Positions 1 to 63,514 are shown, numbered from the whole stretch's first letter. The stretch is 63,514 nucleotides of DNA, filler included, from Octopus bimaculoides (GCF_001194135.2; 5 parts of 5 records of this genome joined end to end with filler, not necessarily neighbours in it); one strand, 5' to 3'. The notes: a model not told the origin generated them from the sequence alone. Program-made: numbers and translations.

Positions 1-42
1 TATATATATATATATGTATATGTATATATGTGTGTGCATATA

Positions 43-815
43 CAGAGTGGCCCAAAAAGTCACTGAAGGATTGCAATTGTTGATAATTCTTTTAATTTTT
101 GACATTTTTTTTTTCTTTTCAGAGATTTTATGGACTAGATCGAAAGAATTAATCATGGAAAAATATGGCACCGCACAGTGCACCCAAGTGGTGAAATTGG
201 TCTATCAAAATCAAGGGTCGATTATTGATACCCAGAGAGCATATTGTTGGCATTTTCAAGAGAGAGATGCCACAGTTAGGAACTTAGTTCGTTGTTTTGA
301 AAAGCAAGTGACAGTACATGATCTCTCACGATCTGGGAGACCTCGCACTGTCAGAACCAATGAGACAACGGAACGAGTGCTAGAGAGTACTGAACGGAAT
401 CCGGGCACGTCGACTCGAAGGCGCTCCAGACAGCAAGACAGTTCACAAACTTCACTGCAAAGAGTCCTAAGCAGCCTTAACCTTTTTCCATACAAGATAC
501 AGTTGGTTCAACAGTTGATCATGTCTGATGAAGCTCACTTTCACATGAATGGGTTCGTCGACAGACAAAATTGCTGCTTTTGAGACTCTGAGAATCCGAG
601 AGTGCTACACCAAAGAGAATTGTAACCCATAAAATGTGAAGCTGAAAATGGACGCCATTTAAAAGATGTCATTTTTCATACGTAAAGCAGCGGTATGATG
701 AAGAACAACTAACAAAAATTAATCTCCATTATCACCTCTATATTAAATTAAATTATTTGTAAAAATAAGGGGGTTATTGAAAATTAAAACACCCCAGGGC
801 TTCTGGGACACCCTG
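43..815 (+). mobile_element. Decayed, internally deleted Tc1/mariner element (rosa/DD41D-like)
   Basis: Flanked by TA, with imperfect TIRs CAGAGTGGCCCAAAAAG / CTTCTGGGACACCCTG. The ORF contains RSGRPRTVRT, FPYKIQLVQQL and SDEAHFHMNGFVDRQNC. Confidence 0.85.
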
Positions 816-1009
816 TACATAAACACACACAAACGCATACATATATTCTTTCTTTTCTTCTTTTATTTGTTACAGTAGTTTTACTGTGGTTATGCAGAGC
901 ACCGCCTAAAGGGATTTAATCGAAGAAATCAACGCCGGGACTCATTCTTTTCTAATCCTAGTACTTAATCTTGCCCAAGGTGCCAAGCAGTGGAAATGAA
1001 TCCGGAACC

Positions 1010-1110
<101 letters not shown>

Positions 1111-1492
1111 TATAACATGAGGTGTGTCTTTTTAGTTTTGAAATATCTGCATGTCAGTGTGTGTGTTTGTGTATAAACATACAAACATACATACTTATCA
1201 ATGTTTCGTATGCAAGTTTCTACACTAAGTTTGACAGCGTAGAGTCTTAATGACAGGTTATAGTTTGTTATTTTGATAATATATAGATATGGGACCATGT
1301 TTAATGTAATGACTTTTACGTCAAGGTCTTTAAGGATCTTGTAATTATTTGAATCTCGGAGAAGGTTTTAGTTTACTGGAGAAACGTTTCAGAGAAATGT
1401 AATTGTTTCTAGGTTTTATTGTTGGAGGTGTGAGATAGCAATTACGTCATGGTAGATTTGTGGTGTTTATATGCTATATGTGTTTGCGTGTT

Positions 1493-1527
<35 letters not shown>

Positions 1528-2299
1528 ACATGTATTGGTATTTATATATATACTCACATATATATATGCATTTGTATATATATGTACATGTGTATATTCA
1601 TATATAGACATATAAATGAATATATATATATATATATANNNNNNNNNNNNNNNNNNNNNNNNNNNNNNNNNNNNNNNNNNNNNNNNNNNNNNNNNNNNNN
1701 NNNNNNNNNNNNNNNNNNNNNNNNNNNNNNNNNNNNNNNNNNNNNNNNNNNNNNNNNNNNNNNNNNNNNNNNNNNNNNNNNNNNNNNNNNNNNNNNNNNN
1801 NNNNNNNNNNNNNNNNNNNNNNNNNNNNNNNNNNNNNNNNNNNNNNNNNNNNNNNNNNNGGCTGACTAGAGACCCACTCCGACTAATCGATTTTGATGGT
1901 TCGATTTTCAAAGTATTCAATGAGGTCGATCGAATCGGCTAACCTCTCCCGGCCACCCCCGTTCCGCCACCATCACCCCCGCCTCTCCGCCATCTCGACG
2001 CGTCTCCGCCTCCCACCAAATCTCAGTTTGTAACCTTCTGTCATGATTGTTATTAATGTTCTTCCTGATGTGTGACGTGTGATATCATTATCAATCTGTG
2101 GACCTGTGATAATATTGATGTTTGATGTGTGACATTATTGATATGTGTTGTTGTGTGATATCGATTTGCGGCGTGTGATATTGCGTATGTGCGATGCACG
2201 CTGTGCGTATGTCTGTTTGTGCGTGCATGTGTGCTGTGTGTATGTGTCTATGTTTTTATGTATGTGTATGTGTATGTGTGTCATATATTAATAGCCAAA

Positions 2300-2480
2300 T
2301 TGAATCATCAATTTCCATTGGCTGAAATCAATTCACTTCGTTTGCGTCACTTTGAGCAACTTCGTGATAGGTATCGTGGCCAAGAGGGCACAGCGTAGGA
2401 CAAAAGGCCTTATGTTGTACAATTCTGCTTCTCTACCAAATCAAGCGGCAGTCCACTTTCCTTTCATCCCTTCCATAACT
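2300..2480 (-). mobile_element. Decayed LINE (CR1-like) fragment downstream of RT
   Basis: Frameshifted LYNIRP/LLSYAVPSW, resembling LYK..VRP.LEYA..VW. Confidence 0.4.
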
Positions 2481-2542
2481 TCCATACATTCGGTAGTTAT
2501 TGAAGTTATCTCTCTCTTTCCCTCTCTTTCTCTCCCTCTATT

Positions 2543-2590
<48 letters not shown>

Positions 2591-2734
2591 CAATAAGAAA
2601 ATAGAGGGGAATATGTGGTTTTCATAAATTTGCAGACATTGTATTATGTCAATTTACCGGTTTATTTTTTAGCTAAGAGGACAATAAAAACAATATACAA
2701 ACACATATGACATATTATGTCATTGATATGACAA

Positions 2735-3110
2735 GGGCGGTGTGGCTGGTGGTGAGGGTATATCCACGTAAGATGAAGTGGCGATCCATGAGTTGAGATT
2801 GAGTTTCACAATCATGGTCGTCACTACACAGCCTGCTTAGACGGAGGAATTGGGAATAGGGGATGGAAAGCGTGGTGTGTTTAGGGTGGGAGGAGGAGAA
2901 GTTGAGAGATGAATGCTGACCGAAATGTGAAGAAAGGAGACTGAGGTGTCAGAGATAGTGCGGGAGAAGTGGAGGGCAGGATGGAAAGATTTGACAAAAG
3001 AGAAGAAGGAGTCTAGATGTTCGCGAGAGAGTGAAGTCGCACAGTTACGGTCGTCAATATAACAGCCGTATAGTTCGGGAGTGGGATTAGTGAAACTTGA
3101 GAATACGGAT
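2735..3110 (-). mobile_element. Penelope-like element RT fragment
   Basis: Translation YGCYIDD...FHPALHFSRTISDTSVSFLHISVSI, then after a frameshift SIPYSQFLRLSRLCSDD...FILRGY. Confidence 0.85.
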
Positions 3111-3317
3111 GTCTTATAAAACTATTCTGTCTTATAAAACTATTCCGGATGTCTTATAAAACTATTTCACACATACAATAACAACCATACCAACAATCCA
3201 GCACATCTCTATCATCAGCTGCCCTACGGATATCACAATGGTTTCGGTACCTGGGCAGTACCATTCAATCCGGTGGTGTCAGCAGTTAGCAGTACCAAAA
3301 TAAATGTTGTTTAGGAA

Positions 3318-3408
<91 letters not shown>

Positions 3409-3419
3409 TAATAAACACT

Positions 3420-4200
3420 ATATATTTTTATGAGCTAGAAATTGTTTAATGCAATGAAAGCGATTCTGACAACAATTTATAACACGTCTGGTGCCTTCGC
3501 GCTATCCTCAGGCTGTCTCTATAGTTATATATCTTTGGACAGGGAAGTTTTAAGTATGTATGAGCGGATTCTGCGCTCCATATTGACTCTCTTGTTGTCT
3601 ATAGCTACAGCCAATTCTCTGGCACTATTTGACGCTACAAGCAGCTTGCTCCAGGGGCAGTTTAATCATATTCTCTTTTCTAAAGTGGAGGAACTAAAAT
3701 TTTGCTTATAGCAGGGAGTTGCTTTTATACCCATAGATTCATATTATATAGATCAGGTTCAAATTCTCCGCGTCCAAAATCTCCCTAGATGGGTCTCTAG
3801 AGCTTAGAGCCATTTACAAATGCTTATATTTTGGCAGGTTTGATAATATGATATATGTCGTTTGTGTAAATAATATATAGAAGTGGATCTAAGACAGTAT
3901 ACGAGCGGACACAACTAATGGCTTTTGCCAGCCTTCAGTAAATTGCTTCGTTCGCAACATATTGGGTTTTGTTTGTCAATAAGTATTTAATACATTGCAG
4001 TAGCTTAACAGAAACTCCAATACTGGTTAATTTCTTCAACAGAATTGTGTGGTCGACTCTGTTGAAAGGTTTATTGAAGTCATGATAAATAACATTTGTA
4101 TTGTATCTCTCTCGCAGAGCATTTAATATATCATCAAATTGAAGATCTGTGTTTGGCAATCGCCTGACACAAAGCAAGCTATGTTCTGTGGGATCAATGA
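3420..4200 (-). mobile_element. CR1-like LINE reverse transcriptase fragment
   Basis: VIYHDFNKPFNRVDHTILLKKLTSIGVSVKLLQCIKYLLTNKTQYV, followed by a degenerate YTND...AFVNGSKL and ELAVAIDNK. Confidence 0.8.
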
Positions 4201-4533
4201 GCTGATTTTTCTAGGGGAAGTTTGTTATATTTTTTTTATCTTATCACTCACTTGAATACTTTAACGATATGAACAGTGAAATGAGATTGGACAGCAACTC
4301 ACTGGGAGTGACCTACATCCTTTTTAAAATCTGGGATGTCAGACCGGGGCAGAAAATGTTAAGGATTAAAACATGAATTCAGCGAATTCCTCTAGAGATT
4401 AGTAAAAGATTATGGAAGTTGAACACTGCAGTATGGATGTATGAATGTGTATAGATGGATAGCTAGATAGATCGATAGACAGATAGATGGATGGATAGAT
4501 AGATGCATACATATACACATACAGACATACACA

Positions 4534-4628
<95 letters not shown>

Positions 4629-4769
4629 AGAGAGAGAGTGAGAGAGGGGAAGAGAGAGATAAATAGATGGATGAAAAGATAGACAGATAGATGTGTGTAG
4701 AAACGTGCATACACACACACACACACACGCACTCACACACACACATATCGGTAATAGATATATATGTAA

Positions 4770-4811
<42 letters not shown>

Positions 4812-5504
4812 TGGTAGATTGATAAATGTTAAGATCTACAAATTCCACGTAATTAAGCATTCCGGAACAATTAACATCCATTATTCATTTGTGGATTCTG
4901 TGTTCTGTCAAAACGTTCCTCCCTCATAAACCAGCACAACCACCGCTGTCACCACCACCACCACCACCACCACCATCGATTTGAAGTGAACATTAGTTAT
5001 ATAACTACTCTCACCGCTCCCANNNNNNNNNNNNNNNNNNNNNNNNNNNNNNNNNNNNNNNNNNNNNNNNNNNNNNNNNNNNNNNNNNNNNNNNNNNNNN
5101 NNNNNNNNNNNNNNNNNNNNNNNNNNNNNNNNNNNNNNNNNNNNNNNNNNNNNNNNNNNNNNNNNNNNNNNNNCGACGACGACGACGACATCCCACCCCC
5201 AGAAACCACCAACACCTCACCGCCACCACTTCACCACTATCACCACAATCATTACCACAACCATCATCATCACCACCACCACCATCATTATCACCAGTAC
5301 ACCACCATCACCACTACCACCTCAGCACCACCATCACCACCACCACTACCACCACCACCATCATCACCAACACCACTAACGCCACCATCACCTTCAACAT
5401 CTAGGACATTGAGCTGAACAACAGGCGTTTTGAAGAGAGTTAATATTGATGTTTGCTGAGGCGTAGAATATTCCAGCGCTCCAATGTTCCGATATATATA
5501 TACA

Positions 5505-5540
<36 letters not shown>

Positions 5541-5895
5541 TAAAACCAGAAACAAGAAACAAAATGCGAAAAGAAAAACCGTCGCCTGAAGCTTCTCAGA
5601 ACAAGAAACAAAATCCCTAAGAATAGTCTTTGACATGTTCCAATTGAAGGCGATTGTCTTACCGAAAATGTCTGCCGGCCAAAAGCGATGTGAAGCATAT
5701 GCGAAACTATAGGAGCCTGCATTTATGCTACGTGTCCTTCTGTTTTGTGTGACACTAGAAAGTGAGCAGAGAGGAGAAACGCTTCAGTAAAAGATATACT
5801 ACTATCTATCGATAGTAAACGAAACTGAGGCGTATTTGTACGAGAATCCGGTCAAAAAGAAGGATTTTTCTACTACTGGACTGCTGGTTTCGAAA

Positions 5896-6270
5896 GCACG
5901 TGGTTTAGTGGTTAGGGTTTACGTCTCATGATCGTGAAGTTGTGAGTTCGATTTCCGACGGCGCGTTGTGTCCTTGAGTAAGATGCTTTATTTTACGTCA
6001 CTCCAGTCAACTCAGCGGGCAAAAATGACTAGTACCTGTATTTCGAAGGGAACCCTGAGGAAATACCAGACAGTGGCACTCATGGCTTTTGATCTTGACT
6101 GGAAATGTCATCATGTACATTCTGTTGGCTTGATATAATGATGAGCTACAACAAATATTCTGCTCAATACCACAGATTTGCTTGTTAGTTGTTTGACCTT
6201 AACCAGTTGAACTTATCCCTTGGTGATTGACAATGTGTGCATCTCTGATCGCGAGCAGAAGTAGTTGGAA
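5896..6270 (+). mobile_element. tRNA-derived CORE-type SINE
   Basis: A-box GTGGTTTAGTGG, B-box GAGTTCGATT and CORE-like TGTGTCCTTGAGTAAGATGCTTTA...CTCCAGTCAACTCAGC. Confidence 0.7.
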
Positions 6271-7852
6271 GGATGGAGAGAATATTTCCGATCTTTTTGT
6301 AAGTGTGCACATTATTATTGTTATTTCTCCACTAAATATCCTGTACCTTGTTTTACTATTAACTTGCGTTATTAAACGTACAATAATATAATAATATATT
6401 ACTAGGCTATGATGCTTTATTTATTTTTTATATTTACTTTCTTCACTTTATATTAGTATTTCATTAGTTTTTTCCTTAAGAGAAAACGTTCTTTTATATA
6501 TATTTAATGAACTCTCTTAGTTCTTTCCCTTCCTCCACATTTGAATTAACTTATAATTTACGGCTTCAGTTTACTTTACTGTGATCTATTCCCCCCCCCC
6601 ATTTTAATCATTTAATTAAAACCTTTAGTATAGAGTTTACAGCCCCCTCCCTTTATAAGCGTTCTTACTTCTAACGGTCACTTCCTTGGTCATATNNNNN
6701 NNNNNNNNNNNNNNNNNNNNNNNNNNNNNNNNNNNNNNNNNNNNNNNNNNNNNNNNNNNNNNNNNNNNNNNNNNNNNNNNNNNNNNNNNNNNNNNNNNNN
6801 NNNNNNNNNNNNNNNNNNNNNNNNNNNNNNNNNNNNNNNNNNNNNNNNNNNNNNNNNNNNNNNNNNNNNNNNNNNNNNNNNNNNNNNNNNNNNNNNNNNN
6901 NNNNNNNNNNNNNNNNNNNNNNNNNNNNNNNNNNNNNNNNNNNNNNNNNNNNNNNNNNNNNNNNNNNNNNNNNNNNNNNNNNNNNNNNNNNNNNNNNNNN
7001 NNNNNNNNNNNNNNNNNNNNNNNNNNNNNNNNNNNNNNNNNNNNNNNNNNNNNNNNNNNNNNNNNNNNNNNNNNNNNNNNNNNNNNNNNNNNNNNNNNNN
7101 NCCAATACAAATTATTTCCTGTTAGCTTTTTAATATTCCAGGTTTTAAATATATTTTGCACTTATTTAACTATTGATTACAGAATAGGTTCTTCTCTGTT
7201 ATTACCAAAAACCTATATCCTATATTTCACCATTTTACTTATTTTTCTTCTTTTTTTTTATCTATAATATATCCAATTATTCTCAATCTTTCACTCTTTA
7301 AAAAAATTTCCAGTTTTTCTTCTTTTTCTCTCATTTTCCACTAATTTTATCTCTTTTTTTCTCCTTTCACTTCTCATCTTGCCGTTCACTAAACTATTTC
7401 TATTTTTTCCTTCACTAAATTATTTCAATACTTTTCATTCCATTTTTATTTCTTTCATTTCTTTTCTTTTTTTTTTTCTCATTCTTCCTTCTTCGCATTC
7501 TTACATGCTGTACATTTCTTCAATTTTTCCCCTTTCTTTCCTTCTCTTCTTGTCTTCATGTCTATTTTCCGTTTCTTCTAATCTTTTCCTTATACTCTCC
7601 CCTTTAATTTTTACTTTCGTCATTTTCTTTATACAATAATCATTCACGCTCACATGCATAAACACGCAGACTCACATGCACTCCGATGCCTACACACACA
7701 CGTACACACAAATACAAAAACATACTTTTGACTACACACAAATAAAAATTAACCACGTATATTCATGTATAATTTCTAGATTGAAAATGGCGTATCAATA
7801 AAGCGATCACATCGTCGAGAATCACTGAACATTTCATCTTTGTATAAAAAAT

Positions 7853-8102
7853 TAAATGCGCCCTTTTAAAGCCTAGCCAGGCTCATGGGCCCGGTTTCCC
7901 GGTTTCAATGGCGTATGTGTTCCCCAGCTGGACGGGACGCCAGTCCATCGCAGCGTGACTCATTTTTGCCAGCTGAGTGGACTGGAGCAACGTGAAATGA
8001 AGTGTTTTACTCAAGAACACAACGCGTCGCCTGATCCAGGAATCGAAACCGCAATTTTACGATCGTGATGCTGACACCCTAACCACTAAGCCACGCGCCT
8101 CC
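7853..8102 (-). mobile_element. Full-length tRNA-derived CORE-type SINE
   Basis: The reverse complement starts GGAGGCGCGTGGCTTAGTGG, has B-box GGTTTCGATTCC and CORE GTGTTCTTGAGTAAAACACTTCA...TTGCTCCAGTCCACTCAGCTG. Confidence 0.85.
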
Positions 8103-8354
8103 ACTTCGTCTTTATATAGTGCTTCTAAAACAAATCAACTTTGTAGAGACCATTTTGCACTATTGTATACATAACCGATAGGCATATGGCATGAGGAAAA
8201 GCTCAGGGTAGGCAACAGGCATTAATAAAGTGACTTATCAAATAATAAAAGCCTTAACGAGAATAACAATATGAAAACAATAAGGAAAACTTCATCACTA
8301 ACACACTATATGTTAAAATATATTAAACGCTTCATCAATATAACGAAGTAAGGA

Positions 8355-9790
8355 TTCGGCGAGCTGGCAGAACAGAAACGTTAGCACGCCGGGCGATATG
8401 CTCAGCGGTATTTTGTCTGTCTTTACGTTCTGAGTTCAAATTTCCTCCGAGATCTATTTTGCCTTTTATCCTTTCAGGGTCGATAAATTATGTACCAGTT
8501 GCGTATTGGAGTCGATCTAATCGACTGTACGAAGTATGAAGGCGGTAAACTGGCAGAATCGTTAAGGCGCCGGAACGAAATGCTTAGCGGCATTTCGTTC
8601 AGTTTTACTTTCTGAGTTCAAATTCTGTCGAGGTCGACTTTGCTTTCATCCTTTCTGGGTCGCTAGGAGGAGAAGTGGCTGTATGGTAAGCAGCTTAAAA
8701 TAGGCCGATAGAATAAGTACTAGGCTTATACGATTTATAAGGCGGTGCTCCAGCATGGCCGCAGTCAAATGACTGAAACAAATACGAATAAAACAGTTGA
8801 ACCCTAGGGTTAATGTAATTGACTTACCCCACCCCTCAAAATTGCTGGTCTTGCACCAAAATTTGAAACCAATATTCTTTTCTACTCTAGGCACAAAGCC
8901 CAAAATATTTGGGGAGGGGGGTGCAGACGATTAGATCGACCCCAGTACGCAACTGGTACTTAATCTATCGAACCTGAAAGGATGAAAGACAAAGTCAACC
9001 TCGGTGGAATTTGAACCCAGAATGTAAGGACAGACGAAATACCGCTAAACATTTCACCCGGCGTGCTAACGTTTCTTATTTCTTTATTGCGCACAAGGGG
9101 CTAAACATAGAGGGGACAAACAAGGACAGACAAAGGGATTAAGTCGATTACATCGACCCCAATGCGTAACTGGTACTTAATTTATCGACCTCGAAAGGTT
9201 GAAAGGCAAAGTCGATCTCGGCGGAATTTGAACTCAGAACGTAACGGCACACGAAATATCGCTACGCATTTCGCCCAGCGTGCTAATGTTTATGCCAGCT
9301 CGCCGCCGTAATTTGAAACCAATATTACGCAGCATGAAGGCAGCGAGCTGGTGGAGTCGTTAGCAGGCCGGGCTAAATGCTTAGTGGCATTTCGTCCTTC
9401 TGAGTTCAAATTCCACCGAGGTTGACTTTACCTTTTATTCTTTCGGTGTCGATAAAATAAGTATCAGTTGAACAATGGGGATGCTGTGATCCACTTATTC
9501 CCTCTCCAGAAATGGCTGGCCTTGTGCCAAATGAATAATACGCAATATGAAAAATATAATAGAAGAATTTATAAATAATTCGTTGTTATTTTGGAATAAT
9601 GCTAACAGTTTCGGGGGGAGAGAGAGCAAATCGATTACATCGACTCCAGTACTGGAACGTACTTTATTTTATCGACCCCAAAACCCCCGAAAGGATAAAA
9701 TAAAAAGTTAACCTTGGCAGGACTTTAACTGAGAACACAAAAAAGTCGGAACAAATTCTGCGAAACATTTCTCTCTGCCAACCGCTTAAA
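8355..9790. mobile_element. Dense cluster of at least 6 copies of SINE family A in mixed orientation, plus a family B 3' fragment
   Basis: Recurring GAGCTGGCAGAA(A/T)CGTTAGC...GAGTTCAAATT...GAGGTCGACTTTGC; + copies at 8355, 8535, 9335 and - copies at 8900, 9073, 9610. Confidence 0.85.
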
Positions 9791-10129
9791 AAAGTCTTAT
9801 CAATAATAAGAATATGTTGAAATAGTTTACAAAAAACAAATAATAATAATAATTTCGTTCCTTATCTTTTCCAACCACTTCTTTTGCTTCATTCGTTCGA
9901 CAAATTTCTTCATTATTTTGATGCAGTTCTTATTTTGTTTCCCTTCCTGCCTTTATGCTTGCGCGCGCGCGTGTATGCACGCGTGTGTGCACGCGTGTGT
10001 GCACGCGTGTGTGCCCGCATGCTTGTGTCTGTATGTGTGTGTTTGTGTGTGTGAGCGTGCACAACAAATTTGCATGTGTTAATATATGAAAATATGTATG
10101 AATGTATATATGCGTGTATGTATGTATGT

Positions 10130-10445
10130 ATCATTTACTTGTTTCATATATGGAACACAGGCCAAGCTGGAGCACCACATTGAAAGTTTAGTCGAATACA
10201 TCAACTCCAGTAAATATCTTTTAAGTTTGCTACTTATTTTATCAGTGTCCTTTGCCAAGCCGCTATGTTACGATATGGAAACAAAGCAACACTAGTTGCC
10301 AAGCAATACAGAAGGAGGAGAAATACTGCCGCCACACAAGCACGCTTATAAGGTGGGTTTGCACACCGTTTCCATCTACCAAGTCCACTCTCAATAGATT
10401 GGTTGACCCGGAGTTGTAGTAGAAGACACTTGCCCAAAGCACTGT
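10130..10445 (-). mobile_element. SINE family B, partial and decayed
   Basis: GCTGGAGCACC and TTTCCATCTACCAAGTCCACTC...AGAAGACACTTGCCCAA match other copies. Confidence 0.7.
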
Positions 10446-13400
10446 GCGCTCACATGGCAATTTATAACGTATGCGTGTCATTGTAGAGAGCATCGCAGAG
10501 ACATACATAGCTACCAGTTACGTACCACAAATGAATACATATGCATTTGTACACACACACAAGTACACAAACATTCATAGATATATTGCATGCATGTGTA
10601 AGGGAATACCTGCTTGTCTGTATTTATGGAAATGCATGTATTAGTGAATATAATGAACGTATGTTTGTATCTATATATAAAACTTTTAGCAAGATGTAAA
10701 CAAATGGACGGGTTTCTTTTTTCAAATTGGAGGACGCCAACCGCTCCGAATTGTGTCTCGCAGACATTGACATATTTGCAGTTAATTTGTTTTATACTGG
10801 CTGTATTAATTGAGCATTCTGTAATCAGAGAGGAAGGGTATCTTAGTTTTCTTGCTTTCGTTTCCGTCTTCTCGTTCCATTTTTGCATCAACCTTCAAAG
10901 ATCTTACGACAGGGCTTAGTTTCTTTGTTACAAACCACTTCACTTATAAGAAGAATTCAAATAAGAATTGTGAAGAAAGATTCGAATAATTAACAAAAAT
11001 AACATATATGTATATATATACATATACAAAGCACAGACACACATTCAAGCATGCATAGATACAAATATACATATATACATACGCACACAAACTTGTATAC
11101 GTTTATATAAAGACAAAAACGCATGCATGTATGCAAACATACATACGTTCATGCACACAAACATGAAGGTAACAGGTGCAGAAACCGTGACATGTTATAG
11201 AATTCAATTGAATTTTCAATCAAATAAACTTTTTTGTAGAATCTTTCAAGGATGGTGCTGAAGGTAGAATTCCAATTCCTTTTATTCATACACAAAATCC
11301 TTTATTTACCAAACTTCAAAACTAATAGATTATTTCCAAAGAATGCATGCATACGTGTATGTCTGCATGCATGCGTACATATATGTATATGTATGTATGT
11401 ATATGCGTGTTTGCGTGTGTGTGTAAATATATATATGATATACATATTTTATATACTNNNNNNNNNNNNNNNNNNNNNNNNNNNNNNNNNNNNNNNNNNN
11501 NNNNNNNNNNNNNNNNNNNNNNNNNNNNNNNNNNNNNNNNNNNNNNNNNNNNNNNNNNNNNNNNNNNNNNNNNNNNNNNNNNNNNNNNNNNNNNNNNNNN
11601 NNNNNNNNNNNNNNNNNNNNNNNNNNNNNNNNNNNNNNNNNNNNNNTATATATATATATATATATATATTATATACATATATATTATATACTTGAAATAA
11701 TATCTATTTAATATATATTTCAATGATATATACCTGCATAAAAGCATGAATACATTGATAAATATATATATGTAGATAGATCTCTATAGATCTCCCTTTC
11801 TTTCTCCCCCTCATATACATACATACATGCATTCATACATACATACATACACACACATACATACATAATATATATATATGTATACAAAAAGAGAGAGAGG
11901 GTTAAAGAAAGAGGGAGGGAGTTATGCATATACACGCACACACGCAGATGCACGCACACACGCAGTTGCACGCACACACGCACCTAAATATATATGAGCC
12001 CAATAAATAAAGTGAGGGCTGCTGTAATAGTCTGACGAATGTTCAACATACTGTACACAGTACAGAAGTAGGATAGTATGCAAAAGGGTTCCGAACACAA
12101 AGCCCATTGGCCCAGATTTTTTAAATCGATTGTTGGTAAGAATATTTGTCCTTTTATTGCAGGTTTATGCTCTCAATATATCCTATTTTGGCGCCGAGTG
12201 GAAGGGCTGAATTGTAGTAAACAAACTTATCTCAGGTTGGAAATTATATGGTTTAACAATATCGACACCCTGCACGCATGATAGTCACATGCTCATGTAC
12301 CAAAACATTATATAAACAAACATTTCCTTTAAACGAACCTCTGATACATAACTTGGAAGCTGTGCTGCCGATTTACCAACATACAGGAGCTCGAGACATG
12401 ACCGCCCTCACGCACTTCTCATGAGGAATTCCGGAAGGGGCTTCGTGAGACCACTACAGGGACGCTTTCGACAGATTTCTGTAACCGTTGGAAAACCGAC
12501 TGTAAAAATGACTCCATTACTTCCTAGCAATATCTGAAGAAAGAATTTTTCTATTTCGAAATATTATATTAGACTATGAATAATTAAATTATTTATAACT
12601 ATCATAGTCTACTCTGAATTGTTGTGCCACTCAAGGCACGTTACATTTCGCAAACAAGCTTCCAGCGAACTACAATATCTTCTTATATATNNNNNNNNNN
12701 NNNNNNNNNNNNNNNNNNNNNNNNNNNNNNNNNNNNNNNNNNNNNNNNNNNNNNNNNNNNNNNNNNNNNNNNNNNNNNNNNNNNNNNNNNNNNNNNNNNN
12801 NNNNNNNNNNNNNNNNNNNNNNNNNNNNNNNNNNNNNNNNNNNNNNNNNNNNNNNNNNNNNNNNNNNNNNNNNNNNNNNNNNNNNNNNNNNNNNNNNNNN
12901 NNNNNNNNNNNNNNNNNNNNNNNNNNNNNNNNNNNNNNNNNNNNNNNNNNNNNNNNNNNNNNNNNNNNNNNNNNNNNNNNNNNNNNNNNNNNNNNNNNNN
13001 NNNNNNNNNNNNNNNNNNNNNNNNNNNNNNNNNNNNNNNNNNNNNNNNNNNNNNNNNNNNNNNNNNNNNNNNNNNNNNNNNNNNNNNNNNNNNNNNNNNN
13101 NNNNNNNNNNNNNNNNNNNNNNNNNNNNNNNNNNNNNNNNNNNNNNNNNNNNNNNNNNNNNNNNNNNNNNNNNNNNNNNNNNNNNNNNNNNNNNNNNNNN
13201 NNNNNNNNNNNNNNNNNNNNNNNNNNNNNNNNNNNNNNNGTCAAGAAAACCTAAAACCCGACAGTACAGTTTATCCAACCAAGTAGGGACCATCTTCAAC
13301 AAGGTGAAAACTGTCAGGCATGATGTGGATGTTAACAACGCGAGGGCATGAAACGACGTCATTAAAACAAATATGGCGAAATCACTTACAAAAATGGCGG

Positions 13401-14504
13401 AAGCCAATCATAATGAGAAGAAGTACAGGTGAAATGTCCCATTGAAAACATAAATATATAGAGATTGATGCAATGTGGAAATGAATTAAAGCCTGGTACA
13501 AATGAATGTAACGGAGTGGATCTTAGAAAAGGACCCTTATATTAAGTAGAGTGTTAAACCAGGCAATGTATTAGGTGTGTCTTGGACAGGTTTCTACACA
13601 GTTTTCATCTCCTAAACTCCATTCAACTGAAATTTAGGAGATGAACTTCAGCGCTTTGAATTCCATCTCGTATTGGCTTTAGACATCTGAGCGATGGAGA
13701 AATCTCGAAAAATCGAGCACAAGCATTAAGCATAAGCAGAATAATTATAATTACATTTCACATCTCGTATAGAGTAGTTTTCCCCATTTGATGTTAATAA
13801 ATGTATATAAATCAATCTACAGGAGAAGACACATACCAAAATAAAGGCATAATGGGATCGAACGGGATACCTCGTGATTGACAAGCAAATGACTTAACCA
13901 TTCAACCACGACTACATCGAAATAACAAGGATATAAAAGAACATTGGGTGGATTGGAAGATTTTGCAATGTTCCTTAAAAAGACTAAGACAAACGTAATA
14001 CGGTCGTGGAAAGTAAATTAGGGGATACAAGCCAGTTCCGTCGGCGGCATTTTGCAGGTATCGATCTTGGTGTGTTTTCGAGCATTTTAAAAACCCTCGT
14101 AAAAAAAAAAAACAAAAAAAAGCAAAAACAAAGAAAGAAAATAAGAAGAAACCTACTGGCTGATATTTCCGCCTCGGATTCTTTGAAAAGAAAGATATGT
14201 TATGAATATATGAATATATTTTGTTAAGCTGAAGATTTTAATTTCCATGTTATATTAGCGGCTACATATATACATATATACACACATACACACACATGTA
14301 TATTTAAACACAGACAAATGCATACATATATACATATATGCTTACGTACCTATATATATANNNNNNNNNNNNNNNNNNNNNNNNNNNNNNNNNNNNNNNN
14401 NNNNTTAATTAATTAANNNNNNNNNNNNNNNNNNNNNNNNNNNNNNNNNNNNNNNNNNNNATAAAGTTGATGGCAATCTTGATAGAGCTCGAAACTGGGA
14501 TGCA

Positions 14505-14539
14505 ATTGTTAATGATGTTGCTGCTGCTGCTGCTCACGA

Positions 14540-14588
<49 letters not shown>

Positions 14589-14730
14589 GAAGAGGAATTG
14601 GAAAAGCAACGATCGTGTTCATGATGATGATGATGGTCAGGATAGCAACCGCCACCATCACCACCACCACCACCACCACCACCACGATGCCGGTGACTAC
14701 AACAAAACCGATAATGACGACCACGACCAC
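14505..14730. repeat. Compound trinucleotide microsatellite (GCT/GAC/GAT/CAC)
   Basis: Directly visible; explains the poly-T/poly-H/poly-R ORFs. Confidence 0.9.
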
Positions 14731-15254
14731 GACTTACAGCAACCATATTGATTAACCCCTTGTTTACAGGTTTACTGATTAAATATCCACATTAACGTAC
14801 TACCTTCTTATGTCTAACTTAAATGTCAGGTTAATACAATAATTATATTGATATATTTCCGTTTGACTTCATACATCAACATCAGCGTTATCGAACTTCG
14901 TCAAGGACGCACAACAATATTATTGCTTCTTGTTAATTATGGTACGTTCTTCTCCTCGTGAGCAAGTATTTGCAATCATTTATAAATAAAAAGTATACAG
15001 TGTTTTGTTTGATCTTTCTACGTGAACAATAGGTAATACTGTAGCTAATATTTAATTTCAGTGGTTAATAAGCATTACTATCAAACGTTTTGTGTATCTT
15101 CTAAGTATAGACTGTGACATCTGATATCTTACTGGAGTATCAGATGTTGAATAATACTTATTTGATGTTATATAATTTCGGAGCAGTAATCTCAAGGAAA
15201 ATGTGCCACAGGGCTCTCCACTGAGATATCTTCAACAGAAACATTTAATGTGCA

Positions 15255-15359
<105 letters not shown>

Positions 15360-16614
15360 NNNNNNNNNNNNNNNNNNNNNNNNNNNNNNNNNNNNNNNNN
15401 NNNNNNNNNNNNNNNNNNNNNNNNNNNNNNNNNNNNNNNNNNNNNNNNNNNNNNNNNNNNNNNNNNNNNNNNNNNNNNNNNNNNNNNNNNNNNNNNNNNN
15501 NNNNNNNNNNNNNNNNNNNNNNNNNNNNNNNNNNNNNATATATATATATATATATATATAAACAGTATATGAGTATATGCATATATATGTACATGTATGT
15601 ACATACCTTCATCCACATGTACATATAGATACATAACTGGGTACATGACGTGGCAAAAGAACATGGACAAAATGATAAACAAGGTGCAACAAACAAGCAA
15701 GCCACATAGAAACATCTCCTTCATCAGCTGCCACCATTAAAACACTGGCGTTTCGAAGAAATAAGGCAGTACGCATCGTTGAAATGGTTCTTCCCACGAA
15801 CACAAATTAAATTATTTTCGTGGAGGGTAGTGGCGGACGGAAAACAAGACAGGAAAACGAAACGGTGAATAAACAATCAGGCAAAAAGGCTGTACAGCAA
15901 GACGTGAAGTGTGTATGTATTGAACGCTGTGATATATAAAATTTAAAAAAACGGAGCAAGAATGTAACGGACGACAATGAAAACATACGGACAGAAGGAC
16001 GGTACAAAGACGCACAGGAAAACCAGGACGGAACATTAGTGGATTTCTATTCATCAGTAAAGCTTCCATTAATCATTACAGTTTCGGCCTTTTACACTTG
16101 AGACTGTTCAAGATTTGGTAGGCCCCAAAAATTTTAACGAAGGGTATTAAATTTTTGAAAGGCAGCGGGCGGATATGTGCGACAACGCGGACAAAAGTAA
16201 ACCGAGAAAATGGAGATGTTACACGATTGCCACTGCAAACAACAAGAATAACAACAGGTGTCATTCGACTACAAGGACAAGTTAAGTTAAGCTGGCGTGT
16301 GAAGTAGAAGCTTTACGGCAATGAAAGAGAGGAGACAAGAAAAGGTGTAGTGCGAACGACGGTCAAACCAAGAAAGAAAGATCATTCTTGTTCGAGCACC
16401 GGTAACGTAGGAGCAACAGAGAGCGTTAGGGAGCAGAGGGATAGAAGAATTATGGAAGGAAATAGGGAGAGAGGGGGATGGAGAGAGAGGAGGAATGTAC
16501 AAGGGTGATAGCATAGGAAAGTAGAGAGATTAAAGAAAGAGAATGCTAAGAAATGTGAGTGAGGAGGGGGCGAGAAAAGGAAAAATGGAAAGAAAGAGAA
16601 TGCCAAGAAAATGC

Positions 16615-16869
16615 GAACACGCTAACACACACACACTGACAGACACATACACACTCATAGAAAATGTGACGTTGTCGATGTGGTGTTATAAAATGTCGTT
16701 TACGATAGTTGATTATAGAGAGATATAATGTAAGATTTTTGTAATGCAAATACGTAAATGAAAGTAAAGATTATTTAGTAGCCGAATGATTACAGAACCT
16801 TTTGATACTATATACGTCAAAATCGGCAACTACGTTTTCGAATGCACAAGGAACATACGCACGCACACG

Positions 16870-16925
<56 letters not shown>

Positions 16926-17228
16926 CACAAATTCTACTTTATATAAAGCAGAGTTTATGCGCGCGCGCGCGTATATACGGGTATGTCCTTTATGCATTTG
17001 AAAACTTAGTTACCGATTTTTACGTATGGGGTATCAAAAGGTTTAGTACTCTTTCGGCTACCAAATAATCTTTATTTTCATTTACGTATTTGCATTACAA
17101 AATGTTTACATTATATCTCTTTATAAGTCAACTATTGTGAACGACATTTTATAACACCACGTCTAGAACATCACATTTTCTGTATGAGTGCGTATGTGTC
17201 TGTCAGTGTGTGTGTGTGTGTGTTCGTT
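16615..17228. mobile_element. Foldback/MITE-like element with about 240-bp inverted arms around a (CA)n core
   Basis: 16615-16856 is the reverse complement of 16981-17228, e.g. GGTGTTATAAAATGTCGTT / AACGACATTTTATAACACC. Confidence 0.85.
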
Positions 17229-18449
17229 ACATACGTTAGACCGCTAACTAAGAAGTATATGTGTGTGAGTGTATGTGAGGGTGTATGTGCCTGTTAGTAT
17301 ACATACATTTTTGAGACGACTGACACACACACCACACATACATACATACATCTAAAGACAGTGAATGTATGTCTGTGTGTGTCTATCTGTCATAGTATAT
17401 GTATGTGACTGTACCGCCCAACAGTGAAACGCGCTGATTTTGAAAGAGTTTAGTTTAGTTGCAGCCTAAACTTTGAACAGACAACAACGTTCTCATTGAA
17501 GTACCATCGATTGGATTTTCATTTTCATTATAGAGAGCTGCGGTTTAAACAGCGTTAACGATTATCACTACTTATGTGCTGAAATATTATTCTAGATTTT
17601 ATAACCAACATATGAAGATTCGGATGATTTGACAGCCTCCACACCACTCGCAAATATATCTGATAAAAATATGTTATTCTGGTTATTATAGCACATACGG
17701 AAACTTGGTGAAGTAGAAAGCCTTAGCAGCTTTTTCAATATAATTACAGAACTGTTATTCCAGTCAGTAAAGTTTATATGCCAACGGAATGTGGCATGTT
17801 CCAGTCCTTATAACCAGTTTGAAGATAATGCTTTTTTAATAGTGCTACGGTCCTTATCCTATTCCTGTTATGTTGCTTTAGTAATATTAGTATTTAACGC
17901 CGAGCCAACTTTTTACTGCGTTAGGCAGTATTCATTCTACAGCCCATAACCTTACACAGTTAAAATATATAGTAAGTGATGTCAAATTAATTTATGTCTT
18001 GCGACATACATCCTTCAGCAAATATTTTAAATTAATTAACTTTCACAACAGCAATATCTTCCTTTGTACACTCTTTGTTCAGCGTTTATCTAAAAATTGT
18101 AAAATAATAAATTATTTTTGTATGAAAAATGTAATCATGTCTTCTGAATTTTCTTGCAGTTTGACTTTCTTCACTGTGACATCCACTCCTGGATTTTATA
18201 ATATTTAGTACATGTTCCAAATAAATATTGCGTTTCTATACTTTGTTACATTGGTGACGCATAGTAATTTTTGCTAAATTGGTGTTATAGTATAAGTACG
18301 CTACAGAAAGTATGTTTTGCACCTATATTGACTACATTTCATTTTGCATGAACTTCGTGTGTGTACGTTTTGCAGTTTTCAGTATCGTCAGTTCTGAGTG
18401 TCGTTCGTTAAGTCTTCAGTAAACTATAATGTAGGATATTTTACGTTGT

Positions 18450-19008
18450 TTTAATGAGCCCACATCTAATGAAGTAGCCATCCTTATGGTAAGTAATCCC
18501 CATGAAAATCGTAATATTCTCAGTTGTGCTCAAGATAACAACTTTAAACACTTTTGATTATCTCCAGTATCTTCGTATTTTGAGGGATGGACAAGATGGG
18601 TATCATTTCACTATTCCACAGATTGAACCTGCAACAGGAGAACCAGTTACAAGTTGTCGTCAAATGACTTCTATTTTTACTAACAGATGTTAAGACCAGA
18701 GCAATCCAATCAATTACACATGTATCGTGATGTATATCAGCAATACTTGGATGATATGTATGCTAAAGTTGATAGTCAGCGTCTCATCTACGTTAGAAAT
18801 AATCAGAAAAAGTTAAAGGCTAAAAATTATGTTCATCTCCAAGATGCTCGGAGGACAGATGGAGATATTCAAAACAGGGGGCAACTTATAATCATCATTC
18901 GCAGGTAGTCTGCCATATATACAAGAACGAATACAAGATGCTATGACATACGTGAGGACATATGGAAAACTAGATCTTTTTCTCACTTTCATCTGCCATC
19001 CAAAATGC
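18450..19008 (+). mobile_element. Helitron Rep/helicase N-terminal fragment (frameshifted)
   Basis: FNEPTSNEVAILM...QQYLDDMYAKVDSQRLIYVRNNQKKLKAKNYVHLQDA...IQDAMTYVRTYGKLDLFLTFIC. Confidence 0.9.
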
Positions 19009-19355
19009 CGCAGGACAACATGTCCTGCTGGCTATAACGATACACTGTCTGTGCCCGATTAGTATTTGCGAGGGAGATTTAGCACCGTCCTCTATGGGAC
19101 CGTCACATTTAGTTGGCAATTATATATATAACAGTAAAAGTATGGGGAATATTGTACGGGGATTTTTCACATTTTATGTTCAGTTATGATAGAAAGAATC
19201 TTGCATTAATCTGAGAGGTTACTCTATACTTTTGTCGAGTACAGTTTTATTATTCACAAACAGAAATATTATTGAGAGTGACTTCGAAGTTTCGGTCATC
19301 GTTGTACTATATATACATATATTATACATATGTATATATGTGTATGTACGCATGC

Positions 19356-19397
<42 letters not shown>

Positions 19398-20304
19398 NNN
19401 NNNNNNNNNNNNNNNNNNNNNNNNNNNNNNNNNNNNNNNNNNNNNNNNNNNNNNNNNNNNNNNNNNNNNNNNNNNNNNNNNNNNNNNNNNNNNNNNNNNN
19501 NNNNNNNNNNNNNNNNNNNNNNNNNNNNNNNNNNNNNNNNNNNNNNNNNNNNNNNNNNNNNNNNNNNNNNNNNNNNNNNNNNNNNNNNNNNNNNNNNNNN
19601 NNNNNNNNNNNNNNNNNNNNNNNNNNNNNNNNNNNNNNNNNNNNNNNNNNNNNNNNNNNNNNNNNNNNNNNNNNNNNNNNNNNNNNNNNNNNNNNNNNNN
19701 NNNNNNNNNNNNNNNNNNNNNNNNNNNNNNNNNNNNNNNNNNNNNNNNNNNNNNNNNNNNNNNNNNNNNNNNNNNNNNNNNNNNNNNNNNNNNNNNNNNN
19801 NNNNNNNNNNNNNNNNNNNNNNNNNNNNNNNNNNNNNNNNNNNNNNNNNNNNNNNNNNNNNNNNNNNNNNNNNNNNNNNNNNNNNNNNNNNNNNNNNNNN
19901 NNNNNNNNNNNNNNNNNNNNNNNNNNNNNNNNNNNNNNNNNNNNNNNNNNNNNNNNNNNNNNNNNNNNNNNNNNNNNNNNNNNNNNNNNNNNNNNNNNNN
20001 NNNNNNNNNNNNNNNNNNNNNNNNNNNNNNNNNNNNNNNNNNNNNNNNNNNNNNNNNNNNNNNNNNNNNNNNNNNNNNNNNNNNNNNNNNNNNNNNNNNN
20101 NNNNNNNNNNNNNNNNNNNNNNNNNNNNNNNNNNNNNNNNNNNNNNNNNNNNNNNNNNNNNNNNNNNNNNNNNNNNNNNNNNNNNNNNNNNNNNNNNNNN
20201 NNNNNNNNNNNNNNNNNNNNNNNNNNNNNNNNNNNNNNNNNNNNNNNNNNNNNNNNNNNNNNNNNNNNNNNNNNNNNNNNNNNNNNNNNNNNNNNNNNNN
20301 NNNN

Positions 20305-20351
<47 letters not shown>

Positions 20352-21120
20352 ATACGTTCGATGTTTACTGATATAATTTTATTAGGTTATTACCTAGATG
20401 TATTATCGCTTTAATGTTTTAGAAACAGATCGTTCACTCATTTATACCTACGTTTATGCTGTTCTAGATGAACACGTTGAAGACGAACAAAACTGAAAAT
20501 TTTTCAATAACTTGTCTTTTTTCTCTCTTTTTCTCCACTACTGAGGCAATGATTTTGCATGTCAGTAGCTCTAATCACACCACTTAAGTATCGAATGTAT
20601 ATTCACGCATTTCTCTTTTGTATTCAGAATGGACATTACTTTTCACGCCACACATTAGGTCTTTTTTTATATATATACATTATCCGGGCATAGATCAGAA
20701 AAAGTGAAGAACCATAGCAGAATATCCTACATACTTTTGCTGTCAAATGTAATTGCAAACACCATTCATGTAGATATTTACGAAGTCTTGTAAGTTCCTG
20801 GAAATGTAGGTCCATAATTCCGTATCAATATTTAATCGATTGAAATCAGTTCTCTACTTATTTTTATTTATGACTGATGTTTGTTTATTTAAGGCATCTA
20901 AACCACGCATATACGATTGCTCCAATACTAAATGCTCGAGTTTTGGTACCTCCATAAAGTGTAACTAATGTTTCGGAAAAAGCTCACAAAATTCACAACA
21001 GTACCAACTTCTATGTGTGCATATATGTATATATATTGATCCACATTCATAGATACACGCATACACATATTTATATATATATATAAATATATATATACAT
21101 ATATATTTAATTGTATGCGC

Positions 21121-21169
<49 letters not shown>

Positions 21170-21320
21170 TGTGTGCATACTTTTTTACTCTTTTACTCGA
21201 TTCAGCCATGCAGCCATGATCATGCTGGTGCACAACCACACACACATACACACACGCATACATAGATAGACACACATACAGACAGACAGGCAGACATATA
21301 GATAGATAGATAAACAGATC

Positions 21321-21374
<54 letters not shown>

Positions 21375-21391
21375 CAGGCAGATAGATAAAC

Positions 21392-21422
<31 letters not shown>

Positions 21423-21467
21423 TAGATAGACATACAGACAGACAGACAGTCAGACAGACAGAAAGAC

Positions 21468-21502
<35 letters not shown>

Positions 21503-21714
21503 AACATAGAGAGAGCTGTTAAAAGTATATAACTTTAATACCTTAGCGGGCTAAGAGATTTAATTGTACTGACATGAGATGTATACATAGCTAAATACAT
21601 ATACACATGCATGCATACATGTATGCATACACACGTAGATATGCATAGCTGCATATATTCGTCTGTGTGTGTGTGTGTGTGTGTGTGTTACTTACCGCAC
21701 AATGTGGCGGAAGT

Positions 21715-21844
21715 AAAGAATGCGCACACCACGCGTTTTCGGCGTAACCCTGACCCTAACCCTAACCCTAACCCTAACCCTAACCCTAACCCTAACCCTA
21801 ACCCTGACCCTAAACACCGAAAGCGGCTGGTGTGCGCATTCTTT
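21715..21844. repeat. Interstitial telomere-type (TAACCC)n array enclosed by inverted repeats
   Basis: 11 hexamers at 21745-21810 (9 TAACCC and 2 TGACCC), between AAAGAATGCGCACACCA and TGGTGTGCGCATTCTTT. Confidence 0.9.
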
Positions 21845-22895
21845 GCCTTTACCTATACATATATACGATGGGCTTCCACAGATTTTCCGTCTACCAAATT
21901 CACTCGCAAGGTATTGGTCAGTTTAGGTGAGCGGATTTGGGAGTTGGAAACTGAAGGAAGCCAGTCGTGTCCTTGTGTGTGTGTGTGTGTGTGTCAGTGT
22001 CCGCCCCACAACTGCTTCTCAACCAGTGTTGGTGCGTTTACGTCCCCGTAAGATTAGCGGTTCAGCGAAAGAGCCTGACAGAATAAGTACCAGGCTTTAA
22101 AAAAAATAATAGGGTCGATTCATTCGACTGAACTTTCTTTAAGGTGGTGCCACAGCATGGCCGCAGTCAGTGACTGACACAAGTAACAAAAAAAAAAGAT
22201 ATCCCAAATCTAATAGCAGTTTGTCTTGATCCTTAGTCACGAAATTATTGGTTCTCCATCAAGATATAGAACGTATAAAAACTTTAGTAACTCTCCTCCC
22301 TCGAAGGTAAAGTAACCACTTATACATCTATAACAAGTTATCTCCCATATAATGACGTTTAGCAACGCATAACTTGCTGAACATTGAATTACAGTGCAAC
22401 GTAAAGAGACCACCATATATTATTACATATGTCAACATTCTGGGTAGTATATTCACTATGCATAGCAGTTTCATTAAAGCCTCTCATACAATGAGATTTT
22501 ATATATTATTTATTTTATTTTATTTTGTTTTTTTGTTTGGTCTTTTTTTTTGTATTTTTCCCTCATTGAGACAGAAGACAAATACTGTAATACATGCGTG
22601 AAAAGGTGGAAGGTTTTCATTTCGTTTCATCAAGATACACTGCTATAAAAATATATATTCACTGTCTCTTTCGCATGCAAACGTTATTTAGTTATTTATT
22701 TATGTTCAGCTCAATAAATAGCATTATATAACACACACTTTATGAATACGTACATGGGTATACAGATTATTAGATAGATAGATAGACATGGGTGTATATT
22801 CACGTTTAAGGTTCAGATGGTGTATATTATTGTGTTGTTTAAAAGTTAACCGAACGTGGCGGTTTTCACCTTCCAGTTTGAAGAGAGGTTATATA

Positions 22896-23850
22896 CACAC
22901 CTGACAGAAGTAAATAAACACCCCATAAAACATCGTTTTATGTTTATTTTAACTCGAAAACATTTATGTTTTATCAATTGACATTTTTATGTTTCAGGTT
23001 TTATATGTGACTGTCATGTCACGTACAAAAGAAGCCATGGAACTGTCCGAATTTCAAAGAGGTCGTATTGTGGGCCATTCTGAAAACCTTGGGATCCTGC
23101 TTTCTACAAGAAAGGAGAATTCAACATGACATCACCCAGGTCGAGCAGGACCCTCTAACGGGACCCTTTGTTTGCTAAGTCAAATGTGCATGATAATCTT
23201 CGTTGGAAGACCTCTGACATAGCAGAACAAGTTGGTGTCAGTCCCAGAATAACTGTCAGGTTTCTCCACAAACTTGGTTCCTATGGCAGAGCAGCGAGAA
23301 AGAAGCAACTTCTTCGACCAGCCAACATCAAGCGGAGAAAAGATCGGGCCAGTGGGATGGTGGAGAAGTCATTAGCATTTTGGGACACTGTCATATTCTC
23401 TTTTTAGTCCAGATTTACTGTATTTTCTGAGAGTGCTCCAGTGTGGGTTTGGAAATTCTGTAATCAAGAATTTGACGTGAAAGGATTACAGCCAGCAATG
23501 AAATGCGACAGCTATTCTGTGATGGTCTGGGGAGAAATTTGGAGCAGTTGGTCGATCAGAGATGGTGGAGTGTGTGGGAAACATAAACTTAGATTAATGT
23601 ATCTATATTGCAGAAAGGACTCCTTCCAATCTTCTCCAGTAATAAAATGATTAAAGACAATTTTATATTAATGGAAGATGGGCTCCTTGTCACACGGCTA
23701 AAACGACCCAAGATTGGTTGGATGAGAATGGCATTAAAAAACGTCCATGGCCGAGTTAGTCACCAGATATGATCTCTATTGAACACCTCCGGGACATAAT
23801 GGACAGGACACTGCATAAAAAGAAAATGAAAGCACCCGCATCAGCCGTTA
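22896..23850 (+). mobile_element. Decayed Tc1-like transposon
   Basis: TA-CACACCTGACAGAAGT left end; ELSEFQRGRIVG, GRAARKKQLL, VMVWGEI, DG.PCHTAK and WPS.SPDM.SIEHL motifs with stops and frameshifts. Confidence 0.85.
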
Positions 23851-24047
23851 GCTGTGTGGACAGTATATCCTTCAAAACTTCCGTGTTTCCTCAAATCCGC
23901 CAACAGTTTACCTGATGGTTTCCTTTTTTTAGCTGTAGTGCACCTGAGCAATGTATACAACAATTCCTTTCATATAGTTCTATATTTAAGAGATGAGCAA
24001 TTACGTACATTATTTACATTATTTACAAACCACCACTAGAAGAGATT

Positions 24048-24392
24048 ATGACCAAAAACTGTGTGTACTTCATCCCATGCAGCTGTGGTAGGTTATACAA
24101 AAGCGAAACATGTCGCCCCCTCAAAATAAGTGTAGACAAACATCGCAAAGCTGTGACACGAGGAGATATTGATATATCGGGTATAGCTGATCATGTATGG
24201 AAAACTGGAGACCACCTTCCCCTGTGTGATGAAGTTAAAATGATAGACAGAGAACACCACTGGAAAATACGGAAACTAAAAGATGCAGCACATATACTAG
24301 GACACAACAACCTCCTAAGCAGACCGATTTCAGATATGAATAGCATTTGGGAACCGGTATTAAGTAGGGATAACAGAATATTAGATTTATAA
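24048..24392 (+). mobile_element. Penelope-like element GIY-YIG endonuclease fragment
   Basis: CVYFIPCSCGRLYKSETCRPLK...HRKAVTRGDIDISGIADHVW...REHHWKIRKLKDAAHI. Confidence 0.85.
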
Positions 24393-24418
24393 GCCCTAAA
24401 TCCACTCCATAATTTCCC

Positions 24419-24525
24419 ACGGGCATATGGCGTAGTGGTTAAGAGCGCGGGCTACTAACCCCAAGATTCCGAGTTCGATTCCAGGCAGTGACCTTAATAA
24501 TAATAATAACAACATTGAAAAAATA
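24419..24525 (+). mobile_element. Short tRNA-derived SINE with (TAA)n tail
   Basis: TGGCGTAGTGGTTAAG A-box and GAGTTCGATTCC B-box, then CTTAATAATAATAATAAC. No proper acceptor stem. Confidence 0.7.
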
Positions 24526-26034
24526 TATCAGTGCATGTGTGTGTCTGTGCGTGTGTGTGTGTGCGTGTGTGTAATTGAAGAAATTAGAGTCAAGAAGGAG
24601 TACGGTTAGACATTTATTTATTATTCGTTACAATTGTTTCGACGTTACGTAGTTCTCCAAGAGCACAGGTATTTGATTACGCAACTGTTTGCATATAAAG
24701 TGCAATGAAGATCCAATAGCGAGGGATTATCAATCCGGGCAAAATACTTTATAAGCTCTCTCTGGGCACACACGGCTTACAATATTACTTAGATTAGTGA
24801 AGAATTCCAAGTAATCGTTTGATAGAGTCTCAAGTTATGGTTCATCACAATTTTTTTTTTTTTTCATTTTATCTAGTTTCAGCTCATGAGCTGTGGCCAT
24901 GCTGGGGCACCGCCATTAATTCTATATTTTAAATCAGATAAACTGTTTTTTACAGAGTGATATATAAGAGTCGAGTTAAGAATAATGGTTATTACATAGA
25001 GTTTCTTTATCAGAGCAACTTTGGCTTACAGCTGTTTCTTTTTCTCATTGTAGATAGGTTCACTCAATTGATCGGTTGAAGTAAATTGAAGGACCTTTGG
25101 GTAATATATGTGTGTGTGTGTTTGTGTGTATGTGTGTGTGTGTATACATTTATTAAAGCTGCAAAATGATCACAAGTCTGCTATTGAGAGTTTCGTGTTC
25201 GTATTTGTTGGACAGTTGTGATAAAAACTGAATTAAAATTGTGATAGTACATGTAATATAGTGTGATGCAATATAGTTCTAATACACGAATAGGCATTTA
25301 AATTTGATCGGGTTGTAGGTTTTCAAACCATAACGGTGTAATATTCCTTGCGAGGTAGGTGTTGGGGTGAGGCATGAAAAATTACCGGTAAGGTACAAAT
25401 ACAAATTTTATAAGATCGAAAAATAAATGTGCTAAGAACGGGAGGAAAATATTTAATTAATTAATTAATTAATTAATTAATTAATTAATTGGTAATAATT
25501 CATTAATAGTAACGAGGGATTTTAAGACGGGTGTTAAAAAAGATAACGATAAGTGATATTCTATAACGAATGTACTGTGTTCAAGTAAATATACACAGAT
25601 ATGAACATAGAGACTATGTGATTACATACATACATTGCCATATGTAAAATACACACAGTCATAACATTATGCCTACATACAAATATATAGAAACGTCTAC
25701 GCATACATACATACATATATGTAAACGCATACAAATACATATATTTATGTGCATATGCGTATACATGCTTCAGCGTTGCATATGCATACGTATAAATACG
25801 CAAGCTTAAGAAAAGAACAATGTAAAAGAAAATGAAAGGAAAGTGGAAGAGAGAAAGAAGAAAGAAAGGAAAACAGAAAGAAGACAGGACGAAGAAAGTG
25901 AGGTGAGGAACAGGAAAAAAGGCATTAATGGCAGAAGCAAGGAGAAAAAAGAAAGGAAGAATGTGACAATGGGAGGCTGGATGTTTACGAACGATGTTTC
26001 AATGGATCTGTATGAAATTGGTCTTTGATATTGA

Positions 26035-26283
26035 GGGACGTAGAATGAGAGAATGGTTTGATCGTGATGAAGCACCCAAACATTTCCCGAAACCCAAGTT
26101 GCATCAGCTGAAGATTATGGCGACTGTCAGCTGGTCTGCTAATGGTGTCGCCCATTCCACCTTCCTGGAAGCTAACCAATGCATTACATCAGAAGTTTAC
26201 TGTAAGCAACCGGAAGAAATGCATGTTCACTTGAGCAAAATGAGACCTGCACTTGTTAATCGACGTGGTCCAAATCTGCTCCA
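26035..26283 (+). mobile_element. Mariner (DD34D) transposase fragment
   Basis: EWFDRDEAPKHFPKPKLHQLKIMATVSWSANGV...RPALVNRRGPNLLH. Confidence 0.85.
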
Positions 26284-27333
26284 TGTATGTATGTATGTAT
26301 GTATGTATGTATGTATGTATGTATGTATGTATGAATAGTATGTATGTACAAATGCAAGTTTGTATGTTTGTGCGTGTATATATGAATGTATATATGTATG
26401 AATGTGCAAATGTATATACGTATGAATATATGTATGTATTTATGTATATATAAGAGTTAATCTTACTTTCTCATTTGTTTAATATAAGTCTAGAGACGGA
26501 GAACAGAGAGAGCATATCATTGATGAGGCCATGAATGGCAACGAAAGGACTTTGACAAACTCAGCTGAGTGATTGATTAACCAAGTGATTGATCTAACAA
26601 TAATAATAATAATAGAATGAGAATAGAACCGGTGCGTGTGATTACTATTGGCATAATGACCCTCCCGAGAAACCACAAAATATGTTTCAACACACGAGTA
26701 TACATCAAGAGTTTTGGAAAACAAATATAAACATGAAATAAAGTCTATAAGTTGAGCACCAAGAAGATGGCGAATCTTCAGAAATACAACTCGTACATTC
26801 TTGTACTATTCTATAACAAAGAACAGTAACTATTTCGCAATAACAAATTCGTTTTTCATACTATATTTTACTTACTTTCGCACATATCAATGGTTTGGTA
26901 GGATTGTTACACAACAGTCTGGTTTACTGACTTACATAACGTTCTGAAACTTTGTATAACTTCTGCAGAATCAGAAAAGACCATTTATTTCATAAGCGAA
27001 AATAAAAGGACAGCGATTAAGTAATAAAATAAAAAAAGATATGAGATATATTTCAGCTATAACTATTGTTATTCTTTCGTCTTTCAGGCAAATTCAATGG
27101 CCATAGGACAGCCATTCCTTTGTTGCTTCAAAGAAGGATCGTCAGCATATAAGTCCACGAAATGAGCATAGAAAAATACTATAAAACGATACTTGTGGTG
27201 AAGAGAGAACATCGAAGTTAGGAAATAGATGTTTAGAGATGGAAATAGCTCTTAAAAAATCATAATCAGTTCAGTTACATCTCTGTGTGTACGTGTGTGT
27301 CTATGTGTGTATGTGTGTGTGTGTGTGTGTATG

Positions 27334-27430
<97 letters not shown>

Positions 27431-27667
27431 GTGTGTGTGTGTGTATACTGTGTGTGTGAGTATAACTAAGGTGCGATCGGCTTTTGAATCTCTGCAAATA
27501 TAGTGTTGTTAGAAGCATCTACATGTAATAAGCTAATAAGCAAATACAACATACACACGCAAGCACGGACATACGCGCATACCTAGACACACACACACAC
27601 ACGCACACGCACACACACATACACACACACTAACAGACGCGAGCACTAACACACACACTTACACACG

Positions 27668-28070
27668 CGGATGTGTGTTAAGTATCCTAATTACCAACCA
27701 CATGGTCTTGGGTTCAGTCCTACTGCGTGGCACCTTGGGCAAGTGTCTTCTACTATAGCCTCGGGCCGACCAATGCATTGTGAGTGGATTTGGTAGACGG
27801 AAACTGAAAAGAAGCCCATCGTATATATGTGTATATATATATTTGTATGTGTGTTTATATGTTTGTGTGTCTGTGTTTGTCCCCCCAACACCGCTTCACA
27901 ACCGATGGTGGTGTGATTACGTCCCCGTAACCTAGCGCTTCGGCAAAAAACCGATAGAATAAGTACTAGGTTTACAAACAATAAGTCTTGGGGTCGATTT
28001 GCTCGACTAAAGGCGGTGCTCCAGCATGGCTGCAGTCAAATGACTGAAACAAATAAAGGAGTAAAAGAGT
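27668..28070 (+). mobile_element. Full-length SINE family B with internal microsatellite
   Basis: tRNA-like head GGGTTCAGTCCTACTGCG, body GGATTTGGTAGACGGAAACTG, and 3' GGCGGTGCTCCAGCATGG...GACTGAAACAA. Confidence 0.85.
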
Positions 28071-28073
28071 ATA

Positions 28074-29192
28074 TATCAGGTCATCCCATAAGTTCTGTCC
28101 GATTTTACCATTTTTTAAATTGAATGAAATTTAATAGTATTTTAGAATGTCTAAGGGAATTTAAAAAAAAATTTTATGCATTTGTGTACATTTAAACTAA
28201 TTAAATATTATTTTACAGAATAATAGAATTAAAATTTCTTTGATTAAAACCCTTTGAAACATGCAAGTATCCAAAGAGCATTTAAGGCNNNNNNNNNNNN
28301 NNNNNNNNNNNNNNNNNNNNNNNNNNNNNNNNNNNNNNNNNNNAGATGAAGATCGAATAGGACGTCCAGTTGAGTTCGATGATAAGCTCCTTGAGGCATT
28401 ACTTGAAGAAAATACTGCATTATCAGTTGAAGAATTGGCAATAAAGCTTAGTTCAAACCATACAACTGTTCATCGTCATCTTCAACAACTTGGAAAGGTT
28501 CCTAAACTTGGAAAATGGGTGCCTCATGAATTGTCCGAATGCAACCGCAAGTCCCGAGTTGACATCTGCTCTTCTCTCTATTCTCGCGAACTCATTTCAC
28601 TCTTTTTGAATAAACTTGTGACTGGTAACGAAAAATGGATCTTCTATCGAAATGTTAAACGTCATAAACAGTAGCTTGGTAAAAGGGAAAAAAGCTCAAC
28701 CACAACCGAGAAGGGAACTTCATGAAAAAAGGTTCTTCTCTCTATCTGGTGGGATTGCAAAGGAGTAATTCACTTTGAATTGTTACCACCTAATGCAACG
28801 ATCAATGCTCAAGTCTATTGTCAGCAAGCTTTGAACCAAGCTTTGATGAAAAAAGACCCGCTGTAGTGAATCGAAAAGGATTGATGTTTCATCTGGACAA
28901 TGCGTGACCCCACACTGCAAAGATCACATCACAGCAGATCGAAGAGCTTGGTTGGGAAAACATTCCTCATCCACCTTGTTCTCCCGACCTTGCTCCTTCA
29001 GATTACCATTTGTTTCCTAGTTTACAGAATCATTAGGTGGACATAACTTTGGCAAGCCAGGGGGAGGTCGAAACTGACATTCCAGAGTTCATCGCTTTGA
29101 AACCAAAAGAGTCTTACATTGATGGGATTAAAAAGCTTGTAAATAGATGGAAGGAAGTCATAGATAATCAGGGAAAGTACATTGATGATTAA
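28074..29192 (+). mobile_element. Near-complete decayed mariner transposon (Mos1-like DD34D)
   Basis: GRPVEFDD, GKWVPHEL, LVTGNEKWIFY, DNA.PH, HPPCSPDLAPSDYHLF and GKYIDD* (stop 29190-29192), with several stops and frameshifts. Confidence 0.92.
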
Positions 29193-29317
29193 ATTTCAGT
29201 TTAGCCAATAAAACACACGCACTATATATTTGGTGTTAATTTCCTTCAGCATTATTATATTTTAATTAATTTTTTTTGTTACAGAATGCAAAACAAATAA
29301 CAAAGAAGAAAACAAAG

Positions 29318-29361
29318 GGCAACTGATGAGGTCACAGAAGTGTGACGAAAGAACTCTGGCC
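29318..29361 (+). ncRNA. Minimal type I hammerhead ribozyme-like motif
   Basis: GGCAA-CTGATGA-G-GTCAC-agaagt-GTGAC-GAAA-G-aa-C-TC-TGGCC: intact core, 5-bp stem II, CUC triplet, stem I 4 of 5 paired. Confidence 0.65.
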
Positions 29362-29782
29362 GAAATACGATTAATGTAATATAAAGCTGAAGNNNNNNNN
29401 NNNNNNNNNNNNNNNNNNNNNNNNNNNNNNNNNNNNNNNNNNNNNNNNNNNNNNNNNNNNNNNNNNNNNNNNNNNNNNNNNNNNNNNNNNNNNNNNNNNN
29501 NNNNNNNNNNNNNNNNNNNNNNNNNNNNNNNNNNNNNNNNNNNNNNNNNNNNNNNNNNNNNNNNNNNNNNNNNNNNNNNNNNNNNNNNNNNNNNNNNNNN
29601 NNNNNNNNNNNNNNNNNNNNNNNNNNNNNNNNNNNNNNNNNNNNNNNNNNNNNNNNNNNNNNNNNNNNNNNNNNNNNNNNNNNNNNNNNNNNNNNNNNNN
29701 NNNNNNNNNNNNNNNNNNNNNNNNNNNNNNNNNNNNNNNNNNNNNNNNNNNNNNNNNNNNNNNNNNNNNNNNNNNNNNNNNN

Positions 29783-29813
<31 letters not shown>

Positions 29814-30222
29814 ATATGTATGTATGTATATATATATATATGAATTTATGTAAGACACTTGCGCAAGGTACTGCCTAGTGGAACCGAACCCGAAGCCACG
29901 TGGTGGGAAGTCCAGCTTCTTAAGCAGACAACCATACCAGCGCTATGTGGAGCCCCCAGTGCAGACAAAGTATATAGCCACAATTGCGAAACGTGCGTAG
30001 GGAACAAATGGCATGTTGAGTTTTTAATCGTGTATATATATTCTTTTAATTGTTTCAGCCATTTGACTGCGGGCATGCTGGAGCACCGCCATTTTAGTCA
30101 AACAATTCCACCCCGGGATTTATTCTTTTTAAGCCAAGTACTTATTCCATCGGTCTCTTTTGCCGAACCGCTACGTTACGGGGACGTAAACACACCAACA
30201 TCGGTTCTCAAGCGATGGTGGA

Positions 30223-30270
<48 letters not shown>

Positions 30271-30687
30271 CATAGACATGTTATATACGACGGGCTTCTA
30301 TCAGTTTCCGTCTACTTACCACTGCGAGTACAAACTCAGCATGCCAAATTATTCCCTACACGTTTCGCAATTGTGGCTATATACTTCGTCTGGTGGCCTT
30401 CCCACCACGTGGCTTCGGGTTCGGTTCCACTCCGCAGTACCTTGCGCAAGTGTCTTACATATTCTTTTACCTGTTTCAGTCATTTGATTGCGGCCATGCT
30501 GGAGCACCCTCTTTTAGTCGAGCAAATCGACCCCAGGACTTATTCTTTGGATGCCTAGTGCTTATTCTATCGGGCTCTTTTGCCGAACCGCTAAGTTACG
30601 GGGACCTAAACACACCAGCATCGGTTGTCAAGCGATGTTGGGTGGACAAACACAGACACACATACATACATACATACATACATACAT

Positions 30688-30720
<33 letters not shown>

Positions 30721-31068
30721 TATATATNNNNNNNNNNNNNNNNNNNNNNNNNNNNNNNNNNNNNNNNNNNNNNNNNNNNNNNNNNNNNNNNNNNNNNNNN
30801 NNNNNNNNNNNNNNNNNNNNNNNNNNNNNNNNNNNNNNNNNNNNNNNNNNNNNNNNNNNNNNNNNTACATACATACATACATACATACATACATGCATAC
30901 ATACATACATGCATACATACATACACACCTACATACATAATACATACATACACACAGACACATACATACCTTCATACATACATACATACATACATACATA
31001 CATACATACGTACATACATACATACATACATACATACATGCATACATACATGCATACATACATACATA

Positions 31069-31405
31069 TATGATTGGACGATGGCCGTCCACTCGTGACC
31101 GAAGAAGACCATTGCTGACCTTCAGGAACAATCTGCGCTCTAGGACTAACTTATATTTTGCATTTGCTGATCCGTTGTTGGATAATGAGCCCTGCTCTTG
31201 ACATACACGACTGCAAACATTGCAGACCAAGCTCTTCCCATTCACAACACCAGCAATGCACTTTCGAGCAGCACGCTTAAGTTCTTCATGCAGTAAACAT
31301 GCTCTCTCGAAAGTGACGACCACTTCCTTAACCTGCATCCTCCATCTGTGACGATGACAGGCATTGCTCTCCCAGTCAGTCTCCTGCATATCACAGGCCT
31401 TTATT
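31069..31405 (-). mobile_element. RTE-type LINE 3' end with (TATG)n tail
   Basis: IKACDMQETDWESNACHRHRWRMQVKEVVVTFE...KRAARK...LVCNVCSRVC, a degenerate C-terminal zinc finger, runs straight into the TATG microsatellite at 30866-31068. Confidence 0.75.
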
Positions 31406-31871
31406 GAGAATTTAACTTATAATTAGGGTTCAGCAAATTGCTTCACCACATACCGAAATTTAGAAATAGCAGTTAAATACTATTCCTCTACCATTAGATA
31501 TCTCTCAGACAGCAATATTCTTAATTTACGTAGGTAAAGAGAAAAAATAACGAATCCATGCAGCTTTGATCAACTACGTACGCGTTTCTGAATTAAAGAC
31601 ATATAAAATTTTATTTTTACTCACTTATTTCCTTCTTCAGTGTAGTATTTCAAAATGTTTCCCTTTTACAAATGTGCACGGGACGATCCGCATTATCGAA
31701 AGGCAATGGAACTACATTTCATCAAAAAATTTTCTCCAAAATTTAATGTTAGATAGAAAAAAACGGAGATANNNNNNNNNNNNNNNNNNNNNNNNNNNNN
31801 NNNNNNNNNNNNNNNTTAATTAATTAANNNNNNNNNNNNNNNNNNNNNNNNNNNNNNNNNNNNNNNNNNNN

Positions 31872-31914
<43 letters not shown>

Positions 31915-32856
31915 CATACACACATATATACATACATATACTTATGTTTTGTGTGTGTGTATGAGTGCCTGCAAGTGCATGGAAGTGCTGGGTGGTGCTG
32001 ATGTACATGTAACAGGAAGCTGTGCACAGTTTGGAAATCAAGGTTTGTTTCAAAGGAATCATGTGACTATGCGCTTTTATTTTGTAGTAAACTGGGGTTT
32101 TAATTTGTGTAACTATCTTGTAGGCATTGGCTCATGCCCATCCTGTCCTCTGACCTTGCAGCCTCCAGTAATCTATGAATGGCATGCCAATGAGGAATTT
32201 CTGTAGTAATGTGGCTCAACATTGTTTGTTTTTTTCTGTCCTTGTTTTTGTATACATTCACTGCTTTCTTCCAAGGAATCTAATGCTCTTAGCTTAGTTT
32301 TTCCTTGGGGCTGGCCAGATTGGAGCAATATCGAGAATAATTTGCTGAAATTGCAAAGATAATCTGGATCTCGACTGAGGAAAGAAAGCTCCGAATGACC
32401 TGTCCTTGTTTTCTTTGTATCATCTATCTGGATGTTTTGTTGTCCCTTTCTTGTATCACCTAACTGTCTGGATGTTTTGGGTTCTTGTCCCATGTTGTAT
32501 TATTTATTCAGAAATTGTTTTCCCTTATCCTTTGCAGTCACCAACAACTACCATAAGGCTTTCGTTTGCTACCTCTCACTCAGAGAGGAAAATCAACCCC
32601 AGTACATATAAGTGTCAAAGCCTGTCATTATCAAATATTCCTTGTTAGACCTGGAAATATTGCAAAAAAACCATATTTCTGACATGCTAAGTTATATCTT
32701 CTGTTTTGCCATTCACTGGGGTCTGTTTTGAATCTAAACATCTGATGAGTGTAGGTGTATGTTATTTGCATGAAACTGTAACTGATGTAACATATTTTGT
32801 TTGTAATGTTACTCTAAAACAGTGTGTTTGTGTGTGTGCGTGCGCACATGCGCATG

Positions 32857-32911
<55 letters not shown>

Positions 32912-33292
32912 CCTTATATATTATTGAAGCAGTATCAGGGAATAGGGGAATAGATAAAGGTGTGCACAGCTTCCTGAACATGTGATTGGTAACCGTACTT
33001 CAAATATCTTGTATATTTACCTGAGAATGTAAATTGATTCAAATATTAAGAATAATAAGAATTATTACAATAATAATAAAAATAATAACAGTGAAGACGC
33101 TGCTGATATATATTTACATATGTGTGTATTACTTATATTACTAGTAAATATAGTAAAAAGCCTATCTATGCACCAACCCACTTGATTGTATGTTTATGCG
33201 TATTTATGTATAAATGCACATACACAAAACTCAAAACCTGTTTGTACATACACACATACACACACACATACATACACACACACATACATACA

Positions 33293-33362
<70 letters not shown>

Positions 33363-33633
33363 CACATACATAAATATGTATACACACTCACTCATATATA
33401 CACGTATACACATACATGCATCGTAGACACATTAGTTTCAATATACTTTGAACACCACTGCTTTGCTAGACACAACTAATTCATAACACTACATAATCTA
33501 CCAGCTACAGGCAAACTAATGCATAATCAAACTGACAGGGGAGACAAGCAGGTGTATTTCAAACATGGAAAATGCGAGAAGGTACAAAGTAAACTACAGA
33601 AAGAAAAGAAAAAGAAAACAAAGCCAAACAGAC

Positions 33634-33829
33634 CAAAGCTGCAGTTTTACTTTGTATTTATATATTTCAGGGCTATAACCTCTTCTTCAGGACATTTGGC
33701 AAAGGTGAGGGAGGGAAAAGTCATTGCTTAGATGTGTAACAATTTTTCCATATCTTGCCTTTTCCCAATGTCCTGAAGAAGGGGTTATAGCCCTGAAATA
33801 TAGAATTACAAGGTAAAACTGCAGCTTTG
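33634..33829. repeat. Inverted repeat with about 75-bp arms, each containing a hammerhead-like core (Penelope pLTR-like)
   Basis: 33634-33710 is the reverse complement of 33754-33829; CTGAAGA-A-GGGG-ttatag-CCCT-GAAATATA at 33773-33802. Confidence 0.8.
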
Positions 33830-33882
33830 TATTGTTTTATTTCCCTTTTCTTTTGTAATTCTGGCCTTACACTACAAATTTC

Positions 33883-33919
<37 letters not shown>

Positions 33920-34306
33920 GAAGGTGTATGGTTTAGTGTTTAGGGAATTGCAGTCATATTCAGAAGATTCTGGTTTCAATTCGTAGACTTGGCAGTACAC
34001 TGTATTCTTGAGCAAAACACTTCATTTTACATTACTCCAGTTCACTCAGCAGTAAATGATTAATTCTGCGATGGGTTGATATCTGAACCAACGTTTTTTT
34101 AAAGTAGTGGGGCATGGTTTGACGTTATCTGAATGTGTGTGTGTGAGGGAAGGGGGCATCTTGACCTACAACCTCTAAATTTTGGATGCTCTCTGCAACG
34201 TTTAGTCTATAGATGTCTAACAATGAACTAACAGAAGTACAGTTTCCAAAGCGAATGAAAGGGTACAGGCAAAGGATCAAGAATAACTCACCCAAAGATT
34301 ACTCAC

Positions 34307-34396
34307 CATTTCCTTGTGGTTTGGATAATACGCTTGGTCGATCAATGGGAACTTGTCCGGTCCAAGTTTCTTTTGGATCTGGATTAAGTGTGCCAT
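34307..34396 (-). CDS. Syn: Synapsin coding exon 5 (90 nt; possible 15-nt extension to 34292)
   Basis: ctctctccccacAG|ATG GCA...GAA ATG|GTGAGT. Encodes MAHLIQIQKKLGPDKFPLIDQAYYPNHKEM. The next exon was not found in the window. Confidence 0.98.
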
Positions 34397-34409
34397 CTGT
34401 GGGGAGAGA

Positions 34410-34669
34410 GGGGCAGTGAGAGAGAAAGAGAGAGAGAGAGAGGGAGGGAGGAGGAGAAGGAGGGAAATACAGAGAGAGGGGAGAAGGATGTGGGAGAGAA
34501 AGAGTGATGGTGTACAAGTGAGAGAGAGGGAGGGAGTTTTATGGATTGCTAGATGGTGTGTTTGACTGAAAAAATCTGGTTGATTGGAAGATATATTTAT
34601 AGACGCAGATGAGTAATTTTCTAAATAGATCAACAGATAGATAGACAGACAGACAGACAGGTAGCTAGT

Positions 34670-34720
<51 letters not shown>

Positions 34721-35127
34721 GGAGAGAGAGAGAGATAGACAGGCAGAGAGATAGTTAGACACACAACAAATAAATTGAGAAACAGAAAGGTAGATAAATA
34801 AGTAGATAGACAGATAGACTGATAGAGAAAAAGACAGACATATATGTATGCATATATATATATATATAAAGAGAGAGAGAGAGAGAGAGAGAGATAGAGG
34901 GAGATAGATAAGCAGGGAGATAGACATAGATAGACAGACAAATGGATTCATAGATGCATTCATAAAGACAAACAGGGAAACAGAAAGAGAGATACATAAA
35001 TAGATATAAACATAGATAGATATAAAGATAGATAGACAGATACATGCATAAAGACAGACAGACAGACAAACAGATAGACAGAAAGACAGACAGATAGATG
35101 GATGGATATATAGATAGACAGACAGAC

Positions 35128-35161
<34 letters not shown>

Positions 35162-35169
35162 ATAGATAC

Positions 35170-35202
<33 letters not shown>

Positions 35203-35260
35203 CACAGACAGATAGATAGATATATAGATGGATAGATAGACCGACAGATGGACAGGAAGA
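34410..35260. repeat. Compound (GA)n/(GATA)n/(GACA)n microsatellite filling most of synapsin intron 4
   Basis: Directly visible. Confidence 0.9.
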
Positions 35261-35297
35261 CAAATGTTTCAAGGAGGCAGTAGAAAATATGACTTAC

Positions 35298-35448
35298 CAC
35301 CCAAGGTTTATCTTGAAAGTTGTAAATGGAATCCATAGAATTAATACTAGTAACACCGCCATAATGGAACCCCATGATCAGGTTACGCCAGTCCTCACAA
35401 GCGTCACGCACATGTTGTCTGACGAGCACAAAGTCTGGCTTGAAAGAC
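35298..35448 (-). CDS. Syn: Synapsin coding exon 4 (151 nt)
   Basis: tttttctgtgtgcAG|G TCT...TGG GTG|GTAAGT. Encodes SFKPDFVLVRQHVRDACEDWRNLIMGFHYGGVTSINSMDSIYNFQDKPWV (domain C). Confidence 0.98.
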
Positions 35449-35745
35449 CTGCACACAGAAAAACAGGAAACTTGGTGATAATGAAATTGAATAAAGAAAA
35501 TCATTTTTAATTTAGGCAAAGAGTCAGGAATTTGGTGGAATGGGTGATAGGGGATCGGGTGGCATAGTTGATTAAATCAGTCTCTGAACTAAGCATTCAG
35601 ACTGGATGTCTGGTTTAGGGATATGTTCCACTAACAAACTGGGGAGACCCAGTATAAGGCTATCTCAAAGGATGCCACTAGAAGTCGGATAATATAGTTA
35701 TTATTAGGCATGGCTGTGTGGTAAGAAGCTTGCTTCTTACCACAC

Positions 35746-35980
35746 AGCGGTGGCTGGCAGAAACGTTAGCATGCCGGGCGAAATGCTTAGTGGTATTTCG
35801 CCTGCCGTTAGATTCTGAGTTCAAATTCCGCCGAGGTCGACTTTGCATTTCATCCTTTCGGGGTCGATAAATTAAGTACCAGTTACACACTGGGGTCGAT
35901 GTAATTGACTTAATCCCTTTGTCTGTCCTTGTTTGTCCCCTCTATGTTTAGCTCCTTGTGGGTAATAATGAAATAAGAAG
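35746..35980 (+). mobile_element. Full-length SINE family A inserted into a family B head
   Basis: Flanked by duplicated TAAGAAGCTTGCTTC (35722-35736 and 35974-35988). Confidence 0.85.
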
Positions 35981-36120
35981 CTTGCTTCCCAACCACATAG
36001 TTCTGGGTTCAGTTCCTCTGCATGGCACCTTGAACAAGTGTTTTCTACTATAGCTTCAGGCCGGCCAAAAACTTGTGAGAGGATTTGGAAAATGGAAACT
36101 TAAAGAAGCCTGTTGTATGT

Positions 36121-36520
36121 GTGGCTGTGTGGTAAGTAGCTTGCTTACCAACCACATGATCCGGGTTCAGTCCCACTGCGTGGCACCTTGGGCAAGTGTC
36201 TTCTACTATAGCCTCGGGCCGACCAAAGCCTTGTGAGTGGATTTGGTAGACGGAAACTGAAAGAAGCCCGTCGTATATATATATATGTATATATATATAT
36301 GTATGTATGTTTGTGTGTCTGTGTTTGTCCTCCTAGCATTGCTTGACAACCGATGCTGGTGTGTTTATGTTCCCGTCACTTAGTGGTTCGGTAAAAAGAG
36401 ACCGATAGAATAAGTACTAGGCTTCCAAAGAATAAGTCCTGGGGGTCGATTTGCTCGACTAAAGGCGGTGCTCCAGCATGGCCGCAGTCAAATGACTGAA
36501 ACAAGTAAAAGAGTAAAGAG
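36121..36520 (+). mobile_element. Full-length SINE family B in synapsin intron 3
   Basis: Complete head-body-microsatellite-tail architecture. Confidence 0.9.
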
Positions 36521-37860
36521 ATATATGTTTGTGAGTCTTTGTGTCTGTGTTTGTTGACAACTGGTGCCGGTGTGTTAATGTCTCTGTAACTTAGTGCTTC
36601 AGCAAAAGTGACCAACAAAATAAACACCAGGCTTGTGAAAAACATAAGCACTGGGGGTGATACATTCAACTAAAAATTCTTCAAGGCAATGCCCCAGCAT
36701 GGCCACAGTCATGTGACTGAAACAAGTAAAAGATATAGAGTAACTCTACATTAAGCACTGGAATGTACAACTTCCTGTAAGTCAGGCTGCCTCAAGGCCC
36801 CAGCAGACAAAATGGAAAAGGTAATGCCCCAGAATATGGCAAGGAAAATGTGTTTGAACATCCACTCGGGCTCACAGGGGTCACACTCACAAACAAGTTG
36901 GGAAGCACATTTCTTACCACACAACCGTACCAGTACCCCATCATTAAGATCAATTGTAAATAAATCTGATTTGCCCCTGTAACCTGGGGCAAATAACACC
37001 AACATCCCCACCGCCACCACCAACATCCCCACCAACAACAACATCCCCCACCACCAACAACACCACCACCACCACCACCAACATCCCNNNNNNNNNNNNN
37101 NNNNNNNNNNNNNNNNNNNNNNNNNNNNNNNNNNNNNNNNNNNNNNNNNNNNNNNNNNNNNNNNNNNNNNNNNNNNNNNNNNNNNNNNNNNNNNNNNNNN
37201 NNNNNNNNNNNNNNNNNNNNNNNNNNNNNNNNNNNNNNNNNNNNNNNNNNNNNNNNNNNNNNNNNNNNNNNNNNNNNNNNNNNNNNNNNNNNNNNNNNNN
37301 NNNNNNNNNNNNNNNNNNNNNNNNNNNNNNNNNNNNNNNNNNNNNNNNNNNNNNNNNNNNNNNNNNNNNNNNNNNNNNNNNNNNNNNNNNNNNNNNNNNN
37401 NNNNNNNNNNNNNNNNNNNNNNNNNNNNNNNNNNNNNNNNNNNNNNNNNNNNNNNNNNNNNNNNNNNNNNNNNNNNNNNNNNNNNNNNNNNNNNNNNNNN
37501 NNNNNNNNNNNNNNNNNNNNNNNNNNNNNNNNNNNNNNNNNNNNNNNNNNNNNNNNNNNNNNNNNNNNNNNNNNNNNNNNNNNNNNNNNNNNNNNNNNNN
37601 NNNNNNNNNNNNNNNNNNNNNNNNNNNNNNNNNNNNNNNNNNNNNNNNNNNNNNNNNNNNNNNNNNNNNNNNNNNNNNNNNNNNNNNNNNNNNNNNNNNN
37701 NNNNNNNNNNNNNNNNNNNNNNNNNNNNNNNNNNNNNNNNNNNNNNNNNNNNNNNNNNACCACCACCAACATTCCCACCACCACCAACATCCACCGCCAC
37801 CACCAACATCCCCGCCACTACCATGAACAAGAACAGCAAAGCACAAGCAGCGCCACCTAC

Positions 37861-37952
37861 CTGACAACTCTGGTGCCATTCCTCAATACTTGAATGTCGA
37901 CCATGGTCCCTTGGTCTGTGTAGGCAGCAACATTGATTTCAGGAAACTCTGC
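37861..37952 (-). CDS. Syn: Synapsin coding exon 3 (92 nt)
   Basis: catgcccttccAG|GCA GAG...GTC AG|GTAGGT. Encodes AEFPEINVAAYTDQGTMVDIQVLRNGTRVV(R). Confidence 0.97.
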
Positions 37953-38022
37953 CTGGAAGGGCATGGAAAGATTGGTGACTTGAAGAAAGAAAAGTAACCC
38001 CCTTTTTCAAACATGCACGCAG

Positions 38023-38055
<33 letters not shown>

Positions 38056-38379
38056 CAAACACATATATAGACACACATACACATACACACACAGATACGA
38101 ATAGACACAGATGCACATATACACAGACACAAACACAAACACACACATACATATATATGCACAGCCCCCCACACATACACACACCTGTACAGAAACAAAC
38201 ATATAGATACACATTGACTAACATATATCCACAGACACATACGTACACAAGTATATACACAGACATATACACACACATACACCCTGATAAACACACACAG
38301 ACACACATGTTCTCACACACAGGCAGATGGACACACACACACACAAACACACACATTCTGTATATTTCTCAACCTTGTA

Positions 38380-39370
38380 TCTGATACATGAAGTAACCCA
38401 GAGTCCAATCCTAACACACACACCTACCCTGGGTACCACAGACCCTTACTCTGATACACACGCTGGGTAGTCCAGAGTTCCAAACCTTACACAACCAAGC
38501 CTGGTGTGCAAGGGAGCTCTACCTTGAACACACATATCTACCCTGGGTACGCCAAAGCGTCAATCCTTGCACACCCATATCTAGTGTGTTATGAAATCCC
38601 ACCCTGAATACATACATGCACAACAAACCTATCCTGAGTACTCCAGAGGCTCAACCCTTACCCACCCATACTTGGGGTACCAAGACACCCCCACCTTGAA
38701 CACATATGCAGTGTATGTACCCTGGGTACTCCAAAGCCCCATACCTGAGTGTTATGGAGCATCACTCTTAAAACACACACACACACACACACAAGGCAAA
38801 CCTGCTTTGGGTACTCCAGACTCTCAAATCTAACACATCCACTCATGGAGTACTAGCGACCCCTACACTGAATAAAAATACAATATATCTACCCTGGGTA
38901 TTGTAGAGTCTCAATCCTTACACACCTACACCTAGGTACTATGGAGCCCCACCCTGATCATACACACAATATGCCTACCCTGGGTACTCCAGAATCCCAT
39001 GTCTCAAATATCTGCATTTGGAGTGCTAGGGAGCCCTGCCCTGAACACACTTAACATATCTACCCTTGGTAGAACTTCAATCCTTACACACCAATATTTG
39101 GTGTGTTAGAGAGCCCTACTTTGAACACACATATAACACACCTACCCTGGATATTCTAGTCCCAATCCTTACACACACTGAACACACATAACATATCTAC
39201 TCCAGAGCCCTAAACCTTACACACCCATTCCTGGGTGTAATGGTGTCCCATCCTGATCATACACACGACAAACCTACCTTGAGTACTCCAGGACCCCAAA
39301 CCTAACACATCCAAATTTGGGGTGCTAGCAATCCTGACCCTGATCACACACACAACATATTATCTACTCT
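38380..39370. repeat. Diverged tandem repeat with roughly 80-110 bp units
   Basis: CTACCCTGGGTACTCCAGAG-like motif recurs about a dozen times. Confidence 0.75.
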
Positions 39371-40290
39371 GGGTACTTCAGAGTGACAAGTACACCCACG
39401 TACAGAGTGACAAGTACACCCAAGTAGAGTGACAAGTACACCCACATACAGAGTGACAAGTACACCCAAGTACTNNNNNNNNNNNNNNNNNNNNNNNNNN
39501 NNNNNNNNNNNNNNNNNNNNNNNNNNNNNNNNNNNNNNNNNNNNNNNNNNNNNNNNNNNNNNNNNNNNNNNNNNNNNNNNNNNNNNNNNNNNNNNNNNNN
39601 NNNNNNNNNNNNNNNNNNNNNNNNNNNNNNNNNNNNNNNNNNNNNNNNNNNNNNNNNNNNNNNNNNNNNNNNNNNNNNNNNNNNAGTACACCCAAGTAGA
39701 GTGACAAGTACACCCACATACAGAGTGACAAGTACACCCAAGTACAGAGTGACAAGTACACCCAAGTACAGAGTGACAAGTACACCCAAGTAGAGTGACA
39801 AATACACCCACATACAGAGTGACAAGTACACCCAAGTACAGAGTGACAAGTACACCCAAGTAGAGTGACAAGTACACCCACATACAGAGTGACAAGTACA
39901 CCCAAGTACTGAGTGACAAGTACACCCAAGTACAGAATGACAAGTACACCCAAGTACAGAGTGACAAGTACACCCACGTACAGAGTGACAAGTACACCCA
40001 CGTACAGAGTGACAAGTACACCCACGTACAGAGTGACAAGTACACCCAAGTACAGAGTGACAAGTACACCCAAGTACAGAGTGACAAGTACACCCAAGTA
40101 CAGAGTGACAAGTACACCCAAGTACAGAGTGACAAGTACACCCAAGTACAGAGTGACAAGTACACCCAAGTACAGAGTGACAAGTACACCCAAGTAGAGT
40201 GACAAGTACACCCACATACAGAGTGACAAGTACACCCAAGTACAGAGTGACAAGTACACCCAAGTACAGAATGACAAGGTACACCCAAGT
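39371..40290. repeat. 24-bp minisatellite GAGTGACAAGTACACCCAAGTACA with 22-bp and CACATA/CACGTA variants
   Basis: Directly visible; interrupted by an N gap at 39475-39684. Confidence 0.97.
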
Positions 40291-40344
40291 CCCCCTCTAG
40301 CACCCACACATATATGCCACCTGTATCCCATCCGGGTTACTCAC

Positions 40345-40402
40345 CTGCTCTATTCGTATGTCCCAGTCACCAAATAGCTTCTTACCGCGGAAATATTTCG
40401 AC
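40345..40402 (-). CDS. Syn: Synapsin coding exon 2 (58 nt)
   Basis: ttcttcattgacAG|G TCG AAA...GAG CAG|GTGAGT. Encodes SKYFRGKKLFGDWDIRIEQ and completes the W codon from exon 1. Confidence 0.97.
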
Positions 40403-40508
40403 CTGTCAATGAAGAAGAGAAAGAAATAAGAAAGGGTGAAGAAGATGTGTACGTTTAGAGGTAACTGGGTTTGTCCCACCCTCATCACTATCTTCATCAT
40501 TATCATTA

Positions 40509-40904
40509 CTCTTTTACTCTTTTACTCGTTTCAGTCATTTGACTACGGCCTTGCTGGAGCACCGCCTTTAGTCGAGAAAATCAACCCTGGGACTTAGTCT
40601 TTGTAACTCTAGTACTTATTCTATTGGTCTGTTTTGCCGAACCGCTAAGTGACAGGGACGTAAACACACCAGCATCAGTTGTCAAGCAATGCTAGGGGGA
40701 CGAACACAGACACACACATACACACACATATATATATACATATATACAACGGGCTTCTTTTCAGTGTCTGTCTACCAAATCCACTCACAAGGCTTTGGTC
40801 GGCCCGAGGCTATAGTAGAAGACACTTGTCCAAGATGCCACACAGTGGGACTGAACCCAGAACCATGTGGTTGGTAGGCAAGCTACTTACCACATAGCCA
40901 CTCC
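40509..40904 (-). mobile_element. Full-length SINE family B about 110 nt upstream of the exon 2 acceptor
   Basis: Its reverse complement matches the 36121-36520 copy over its whole length. Confidence 0.9.
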
Positions 40905-41089
40905 TGCACCATTGTAACTTGTAGTTTCTTACTCTTTGAAATACCAAATTCTGCTCCCTCCGTTAATGACTACCTCCTCATCTCTCCTTATTTTATGTCA
41001 ATGATGGAGCCTCAACGTGGTCGCCCTGTCTCCTAGAAACAGCAGCCAAATCTTCCTACAAATCACACTTTTTCAACTTACATAAAAAT

Positions 41090-41718
41090 GTACATTGTAG
41101 ATATCAATATATAAAAAGATGGGATGGTCACAAATGGAACATCTATGACCTAGGTCTGCTGGATATGGACTGACTTGGGGCTAAGCAACAACAACAATTG
41201 TAACCACTAATACTAACTACTATACTGTACATTAGGTAATGTAGTCCTAGATACACTATGTCTGGATAAAAGATGGAGTGGTCACAGCTAGAGCATCTCT
41301 GATTGTAGGTCTGGTGGACCAGGACTGACCTGGTGCTAAAAAAACAACTATAGCCATTAATACAACTATATTGTACATTAGATAATGTAGTCCTAGATAC
41401 ACTATACCACCTGAATAAAAGATGGGATGGTCACAGCTGGAGCATCTTTGATCATAGGTCTACTGGATCAGGACTGACCTGGGGCTAAACAACAACAATT
41501 ATAGCCATTAATACTAACTACTACACTATACATGAGGTAATGTAGTCCTAGATACACTATGTTCGAATAACACTTGGGATGGTCACAGCTGGACACAGCA
41601 AGAACATCTTTGATCATAGGTCTACTGGACTATGACAGACCCGTGGCTAAACGACAACTATAACCACTAATACTAACTACTATACTGTACATTAGATAAT
41701 GTAGTCCTAGATACACTA
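41090..41718. repeat. Four tandem copies of a about 150-bp unit
   Basis: GGGATGGTCACAGCTGG...GATCATAGGTCT...GTAATGTAGTCCTAGATACACTA; unit starts near 41115, 41269, 41418 and 41570. Confidence 0.9.
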
Positions 41719-42806
41719 CATGGTGGTGGTGGTAGTAGTAGTAATACTACTGATAGTAGTAGTAGTGGTAGTAGTGGTGGTCCTGTGGTGGAATGCGGTG
41801 GAACATGTCTACCAAAGGTGCCACACTCCAATGACTGAGGTGAGTAACAGATAAAAGGTAGCATGTGCATTAACTGCAGTTTTGCATTCAGCACCAAACT
41901 TGCTAACTGCAATTACTGTCAATAGAAAATGCAACAGTTGTAGTTAGCATATTAGCATGTGTGTCGTTAATGTGCAATTGTTGGTGGCGCAGTAGATAAT
42001 GAAGCAGATATACACTGCATTGATAGAATGCAGTTGTTGGCATTGGAAGTGCAGCAGGTATATTCTGCATTGTCAGAATACAGTTGCCGGTGCTGGAAAT
42101 GTAATAGATAATACTCTGCATTGTCAAAATGCAATTATTGGTGTTGGAAGTGCATTGTTAACGTGTAGTCGTTTGCATCAGAAATGCAGTAGCATACATG
42201 TTTCTGTCGACTTGATTTTGCTAAAGCAGTTGACATTGAAAAGTGCAATGGATGCTTTTATCGTCAAAATCATCGTGCATTTGGTGCATCACTGATTGAA
42301 AAAAGAAACTGCAGCTGCTGCAGTTGTACTAACATGAACATGCATCTGGTGCATTGCAAGATTAAGATAAAACTGCAGCTAGCATATTTGATATTGATAG
42401 TAATAACAGCAGCTGGCTAATTCATTGATGAAAGCAAATCTGCAGTTGATGCACATTTTGTTGCAGGTAGTATTCTTATAAACTGCACTATGTGAGCATG
42501 TGTTGTAGTAGGAGTATTTTAACAGTTGCTGTGCAGATGTTAGAGATGCAGTTGTCATTGCATAAGTTGCTTGCAACATAACAGCAATCAGTGCACCATA
42601 CACCATAGCTGCAATAGGGTGCAGTTGTTTCAGTTTATCAGTTGTGGCTGCGTGGTAAAGTAGTTTGCCTTGCAACCATGTGATTTAGAGTTCAGTCCTT
42701 CTGTGTGACACCTTTGGTGGACGCGCATTCCACCACATTCCATCAGAGGCCTGGGCCAACAGAGATCTTCATTGACAATTTCCTTGATAGGAAATGAGTG
42801 TCAAAA

Positions 42807-42843
<37 letters not shown>

Positions 42844-42849
42844 CATACA

Positions 42850-42926
<77 letters not shown>

Positions 42927-43933
42927 AAATAACAACAGATGGATTGTGGTTCACTACAACTGTTTCAGATATATCTTTTATTGATGAATTGAATCATTAC
43001 ATGCAAAAAAAACCATTTTCATCAGGTGAATATAAGTAAGAATAAAACATTTTAAAACATCTCAATTCCAAAGCAAAAATGTCATTGACCTGACCTTGGT
43101 TCGTTTACTATTCTGGGACCTGATTTGCTTGAACCCTGAATTTATATATATTTATATGTGTCAGTAGTGGTGTCTGAATATCAAATCATACAAATAAATT
43201 TTTTTTACTATTCTAATCCAGAAACGCGTCTATGATTGACTAAGAATGGTTAGTTTCGTTATTTTTTTTCTTCTTGTTTTGCCTTTGTGAGTGACAGGTA
43301 TTGCTATCTGTTGGAGACTTATTTTAGTAGTAGAATTACCATTTTAACTGCTATTTATAAATTTCGGTATGTGGTAAAGCAACTGTTGCTGATCCCTTAA
43401 TTATGTTTATATACATATATATATATAGACATACATAGGGTATATATAGCAAGTGAGAAAGCCTCTTCAGCTTGATGCATGCAGAGGATGCTGTTCAGGC
43501 CAAGTGCAGTATAGAAGAGCCGGGGACTTTTATGACAGAGGAGAGTTGGCAGGGGATGAGGAAGTGCATGTCACTCTTTGCATCTTCGACATCTGATCCC
43601 TGCCTCTTGACGTCAATTATTTTCTGATAGGTCTGTTTCCTTAAAGATGACATGCTGAGCTGTCATCCTTTCCACACTCTTCTACAGCTATATTGATGTG
43701 ACTTGAACAAAATCGAATGCTTCCAACAGCACAAACTTTGTGCAGTCATGAGGATTCGATAGAAAGACTTAGTTATCATTTGGCTAGTGTTAGGAATATA
43801 AATTGTGACTAAGGTTTGATGGAAGATTTTAATTCAAAACTTTTGAAAACAAGACATCTGTACTACAGAGCCAGAGGCGGTTTCAGCCAGGTTGGTATCA
43901 AAAGGGTTAAGAATTATTTCACTATTATATATT

Positions 43934-44164
43934 TTAACCATTTTGTTACCATATTTCTGTTGAGATGCTCTGTGTTTCTTTCAATTAATTTTAAATATAA
44001 CAAAGAATTTAGTAAAAAAACTTAGTTATCATTCAGCTATAGTGTTAGGAACATAAATTGTGACTAAGGTTTGGTGGAAGATTTTAATTCAAAACTTATG
44101 AAAACAAGACATTTGTACTCAGAGCCAGAGCTGGTTTCAGCTGGGTTGGTAACGAAAGGATTAA
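43934..44164. mobile_element. piggyBac-type MITE with TTAA ends, plus a partial tandem copy at 43768-43909
   Basis: TTAA-CCATTTTGTTACCA ... TGGTAACGAAAGGA-TTAA; the upstream copy ends TGGTATCAAAAGGG-TTAA. Confidence 0.8.
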
Positions 44165-45126
44165 TGTTGCCCTAGATTTACTGATTAAATAAAAGATGGA
44201 GGTGGTTATGGTTGGAACACATTTGATCATAGATCTGCTTGATCATTAATGATCTGGGGGTTATATAACAATAACGTCTCCCTAAATAAAAGCAATATGT
44301 ACCCTATAACACCCCCCTATGTACCCTTATGTATAAACCTTGGTGTTTGGTGAGCTGAAATGAAATTCCATATTTTATAAAGGAATATTTTTGAAATTAG
44401 ACACAAGAATGCAGAAGACATATACAGAGGTGGACAAAAGTAGGTGTGCAGAGGGTTGATATGTAAGCACTTCAAATGTGTATAGAAATAAAAGAGGGCT
44501 TCTTATGAACTAGGGATCATCTAAAAATCCCTTAGTTGACTTATGAACCACTTAGGTTTAAAAAAAGGAAATAGAGAAATGAAAAGAACATTCCATTCGT
44601 ATTAAACAACTATATACCTACTTTTGCGCATGTGTGTGTATGCATGTGTGTGTGTATGCATGTGTGTGTGTATGCATGAGTGTATGTGTGTGTGTGTGTG
44701 TATATGTGTACACAAGCATCTCAGAAGTAAATAGACACCTCTTATTATGTCATTTTACCTTTGTGGACACTATCTGGTGTTTCAAAATTGTTAATATATA
44801 AAGAATAAAAAGTTTTGAATGGTACAACAATGCACTATAATATTTTTTAAAAATAGACTATATATTTGTTGTAATTTAGTTATCTATAGTCCGATGTTAA
44901 TATATATTATATGCACAGGGCATGTCAACTATCATCATCATCATCATCATTTAATGTCTGTTTTCCATGCTGTCATGGGCTGGACAAGTTGACAGAAGCT
45001 GGTATTGTTTCTATGGCTGGATACTCTTCCTAATGTCAACCACTTTACAGAGCATACTGGGAGCTCTTTTATGAAACACCAACACAGAAGCATTTTGGTT
45101 GGAATGTATTGAGGTGAATTTTTCAT

Positions 45127-45168
<42 letters not shown>

Positions 45169-46171
45169 TGTGTGTATGTATATACATGAAGTGAATTCAG
45201 AATCTGCTCATTGAATGAAGTACTGTATAACTGTTTGTTATCTTAAGCAATTCTATATGTTCTGGATTGTTAGATGTTGCTAGCCAGTAAAACTTATGTT
45301 ATATCAGAAAGCTAAAAAGATACCTGCCTAGATTTTAAATCCCTATTCCTTTGCATTACACACACACACACACTATTAATCAAATATGTCTATTGAAAAC
45401 AAATTGTACTGGATTTCAAATAAGTGCTCTTGGTATGAGAAATGAATAAAAACCTTAAAAGGTATTTAGAGATTCAATTAGCGTGGTTATATATTAGAGA
45501 GTAAAAGTTGGAAAAGTTATATCTTAAAAATCACAGTATATATTAGTCCATGAGATAAGCAATATTGTATTTATAAATAAATAGATAAAGTACAGCTATG
45601 ATCATGAAAAAAATGTTTAAAAAAAAGGTTTTGGAAGTTCTTACGACTGTTTCATGAATATACAACATCTCAAAATGAAATCTAGAGTTGATGACCGTTA
45701 TTGGGAAGTATATCCACTCATCAGAGAAAAGGGTGAATTTCAGTGTAGTAAATCGAATGCTGGAAATGCTATTTAAAATCGGATGAGAAAGGTGTTGTCT
45801 AAAAAGTTATTGGTATAAATCAGTGTTGGCATAAATTCGAGCTAAAAATTTTGAAAAAATAAAATAAATCCATGGTAAGAATCCATAATGGCTGTGTGGA
45901 GATAGAATTCCCATAATTCATTTCCTTTTCAATGTGTAATCCGTAAGTATACTTATGGATCCATAGCTGTACTTTATTATTTAGCAATACGATATTGCTT
46001 ATATTATGGACTTGTATATGTATAATGCATATGTTAAAACATATGCACCTGAGGTCTGTACACAATAAATTCATTATTATTATTATTATTATATATATAT
46101 ACTTACCTATACACATGTCTGCATATATGTGTGTGTGTGTGTATACATATATATATGTGTGTGTCTGTGTC

Positions 46172-46245
<74 letters not shown>

Positions 46246-46638
46246 NNNNNNNNNNNNNNNNNNNNNNNNNNNNNNNNNNNNNNNNNNNNNNNNNNNNNNN
46301 NNNNNNNNNNNNNNNNNNNNNNNNNNNNNNNNNNNNNNNNNNNNNNNNNNNNNNNNNNNNNNNNNNNNNNNNNNNNNNNNNNNNNNNNNNNNNNNNNNNN
46401 NNNNNNNNNNNNNNNNNNNNNNNNNNNNNNNNNNNNNNNNNNNNNNNNNNNNNNNNNNNNNNNNNNNNNNNNNNNNNNNNNNNNNNNNNNNNNNNNNNNN
46501 NNNNNNNNNNNNNNNNNNNNNNNNNNNNNNNNNNNNNNNNNNNNNNNNNNNNNNNNNNNNNNNNNNNNNNNNNNNNNNNNNNNNNNNNNNNNNNNNNNNN
46601 NNNNNNNNNNNNNNNNNNNNNNNGTGTGTGTCTGTGTC

Positions 46639-46686
<48 letters not shown>

Positions 46687-47673
46687 CATATAGGGAGAAA
46701 AGAAGTGTATAACCACACAAGAAAGTATATAGGAGAATTTGTTTTGGGATTTCACGTCGTAATTGTTAATATCCCCCAATATAACTGAACTTTCAATCAT
46801 GTATGACTGTTACAAAATTCATCGAACATTTGAACTTGTATTACTGTCTATCTCTTTGGCACTCCTTGGAACTTGTATGAACATTTGATTATTTAAGTAT
46901 GTTTTTCTGAATTTTCTTTTGTAACTTTAATCTTTTCTAAACCCGTTTCATGTTTATTTTTCTATTTTCACATTGATAAACAAAAAAAGAGTCGAAACCG
47001 GTTTGGTATTTTTATAAATCTGCAATGAAAGTTAAAACCAACTACGTGTTTTGATATTTGAGTCCCAAAACAAAATTTCTCCGATATATGCTATAAAAAT
47101 ATATACATATAAATATTCATACACACACACACGCACACATGAACACATTTGCATATATTTGATATCCGTGCAATATACATGCAACATGCAAATATACATA
47201 GAAATACTCACAAATGTATATACATATACACATTTACTCATGTGTATGTGCTCACCCGCCCGTCCATCCCTGTTGGCCATGATATATGACAGAGGCAGGG
47301 ACACACCTTTTAGCATCAGTAAGGCAGTGCCACCTGACAGGTGATAGTGATTCATCTCCCTTGAAAAGAAACAGACAAAGACATACTTCCCAGCACAAGT
47401 CAGCTTCTCGTCAGGGGGCGCTGGAGTACAGACTTAAAACCAAAAGCCAGAGTGAGGAGATGATGGTGTGGTGACTTGGGTGGACCCCATGCTTACAGAT
47501 ATTCTTACAGTGATAGTGGTGATGGTAATGGTGATACTGAAGTCGGCATAACTGGTGGTGAAGTGTGGTCCTGTATGGGGTTTCTAAGTATGCTAGAAAT
47601 AACAGCTGACAATTTTGAAATAAGAAATTCCAACTTTTCTTTGGGTAATTTTCATTACTAACTACAAATAATA

Positions 47674-48000
47674 GGAGGCCCAGTGGTTAGGGCAGCGAAC
47701 TCACGGTCATAGGATTGCGGTTTTGATTCCCAGACCGGGCGTTGTGAGTGTTTATTGAGAGCGAAAACACCTAAAGCTCCACGAGGCTCCGGCAGGGGAT
47801 GGTGGCGAACCCTGCTGTACTCCTCCACCACAACTTTCTCTCTCTTACTTCCTGTTTCTGTTGTACCTGTAATTCAAAGGGTCAGCCTTGTCACACTGTG
47901 TCATGCTGAATATCCCCGAGAACTACGTTAAGGGTACACGTGTCTGTGGAGTGCTCAGCCACTTGCACGTTAATTTCACGAGCAGGCTGTTCCGTTGATC
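47674..48000 (+). mobile_element. tRNA-derived SINE family C, cut by a gap
   Basis: Matches the 62115-62494 copy. Confidence 0.85.
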
Positions 48001-48536
48001 NNNNNNNNNNNNNNNNNNNNNNNNNNNNNNNNNNNNNNNNNNNNNNNNNNNNNNNNNNNNNNNNNNNNNNNNNNNNNNNNNNNNNNNNNNNNNNNNNNNN
48101 NNNNNNNNNNNNNNNNNNNNNNNNNNNNNNNNNNNNNNNNNNNNNNNNNNNNNNNNNNNNNNNNNNNNNNNNNNNNNNNNNNNNNNNNNNNNNNNNNNNN
48201 NNNNNNNNNNNNNNNNNNNNNNNNNNNNNNNNNNNNNNNNNNNNNNNNNNNNNNNNNNNNNNNNNNNNNNNNNNNNNNNNNNNNNNNNNNNNNNNNNNNN
48301 NNNNNNNNNNNNNNNNNNNNNNNNNNNNNNNNNNNNNNNNNNNNNNNNNNNNNNNNNNNNNNNNNNNNNNNNNNNNNNNNNNNNNNNNNNNNNNNNNNNN
48401 NNNNNNNNNNNNNNNNNNNNNNNNNNNNNNNNNNNNNNNNNNNNNNNNNNNNNNNNNNNNNNNNNNNNNNNNNNNNNNNNNNNNNNNNNNNNNNNNNNNN
48501 NNNNNNNNNNNNNNNNNNNNNTGTGACATATATACA

Positions 48537-48576
<40 letters not shown>

Positions 48577-48629
48577 ATCTATTTATCTATCTATCAACCT
48601 ACCTACCTGCCTACCTATCTATCTATCTA

Positions 48630-48675
<46 letters not shown>

Positions 48676-49285
48676 TATATATTATTATTATATGTCTATA
48701 TTGGTTGAAAGCTAATTGAGTCATGCCAAAGCCACGAACAGTTACAGTTGTGATGACTGAATGCAGAATAATAGTATTATTATTATTAATAATAATAATA
48801 ATAATAATATGTGTGTCTGTCTGTGTGTGTATGTATATATATGTATGTGTATATATGTATATATTTATATATATATATATATACATATACAGGTTATGAA
48901 GAGAGAGTAGTTTTTGTTCAAATTATGTGCTGTACGTTTGTTCACAATGTATTACATAATACAAGACTTTATAACATGAATTACATAATATAAATTACAG
49001 CACCAAACTGTCTCTTCAGGCATTTTGAACAGCTGTATCAACTTGCTTGGAGTAAAGTATGGCTGAACATGGGTTCTTGGGGCAAGACCACAACTCCTTA
49101 ATTCTTATGCTAAAAATAATCATGATAACCGGAACAATAAAAATCTGCAAGACCTTCCAAAGGTTTAAAGGATGATGAACAAAGCAATGGCTGCATGTAT
49201 CTACTTTTGAAAATGTAAGGATTCATATAACGCAATGGGAGGGCCTCTTTGAGGTAATTTTATCTGCTAGAAATAGCAGTCTATA

Positions 49286-49516
49286 AGGCGGCGAGCTGGC
49301 AGAAACGTTAGCACGCCAGGTGAAATGCTTAGCGGTATTTCATCTGCCGTTACGTTCTGAGTTCAAATTCCGCCGAGGTTGACTTTGCCTTTCATCCTTT
49401 CGGGGTCGATAAATTAAGTACCAGTTATGCACTGGGGTCGATGTAATCGACTTAACCCCTTTGTCCTTGTTTGTCCCCTCTATGTTTAGCTCCTTGTGGG
49501 CAATAAAGAAATAAGA
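49286..49516 (+). mobile_element. Full-length SINE family A with 15-bp TSD
   Basis: AGAAATAGCAGTCTA at 49269-49283 and 49514-49528. Confidence 0.9.
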
Positions 49517-49853
49517 AATAGCAGTCTAATTTTTCTCAAATCACACATAAATGTCTTCCAAAACAAGAAGAGCGAGTGAGGATGAGCACATATTAAACTA
49601 TGTAGTCTTAGATACACTGTGCCTGATTTAAAAGAAACAGGCCAGGCTTCTGCTGCAACATCTCTTGATCATAGCTCTGCCAGATTGGGGCCTGGACTGA
49701 CCAAGTGACCATCACCACCATCACTGCTGCTGCTACTATTGCTACTACTACTACTACTACAAATAACAAAAAGATATAAAACATCTTTACACAAAAAATC
49801 CCTCCACCCCACCCCTATAAAATAATCCCAAGGAACAAAAATAGGGGCCTTAC

Positions 49854-50134
49854 CAGTCGGTGTGGGGATCGTCAATGACAAGGAGGGTCTTACATCGGTC
49901 CTTGTTGACATTTGACCTCTGACCTGAGAATATGCCCTTGGCAATCCCGACCGCGCTGGTCTTCGATGGGGAACTGGGCGCACTCGGCGAAGGCCCCTTC
50001 CGTATCGGAAGCACGGGGACCTGGCCTTGCTCTTGGGCATCACGTAGCTCGCCCTGGAGGTCACCTGAGCTGAAGCGTCTCCGGAGGAAGCTGACTCCCG
50101 TCGAGAAGTTGTCCTTGAATGTTGAGAACGAAAT
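49854..50134 (-). CDS. Syn: Synapsin coding exon 1 (domains A/B and start of C); start assigned to a putative non-AUG ATT codon
   Basis: Manual translation gives ISFSTFKDNFSTGVSFLRRRFSSGDLQGELRDAQEQGQVPVLPIRKGPSPSAPSSPSKTSAVGIAKGIFSGQRSNVNKDRCKTLLVIDDPHTDW. It contains the synapsin domain A motif LRRRFSS and the domain C start LLVIDD.HTDW. Donor is TG|GTAAGG (phase 2). The 3' boundary is solid; the 5' boundary is inferred. Confidence 0.93.
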
Positions 50135-50890
50135 TTTGACGGGTTTTGTTGGAACGATTTAAGGGAAAAAATGAGAAAGACTTTTGGAGAGAGACAAAAA
50201 AGGAAGGAAGAGGGGAAAGAATTGTTTGTTTTGTTGTTTTCCTTTTTTTGTTAAATATGAGAAAGACAGACAGAGAAAAGAAAGAAATGGGAGGATGACC
50301 TTTTTTTAAAAAAAATTGAAGGAAGATTGTAGAAGGCCCCTGAAGAAGTAAGTTTTGATCTTTTGTTTTTTTAAATAAAAGAGAAATGATGGAGAAAATT
50401 GGAGCCAAATGATGAAGGAATCAAGCGTTTTCTGTATCTTTTTAGATAGAAGATTGAAGAGCTGAAGGCATAGGTTGAAAAAGGTGAAGAATGTAGAGAA
50501 AGAAGGAAGGAGTTATAATAGTGGCAGTAGGAGGAGGAAGAGAAAGTAGGAGGTGAAAATTAGAGAGGAGGAGAATTTGGAGAAAGGAGGAAAGAGTAAA
50601 GGGTAGGAGGTGCAAAGCAAGAAAGGGTGAGAGAGTATGAGATTGTGGGTGTGGGTGTGGTTAGGAAGGAAGCTAGAAAGGGGAGCAGTTAATGGGGTAG
50701 CAGAGGAGGAGTAGAGAGCTTGAAAGGAGGGAGGAGGGTGGTTTGGAGGTAGATAGGCAGGTAGATAAAGAGAGAGGCAGCAGGGAAGAAGTGTGAGGGG
50801 GGAGAGAAAGATGGTGAAGGAGGAAGACTTTGAAAGGTTAAGTGTGAAAGAAGAAGGATTGGTTATTGTAGTTTAGGTTCTTGTTGCATC
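50135..50890 (-). promoter_or_regulatory. Putative pyrimidine-rich synapsin 5' leader with a single 9-aa uORF (50471-50442, MPSALQSSI)
   Basis: A C/T-rich minus-strand tract directly upstream of exon 1, with only one ATG in about 750 nt. The transcription start is not determinable. Confidence 0.5.
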
Positions 50891-51021
50891 CACAGGTCCT
50901 TGTTTCAGTAACTGTTGAGTGTTTTCCTTCTGTTTTAGCAATCATACACACAGATATATGTATATATAATTTTATACATACATATATATGTACATATATG
51001 TGTCTTTCGTTCTCTGGCACC

Positions 51022-51059
<38 letters not shown>

Positions 51060-51141
51060 AAACTGTTTTTTCACTCTTTCTTTCTATCTGCCACCTTCAC
51101 TCTCTGTCTCTGTTCTATATCTCTCTCTCTCTCTTTGTGTT

Positions 51142-51176
<35 letters not shown>

Positions 51177-51351
51177 TTCAATTTCTGTGTCTTCCTTGGT
51201 TGTGGTTACAATCTGGTGTAAATCCAGTCTTCAGCTACAGCAGCGCCACCTAGGATCAAAGAAAAGAAAAAGAAATGAAGATAATAATCTATTGTAATAC
51301 ACAAACATGCAAATATATATATACACACGCATATATGTATATGCATATATA

Positions 51352-51825
51352 CAGTAAATCCTCGAGTATACTCCGCCCTTGAGTATAATACACAGGGGAT
51401 TTTTAGGGGGCTGTACCTCTGAAAAACCTAAACCTTGTGTGTAATATGTACCCCTTCTCTAACTTGAGTCAAGGAGGTCTATATAATGTCCTTGGTTTGT
51501 AAACTTATATACGGTAACGTCCTTTATTATTATTGTATATACAACATAATGCAAACGTGTAGCTTTTTTGTGCACTTTGTTTGCAGACAGTAATAACGTC
51601 AGTGAAAAATAATTATTGAGTAAATTGCCTTTATATATTTATCACTATCAGTTACAAGCCCGACATCACAAAATGCGTCTGAATAAACATTGCCAGACAG
51701 AAAATAGAGACTCGGACATTGCTTGGAAAATATTTTTCATTTTTAACCTTGTATATAGTATGCACTAGGGATTTTGACCTTTAAATTTTGGGGGAAAAAT
51801 GCGGATTATACTCGAGGATTTACGG
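51352..51825. mobile_element. Tc1/mariner-pogo type MITE upstream of synapsin
   Basis: TA-CAGTAAATCCTCGAGTATA ... TATACTCGAGGATTTACGG-TA: 19-bp TIR with 1 mismatch and a TA TSD. Confidence 0.88.
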
Positions 51826-51966
51826 TATTGATAAATAGATATATAGATAGATAAGTATATAGAAAGGTAGATAGATATGAACACATATATATTTAAAGAT
51901 ATATGTGTATGTGTATATATATATGTGTCTGTGTGTATGTATGTGTGCATAAAGATAGATATATAT

Positions 51967-52358
51967 TTTTTTACATGTTTCAGTCATTTGGCAGTGGCCT
52001 TGCTGGAGCACCACCATGAAAGGCGAACAAATCAATCCCAGGACATATTTTTTAAACTTAGTACTCATTCTATCAGTCTCTTTAGCTGAACCACTATGTT
52101 ATGGAGACGTAAAGACACCAACAGTGGTTGTCAAGGGGTGATGGGGGGGACAAACAAAAACACAAAGACACACACTTAGATATATATATACATATATAAA
52201 TATATTTGACAGGCTTCTTTCAGTTTCCATCTACCAGATTCACTCACAGGGCTTTGTTCGGCCTGAGGCTATTGTAGAAGATACTTGCCCAATGTGCCAC
52301 GCAGTGGGACAGAACCCGGATCCTTTTGGTTGGGAAGCAAGCTGCTTACCACACAGGC
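51967..52358 (-). mobile_element. Full-length SINE family B
   Basis: Same architecture as the other B copies. Confidence 0.8.
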
Positions 52359-52559
52359 TCTTCTCTACCTATGTGTTTATGTATTTGTGTCGTAAGATTC
52401 CTGATGTGAAATGATTTCAGACAGAAGACACTAAAGTAATAATAATAATAAAACAGATGTGAGGAATAAGTATATAGTCTGTGTGGGTTATTTGGCAACA
52501 ACATAAAATTTAAAAAATGACCATTCCAAAATATAACAATATCAGTTTCAACACAAGAT

Positions 52560-52925
52560 TTCTCAAATAGCGGACTTGGTTAGAGTGATAAGAAATGTGT
52601 CCCACATGTGCAACCCAACGGAATTAGAAGGACACATACAACACTTCATTCACTGTATTCAATCTTGAAGAGTTGTGAGAGCTCAGCCACAGAGAACGGC
52701 ATCTCATACCAGTGAAGATGGAGAAGGATTTAGATGCATCTCTTCCCAGGCGCATTGAAGCAATTATTCAAGCTAAGGGAAGCCACACGAAATATTAGCA
52801 ATGTACAATAACTTCTTCAAATGAACATTATGTAATAAATTGTCATTATGGACATTTTTTTCTGCTTTAAAACACTGTATCTTGACTGGTTTATGTGAGG
52901 TGGCCAAAAACTTTTGCATGACCAT
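52560..52925 (+). mobile_element. Tc1 transposase C-terminal remnant and right end
   Basis: SLPRRIEAIIQAKGSHTKY*, followed by TIR-like GTGGCCAAAACTTTTGCA. Confidence 0.75.
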
Positions 52926-53409
52926 TTTTGGTGGTCGTCTTGCATCTTCCCCTCTTATGCAGAACCCCTATTACAAAATATAATGATTAGGTATGGAAAT
53001 GACTCCAGCAGGGCCAGTGTTTCATCTTTAAAAAACGTAATGCGAGACATCCACTTATAAGTTGGCAATTTGGAGAAATTTACAATAGTTTAAAGTGGCC
53101 GAAGACTTTTGCCCGGTACTATACACACACACACACACACACACACACATACTTACATATTCACACGCATACATACATAGCACATACACATATATGGACC
53201 ATGCATATATGCATGCGTGATTGCATGTATAAATGCATGTATGTATGCTCATATATATGTGTACCTACATAAAGAGTAATGACCCCTTTGGTTATGAATG
53301 ACCATGGGATTGCACCTGGAAAGTTTCCCTCCAATGTTGTTTGTGGAAGACCAGCCGTCACCCATGCATACCAAACTCCCTTCTCCTTACCATTATATGT
53401 ACATAGGGT

Positions 53410-53755
53410 AAAGGGTAAAGTACCCCTTTGATCGTGAATAACCATGAGTTTGTACTTAGAAAGTTACCCTCCGAGGCACAAGTTCAGGCAAGGTTGTTTA
53501 TGGAAGACCAGCAGTCGCCCATGCATACCAGCCTCTCCTCTCCACAGCACCAATGTTATCCAGGGGAAGGGCAAAGGGGCCCGATACAGGTTGACACCAG
53601 TGACGTCGCAACTCATTTCTACAGCCGAGTGAACTGGAGCAACGTGAAATAAAGTGTCTTGCTCAAGAACACAACACGCAGCCCGATTCAGGAAATCGAA
53701 CTCACAACCTCACGTTTGTAAGCCTGATGCTCGAACCACTGAGCCATGCGCCTTC
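53410..53755 (-). mobile_element. CORE-type SINE with long 3' region
   Basis: The reverse complement has GCGCATGGCTCAGTGG, GAGTTCGATTTCC and GTGTTCTTGAGCAAGACACTTTA...TTGCTCCAGTTCACTCGGCTG. Confidence 0.8.
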
Positions 53756-54826
53756 ACACACACATGCACACACACACACATGCACACACACACACACATG
53801 CACACACACACACATGCACACACACACACATGCACACACACACACATGCACACACACACACTGACGGAGTGCCAGTAGTAATCAGTTAACATATGATAAT
53901 CTGGATGTGTTAGAAAGGGATTTATTGCAATTCCTTACATAATGATTAATGCATAGTGTATCTGTATTTGCAAAAGCGACCGATAGAATAAGTACTAGGC
54001 TTACAAAGAATAAGTCCTGGGGTCGATCTGCTCGACTAAAGGCGGTGCTCCAGCATGGCCGCAGTCAAATGACTGAAACAAGTAAAAGAGTATATATATG
54101 AATTTATTTCTATGTATTTTATTTTATGCACAGATTTTCGATGCTACCTTATGTTTCATGCCTTATAGTTTGGAATTTTCAAATGTTCAGCTTAAAATTT
54201 ATGATAATCCATTTCCCCGTTCTATTTGACTCTGAGACTTTACAAGACTTCAGGCATTATAAGGTGGTGCAAAGTAAAATTCGAAATACACAGATGAGGG
54301 GAAGTAAATATTTAGTGATTTTAGCAGTTGTTATTTCCCTTGTGTATTGATCTTTGGAAGTGGTTGTAGAATATCCAAGCCTACTTGCTTTAGCTGTTGC
54401 CATTTTATGGTACATATGACTGTGCAGTAAGCATGAGTCATGCTCTGTGCAAAATTATGGAAAATATGCATTTTGGGGGAATATTGAATAAGTATGCCTA
54501 TTACATGATCTGCGTTAACGTGGGTGTAATCTTTAATTGTTTGCTTGTTTCAGTCATTTGCGTGCGGCCATACTGGAGCACTGCCTTTATTTGAACAAGT
54601 TGACCCCAGGACTTGTTCTTTGTAAGTCTAGTACTCATTCAATCGAGCCCATTTTTCTATTTAAGGTTTTCTTCGATACTTTTTTAAAATAGGATGAATC
54701 TATATTAAATTCATTTGTTTTGTTCATTACGCATCCATAACCGTTATTTGAAACGACCAATCAAACGACCATGTGTTTTAAATTTTATATCACTTTTGAT
54801 TGCATTGTTATTCCTTTCCGATTTCT

Positions 54827-54880
54827 AACAAAACTGTCCGATGAACGGGAACGTGAAACTCAGAGTAACAATCTTTTGTT
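54827..54880 (+). ncRNA. Minimal type I hammerhead ribozyme-like motif (CCGAUGA core variant)
   Basis: AACAAAA-C-TGT-CCGATGA-ACG-ggaa-CGT-GAAA-CTC-a-GAG-TA-ACA-atc-TTTTGTT: all three helices pair; GUA triplet. Confidence 0.65.
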
Positions 54881-56079
54881 ATATTTCTGCTGCTTTTAAA
54901 TAAATAAATATATGTATATATATATATGTACAAATTTGTAACTCCTATTAGCAAACGAAACATGTGTAATGGTGAATGATAATACTNNNNNNNNNNNNNN
55001 NNNNNNNNNNNNNNNNNNNNNNNNNNNNNNTTAATTAATTAANNNNNNNNNNNNNNNNNNNNNNNNNNNNNNNNNNNNNNNNNNNNGTGTCTGTGTTTGT
55101 CCCCCCACTACCGCTTGATAACCGATGTTGGTGTTATTATGTCCCCCGTAACTTAACGGTTCGACAAGAGAGACCGATGGAATAAGTACAGTGCTTACTA
55201 AGAATAAATCCTGAGGTCAATTTCTTCGACTAAAGGTGGTGCTCAAACATGGCCGCAGTCAAATGACTGAAGTAAATAAAAAAGTAAAAGAGTATATGTC
55301 TCTACCACGCTGGTAATAATATTTTCAAATATTAGCACAAGTCCAGCAAATTTGGGGGAAGTGTAAGTCGATTACTTCGACACCAGTGGTCAACTGGTAC
55401 TTATTTTGTCGACCCTGAAAGGACGAAAAGTAGAGTTGACCTCGACGGAATTTGAACCAGAATGTAGAGACGTACAAAATACTGCTACGCATTCCCCCCA
55501 GTTGCTAACGATTCTGCCAGCTCACCGCTTTCTTGGATAAAATCATGTCTGTATGCAATAAAAATGGCCGCATTAAACCTCTGATCGTGGTCTCTAATCC
55601 AGCTCTAACTGAGCACACTTATGATCAAAGGGACGGAGATATTTTAGTTATGACTGATTTATGACCGACTGTTCCATGTTTTGCGACTTAGTGTAAGACT
55701 TTTTTCTTCAATGCGTTCTGCCTTATTTAAGACAATAGGATATGATTTTCAGCTTGATTAAACCTGCTCTTTCCCACAAATCGAGCGACCTCGCCTAGAG
55801 CCATCTTACTTTGTCTTAGTATCTTTTCAAAACTTAACACTTCATGTCTTATAGCAATCACAGGCGCACACTCACTCGTGTGTCTTTGTATTTACATCTA
55901 TCTGCTTGTTTGTTTGTCTATGTATGTATTAGCTGTTTGAGGTCTTGCTGCAAGGAAGGAGCTGCTTTCTAACATAGATACAAATCTTCATTGTTGAAAT
56001 GTATATAACAAATACAAATCCACGTTTTGAACTCCAAAAGTTTGCTTATTTTTATTGTTCTGCTTACAGATTCTATTTC

Positions 56080-57250
56080 TTATCTACGTGTTAGCTGGTT
56101 GATTTCTTTTTCTGAAAACGCCAGCTTATCCGGATTGTCACTAACCTCACAAAAACCAACTGCACCAATTATGCAGATCAAAAAAATTCTTTTTATCTCT
56201 GCTGTCAAAGAATGTGGACCTGAACTAGTGGTTGTTTTGGCACGCAGAATCCGAAAATAACATCCATTTATTACCATCACTTCAAGATTTTAAGATACTG
56301 GATCAATAGAATTTCCTTGTTTTTTGTTTCAATAAAACAGTTTATGAGGAACAAAGCATAGCATACATATATACATAGTAATTGGTTTTTCCTTAATCTC
56401 AGAATGCCTTCTTGAAAAACAAGAAAAATCTTAAGTTTTCTGCAGGCAAATTACATCATTGTTTATTCCTAATTATCTATGAATTTGCGTTGGAATGATT
56501 TTCATATCCCGCCATCACATGCAAGTCCCATCTGCCTTGATAGCTTTGTTCCATTGATTTTTATGTCCTAATGGAAGTGTTCTACCTGCTCATCACTTAT
56601 GTCACCAAGAGTTTCAGGGACTTTATGAAGGTAACTTTGGAGATGCTGCAGCTTTATGCGCATATTTGCTCCTAACTTTTGTAAGTCTTCCAGTATTGTT
56701 GCCGATGATTTTGACATCGCTGGCTTCTTTCTTGTTGCCCAGAAAGTCATTTACAACTACTAAAAATGTATCTCATGCAGTTTATTGAATTTACGAAGTT
56801 CCCATCTTTCATCAGTTTTTTTTTTTATTTGCGGCCCATCAAATACTCTAGCTTTTATCATTTCACTGCTCAGACAGGGAAATTCGCTGCGGATATAGTG
56901 AAAGCTCGGTCGGTCTTTGTACAGAGCGTTAAAAAATTGCTTCATACTGCTCAGTTTGATAAGAAATATAGGTAGGCTGAACTAACAGCTCTTCAGCCAC
57001 ATTAAAATACCTTGGAACTCATGTCCGCTGTAGCCATTCTTTGATCACATAATGATTTTCCATTGCTTTGCTGCCCTGCATATATGAAAAACATAGATAT
57101 ATGATTATCTACTTTGTTGCCCTAGGGAAAAAATAGCCATCTTAAAGTCCATGTATATCAACCAGGGATAATTGGAGGGTTTGAATATCTTGAAATCTAG
57201 ATATGTTGGTAAAATATAGATTCCGTTTTTCGATTCAGCATATCAGAAGA
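56080..57250 (-). mobile_element. Decayed DNA transposon, CMC/Chapaev3-like
   Basis: DFKMAIFSLGQQS, MKQFFNAL, FDGPQIKK and LGANMRIKLQHLQSYL..VPETLGDISDEQVEHFH. The family name is from memory of these motifs. Confidence 0.6.
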
Positions 57251-57269
57251 ATCATTCAAAGCAGGTAAA

Positions 57270-57800
57270 AACATTCTGACAACAAAGTACCTGTTAGGTT
57301 CTGTCATTATTGATGTAAGTGTGAATTTATAATTTGGATACAGCAGCTGGTGTTTTCGAAATAGTTGTCCGTAGTTATCTTCTTCCTCTTTGATTTTCGA
57401 AGAGATATTCTTATCAGCATGGCAGCTGGACTCTATGACGGTACATACTTTTTCTTTTCTGTTTCAAATGATGATATCCAGTCTTTTATGTCTGCACTTG
57501 TTAAACATGTTGATAGGAATGTCTCACCAATATTCCTTGTACTCATTTTTATGTATGTATTCAATGATAGAGGGATTCTCTATATTTATTCCAAACCAAT
57601 CTTTTCTTCTGACGGCTTTGTGTATTGATTTAACGACAGCATCTTTTCGCATTGGGAGGTATGTTGATGGTATTTTTAGGTACTTGCTAATCACATGTCT
57701 GATGTCTGCCACAGAAATGTGACATCATCGACATTTTGGGTTGCATCTTTGAACTTCAAGGGCTATAATTTTACCTTTTCATGCAAGGTTTCAGCTAAGC
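57270..57800 (-). mobile_element. Non-LTR retrotransposon C-terminus with CCHC and restriction-like endonuclease (R4/NeSL/HERO-like)
   Basis: CR.CH...DIRHVIS...YLPMRKDAVVK...W.DIPI...C.HKRLDIII..R.EKVCTVIE.SC.AD.NI. Confidence 0.7.
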
Positions 57801-58544
57801 AATGGAGTTAAAGAAGCAAATTATTATGTGCTCCCAATGCTTATAAGAGTGAAGTGTACCACTTCCTACTGTCTATTAATAACTATATGTATATATTGGA
57901 TTATTGCAACTTACCTCTCTTTGACATTAGTCCTTCACAAGTAAGCTAAAATTCTAATGTCTCCACTAGCTACGAATGTGAAGCTTGTATTATTATCTTT
58001 ATTCAGGTTATTGACTTTTGAGCTGAAAGTTGTTAAAAAAACACTGGAGCGTGGCATTAACTACTTAAGTGTATTTAATGTTGTCCCTTAATGTTAAGAC
58101 TTCAAATAACACCGACTTTGGCTTTACGTATCTTTTCTCAAAGCCTGATAACACGAATATCAGAAATCAACTAAACACCGACTATAACCTTTCGACTATA
58201 TTTTCTTTGTTTTTGTTGAAAATATTTATTTTGATATTATTAATCAAAAACCTTAAGCAGACAGAAACGTTTGAGTATCGAATAACACGAGTTAAGCTTT
58301 CTTTAATCTGTTTATCTTTTTATTCCTTTACTTGTTTTAGATTTTTAGACAGTTGCCATGCTGAGGGAAAGCTTTGAAAGATTCTTAGTCAAGTAGATTG
58401 ACCCCCCAATACTTATTCTTTGAAAAGTCTGGTACTTATTCTATCAGTCTCTATTACTGAACCGTTAGGTTAACAAGACGCAAACAAACCGGCAACAATT
58501 GTCAAGCGGTAGAGTAGATAATCCTTCACAACACAAATACAAAG

Positions 58545-58575
<31 letters not shown>

Positions 58576-58896
58576 GGTGCGCACACACACACAACTTACA
58601 AGGTGTTTGTCGGCCCAGGGTTATAATACAAGACCCTTGCCTAAGATGCTGTGCATTAGGACTTAACTAAAAACTACGTGGCTGCAAAGCGAGTTTCTTA
58701 TCCACACAGTTTTATGACGCTCACCCTCACTGTGGCAAATCAGAATTAGTGTTTGTCAGTAAGTCATTATTACTTTATTAGTTCGATTCACAAATAACTC
58801 GGAGACGCCATCTTCGTAGTAATATACACCTAGAATAGAAATACTAACTATTAGTTTAAATCCCCTAAGTGATAAAATCTCCGATCGTATATGTAA

Positions 58897-59275
58897 AGAT
58901 GCGTGGGTTAGTGCTTTGGGTATTCGGCTCACGATCGTAATCGTCGTGATTTCGATTCCTAGCAGCGCGTTGTGTCCTTGATCAAGTTCTCCCTGATCAA
59001 GATCTCGTTGATCAAGATCTCGTTGATCAAGATCTCGTTGATCAAGATCTCGTTGCTCCAGTTGTCTCAGCTGGTAAAAGAATATGCTGTACCTCTAATG
59101 AAAAGGGCCACCTTTGTCATGTTGTGTTATGCTGAATCTGCCTGAGAACTTCGTTAAGAGTACGCGTATCTGTAGAGTACTCAGCCACTTGCATGTTAGT
59201 TTCACGAGAAGGCTGTTCCGTTGATCGGATCAATTGGAACACTCGTCGTCATAACCGACGGAGAATCAGGCAGGT
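58897..59275 (+). mobile_element. SINE with CORE head and family C-like 3' end, carrying an internal 15-bp tandem array
   Basis: TGATCAAGATCTCGT x4 plus one degenerate copy at 58979-59053, inside the CORE. Confidence 0.8.
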
Positions 59276-60282
59276 GATAACTAACACTCTTCATCACGGA
59301 ACAAATTTACTGTTCATTGGTCAGTCTTACTTTAGCTGCATGTTCAATGTGCATTCGTTTACGACGTGCATTTCTTTTTTGAACGATCAATCCCATGTTT
59401 CATACTGGTTTTGACTTGAAATACTTCTTGATACAACATTTAATTGGGATTGTATCAATTTATCTTTCAAACAATCAAGATCAGCGTTTGTTTCTTTTAA
59501 AATTCATGGGGTTCTGAAGACGATTTTGTAACCGGTTGACGGATGTATTTCTCCGAAAATATGACCATGAAGGAAAATCAAATGTAAGCCGGCGTTACAG
59601 AATATTTGGGCCGCCGTCGGCTAAGGTTGGTCATGCATCTACACACGTATGAGCAGGACTGACTAAGATTTTTTTGCCTAAGACTGGCAGTCGCCCATGT
59701 ATATAAATTTCCCCTCTCCACGGCATCAATGTTTATCTGTTGACTTGGTGGACGTGGAAGCACAACCGGCTCCCTGCGTCTTTGATCCTCGACAATTTAA
59801 CCGGGAGTGGGTATCCATTACAACATTGACTGCAGTCGACCGTTGGATGCTGTCAGCATTGGTGAAGGACGTGGTGAACTTGTTGATCGGAGCTGGCTCA
59901 ACCCACCCTGGGTGAATGCTGCCGCAAGTATAAATTTAACGCCATACCATTTCAGTCGTTGCTGTCAGAACGCAGACAACCGGAAATATACCACAAGATA
60001 TTTTGTCCAATTCTTTAACAGTTCCACCCATCTACTACCATGAATTTGTAGTGTTTTTATATCGATCTAGAAAGAATGTAAGGCAAGGTGGATCTCTGCG
60101 CGATTTGAACTCAGAACATATAGATTCGGAAAGAATACACCGAAGCATTGTATCCAATGCTTTAATGACTTTGCCATTTCATCTCCTTTAGAACCACATG
60201 AGCCCCACATTCTCATTCAGTTGTACTGCCAGTCTCATTTAATCGTTCCAAGTAAATATCTGTTAACGATATTTAGTATATA

Positions 60283-60370
60283 CTAGCAGAAATACCCGGC
60301 GTTGCCCGGGTTAAAGAGAATAATGAAATCTAAAAACGCCGTCTAGACTACGCATCATCTTTATATATAN
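60283..60370 (-). mobile_element. Non-autonomous Helitron 3' terminus
   Basis: Minus strand: CCCGG-gcaacg-CCGGG hairpin, 8 nt, then CTAG|T. The other end runs into a gap. Confidence 0.75.
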
Positions 60371-61577
60371 NNNNNNNNNNNNNNNNNNNNNNNNNNNNNN
60401 NNNNNNNNNNNNNTTAATTAATTAANNNNNNNNNNNNNNNNNNNNNNNNNNNNNNNNNNNNNNNNNNNNTATATATTGTCCGAAAAGTATAGTATTAAAT
60501 ATCCATCACGGGTGATCTTACCAATCGGTTTCGCGTAAAGAATGCAATAGAGTGTTAGGTAACAATCCGATTATATAACTTTACGCTCATCAGAGTTAGC
60601 CGATATAGAAGGAAATATGGTGACTGCTCCCTATTTTCGGTGATAGATTAGCACAACCAGTCAGTGGCAGCTGTGGAAAGAGGAGGTGAAACGAAAAAGG
60701 GACCAGGGGATTAGGTTAGGAGCTATGTCCTCTGATTGAGCATGATGTGAAGCCGGCAATAGTTATGTTGAAGTGGAGTGGGTGTGTATTATTAATGTAG
60801 TATACCTGTGGTACCTTCACACATGCACAGAACCCCCAAACCCACACAATACACGTTACACACCGCATGCTAAAATACCCTCACTCCCACGACTTTATCC
60901 TTTACCGATAGAAAACAGACCGACGAACAGAGCTTTATATACCTACACCTTCGGATAAAATTATGAATATGGCACCTTAACAAATATCCCGCATCCCATT
61001 CCCAAAGGAGCACAACATTAATAATACACGCCTTCTCCGCTTCAAGATAACTCTTGCCGGCTTCACAACATACTCAACTCTACTGATAGACATAAAAGTG
61101 CATCTTTTCCTTGTCTTATCGTCTCTGTTTAGTTCCAGATGCCGGCTAACCACAACGGTCAGTATCCAATACCAGTGCTAGTTACCGATAAATTCTCCCG
61201 TTGGGTAATTACGTGAGTCAGAAATAACCCGAAACCAGGCTAGTGAATTGGTCCCGTCGCTAGAAGGTGCTTGGAATTCGTTCCCTTGTTCGTAATATAT
61301 CTGATGCAGCTGTGCATCGTTAACCAACTAGAGATGTCTTTTTGAGGTTAATAAATCGCAGTAGCGTCTGCTCGAATGGAACAGCCATGTTGAAGTGACG
61401 ACGAATATTACTTGCTGGTACAACTACTGCAATCATCTCTTAGAGAGATTTTAGAACTAGCGTTATAGCTTGTTCCAAAATAACATATGCAATAACTAGA
61501 AATGAGAGCTAAAATTATAGTTAAACACGATGAATATAAAACCATATCCCCTTGGGCAATATTTGGCGGAGATTTAA

Positions 61578-62020
61578 GGCAGAAAGCTGCTTGACAGAAA
61601 CGTTAGTACGTCGGGCGAAATGCTTAGCGATATTTCGTCTGTTTTATGTTCTGAGTTTAAATTCCGCCTAGGTCGACTTTGCCTTTCATCATTTTGGGGT
61701 CGATAAATTAAGTACCAGTTGCGTACCGGAGGTGACATAATCGACTGGCCCCCTCTTCCAAAATTTCGGGCCTTGGGCCTAGAGTAGAAAAGGATATTTG
61801 CCGGAGATTTAAGTCAGCGAGCTAGCAGAATCGTTAGCACGTCGGGTGAAATGCTAAGCTGTATTCCATCCCACTGTACGTTCAAAATCCGCCGTGGTCA
61901 ACTTTGCCTTTTATCCTTTCTGACTCAATAAGATAAGTACCAATGAAGCACTGGAGTCGAAGTAACCGTCTTATCCCATCCCCCAAAATTCCTAGCCTCA
62001 TTCCAAAATTTGAACCCAAT
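61578..62020 (+). mobile_element. Two tandem SINE family A copies
   Basis: Both are preceded by ATATTTG(G/C)CGGAGATTTAAG (61560 and 61794). Confidence 0.8.
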
Positions 62021-62114
62021 AATCGAAGGAGACCTGACTGCAATTTCTGAAAGATAGTGCAGACGAATAGAAGACCCTGTCGTTGGTTCGTTATGTTGTA
62101 TCTGGAGATACAGT

Positions 62115-62494
62115 GGAGGCGCAATGGCCCAGTTGTTGGGGCAGAGGACTCGCGGTCATAGGATCGTGGTTTCGATTCCCAGACCGGGCGTTATGAGTGT
62201 TTATTGAGCGAAAACACCTAAAGCTCCACGAGGCTCCGGCAGGGGATGGTGGCGAATCCTGCTGTACTCTTTCACCACAACTTTCTCTCATTCTTACTTC
62301 CTGTTTCTGTTGTGCCTGTAATTCAAAGGGTCAGCCTTGTCACACTGTGTCACGCTGAATATCCCCGAGAACTACGTTAAGGGTACACGTGTCTGTGGAT
62401 TACTTAGCCACTTGCACATTAATTTCACGAGCAGGCTGTTCCGTTGATCGAATCAACTGGAACCCTCGACGTCGTAAACGACGGAGTGCCAACA
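62115..62494 (+). mobile_element. Full-length tRNA-derived SINE family C
   Basis: GGAGGCGCAATGGCCCAG head, GGTTTCGATTCCC B-box and 3' CCCTCGACGTCGTAAACGACGGAGTG. Confidence 0.88.
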
Positions 62495-62768
62495 TTTGGA
62501 GATACGCTTTTACGTTATGAGCTCAGGTCTTGTCCAGAACATTCACCATTAATAAAGATGAAGTATTTCCAAAATGCCGATTTCGACTCTAGATACGCTT
62601 CGCTAAAGCCATATATGAATTTGTGCTAATATTAAAAAGCAATAATTTCATAAAAGACAGCAGAACTGTTACAATCGTTGGTTTAAGTTATTTTGCTTTT
62701 CTTTTACAATTTAATGACTTCAGGGAATTGCATGAACACGATGAATTTCCATCTCCTCTTTTTTGTTT

Positions 62769-62812
<44 letters not shown>

Positions 62813-63514
62813 GTCTGTCTTTCTGTCTTTCTCTCTCTATATAGCACACACACACGCACACACACAACTTTTCAAGGTAACCAGCTGTGATCAGATATTG
62901 TGAGCGATAGGCTTCGCCAGATCTAAATCGTTTAATATGTCCTGTATATCGGAGTAACACCTCAAGACTCCATTAGGAGTCGAGACCTCATCGCTTACGT
63001 CATACGTATGGGTGTGCGTGTGCATGTGAGAGCTTGTGTGTATGTGAGTGTGAGCATGTGCGTCTGTGCATGTGTATGTGTGCATGTGTGTGTGCATGTG
63101 TATGTGTATATTCTGAAACACACGGCCTTTATGACTGAGAAAATAAAACGATACATGTATGGAGTGTGCTGTGTAAAGTACGTTATTCCCCAATGAGCAT
63201 CTCATGAACAGTATTACGAATCCTGGAGGTAAGCATGTCATATTATTGACGTCATAGGCCATCATAATGTTATTGGCAATAGTTTATTTCTTTTCAATCT
63301 AAACTCTTTTACGAATACCAAGATAAAGGATACTCAAATACAGGAAACGCGATACAAAGGAAAGCAGATCTGTGCTGTTAGCGTTTCTATTACACGATTG
63401 AAACTTAACAACACACGCTAATAATTCTCCTATGTGTTTTACTTGTTTCACTCAATGGGCTGCGATCATGCTGGGGCACCACCTTGGATGGTTTAGTCGA
63501 ACAAATCGGCTCCA

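What the first reader, a model, noticed from the sequence alone, without database searches (positions are those of the whole stretch)
50132..50161. Synapsin appears to start at a non-AUG (AUU) codon aligned with the fly non-AUG start
Seen: upstream of domain A the frame reads TAA(50161-50159)-I-V-P-T-K-P-V-K-I-S-F-S-T-F-K-D-N-F-S-T-G-V-S-F-L-R-R-R-F-S-S, with no Met until exon 3. The usual M of M-N-Y/F-LRRR is Val (GTC). The ATT at 50134-50132 sits in GTCAAA-ATT-T, matching the invertebrate CAAA-ATG context. The first AG after the stop (AAG at 50115) is a weak acceptor and would cut off part of the conserved segment. Recalled, to be verified: Drosophila synapsin begins MNFSSFKSSFTSNVNFLKRRFSSGDL from a CUG codon. 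ISFSTFKDNFSTGVSFLRRRFSSGDL aligns to it without gaps over 26 residues, with I opposite the initiator. Inference: near-cognate initiation is an ancient protostome feature of synapsin translational control, and automated octopus models would likely mis-annotate the N-terminus carrying the PKA site.
Basis: partly seen in the sequence, partly recalled or inferred. Interest (0 to 1): 0.85.

Follow-up and report, generated by a model that had tools for sequence, protein, structure and literature searches.

The report
Octopus synapsin starts at AUU codon
The octopus gene for the nerve-terminal protein synapsin has no normal ATG start and most likely begins at an ATT codon; a non-ATG start was published for this gene in 2019, but with a different codon and without the cross-phylum comparison made here.

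Summary
On the minus strand an in-frame TAA (50161-50159) is followed by IVPTKPVK-I(ATT 50134-50132)-SFSTFKDNFSTGVSFLRRRFSS. There is no in-frame ATG before exon 3, and the vertebrate-type Met is Val (GTC).

The basic claim is already published. Maiole et al. 2019 (PMC6817820) reported a non-AUG isoleucine start for O. vulgaris and O. bimaculoides synapsin. Their spliced cDNA contains this region, which rules out an upstream ATG exon joined at the AG at 50115. They named the ATC just after the stop as initiator.

I number codons from the Leu of LRRRFSS as 0, so the ATT is codon -16. Among 51 distinct exon-1 sequences (molluscs; metagenome contigs that look annelid or arthropod; a spider; three insects), codon -16 is ATT (28), ATG (19), CTG (3) or CTT (1, with an upstream ATG). 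It is never ATC or ATA. The untranslated context ACC-GCC-AAA is conserved. In 12 sequences a stop lies three codons upstream.

The fly anchor is weaker. The fly N-terminus found by Edman sequencing is 16 codons downstream, and insects conserve coding sequence upstream of -16. The phenomenon is known; the codon assignment and deep conservation appear new. No direct initiation data exist.

The parts
50159..50161 (-). In-frame TAA stop that closes the reading frame upstream of the synapsin N-terminus
   Evidence: Also printed in O. bimaculoides and O. vulgaris sequences by Maiole et al..
50156..50158 (-). ATC (Ile), first codon after the stop. This is the initiator predicted in the 2019 paper. 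It is not conserved.
   Evidence: Fig. 1 legend. Argonauta has CGG at this position. The -3 base is T.
50135..50143 (-). Initiation context CCC GTC AAA (A at -3, CAAA before the start). It corresponds to the ACC GCC AAA context conserved in the other sequences.
   Evidence: A at -3 in 28/28, C at -4 in 27/28. In the worm-metagenome copy these codons lie between a stop and the ATT, so they cannot be translated.
50132..50134 (-). ATT, the proposed AUU initiation codon (codon -16, counting the Leu of LRRRFSS as 0)
   Evidence: It is ATT in 28/28 distinct sequences that have Ile here. The homologous codon is ATG or CTG in other lineages.
50096..50131 (-). Conserved N-terminal extension SFSTFKDNFSTG (codons -15 to -4) ahead of domain A
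   Evidence: Alignment A1. Codon table with synonymous variation.
50093..50095 (-). GTC (Val) at the position of the vertebrate-type initiator Met (codon -3)
   Evidence: Val also in Argonauta, Lottia, Nucella and both worm-metagenome copies.
50066..50086 (-). LRRRFSS, the domain A PKA/CaMKI phosphorylation motif
   Evidence: Motif function from Diegelmann 2006 and Maiole 2019.
50114..50115 (-). First AG after the stop, the only candidate 3' splice site. It lies inside the conserved coding segment.
   Evidence: Spliced cDNA primed upstream of it exists.
50135..50346 (-). 5' leader present in O. vulgaris cDNA (primer 218F at 50346-50327). It is colinear with the genome, has 14 G in 212 nt and has no ATG, GTG or ACG.
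   Evidence: This amplicon spans no intron, so genomic DNA carry-over is not excluded.
50469..50471 (-). Nearest upstream ATG. It is out of frame and opens a 9-codon uORF (MPSALQSSI). It is unknown whether it lies in the transcript.
49854..50134 (-). Coding part of exon 1 (domains A and B and the start of C), ending in the donor G|GTAAGG
40345..40402 (-). Exon 2 (SKYFRGKKLFGDWDIRIEQ)
37861..37952 (-). Exon 3, which holds the first in-frame ATG (DQGTMVD)
35298..35448 (-). Exon 4
34307..34396 (-). Exon 5. A second donor 15 nt downstream adds VSNLW.
   Evidence: Syn8.2 isoform.

Best explanation
The window holds the 5' end of an octopus synapsin gene whose exon 1 is identical to the published O. 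bimaculoides exon 1. I propose the following mechanism. The mRNA has an AUG-free, G-poor leader. Scanning ribosomes initiate at AUU (50134-50132), which sits in a strong context with A at -3 and CAAA before the codon. The product begins (Met)-SFSTFKDNFSTG, 13 residues ahead of the LRRRFSS kinase site.

This start position is old. Homologous genes use ATT, ATG or CTG at the same codon. Most molluscs also keep an in-frame AUG at codon -3, so they could make a short and a long form. Octopods, Lottia and both worm-metagenome copies lost that AUG, so in those that also lack an ATG at -16 (octopods, Lottia, the ATT-type worm copy) the AUU start is obligatory.

What is shown: the absence of AUG, the presence of the region in spliced cDNA, and the conservation pattern. 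What is inferred: actual initiation at AUU, insertion of Met, and any regulatory role.
For: 1. There is no in-frame ATG between TAA and exon 3. Argonauta and Lottia show the same absence, with stops 46 and 43 codons upstream of the Leu.
2. Published spliced cDNA is primed from 50152-50133 into downstream exons, and the cDNA itself reads ATT.
3. Codon -16 in 51 distinct sequences is ATT 28, ATG 19, CTG 3 and CTT 1. The CTT case has an in-frame ATG 16 codons upstream.
4. All 28 Ile codons at -16 are ATT. Other Ile codons in the same exons are ATC 50, ATT 22 and ATA 19. Neighbouring codons vary synonymously: AAA/AAG, and TCG/TCC/TCT/TCA.
5. Twelve of the 28 ATT-bearing sequences, all worm-metagenome contigs, have TAA or TGA only three codons before the ATT. 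The three codons between, ACC GCC AAA, are not near-cognates, yet they are conserved, while everything further upstream has diverged.
6. The same GCCAAAATTTC string occurs in Lottia, Bulinus, contig L001, a spider and the worm-metagenome contigs.
7. The position is the annotated or called Met in Elysia, Batillaria, Nucella and the ATG-type worm-metagenome copy. In that worm copy, the only one of these whose DNA I read, stops lie close upstream.
Against: - No ribosome profiling, N-terminal peptide or mutagenesis exists for any AUU-type synapsin.
- The +4 base is U, not the preferred G.
- AUU is usually a weak initiator (my own knowledge, not tested here), and in octopus there is no in-frame AUG as a fallback. 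The first downstream AUG, at 50040, is out of frame.
- The published paper assigns the start to ATC.
- In octopods the five codons before the ATT are conserved, with the only variable base at a third position (CCC, CCG, CCA). That pattern could also mean translation from further upstream.
- Bivalve-like and insect sequences conserve in-frame protein sequence upstream of -16. There the ATT or CTG may be internal.
- Many of the 28 ATT sequences are closely related worms. I count roughly 9-10 deep lineages, and I inferred the taxon of the metagenome contigs from sample series and sequence similarity.
- No conserved downstream hairpin was found.
Confidence: 0.75

Rival explanations
1. Translation starts at the ATC directly after the stop (50158-50156), as predicted by Maiole et al. 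2019. The protein would begin (Met)-VPTKPVKISF.
For: ATC is a near-cognate, it is the first codon of the open frame, and it has G at +4. It is the published assignment. The five codons before the ATT are conserved among three octopods, with a third-position change.
Against: The -3 base is T, a poor context. Argonauta has CGG at this position. Nothing similar exists outside Octopus. In the worm-metagenome contigs the frame is closed three codons before the ATT. The paper gives no argument beyond 'first codon after the stop'.
Confidence: 0.1
2. A so far unseen upstream exon carrying an AUG is spliced to the AG at 50115. ISFSTFK would then be intronic and the protein would start elsewhere.
For: The AG at 50115 is preceded by a fairly pyrimidine-rich stretch, tttcgttctcaacattcaag. 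The Argonauta NCBI model starts exactly after the equivalent AG. Gene predictors add upstream exons in several species.
Against: Spliced O. vulgaris cDNA was amplified with a forward primer at 50152-50133, upstream of that AG. The segment upstream of the AG is conserved as protein, with synonymous changes, across phyla. Predicted upstream exons share no sequence between species. AAG is a weak acceptor.
Confidence: 0.03
3. Initiation occurs downstream of the ATT at another non-AUG codon (AAG -10, ACG -5), or the mature N-terminus is produced by cleavage near the Leu of LRRR, as the fly Edman result suggests.
For: Edman sequencing of the fly 70 kDa synapsin gave L-K-R-G-F-S-S. ACG at 50101-50099 is a near-cognate.
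Against: Octopus Leu 0 is CTC, which is not a near-cognate. ACG and AAG at -5 and -10 are not conserved: -5 is TCG in 17 of 28 sequences. Protein-level conservation of codons -15 to -4 needs translation from at or before -16. A Leu N-terminus fits proteolysis better than initiation; that last point is my inference.
Confidence: 0.06
4. Sequencing or assembly error, RNA editing, or a dead gene: the real codon is ATG, or the locus is not functional.
For: None found. Cephalopods edit RNA heavily (general knowledge).
Against: Four independent sources read ATT: this window, the JGI O. bimaculoides sequence, O. vulgaris cDNA clones and Argonauta. A-to-I editing cannot turn AUU into AUG, and the cDNA reads ATT. 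The gene is expressed and conserved.
Confidence: 0.01

Closest known systems
Octopus vulgaris / O. bimaculoides synapsin non-AUG start (Maiole et al. 2019, Sci Rep 9:15430, PMC6817820)
   Same: It is the same gene, and for O. bimaculoides the same exon 1 sequence. It makes the same argument: an in-frame stop upstream, no ATG, and an isoleucine initiator.
   Different: The paper names ATC, the first codon after the stop, as initiator. It gives no comparative or context analysis, and it states that only mollusc synapsins have an unusual start. Here the conserved codon is ATT, eight codons further down, and the feature extends to a spider, insects and metagenome contigs that look annelid or arthropod.
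Drosophila Syn CUG initiation (Klagges 1996; Godenschwege 2004 as cited by Diegelmann 2006; FlyBase release 6.04 list of non-AUG starts)
   Same: It is the orthologous gene. It has no ATG upstream of domain A in the cDNA and a near-cognate start. The 26-residue N-terminal segment aligns without gaps. Culex, Pararge and Carabus have CTG with A at -3 at the aligned codon.
   Different: The codon is CUG, not AUU. The experimentally sequenced fly N-terminus starts 16 codons downstream, at the Leu of LKRR. Insects carry a conserved Cys motif upstream of the aligned codon. I could not check which CUG FlyBase annotates.
Evolutionarily conserved non-AUG-initiated N-terminal extensions (Ivanov et al. 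2011, as summarised in PMC4528330); EIF4G2/DAP5 non-AUG start (Takahashi 2005, cited in PMC6817820)
   Same: A near-cognate codon in good context, with coding-type conservation that begins at that codon and upstream of, or without, an AUG.
   Different: In those surveys CUG dominates. Here it is AUU, kept across phyla, and in several lineages it is the only possible start rather than an alternative to an AUG.

Membership tests
Synapsin | Domain C (Pfam Synapsin and Synapsin_C) | tested here: met
   PF02078 at 3.8e-47 and PF02750 at 3e-17 on the exon 1-5 translation.
Synapsin | Domain A with the RRxS kinase site near the N-terminus | tested here: met
   LRRRFSSGDL at 50086-50057. It is invariant in alignment A1.
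Near-cognate (non-AUG) translation start | No in-frame AUG between the upstream stop and the conserved coding sequence | tested here: met
   The same holds in Argonauta, Lottia, the spider and one worm-metagenome copy.
Near-cognate (non-AUG) translation start | The region is part of the mature mRNA, and no AUG exon is spliced in | tested here: inconclusive
   Literature only. Spliced cDNA from primer 200F (50152-50133) includes the region. The transcript 5' end is unmapped, and the longer 218F-219R amplicon has no intron.
Near-cognate (non-AUG) translation start | A codon one base away from AUG, in a strong context (purine at -3, G at +4) | tested here: inconclusive
   AUU with A at -3 and CAAA before it is met, and is conserved in 27-28 of 28 sequences. 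The +4 base is U, not G.
Near-cognate (non-AUG) translation start | Coding-type conservation starts at the codon, and codon identity is conserved beyond what the amino acid requires | tested here: met
   ATT in 28/28, against 24% ATT among other Ile codons of the same exons. Upstream sequence diverges, with stops at -20.
Near-cognate (non-AUG) translation start | Direct evidence of initiation (initiation-site profiling, N-terminal peptide, mutagenesis) | not testable with these tools
   No such data are reachable. None is reported in PMC6817820.
Fly-type synapsin CUG start | The initiator lies at the homologous codon | tested here: inconclusive
   CTG at the aligned codon in Culex, Pararge and Carabus, and Leu in Ceratitis. 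But the fly Edman N-terminus is at codon 0, and the position of FlyBase's CUG was not retrievable.

The most novel reading that the evidence does not exclude
AUU in the context (A/G)CC-GCC-AAA-AUU-UC is the ancestral start codon of protostome synapsin. It has been kept for over 500 million years in molluscs, chelicerates and, judging from metagenome contigs, annelids. It has been exchanged only for AUG or CUG by single-base steps. Where an AUG survives 13 codons downstream, leaky scanning gives a long and a short isoform. Where it was lost (octopods, Lottia, one worm-metagenome copy; the spider and the insects examined also have no Met there), all synapsin depends on a weak start codon. The supply of a major presynaptic phosphoprotein would then be sensitive to start-codon stringency factors such as eIF1 and eIF5.
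Probability: 0.5. Interest if true: 0.65.

Novelty: already known. Interest (0 to 1): 0.45.

Why it matters
For annotation, octopus, Argonauta and Lottia synapsin models are truncated or labelled partial. Several gastropod, insect and spider models carry invented upstream exons. All of these would be corrected by allowing an AUU or CUG start at one defined codon.

For biology, a start codon kept as AUU across phyla is a rare, clean case of selection for a weak initiator in a neuronal gene. It corrects the published ATC assignment. It connects the mollusc observation to the Drosophila CUG case, which the 2019 paper treated as unrelated. It also defines a conserved 13-residue segment ahead of the PKA site whose function has not been studied.

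The basic phenomenon was already in print, so the gain is a refinement and a generalisation, not a discovery of a new kind.

Tried and rejected
- **Conserved RNA structure downstream of the ATT.** RNAalifold on 13 diverse sequences predicted no pairs. The window fold has z = -1.33, which is not significant.
- **Splice acceptor directly upstream of the conserved context in the worm-metagenome contigs.** The stops there are TAA or TGA, and the preceding bases carry no AG. Rejected.
- **RNA editing creating an AUG.** This is impossible from AUU, and the cDNA reads ATT.
- **Transcript-derived ORFs of the same species in the protein database.** None found. The best hit is Argonauta at 78% identity, and the database returned no protein longer than about 400 aa.
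- **Reading Klagges 1996 for the fly CUG position.** The paper is not held. A full-text search for the fly peptide found nothing.
- **DNA for Tribolium, termite and crab models.** Not on record, so the Ile codon in those arthropods is unknown.
- **Candiani 2010.** It does not discuss start codons.
- **TIMP or other genes in the piece.** The ORF list shows only repeat-derived ORFs besides synapsin.

Full report
**Observation.** The text of the finding is accurate. On the minus strand the frame reads TAA (50161-50159), ATC GTT CCA ACA AAA CCC GTC AAA, ATT (50134-50132), then SFSTFKDNFSTG, GTC (Val, 50095-50093), SF, and LRRRFSS (50086-50066). I number codons from the Leu of LRRRFSS as 0. The ATT is then -16, the vertebrate-type Met position is -3, and the stop is -25. 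Exon 1 runs to 49854 (donor G|GTAAGG). Exons 2-5 lie at 40402-40345, 37952-37861, 35448-35298 and 34396-34307, all with canonical splice sites. The first in-frame Met is in exon 3. Pfam confirms synapsin. The first AG after the stop is at 50115. No ATG occurs in any frame for 337 nt upstream of the ATT.

**Prior publication.** Maiole et al. 2019 (PMC6817820) cloned O. vulgaris synapsin using the O. bimaculoides genome. [quoted passage not shown] Their Figure 1 legend names ATC as the predicted initiator. Their Additional File 1 prints O. bimaculoides exon 1, which matches the window apart from bases evidently lost when the file was turned into text. It has GVSF, where O. vulgaris has GVGF.

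Their primers map exactly onto the window: 218F at 50346-50327, 200F at 50152-50133, 219R at 49956-49975 and 192F at 37883-37861. The 200F-201R product spans introns, so sequence upstream of the AG at 50115 is in spliced mRNA. The 218F-219R clones are colinear with the genome for about 300 nt (95.7% identity). They carry three in-frame stops, and they read ATT. That amplicon has no intron, so genomic DNA carry-over cannot be excluded for it. The core claim is therefore already known. The paper also says that only mollusc synapsins have an unusual start, which overlooks the fly.

**Which codon.** The first protein search returned 50 exon-1 ORFs from invertebrate genomes and metagenomes. The second returned annotated models. 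I obtained DNA for the following:

- a close unnamed relative (L001), which is closest to the octopods;
- an unnamed ENA assembly (L002);
- Bulinus, Argonauta and Lottia;
- Culex, Pararge, Trichonephila and Carabus;
- 80 metagenome contigs.

Most of those contigs come from sample series that I take to be gutless marine worm communities. That taxon is my inference from the sample series and the sequences.

Codon -16 across 51 distinct sequences carrying the N-terminal segment:

| Codon at -16 | Count | Note |
|---|---|---|
| ATT | 28 | all Ile codons at this position |
| ATG | 19 | |
| CTG | 3 | Culex, Pararge, Carabus |
| CTT | 1 | in-frame ATG 16 codons upstream |

ATC and ATA never occur at -16. 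Other Ile codons of the same exons are ATC 50, ATT 22 and ATA 19, and flanking codons vary synonymously. With about 9-10 deep lineages, chance retention of ATT is of the order of 1e-5 or less.

Octopus, Argonauta and Lottia each lack any in-frame ATG back to the next stop, and each has Val at -3.

One synapsin copy in the worm metagenomes reads stop-ACC-GCC-AAA-ATT-TCN. The stop is TAA or TGA, and there is no AG. The three intervening codons are not near-cognates, yet they are conserved, while sequence further upstream is unalignable between species. A second copy in the same samples has ATG at exactly this codon, with stops 4-10 codons upstream in about half of the sequences.

The same GCCAAAATTTC string is found in Lottia, Bulinus, L001, the spider and the worm contigs. 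A at -3 is invariant, and C at -4 occurs in 27 of 28. That C is the third base of what would be a four-fold degenerate codon, which argues for a nucleotide-level initiation context rather than coding.

The published ATC has T at -3 and is CGG in Argonauta.

**Mechanism.** These steps are inferred. A scanning ribosome crosses a leader with no AUG, GUG or ACG (14 G in 212 nt). It starts at AUU with initiator Met-tRNA. The product is Met-Ser-Phe-Ser..., which probably loses the Met.

Most molluscs keep AUG at -3 (L001, Bulinus, and bivalve-like contigs). They could make two isoforms by leaky scanning. In octopus, ribosomes that miss the AUU meet an out-of-frame AUG at 50040.

No conserved downstream hairpin supports the start.

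**The fly link.** FlyBase lists Syn with a CUG start, citing Klagges 1996. Diegelmann et al. 2006 state that the first ATG lies downstream of domain A. They also state that Edman sequencing of the 70 kDa isoform gave L-K-R-G-F-S-S, 'leucine encoded by CTG', in a sample contaminated by another polypeptide. That is codon 0, not -16.

I could not retrieve the fly genomic sequence. The tephritid Ceratitis model reads LNFSSFKSSFTSNVNFLKRRFSSGDL. Culex, Pararge and Carabus have CTG there, with A at -3. A Leu N-terminus fits proteolysis of a longer precursor better than initiation, which is my inference.

Insects also conserve an in-frame motif further upstream. Examples are GKISECGKYCGP in beetles, VKIDRSGCPGICGP in Lepidoptera, VNISAIATAGCGRYCAPP in Ceratitis and VTISSCLRSCGP in a termite. 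The motif starts with another '(K/T/N)-Ile': ATT in Carabus, seven codons after a stop, and ATA in Pararge. In insects the real start may therefore lie upstream of -16. Bivalve-like sequences likewise conserve DLFDFDFSSFVKAAK before the ATT.

**Scope.** Deuterostome models start at -3 or -4 (MNYLRRR, and the amphioxus primer). So does a group of metagenome contigs with stops close upstream. The extension is thus present in molluscs, arthropods and the worm contigs, and it is absent in the deuterostomes and that group of unidentified metagenome contigs.

**Annotation.** Argonauta and Lottia models are 'partial'. Bulinus, Culex, Pararge, Pieris, Plutella, Trichonephila and Carabus models add upstream Met exons with no similarity to each other.

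**Verdict.** The phenomenon is published for this very gene. What appears new is the assignment to AUU, its invariance and context across phyla, and the link to arthropods. No direct evidence of initiation exists.

Noticed in passing
L088 (Pararge) about 5812-5871; L090 (Carabus) about 2151-2204; proteins P0067, P0061, P0169, P0226, P0268: Insect synapsins conserve an in-frame Cys motif (KISECGKYCGP, VKIDRSGCPGICGP, VNISAIATAGCGRYCAPP) 17-25 codons upstream of the codon aligned to the octopus ATT. The motif begins with a second '(K/T/N)-Ile': ATT in Carabus, seven codons after a stop, and ATA in Pararge. The insect start may be there rather than at the annotated CUG.
   Followed up: partly
L008-L060 (JGI metagenome contigs, e.g. 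L028 and L022 from sample Ga0209255, L024 and L045 from Ga0056108): The same metagenomes, probably gutless marine worms, hold two synapsin copies. One has ATT at the start position (TAKISYSSFRDNISSGVNF). The other has ATG there (MALSSWRENFSSGVSF).
   Followed up: partly
L002/L003 (ENA ERZ25069859) 2094-2150: The N-terminal motif is duplicated in tandem (TSFETFK-LSFSSFR). Codon -16 is CTT here, and an in-frame ATG lies 16 codons upstream. This is the only sequence without a start-type codon at -16.
   Followed up: partly
window 34292-34306 (minus strand): A second GT donor lies 15 nt downstream of the exon 5 donor and would add VSNLW. This matches the Syn8.2 isoform described for O. vulgaris gonads.
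   Followed up: partly
window 50135-50700 (minus strand): The upstream region is very G-poor on the gene strand (26 G in 539 nt) and CT-rich. It contains a single ATG, at 50471, which opens a 9-codon uORF. Argonauta does not share this composition.
   Followed up: partly
L087 5575-6335, L088 21212-22544, L090 8808-10059: A TIMP gene sits on the opposite strand immediately after the annotated part of synapsin in Culex, Pararge and Carabus. This is the known nested synapsin-TIMP arrangement. No TIMP ORF was seen in the window piece.
   Followed up: no
window 37088-37758, 39475-39684, 46246-46623, 48001-48521: Runs of N (assembly gaps) lie inside the synapsin introns, flanked by microsatellite and minisatellite repeats that generate long spurious ORFs.
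   Followed up: no
PMC6817820 versus PMC1660579: The 2019 octopus paper states that only mollusc synapsins have an unusual start codon, although the Drosophila CUG start had been in the literature since 1996-2006. It also lists a Phe 'start' for Loligo. L001, which I take (without identifying it) to be a decapod cephalopod, carries an ATG at -3, so that Phe may simply be the end of an incomplete cDNA.
   Followed up: no
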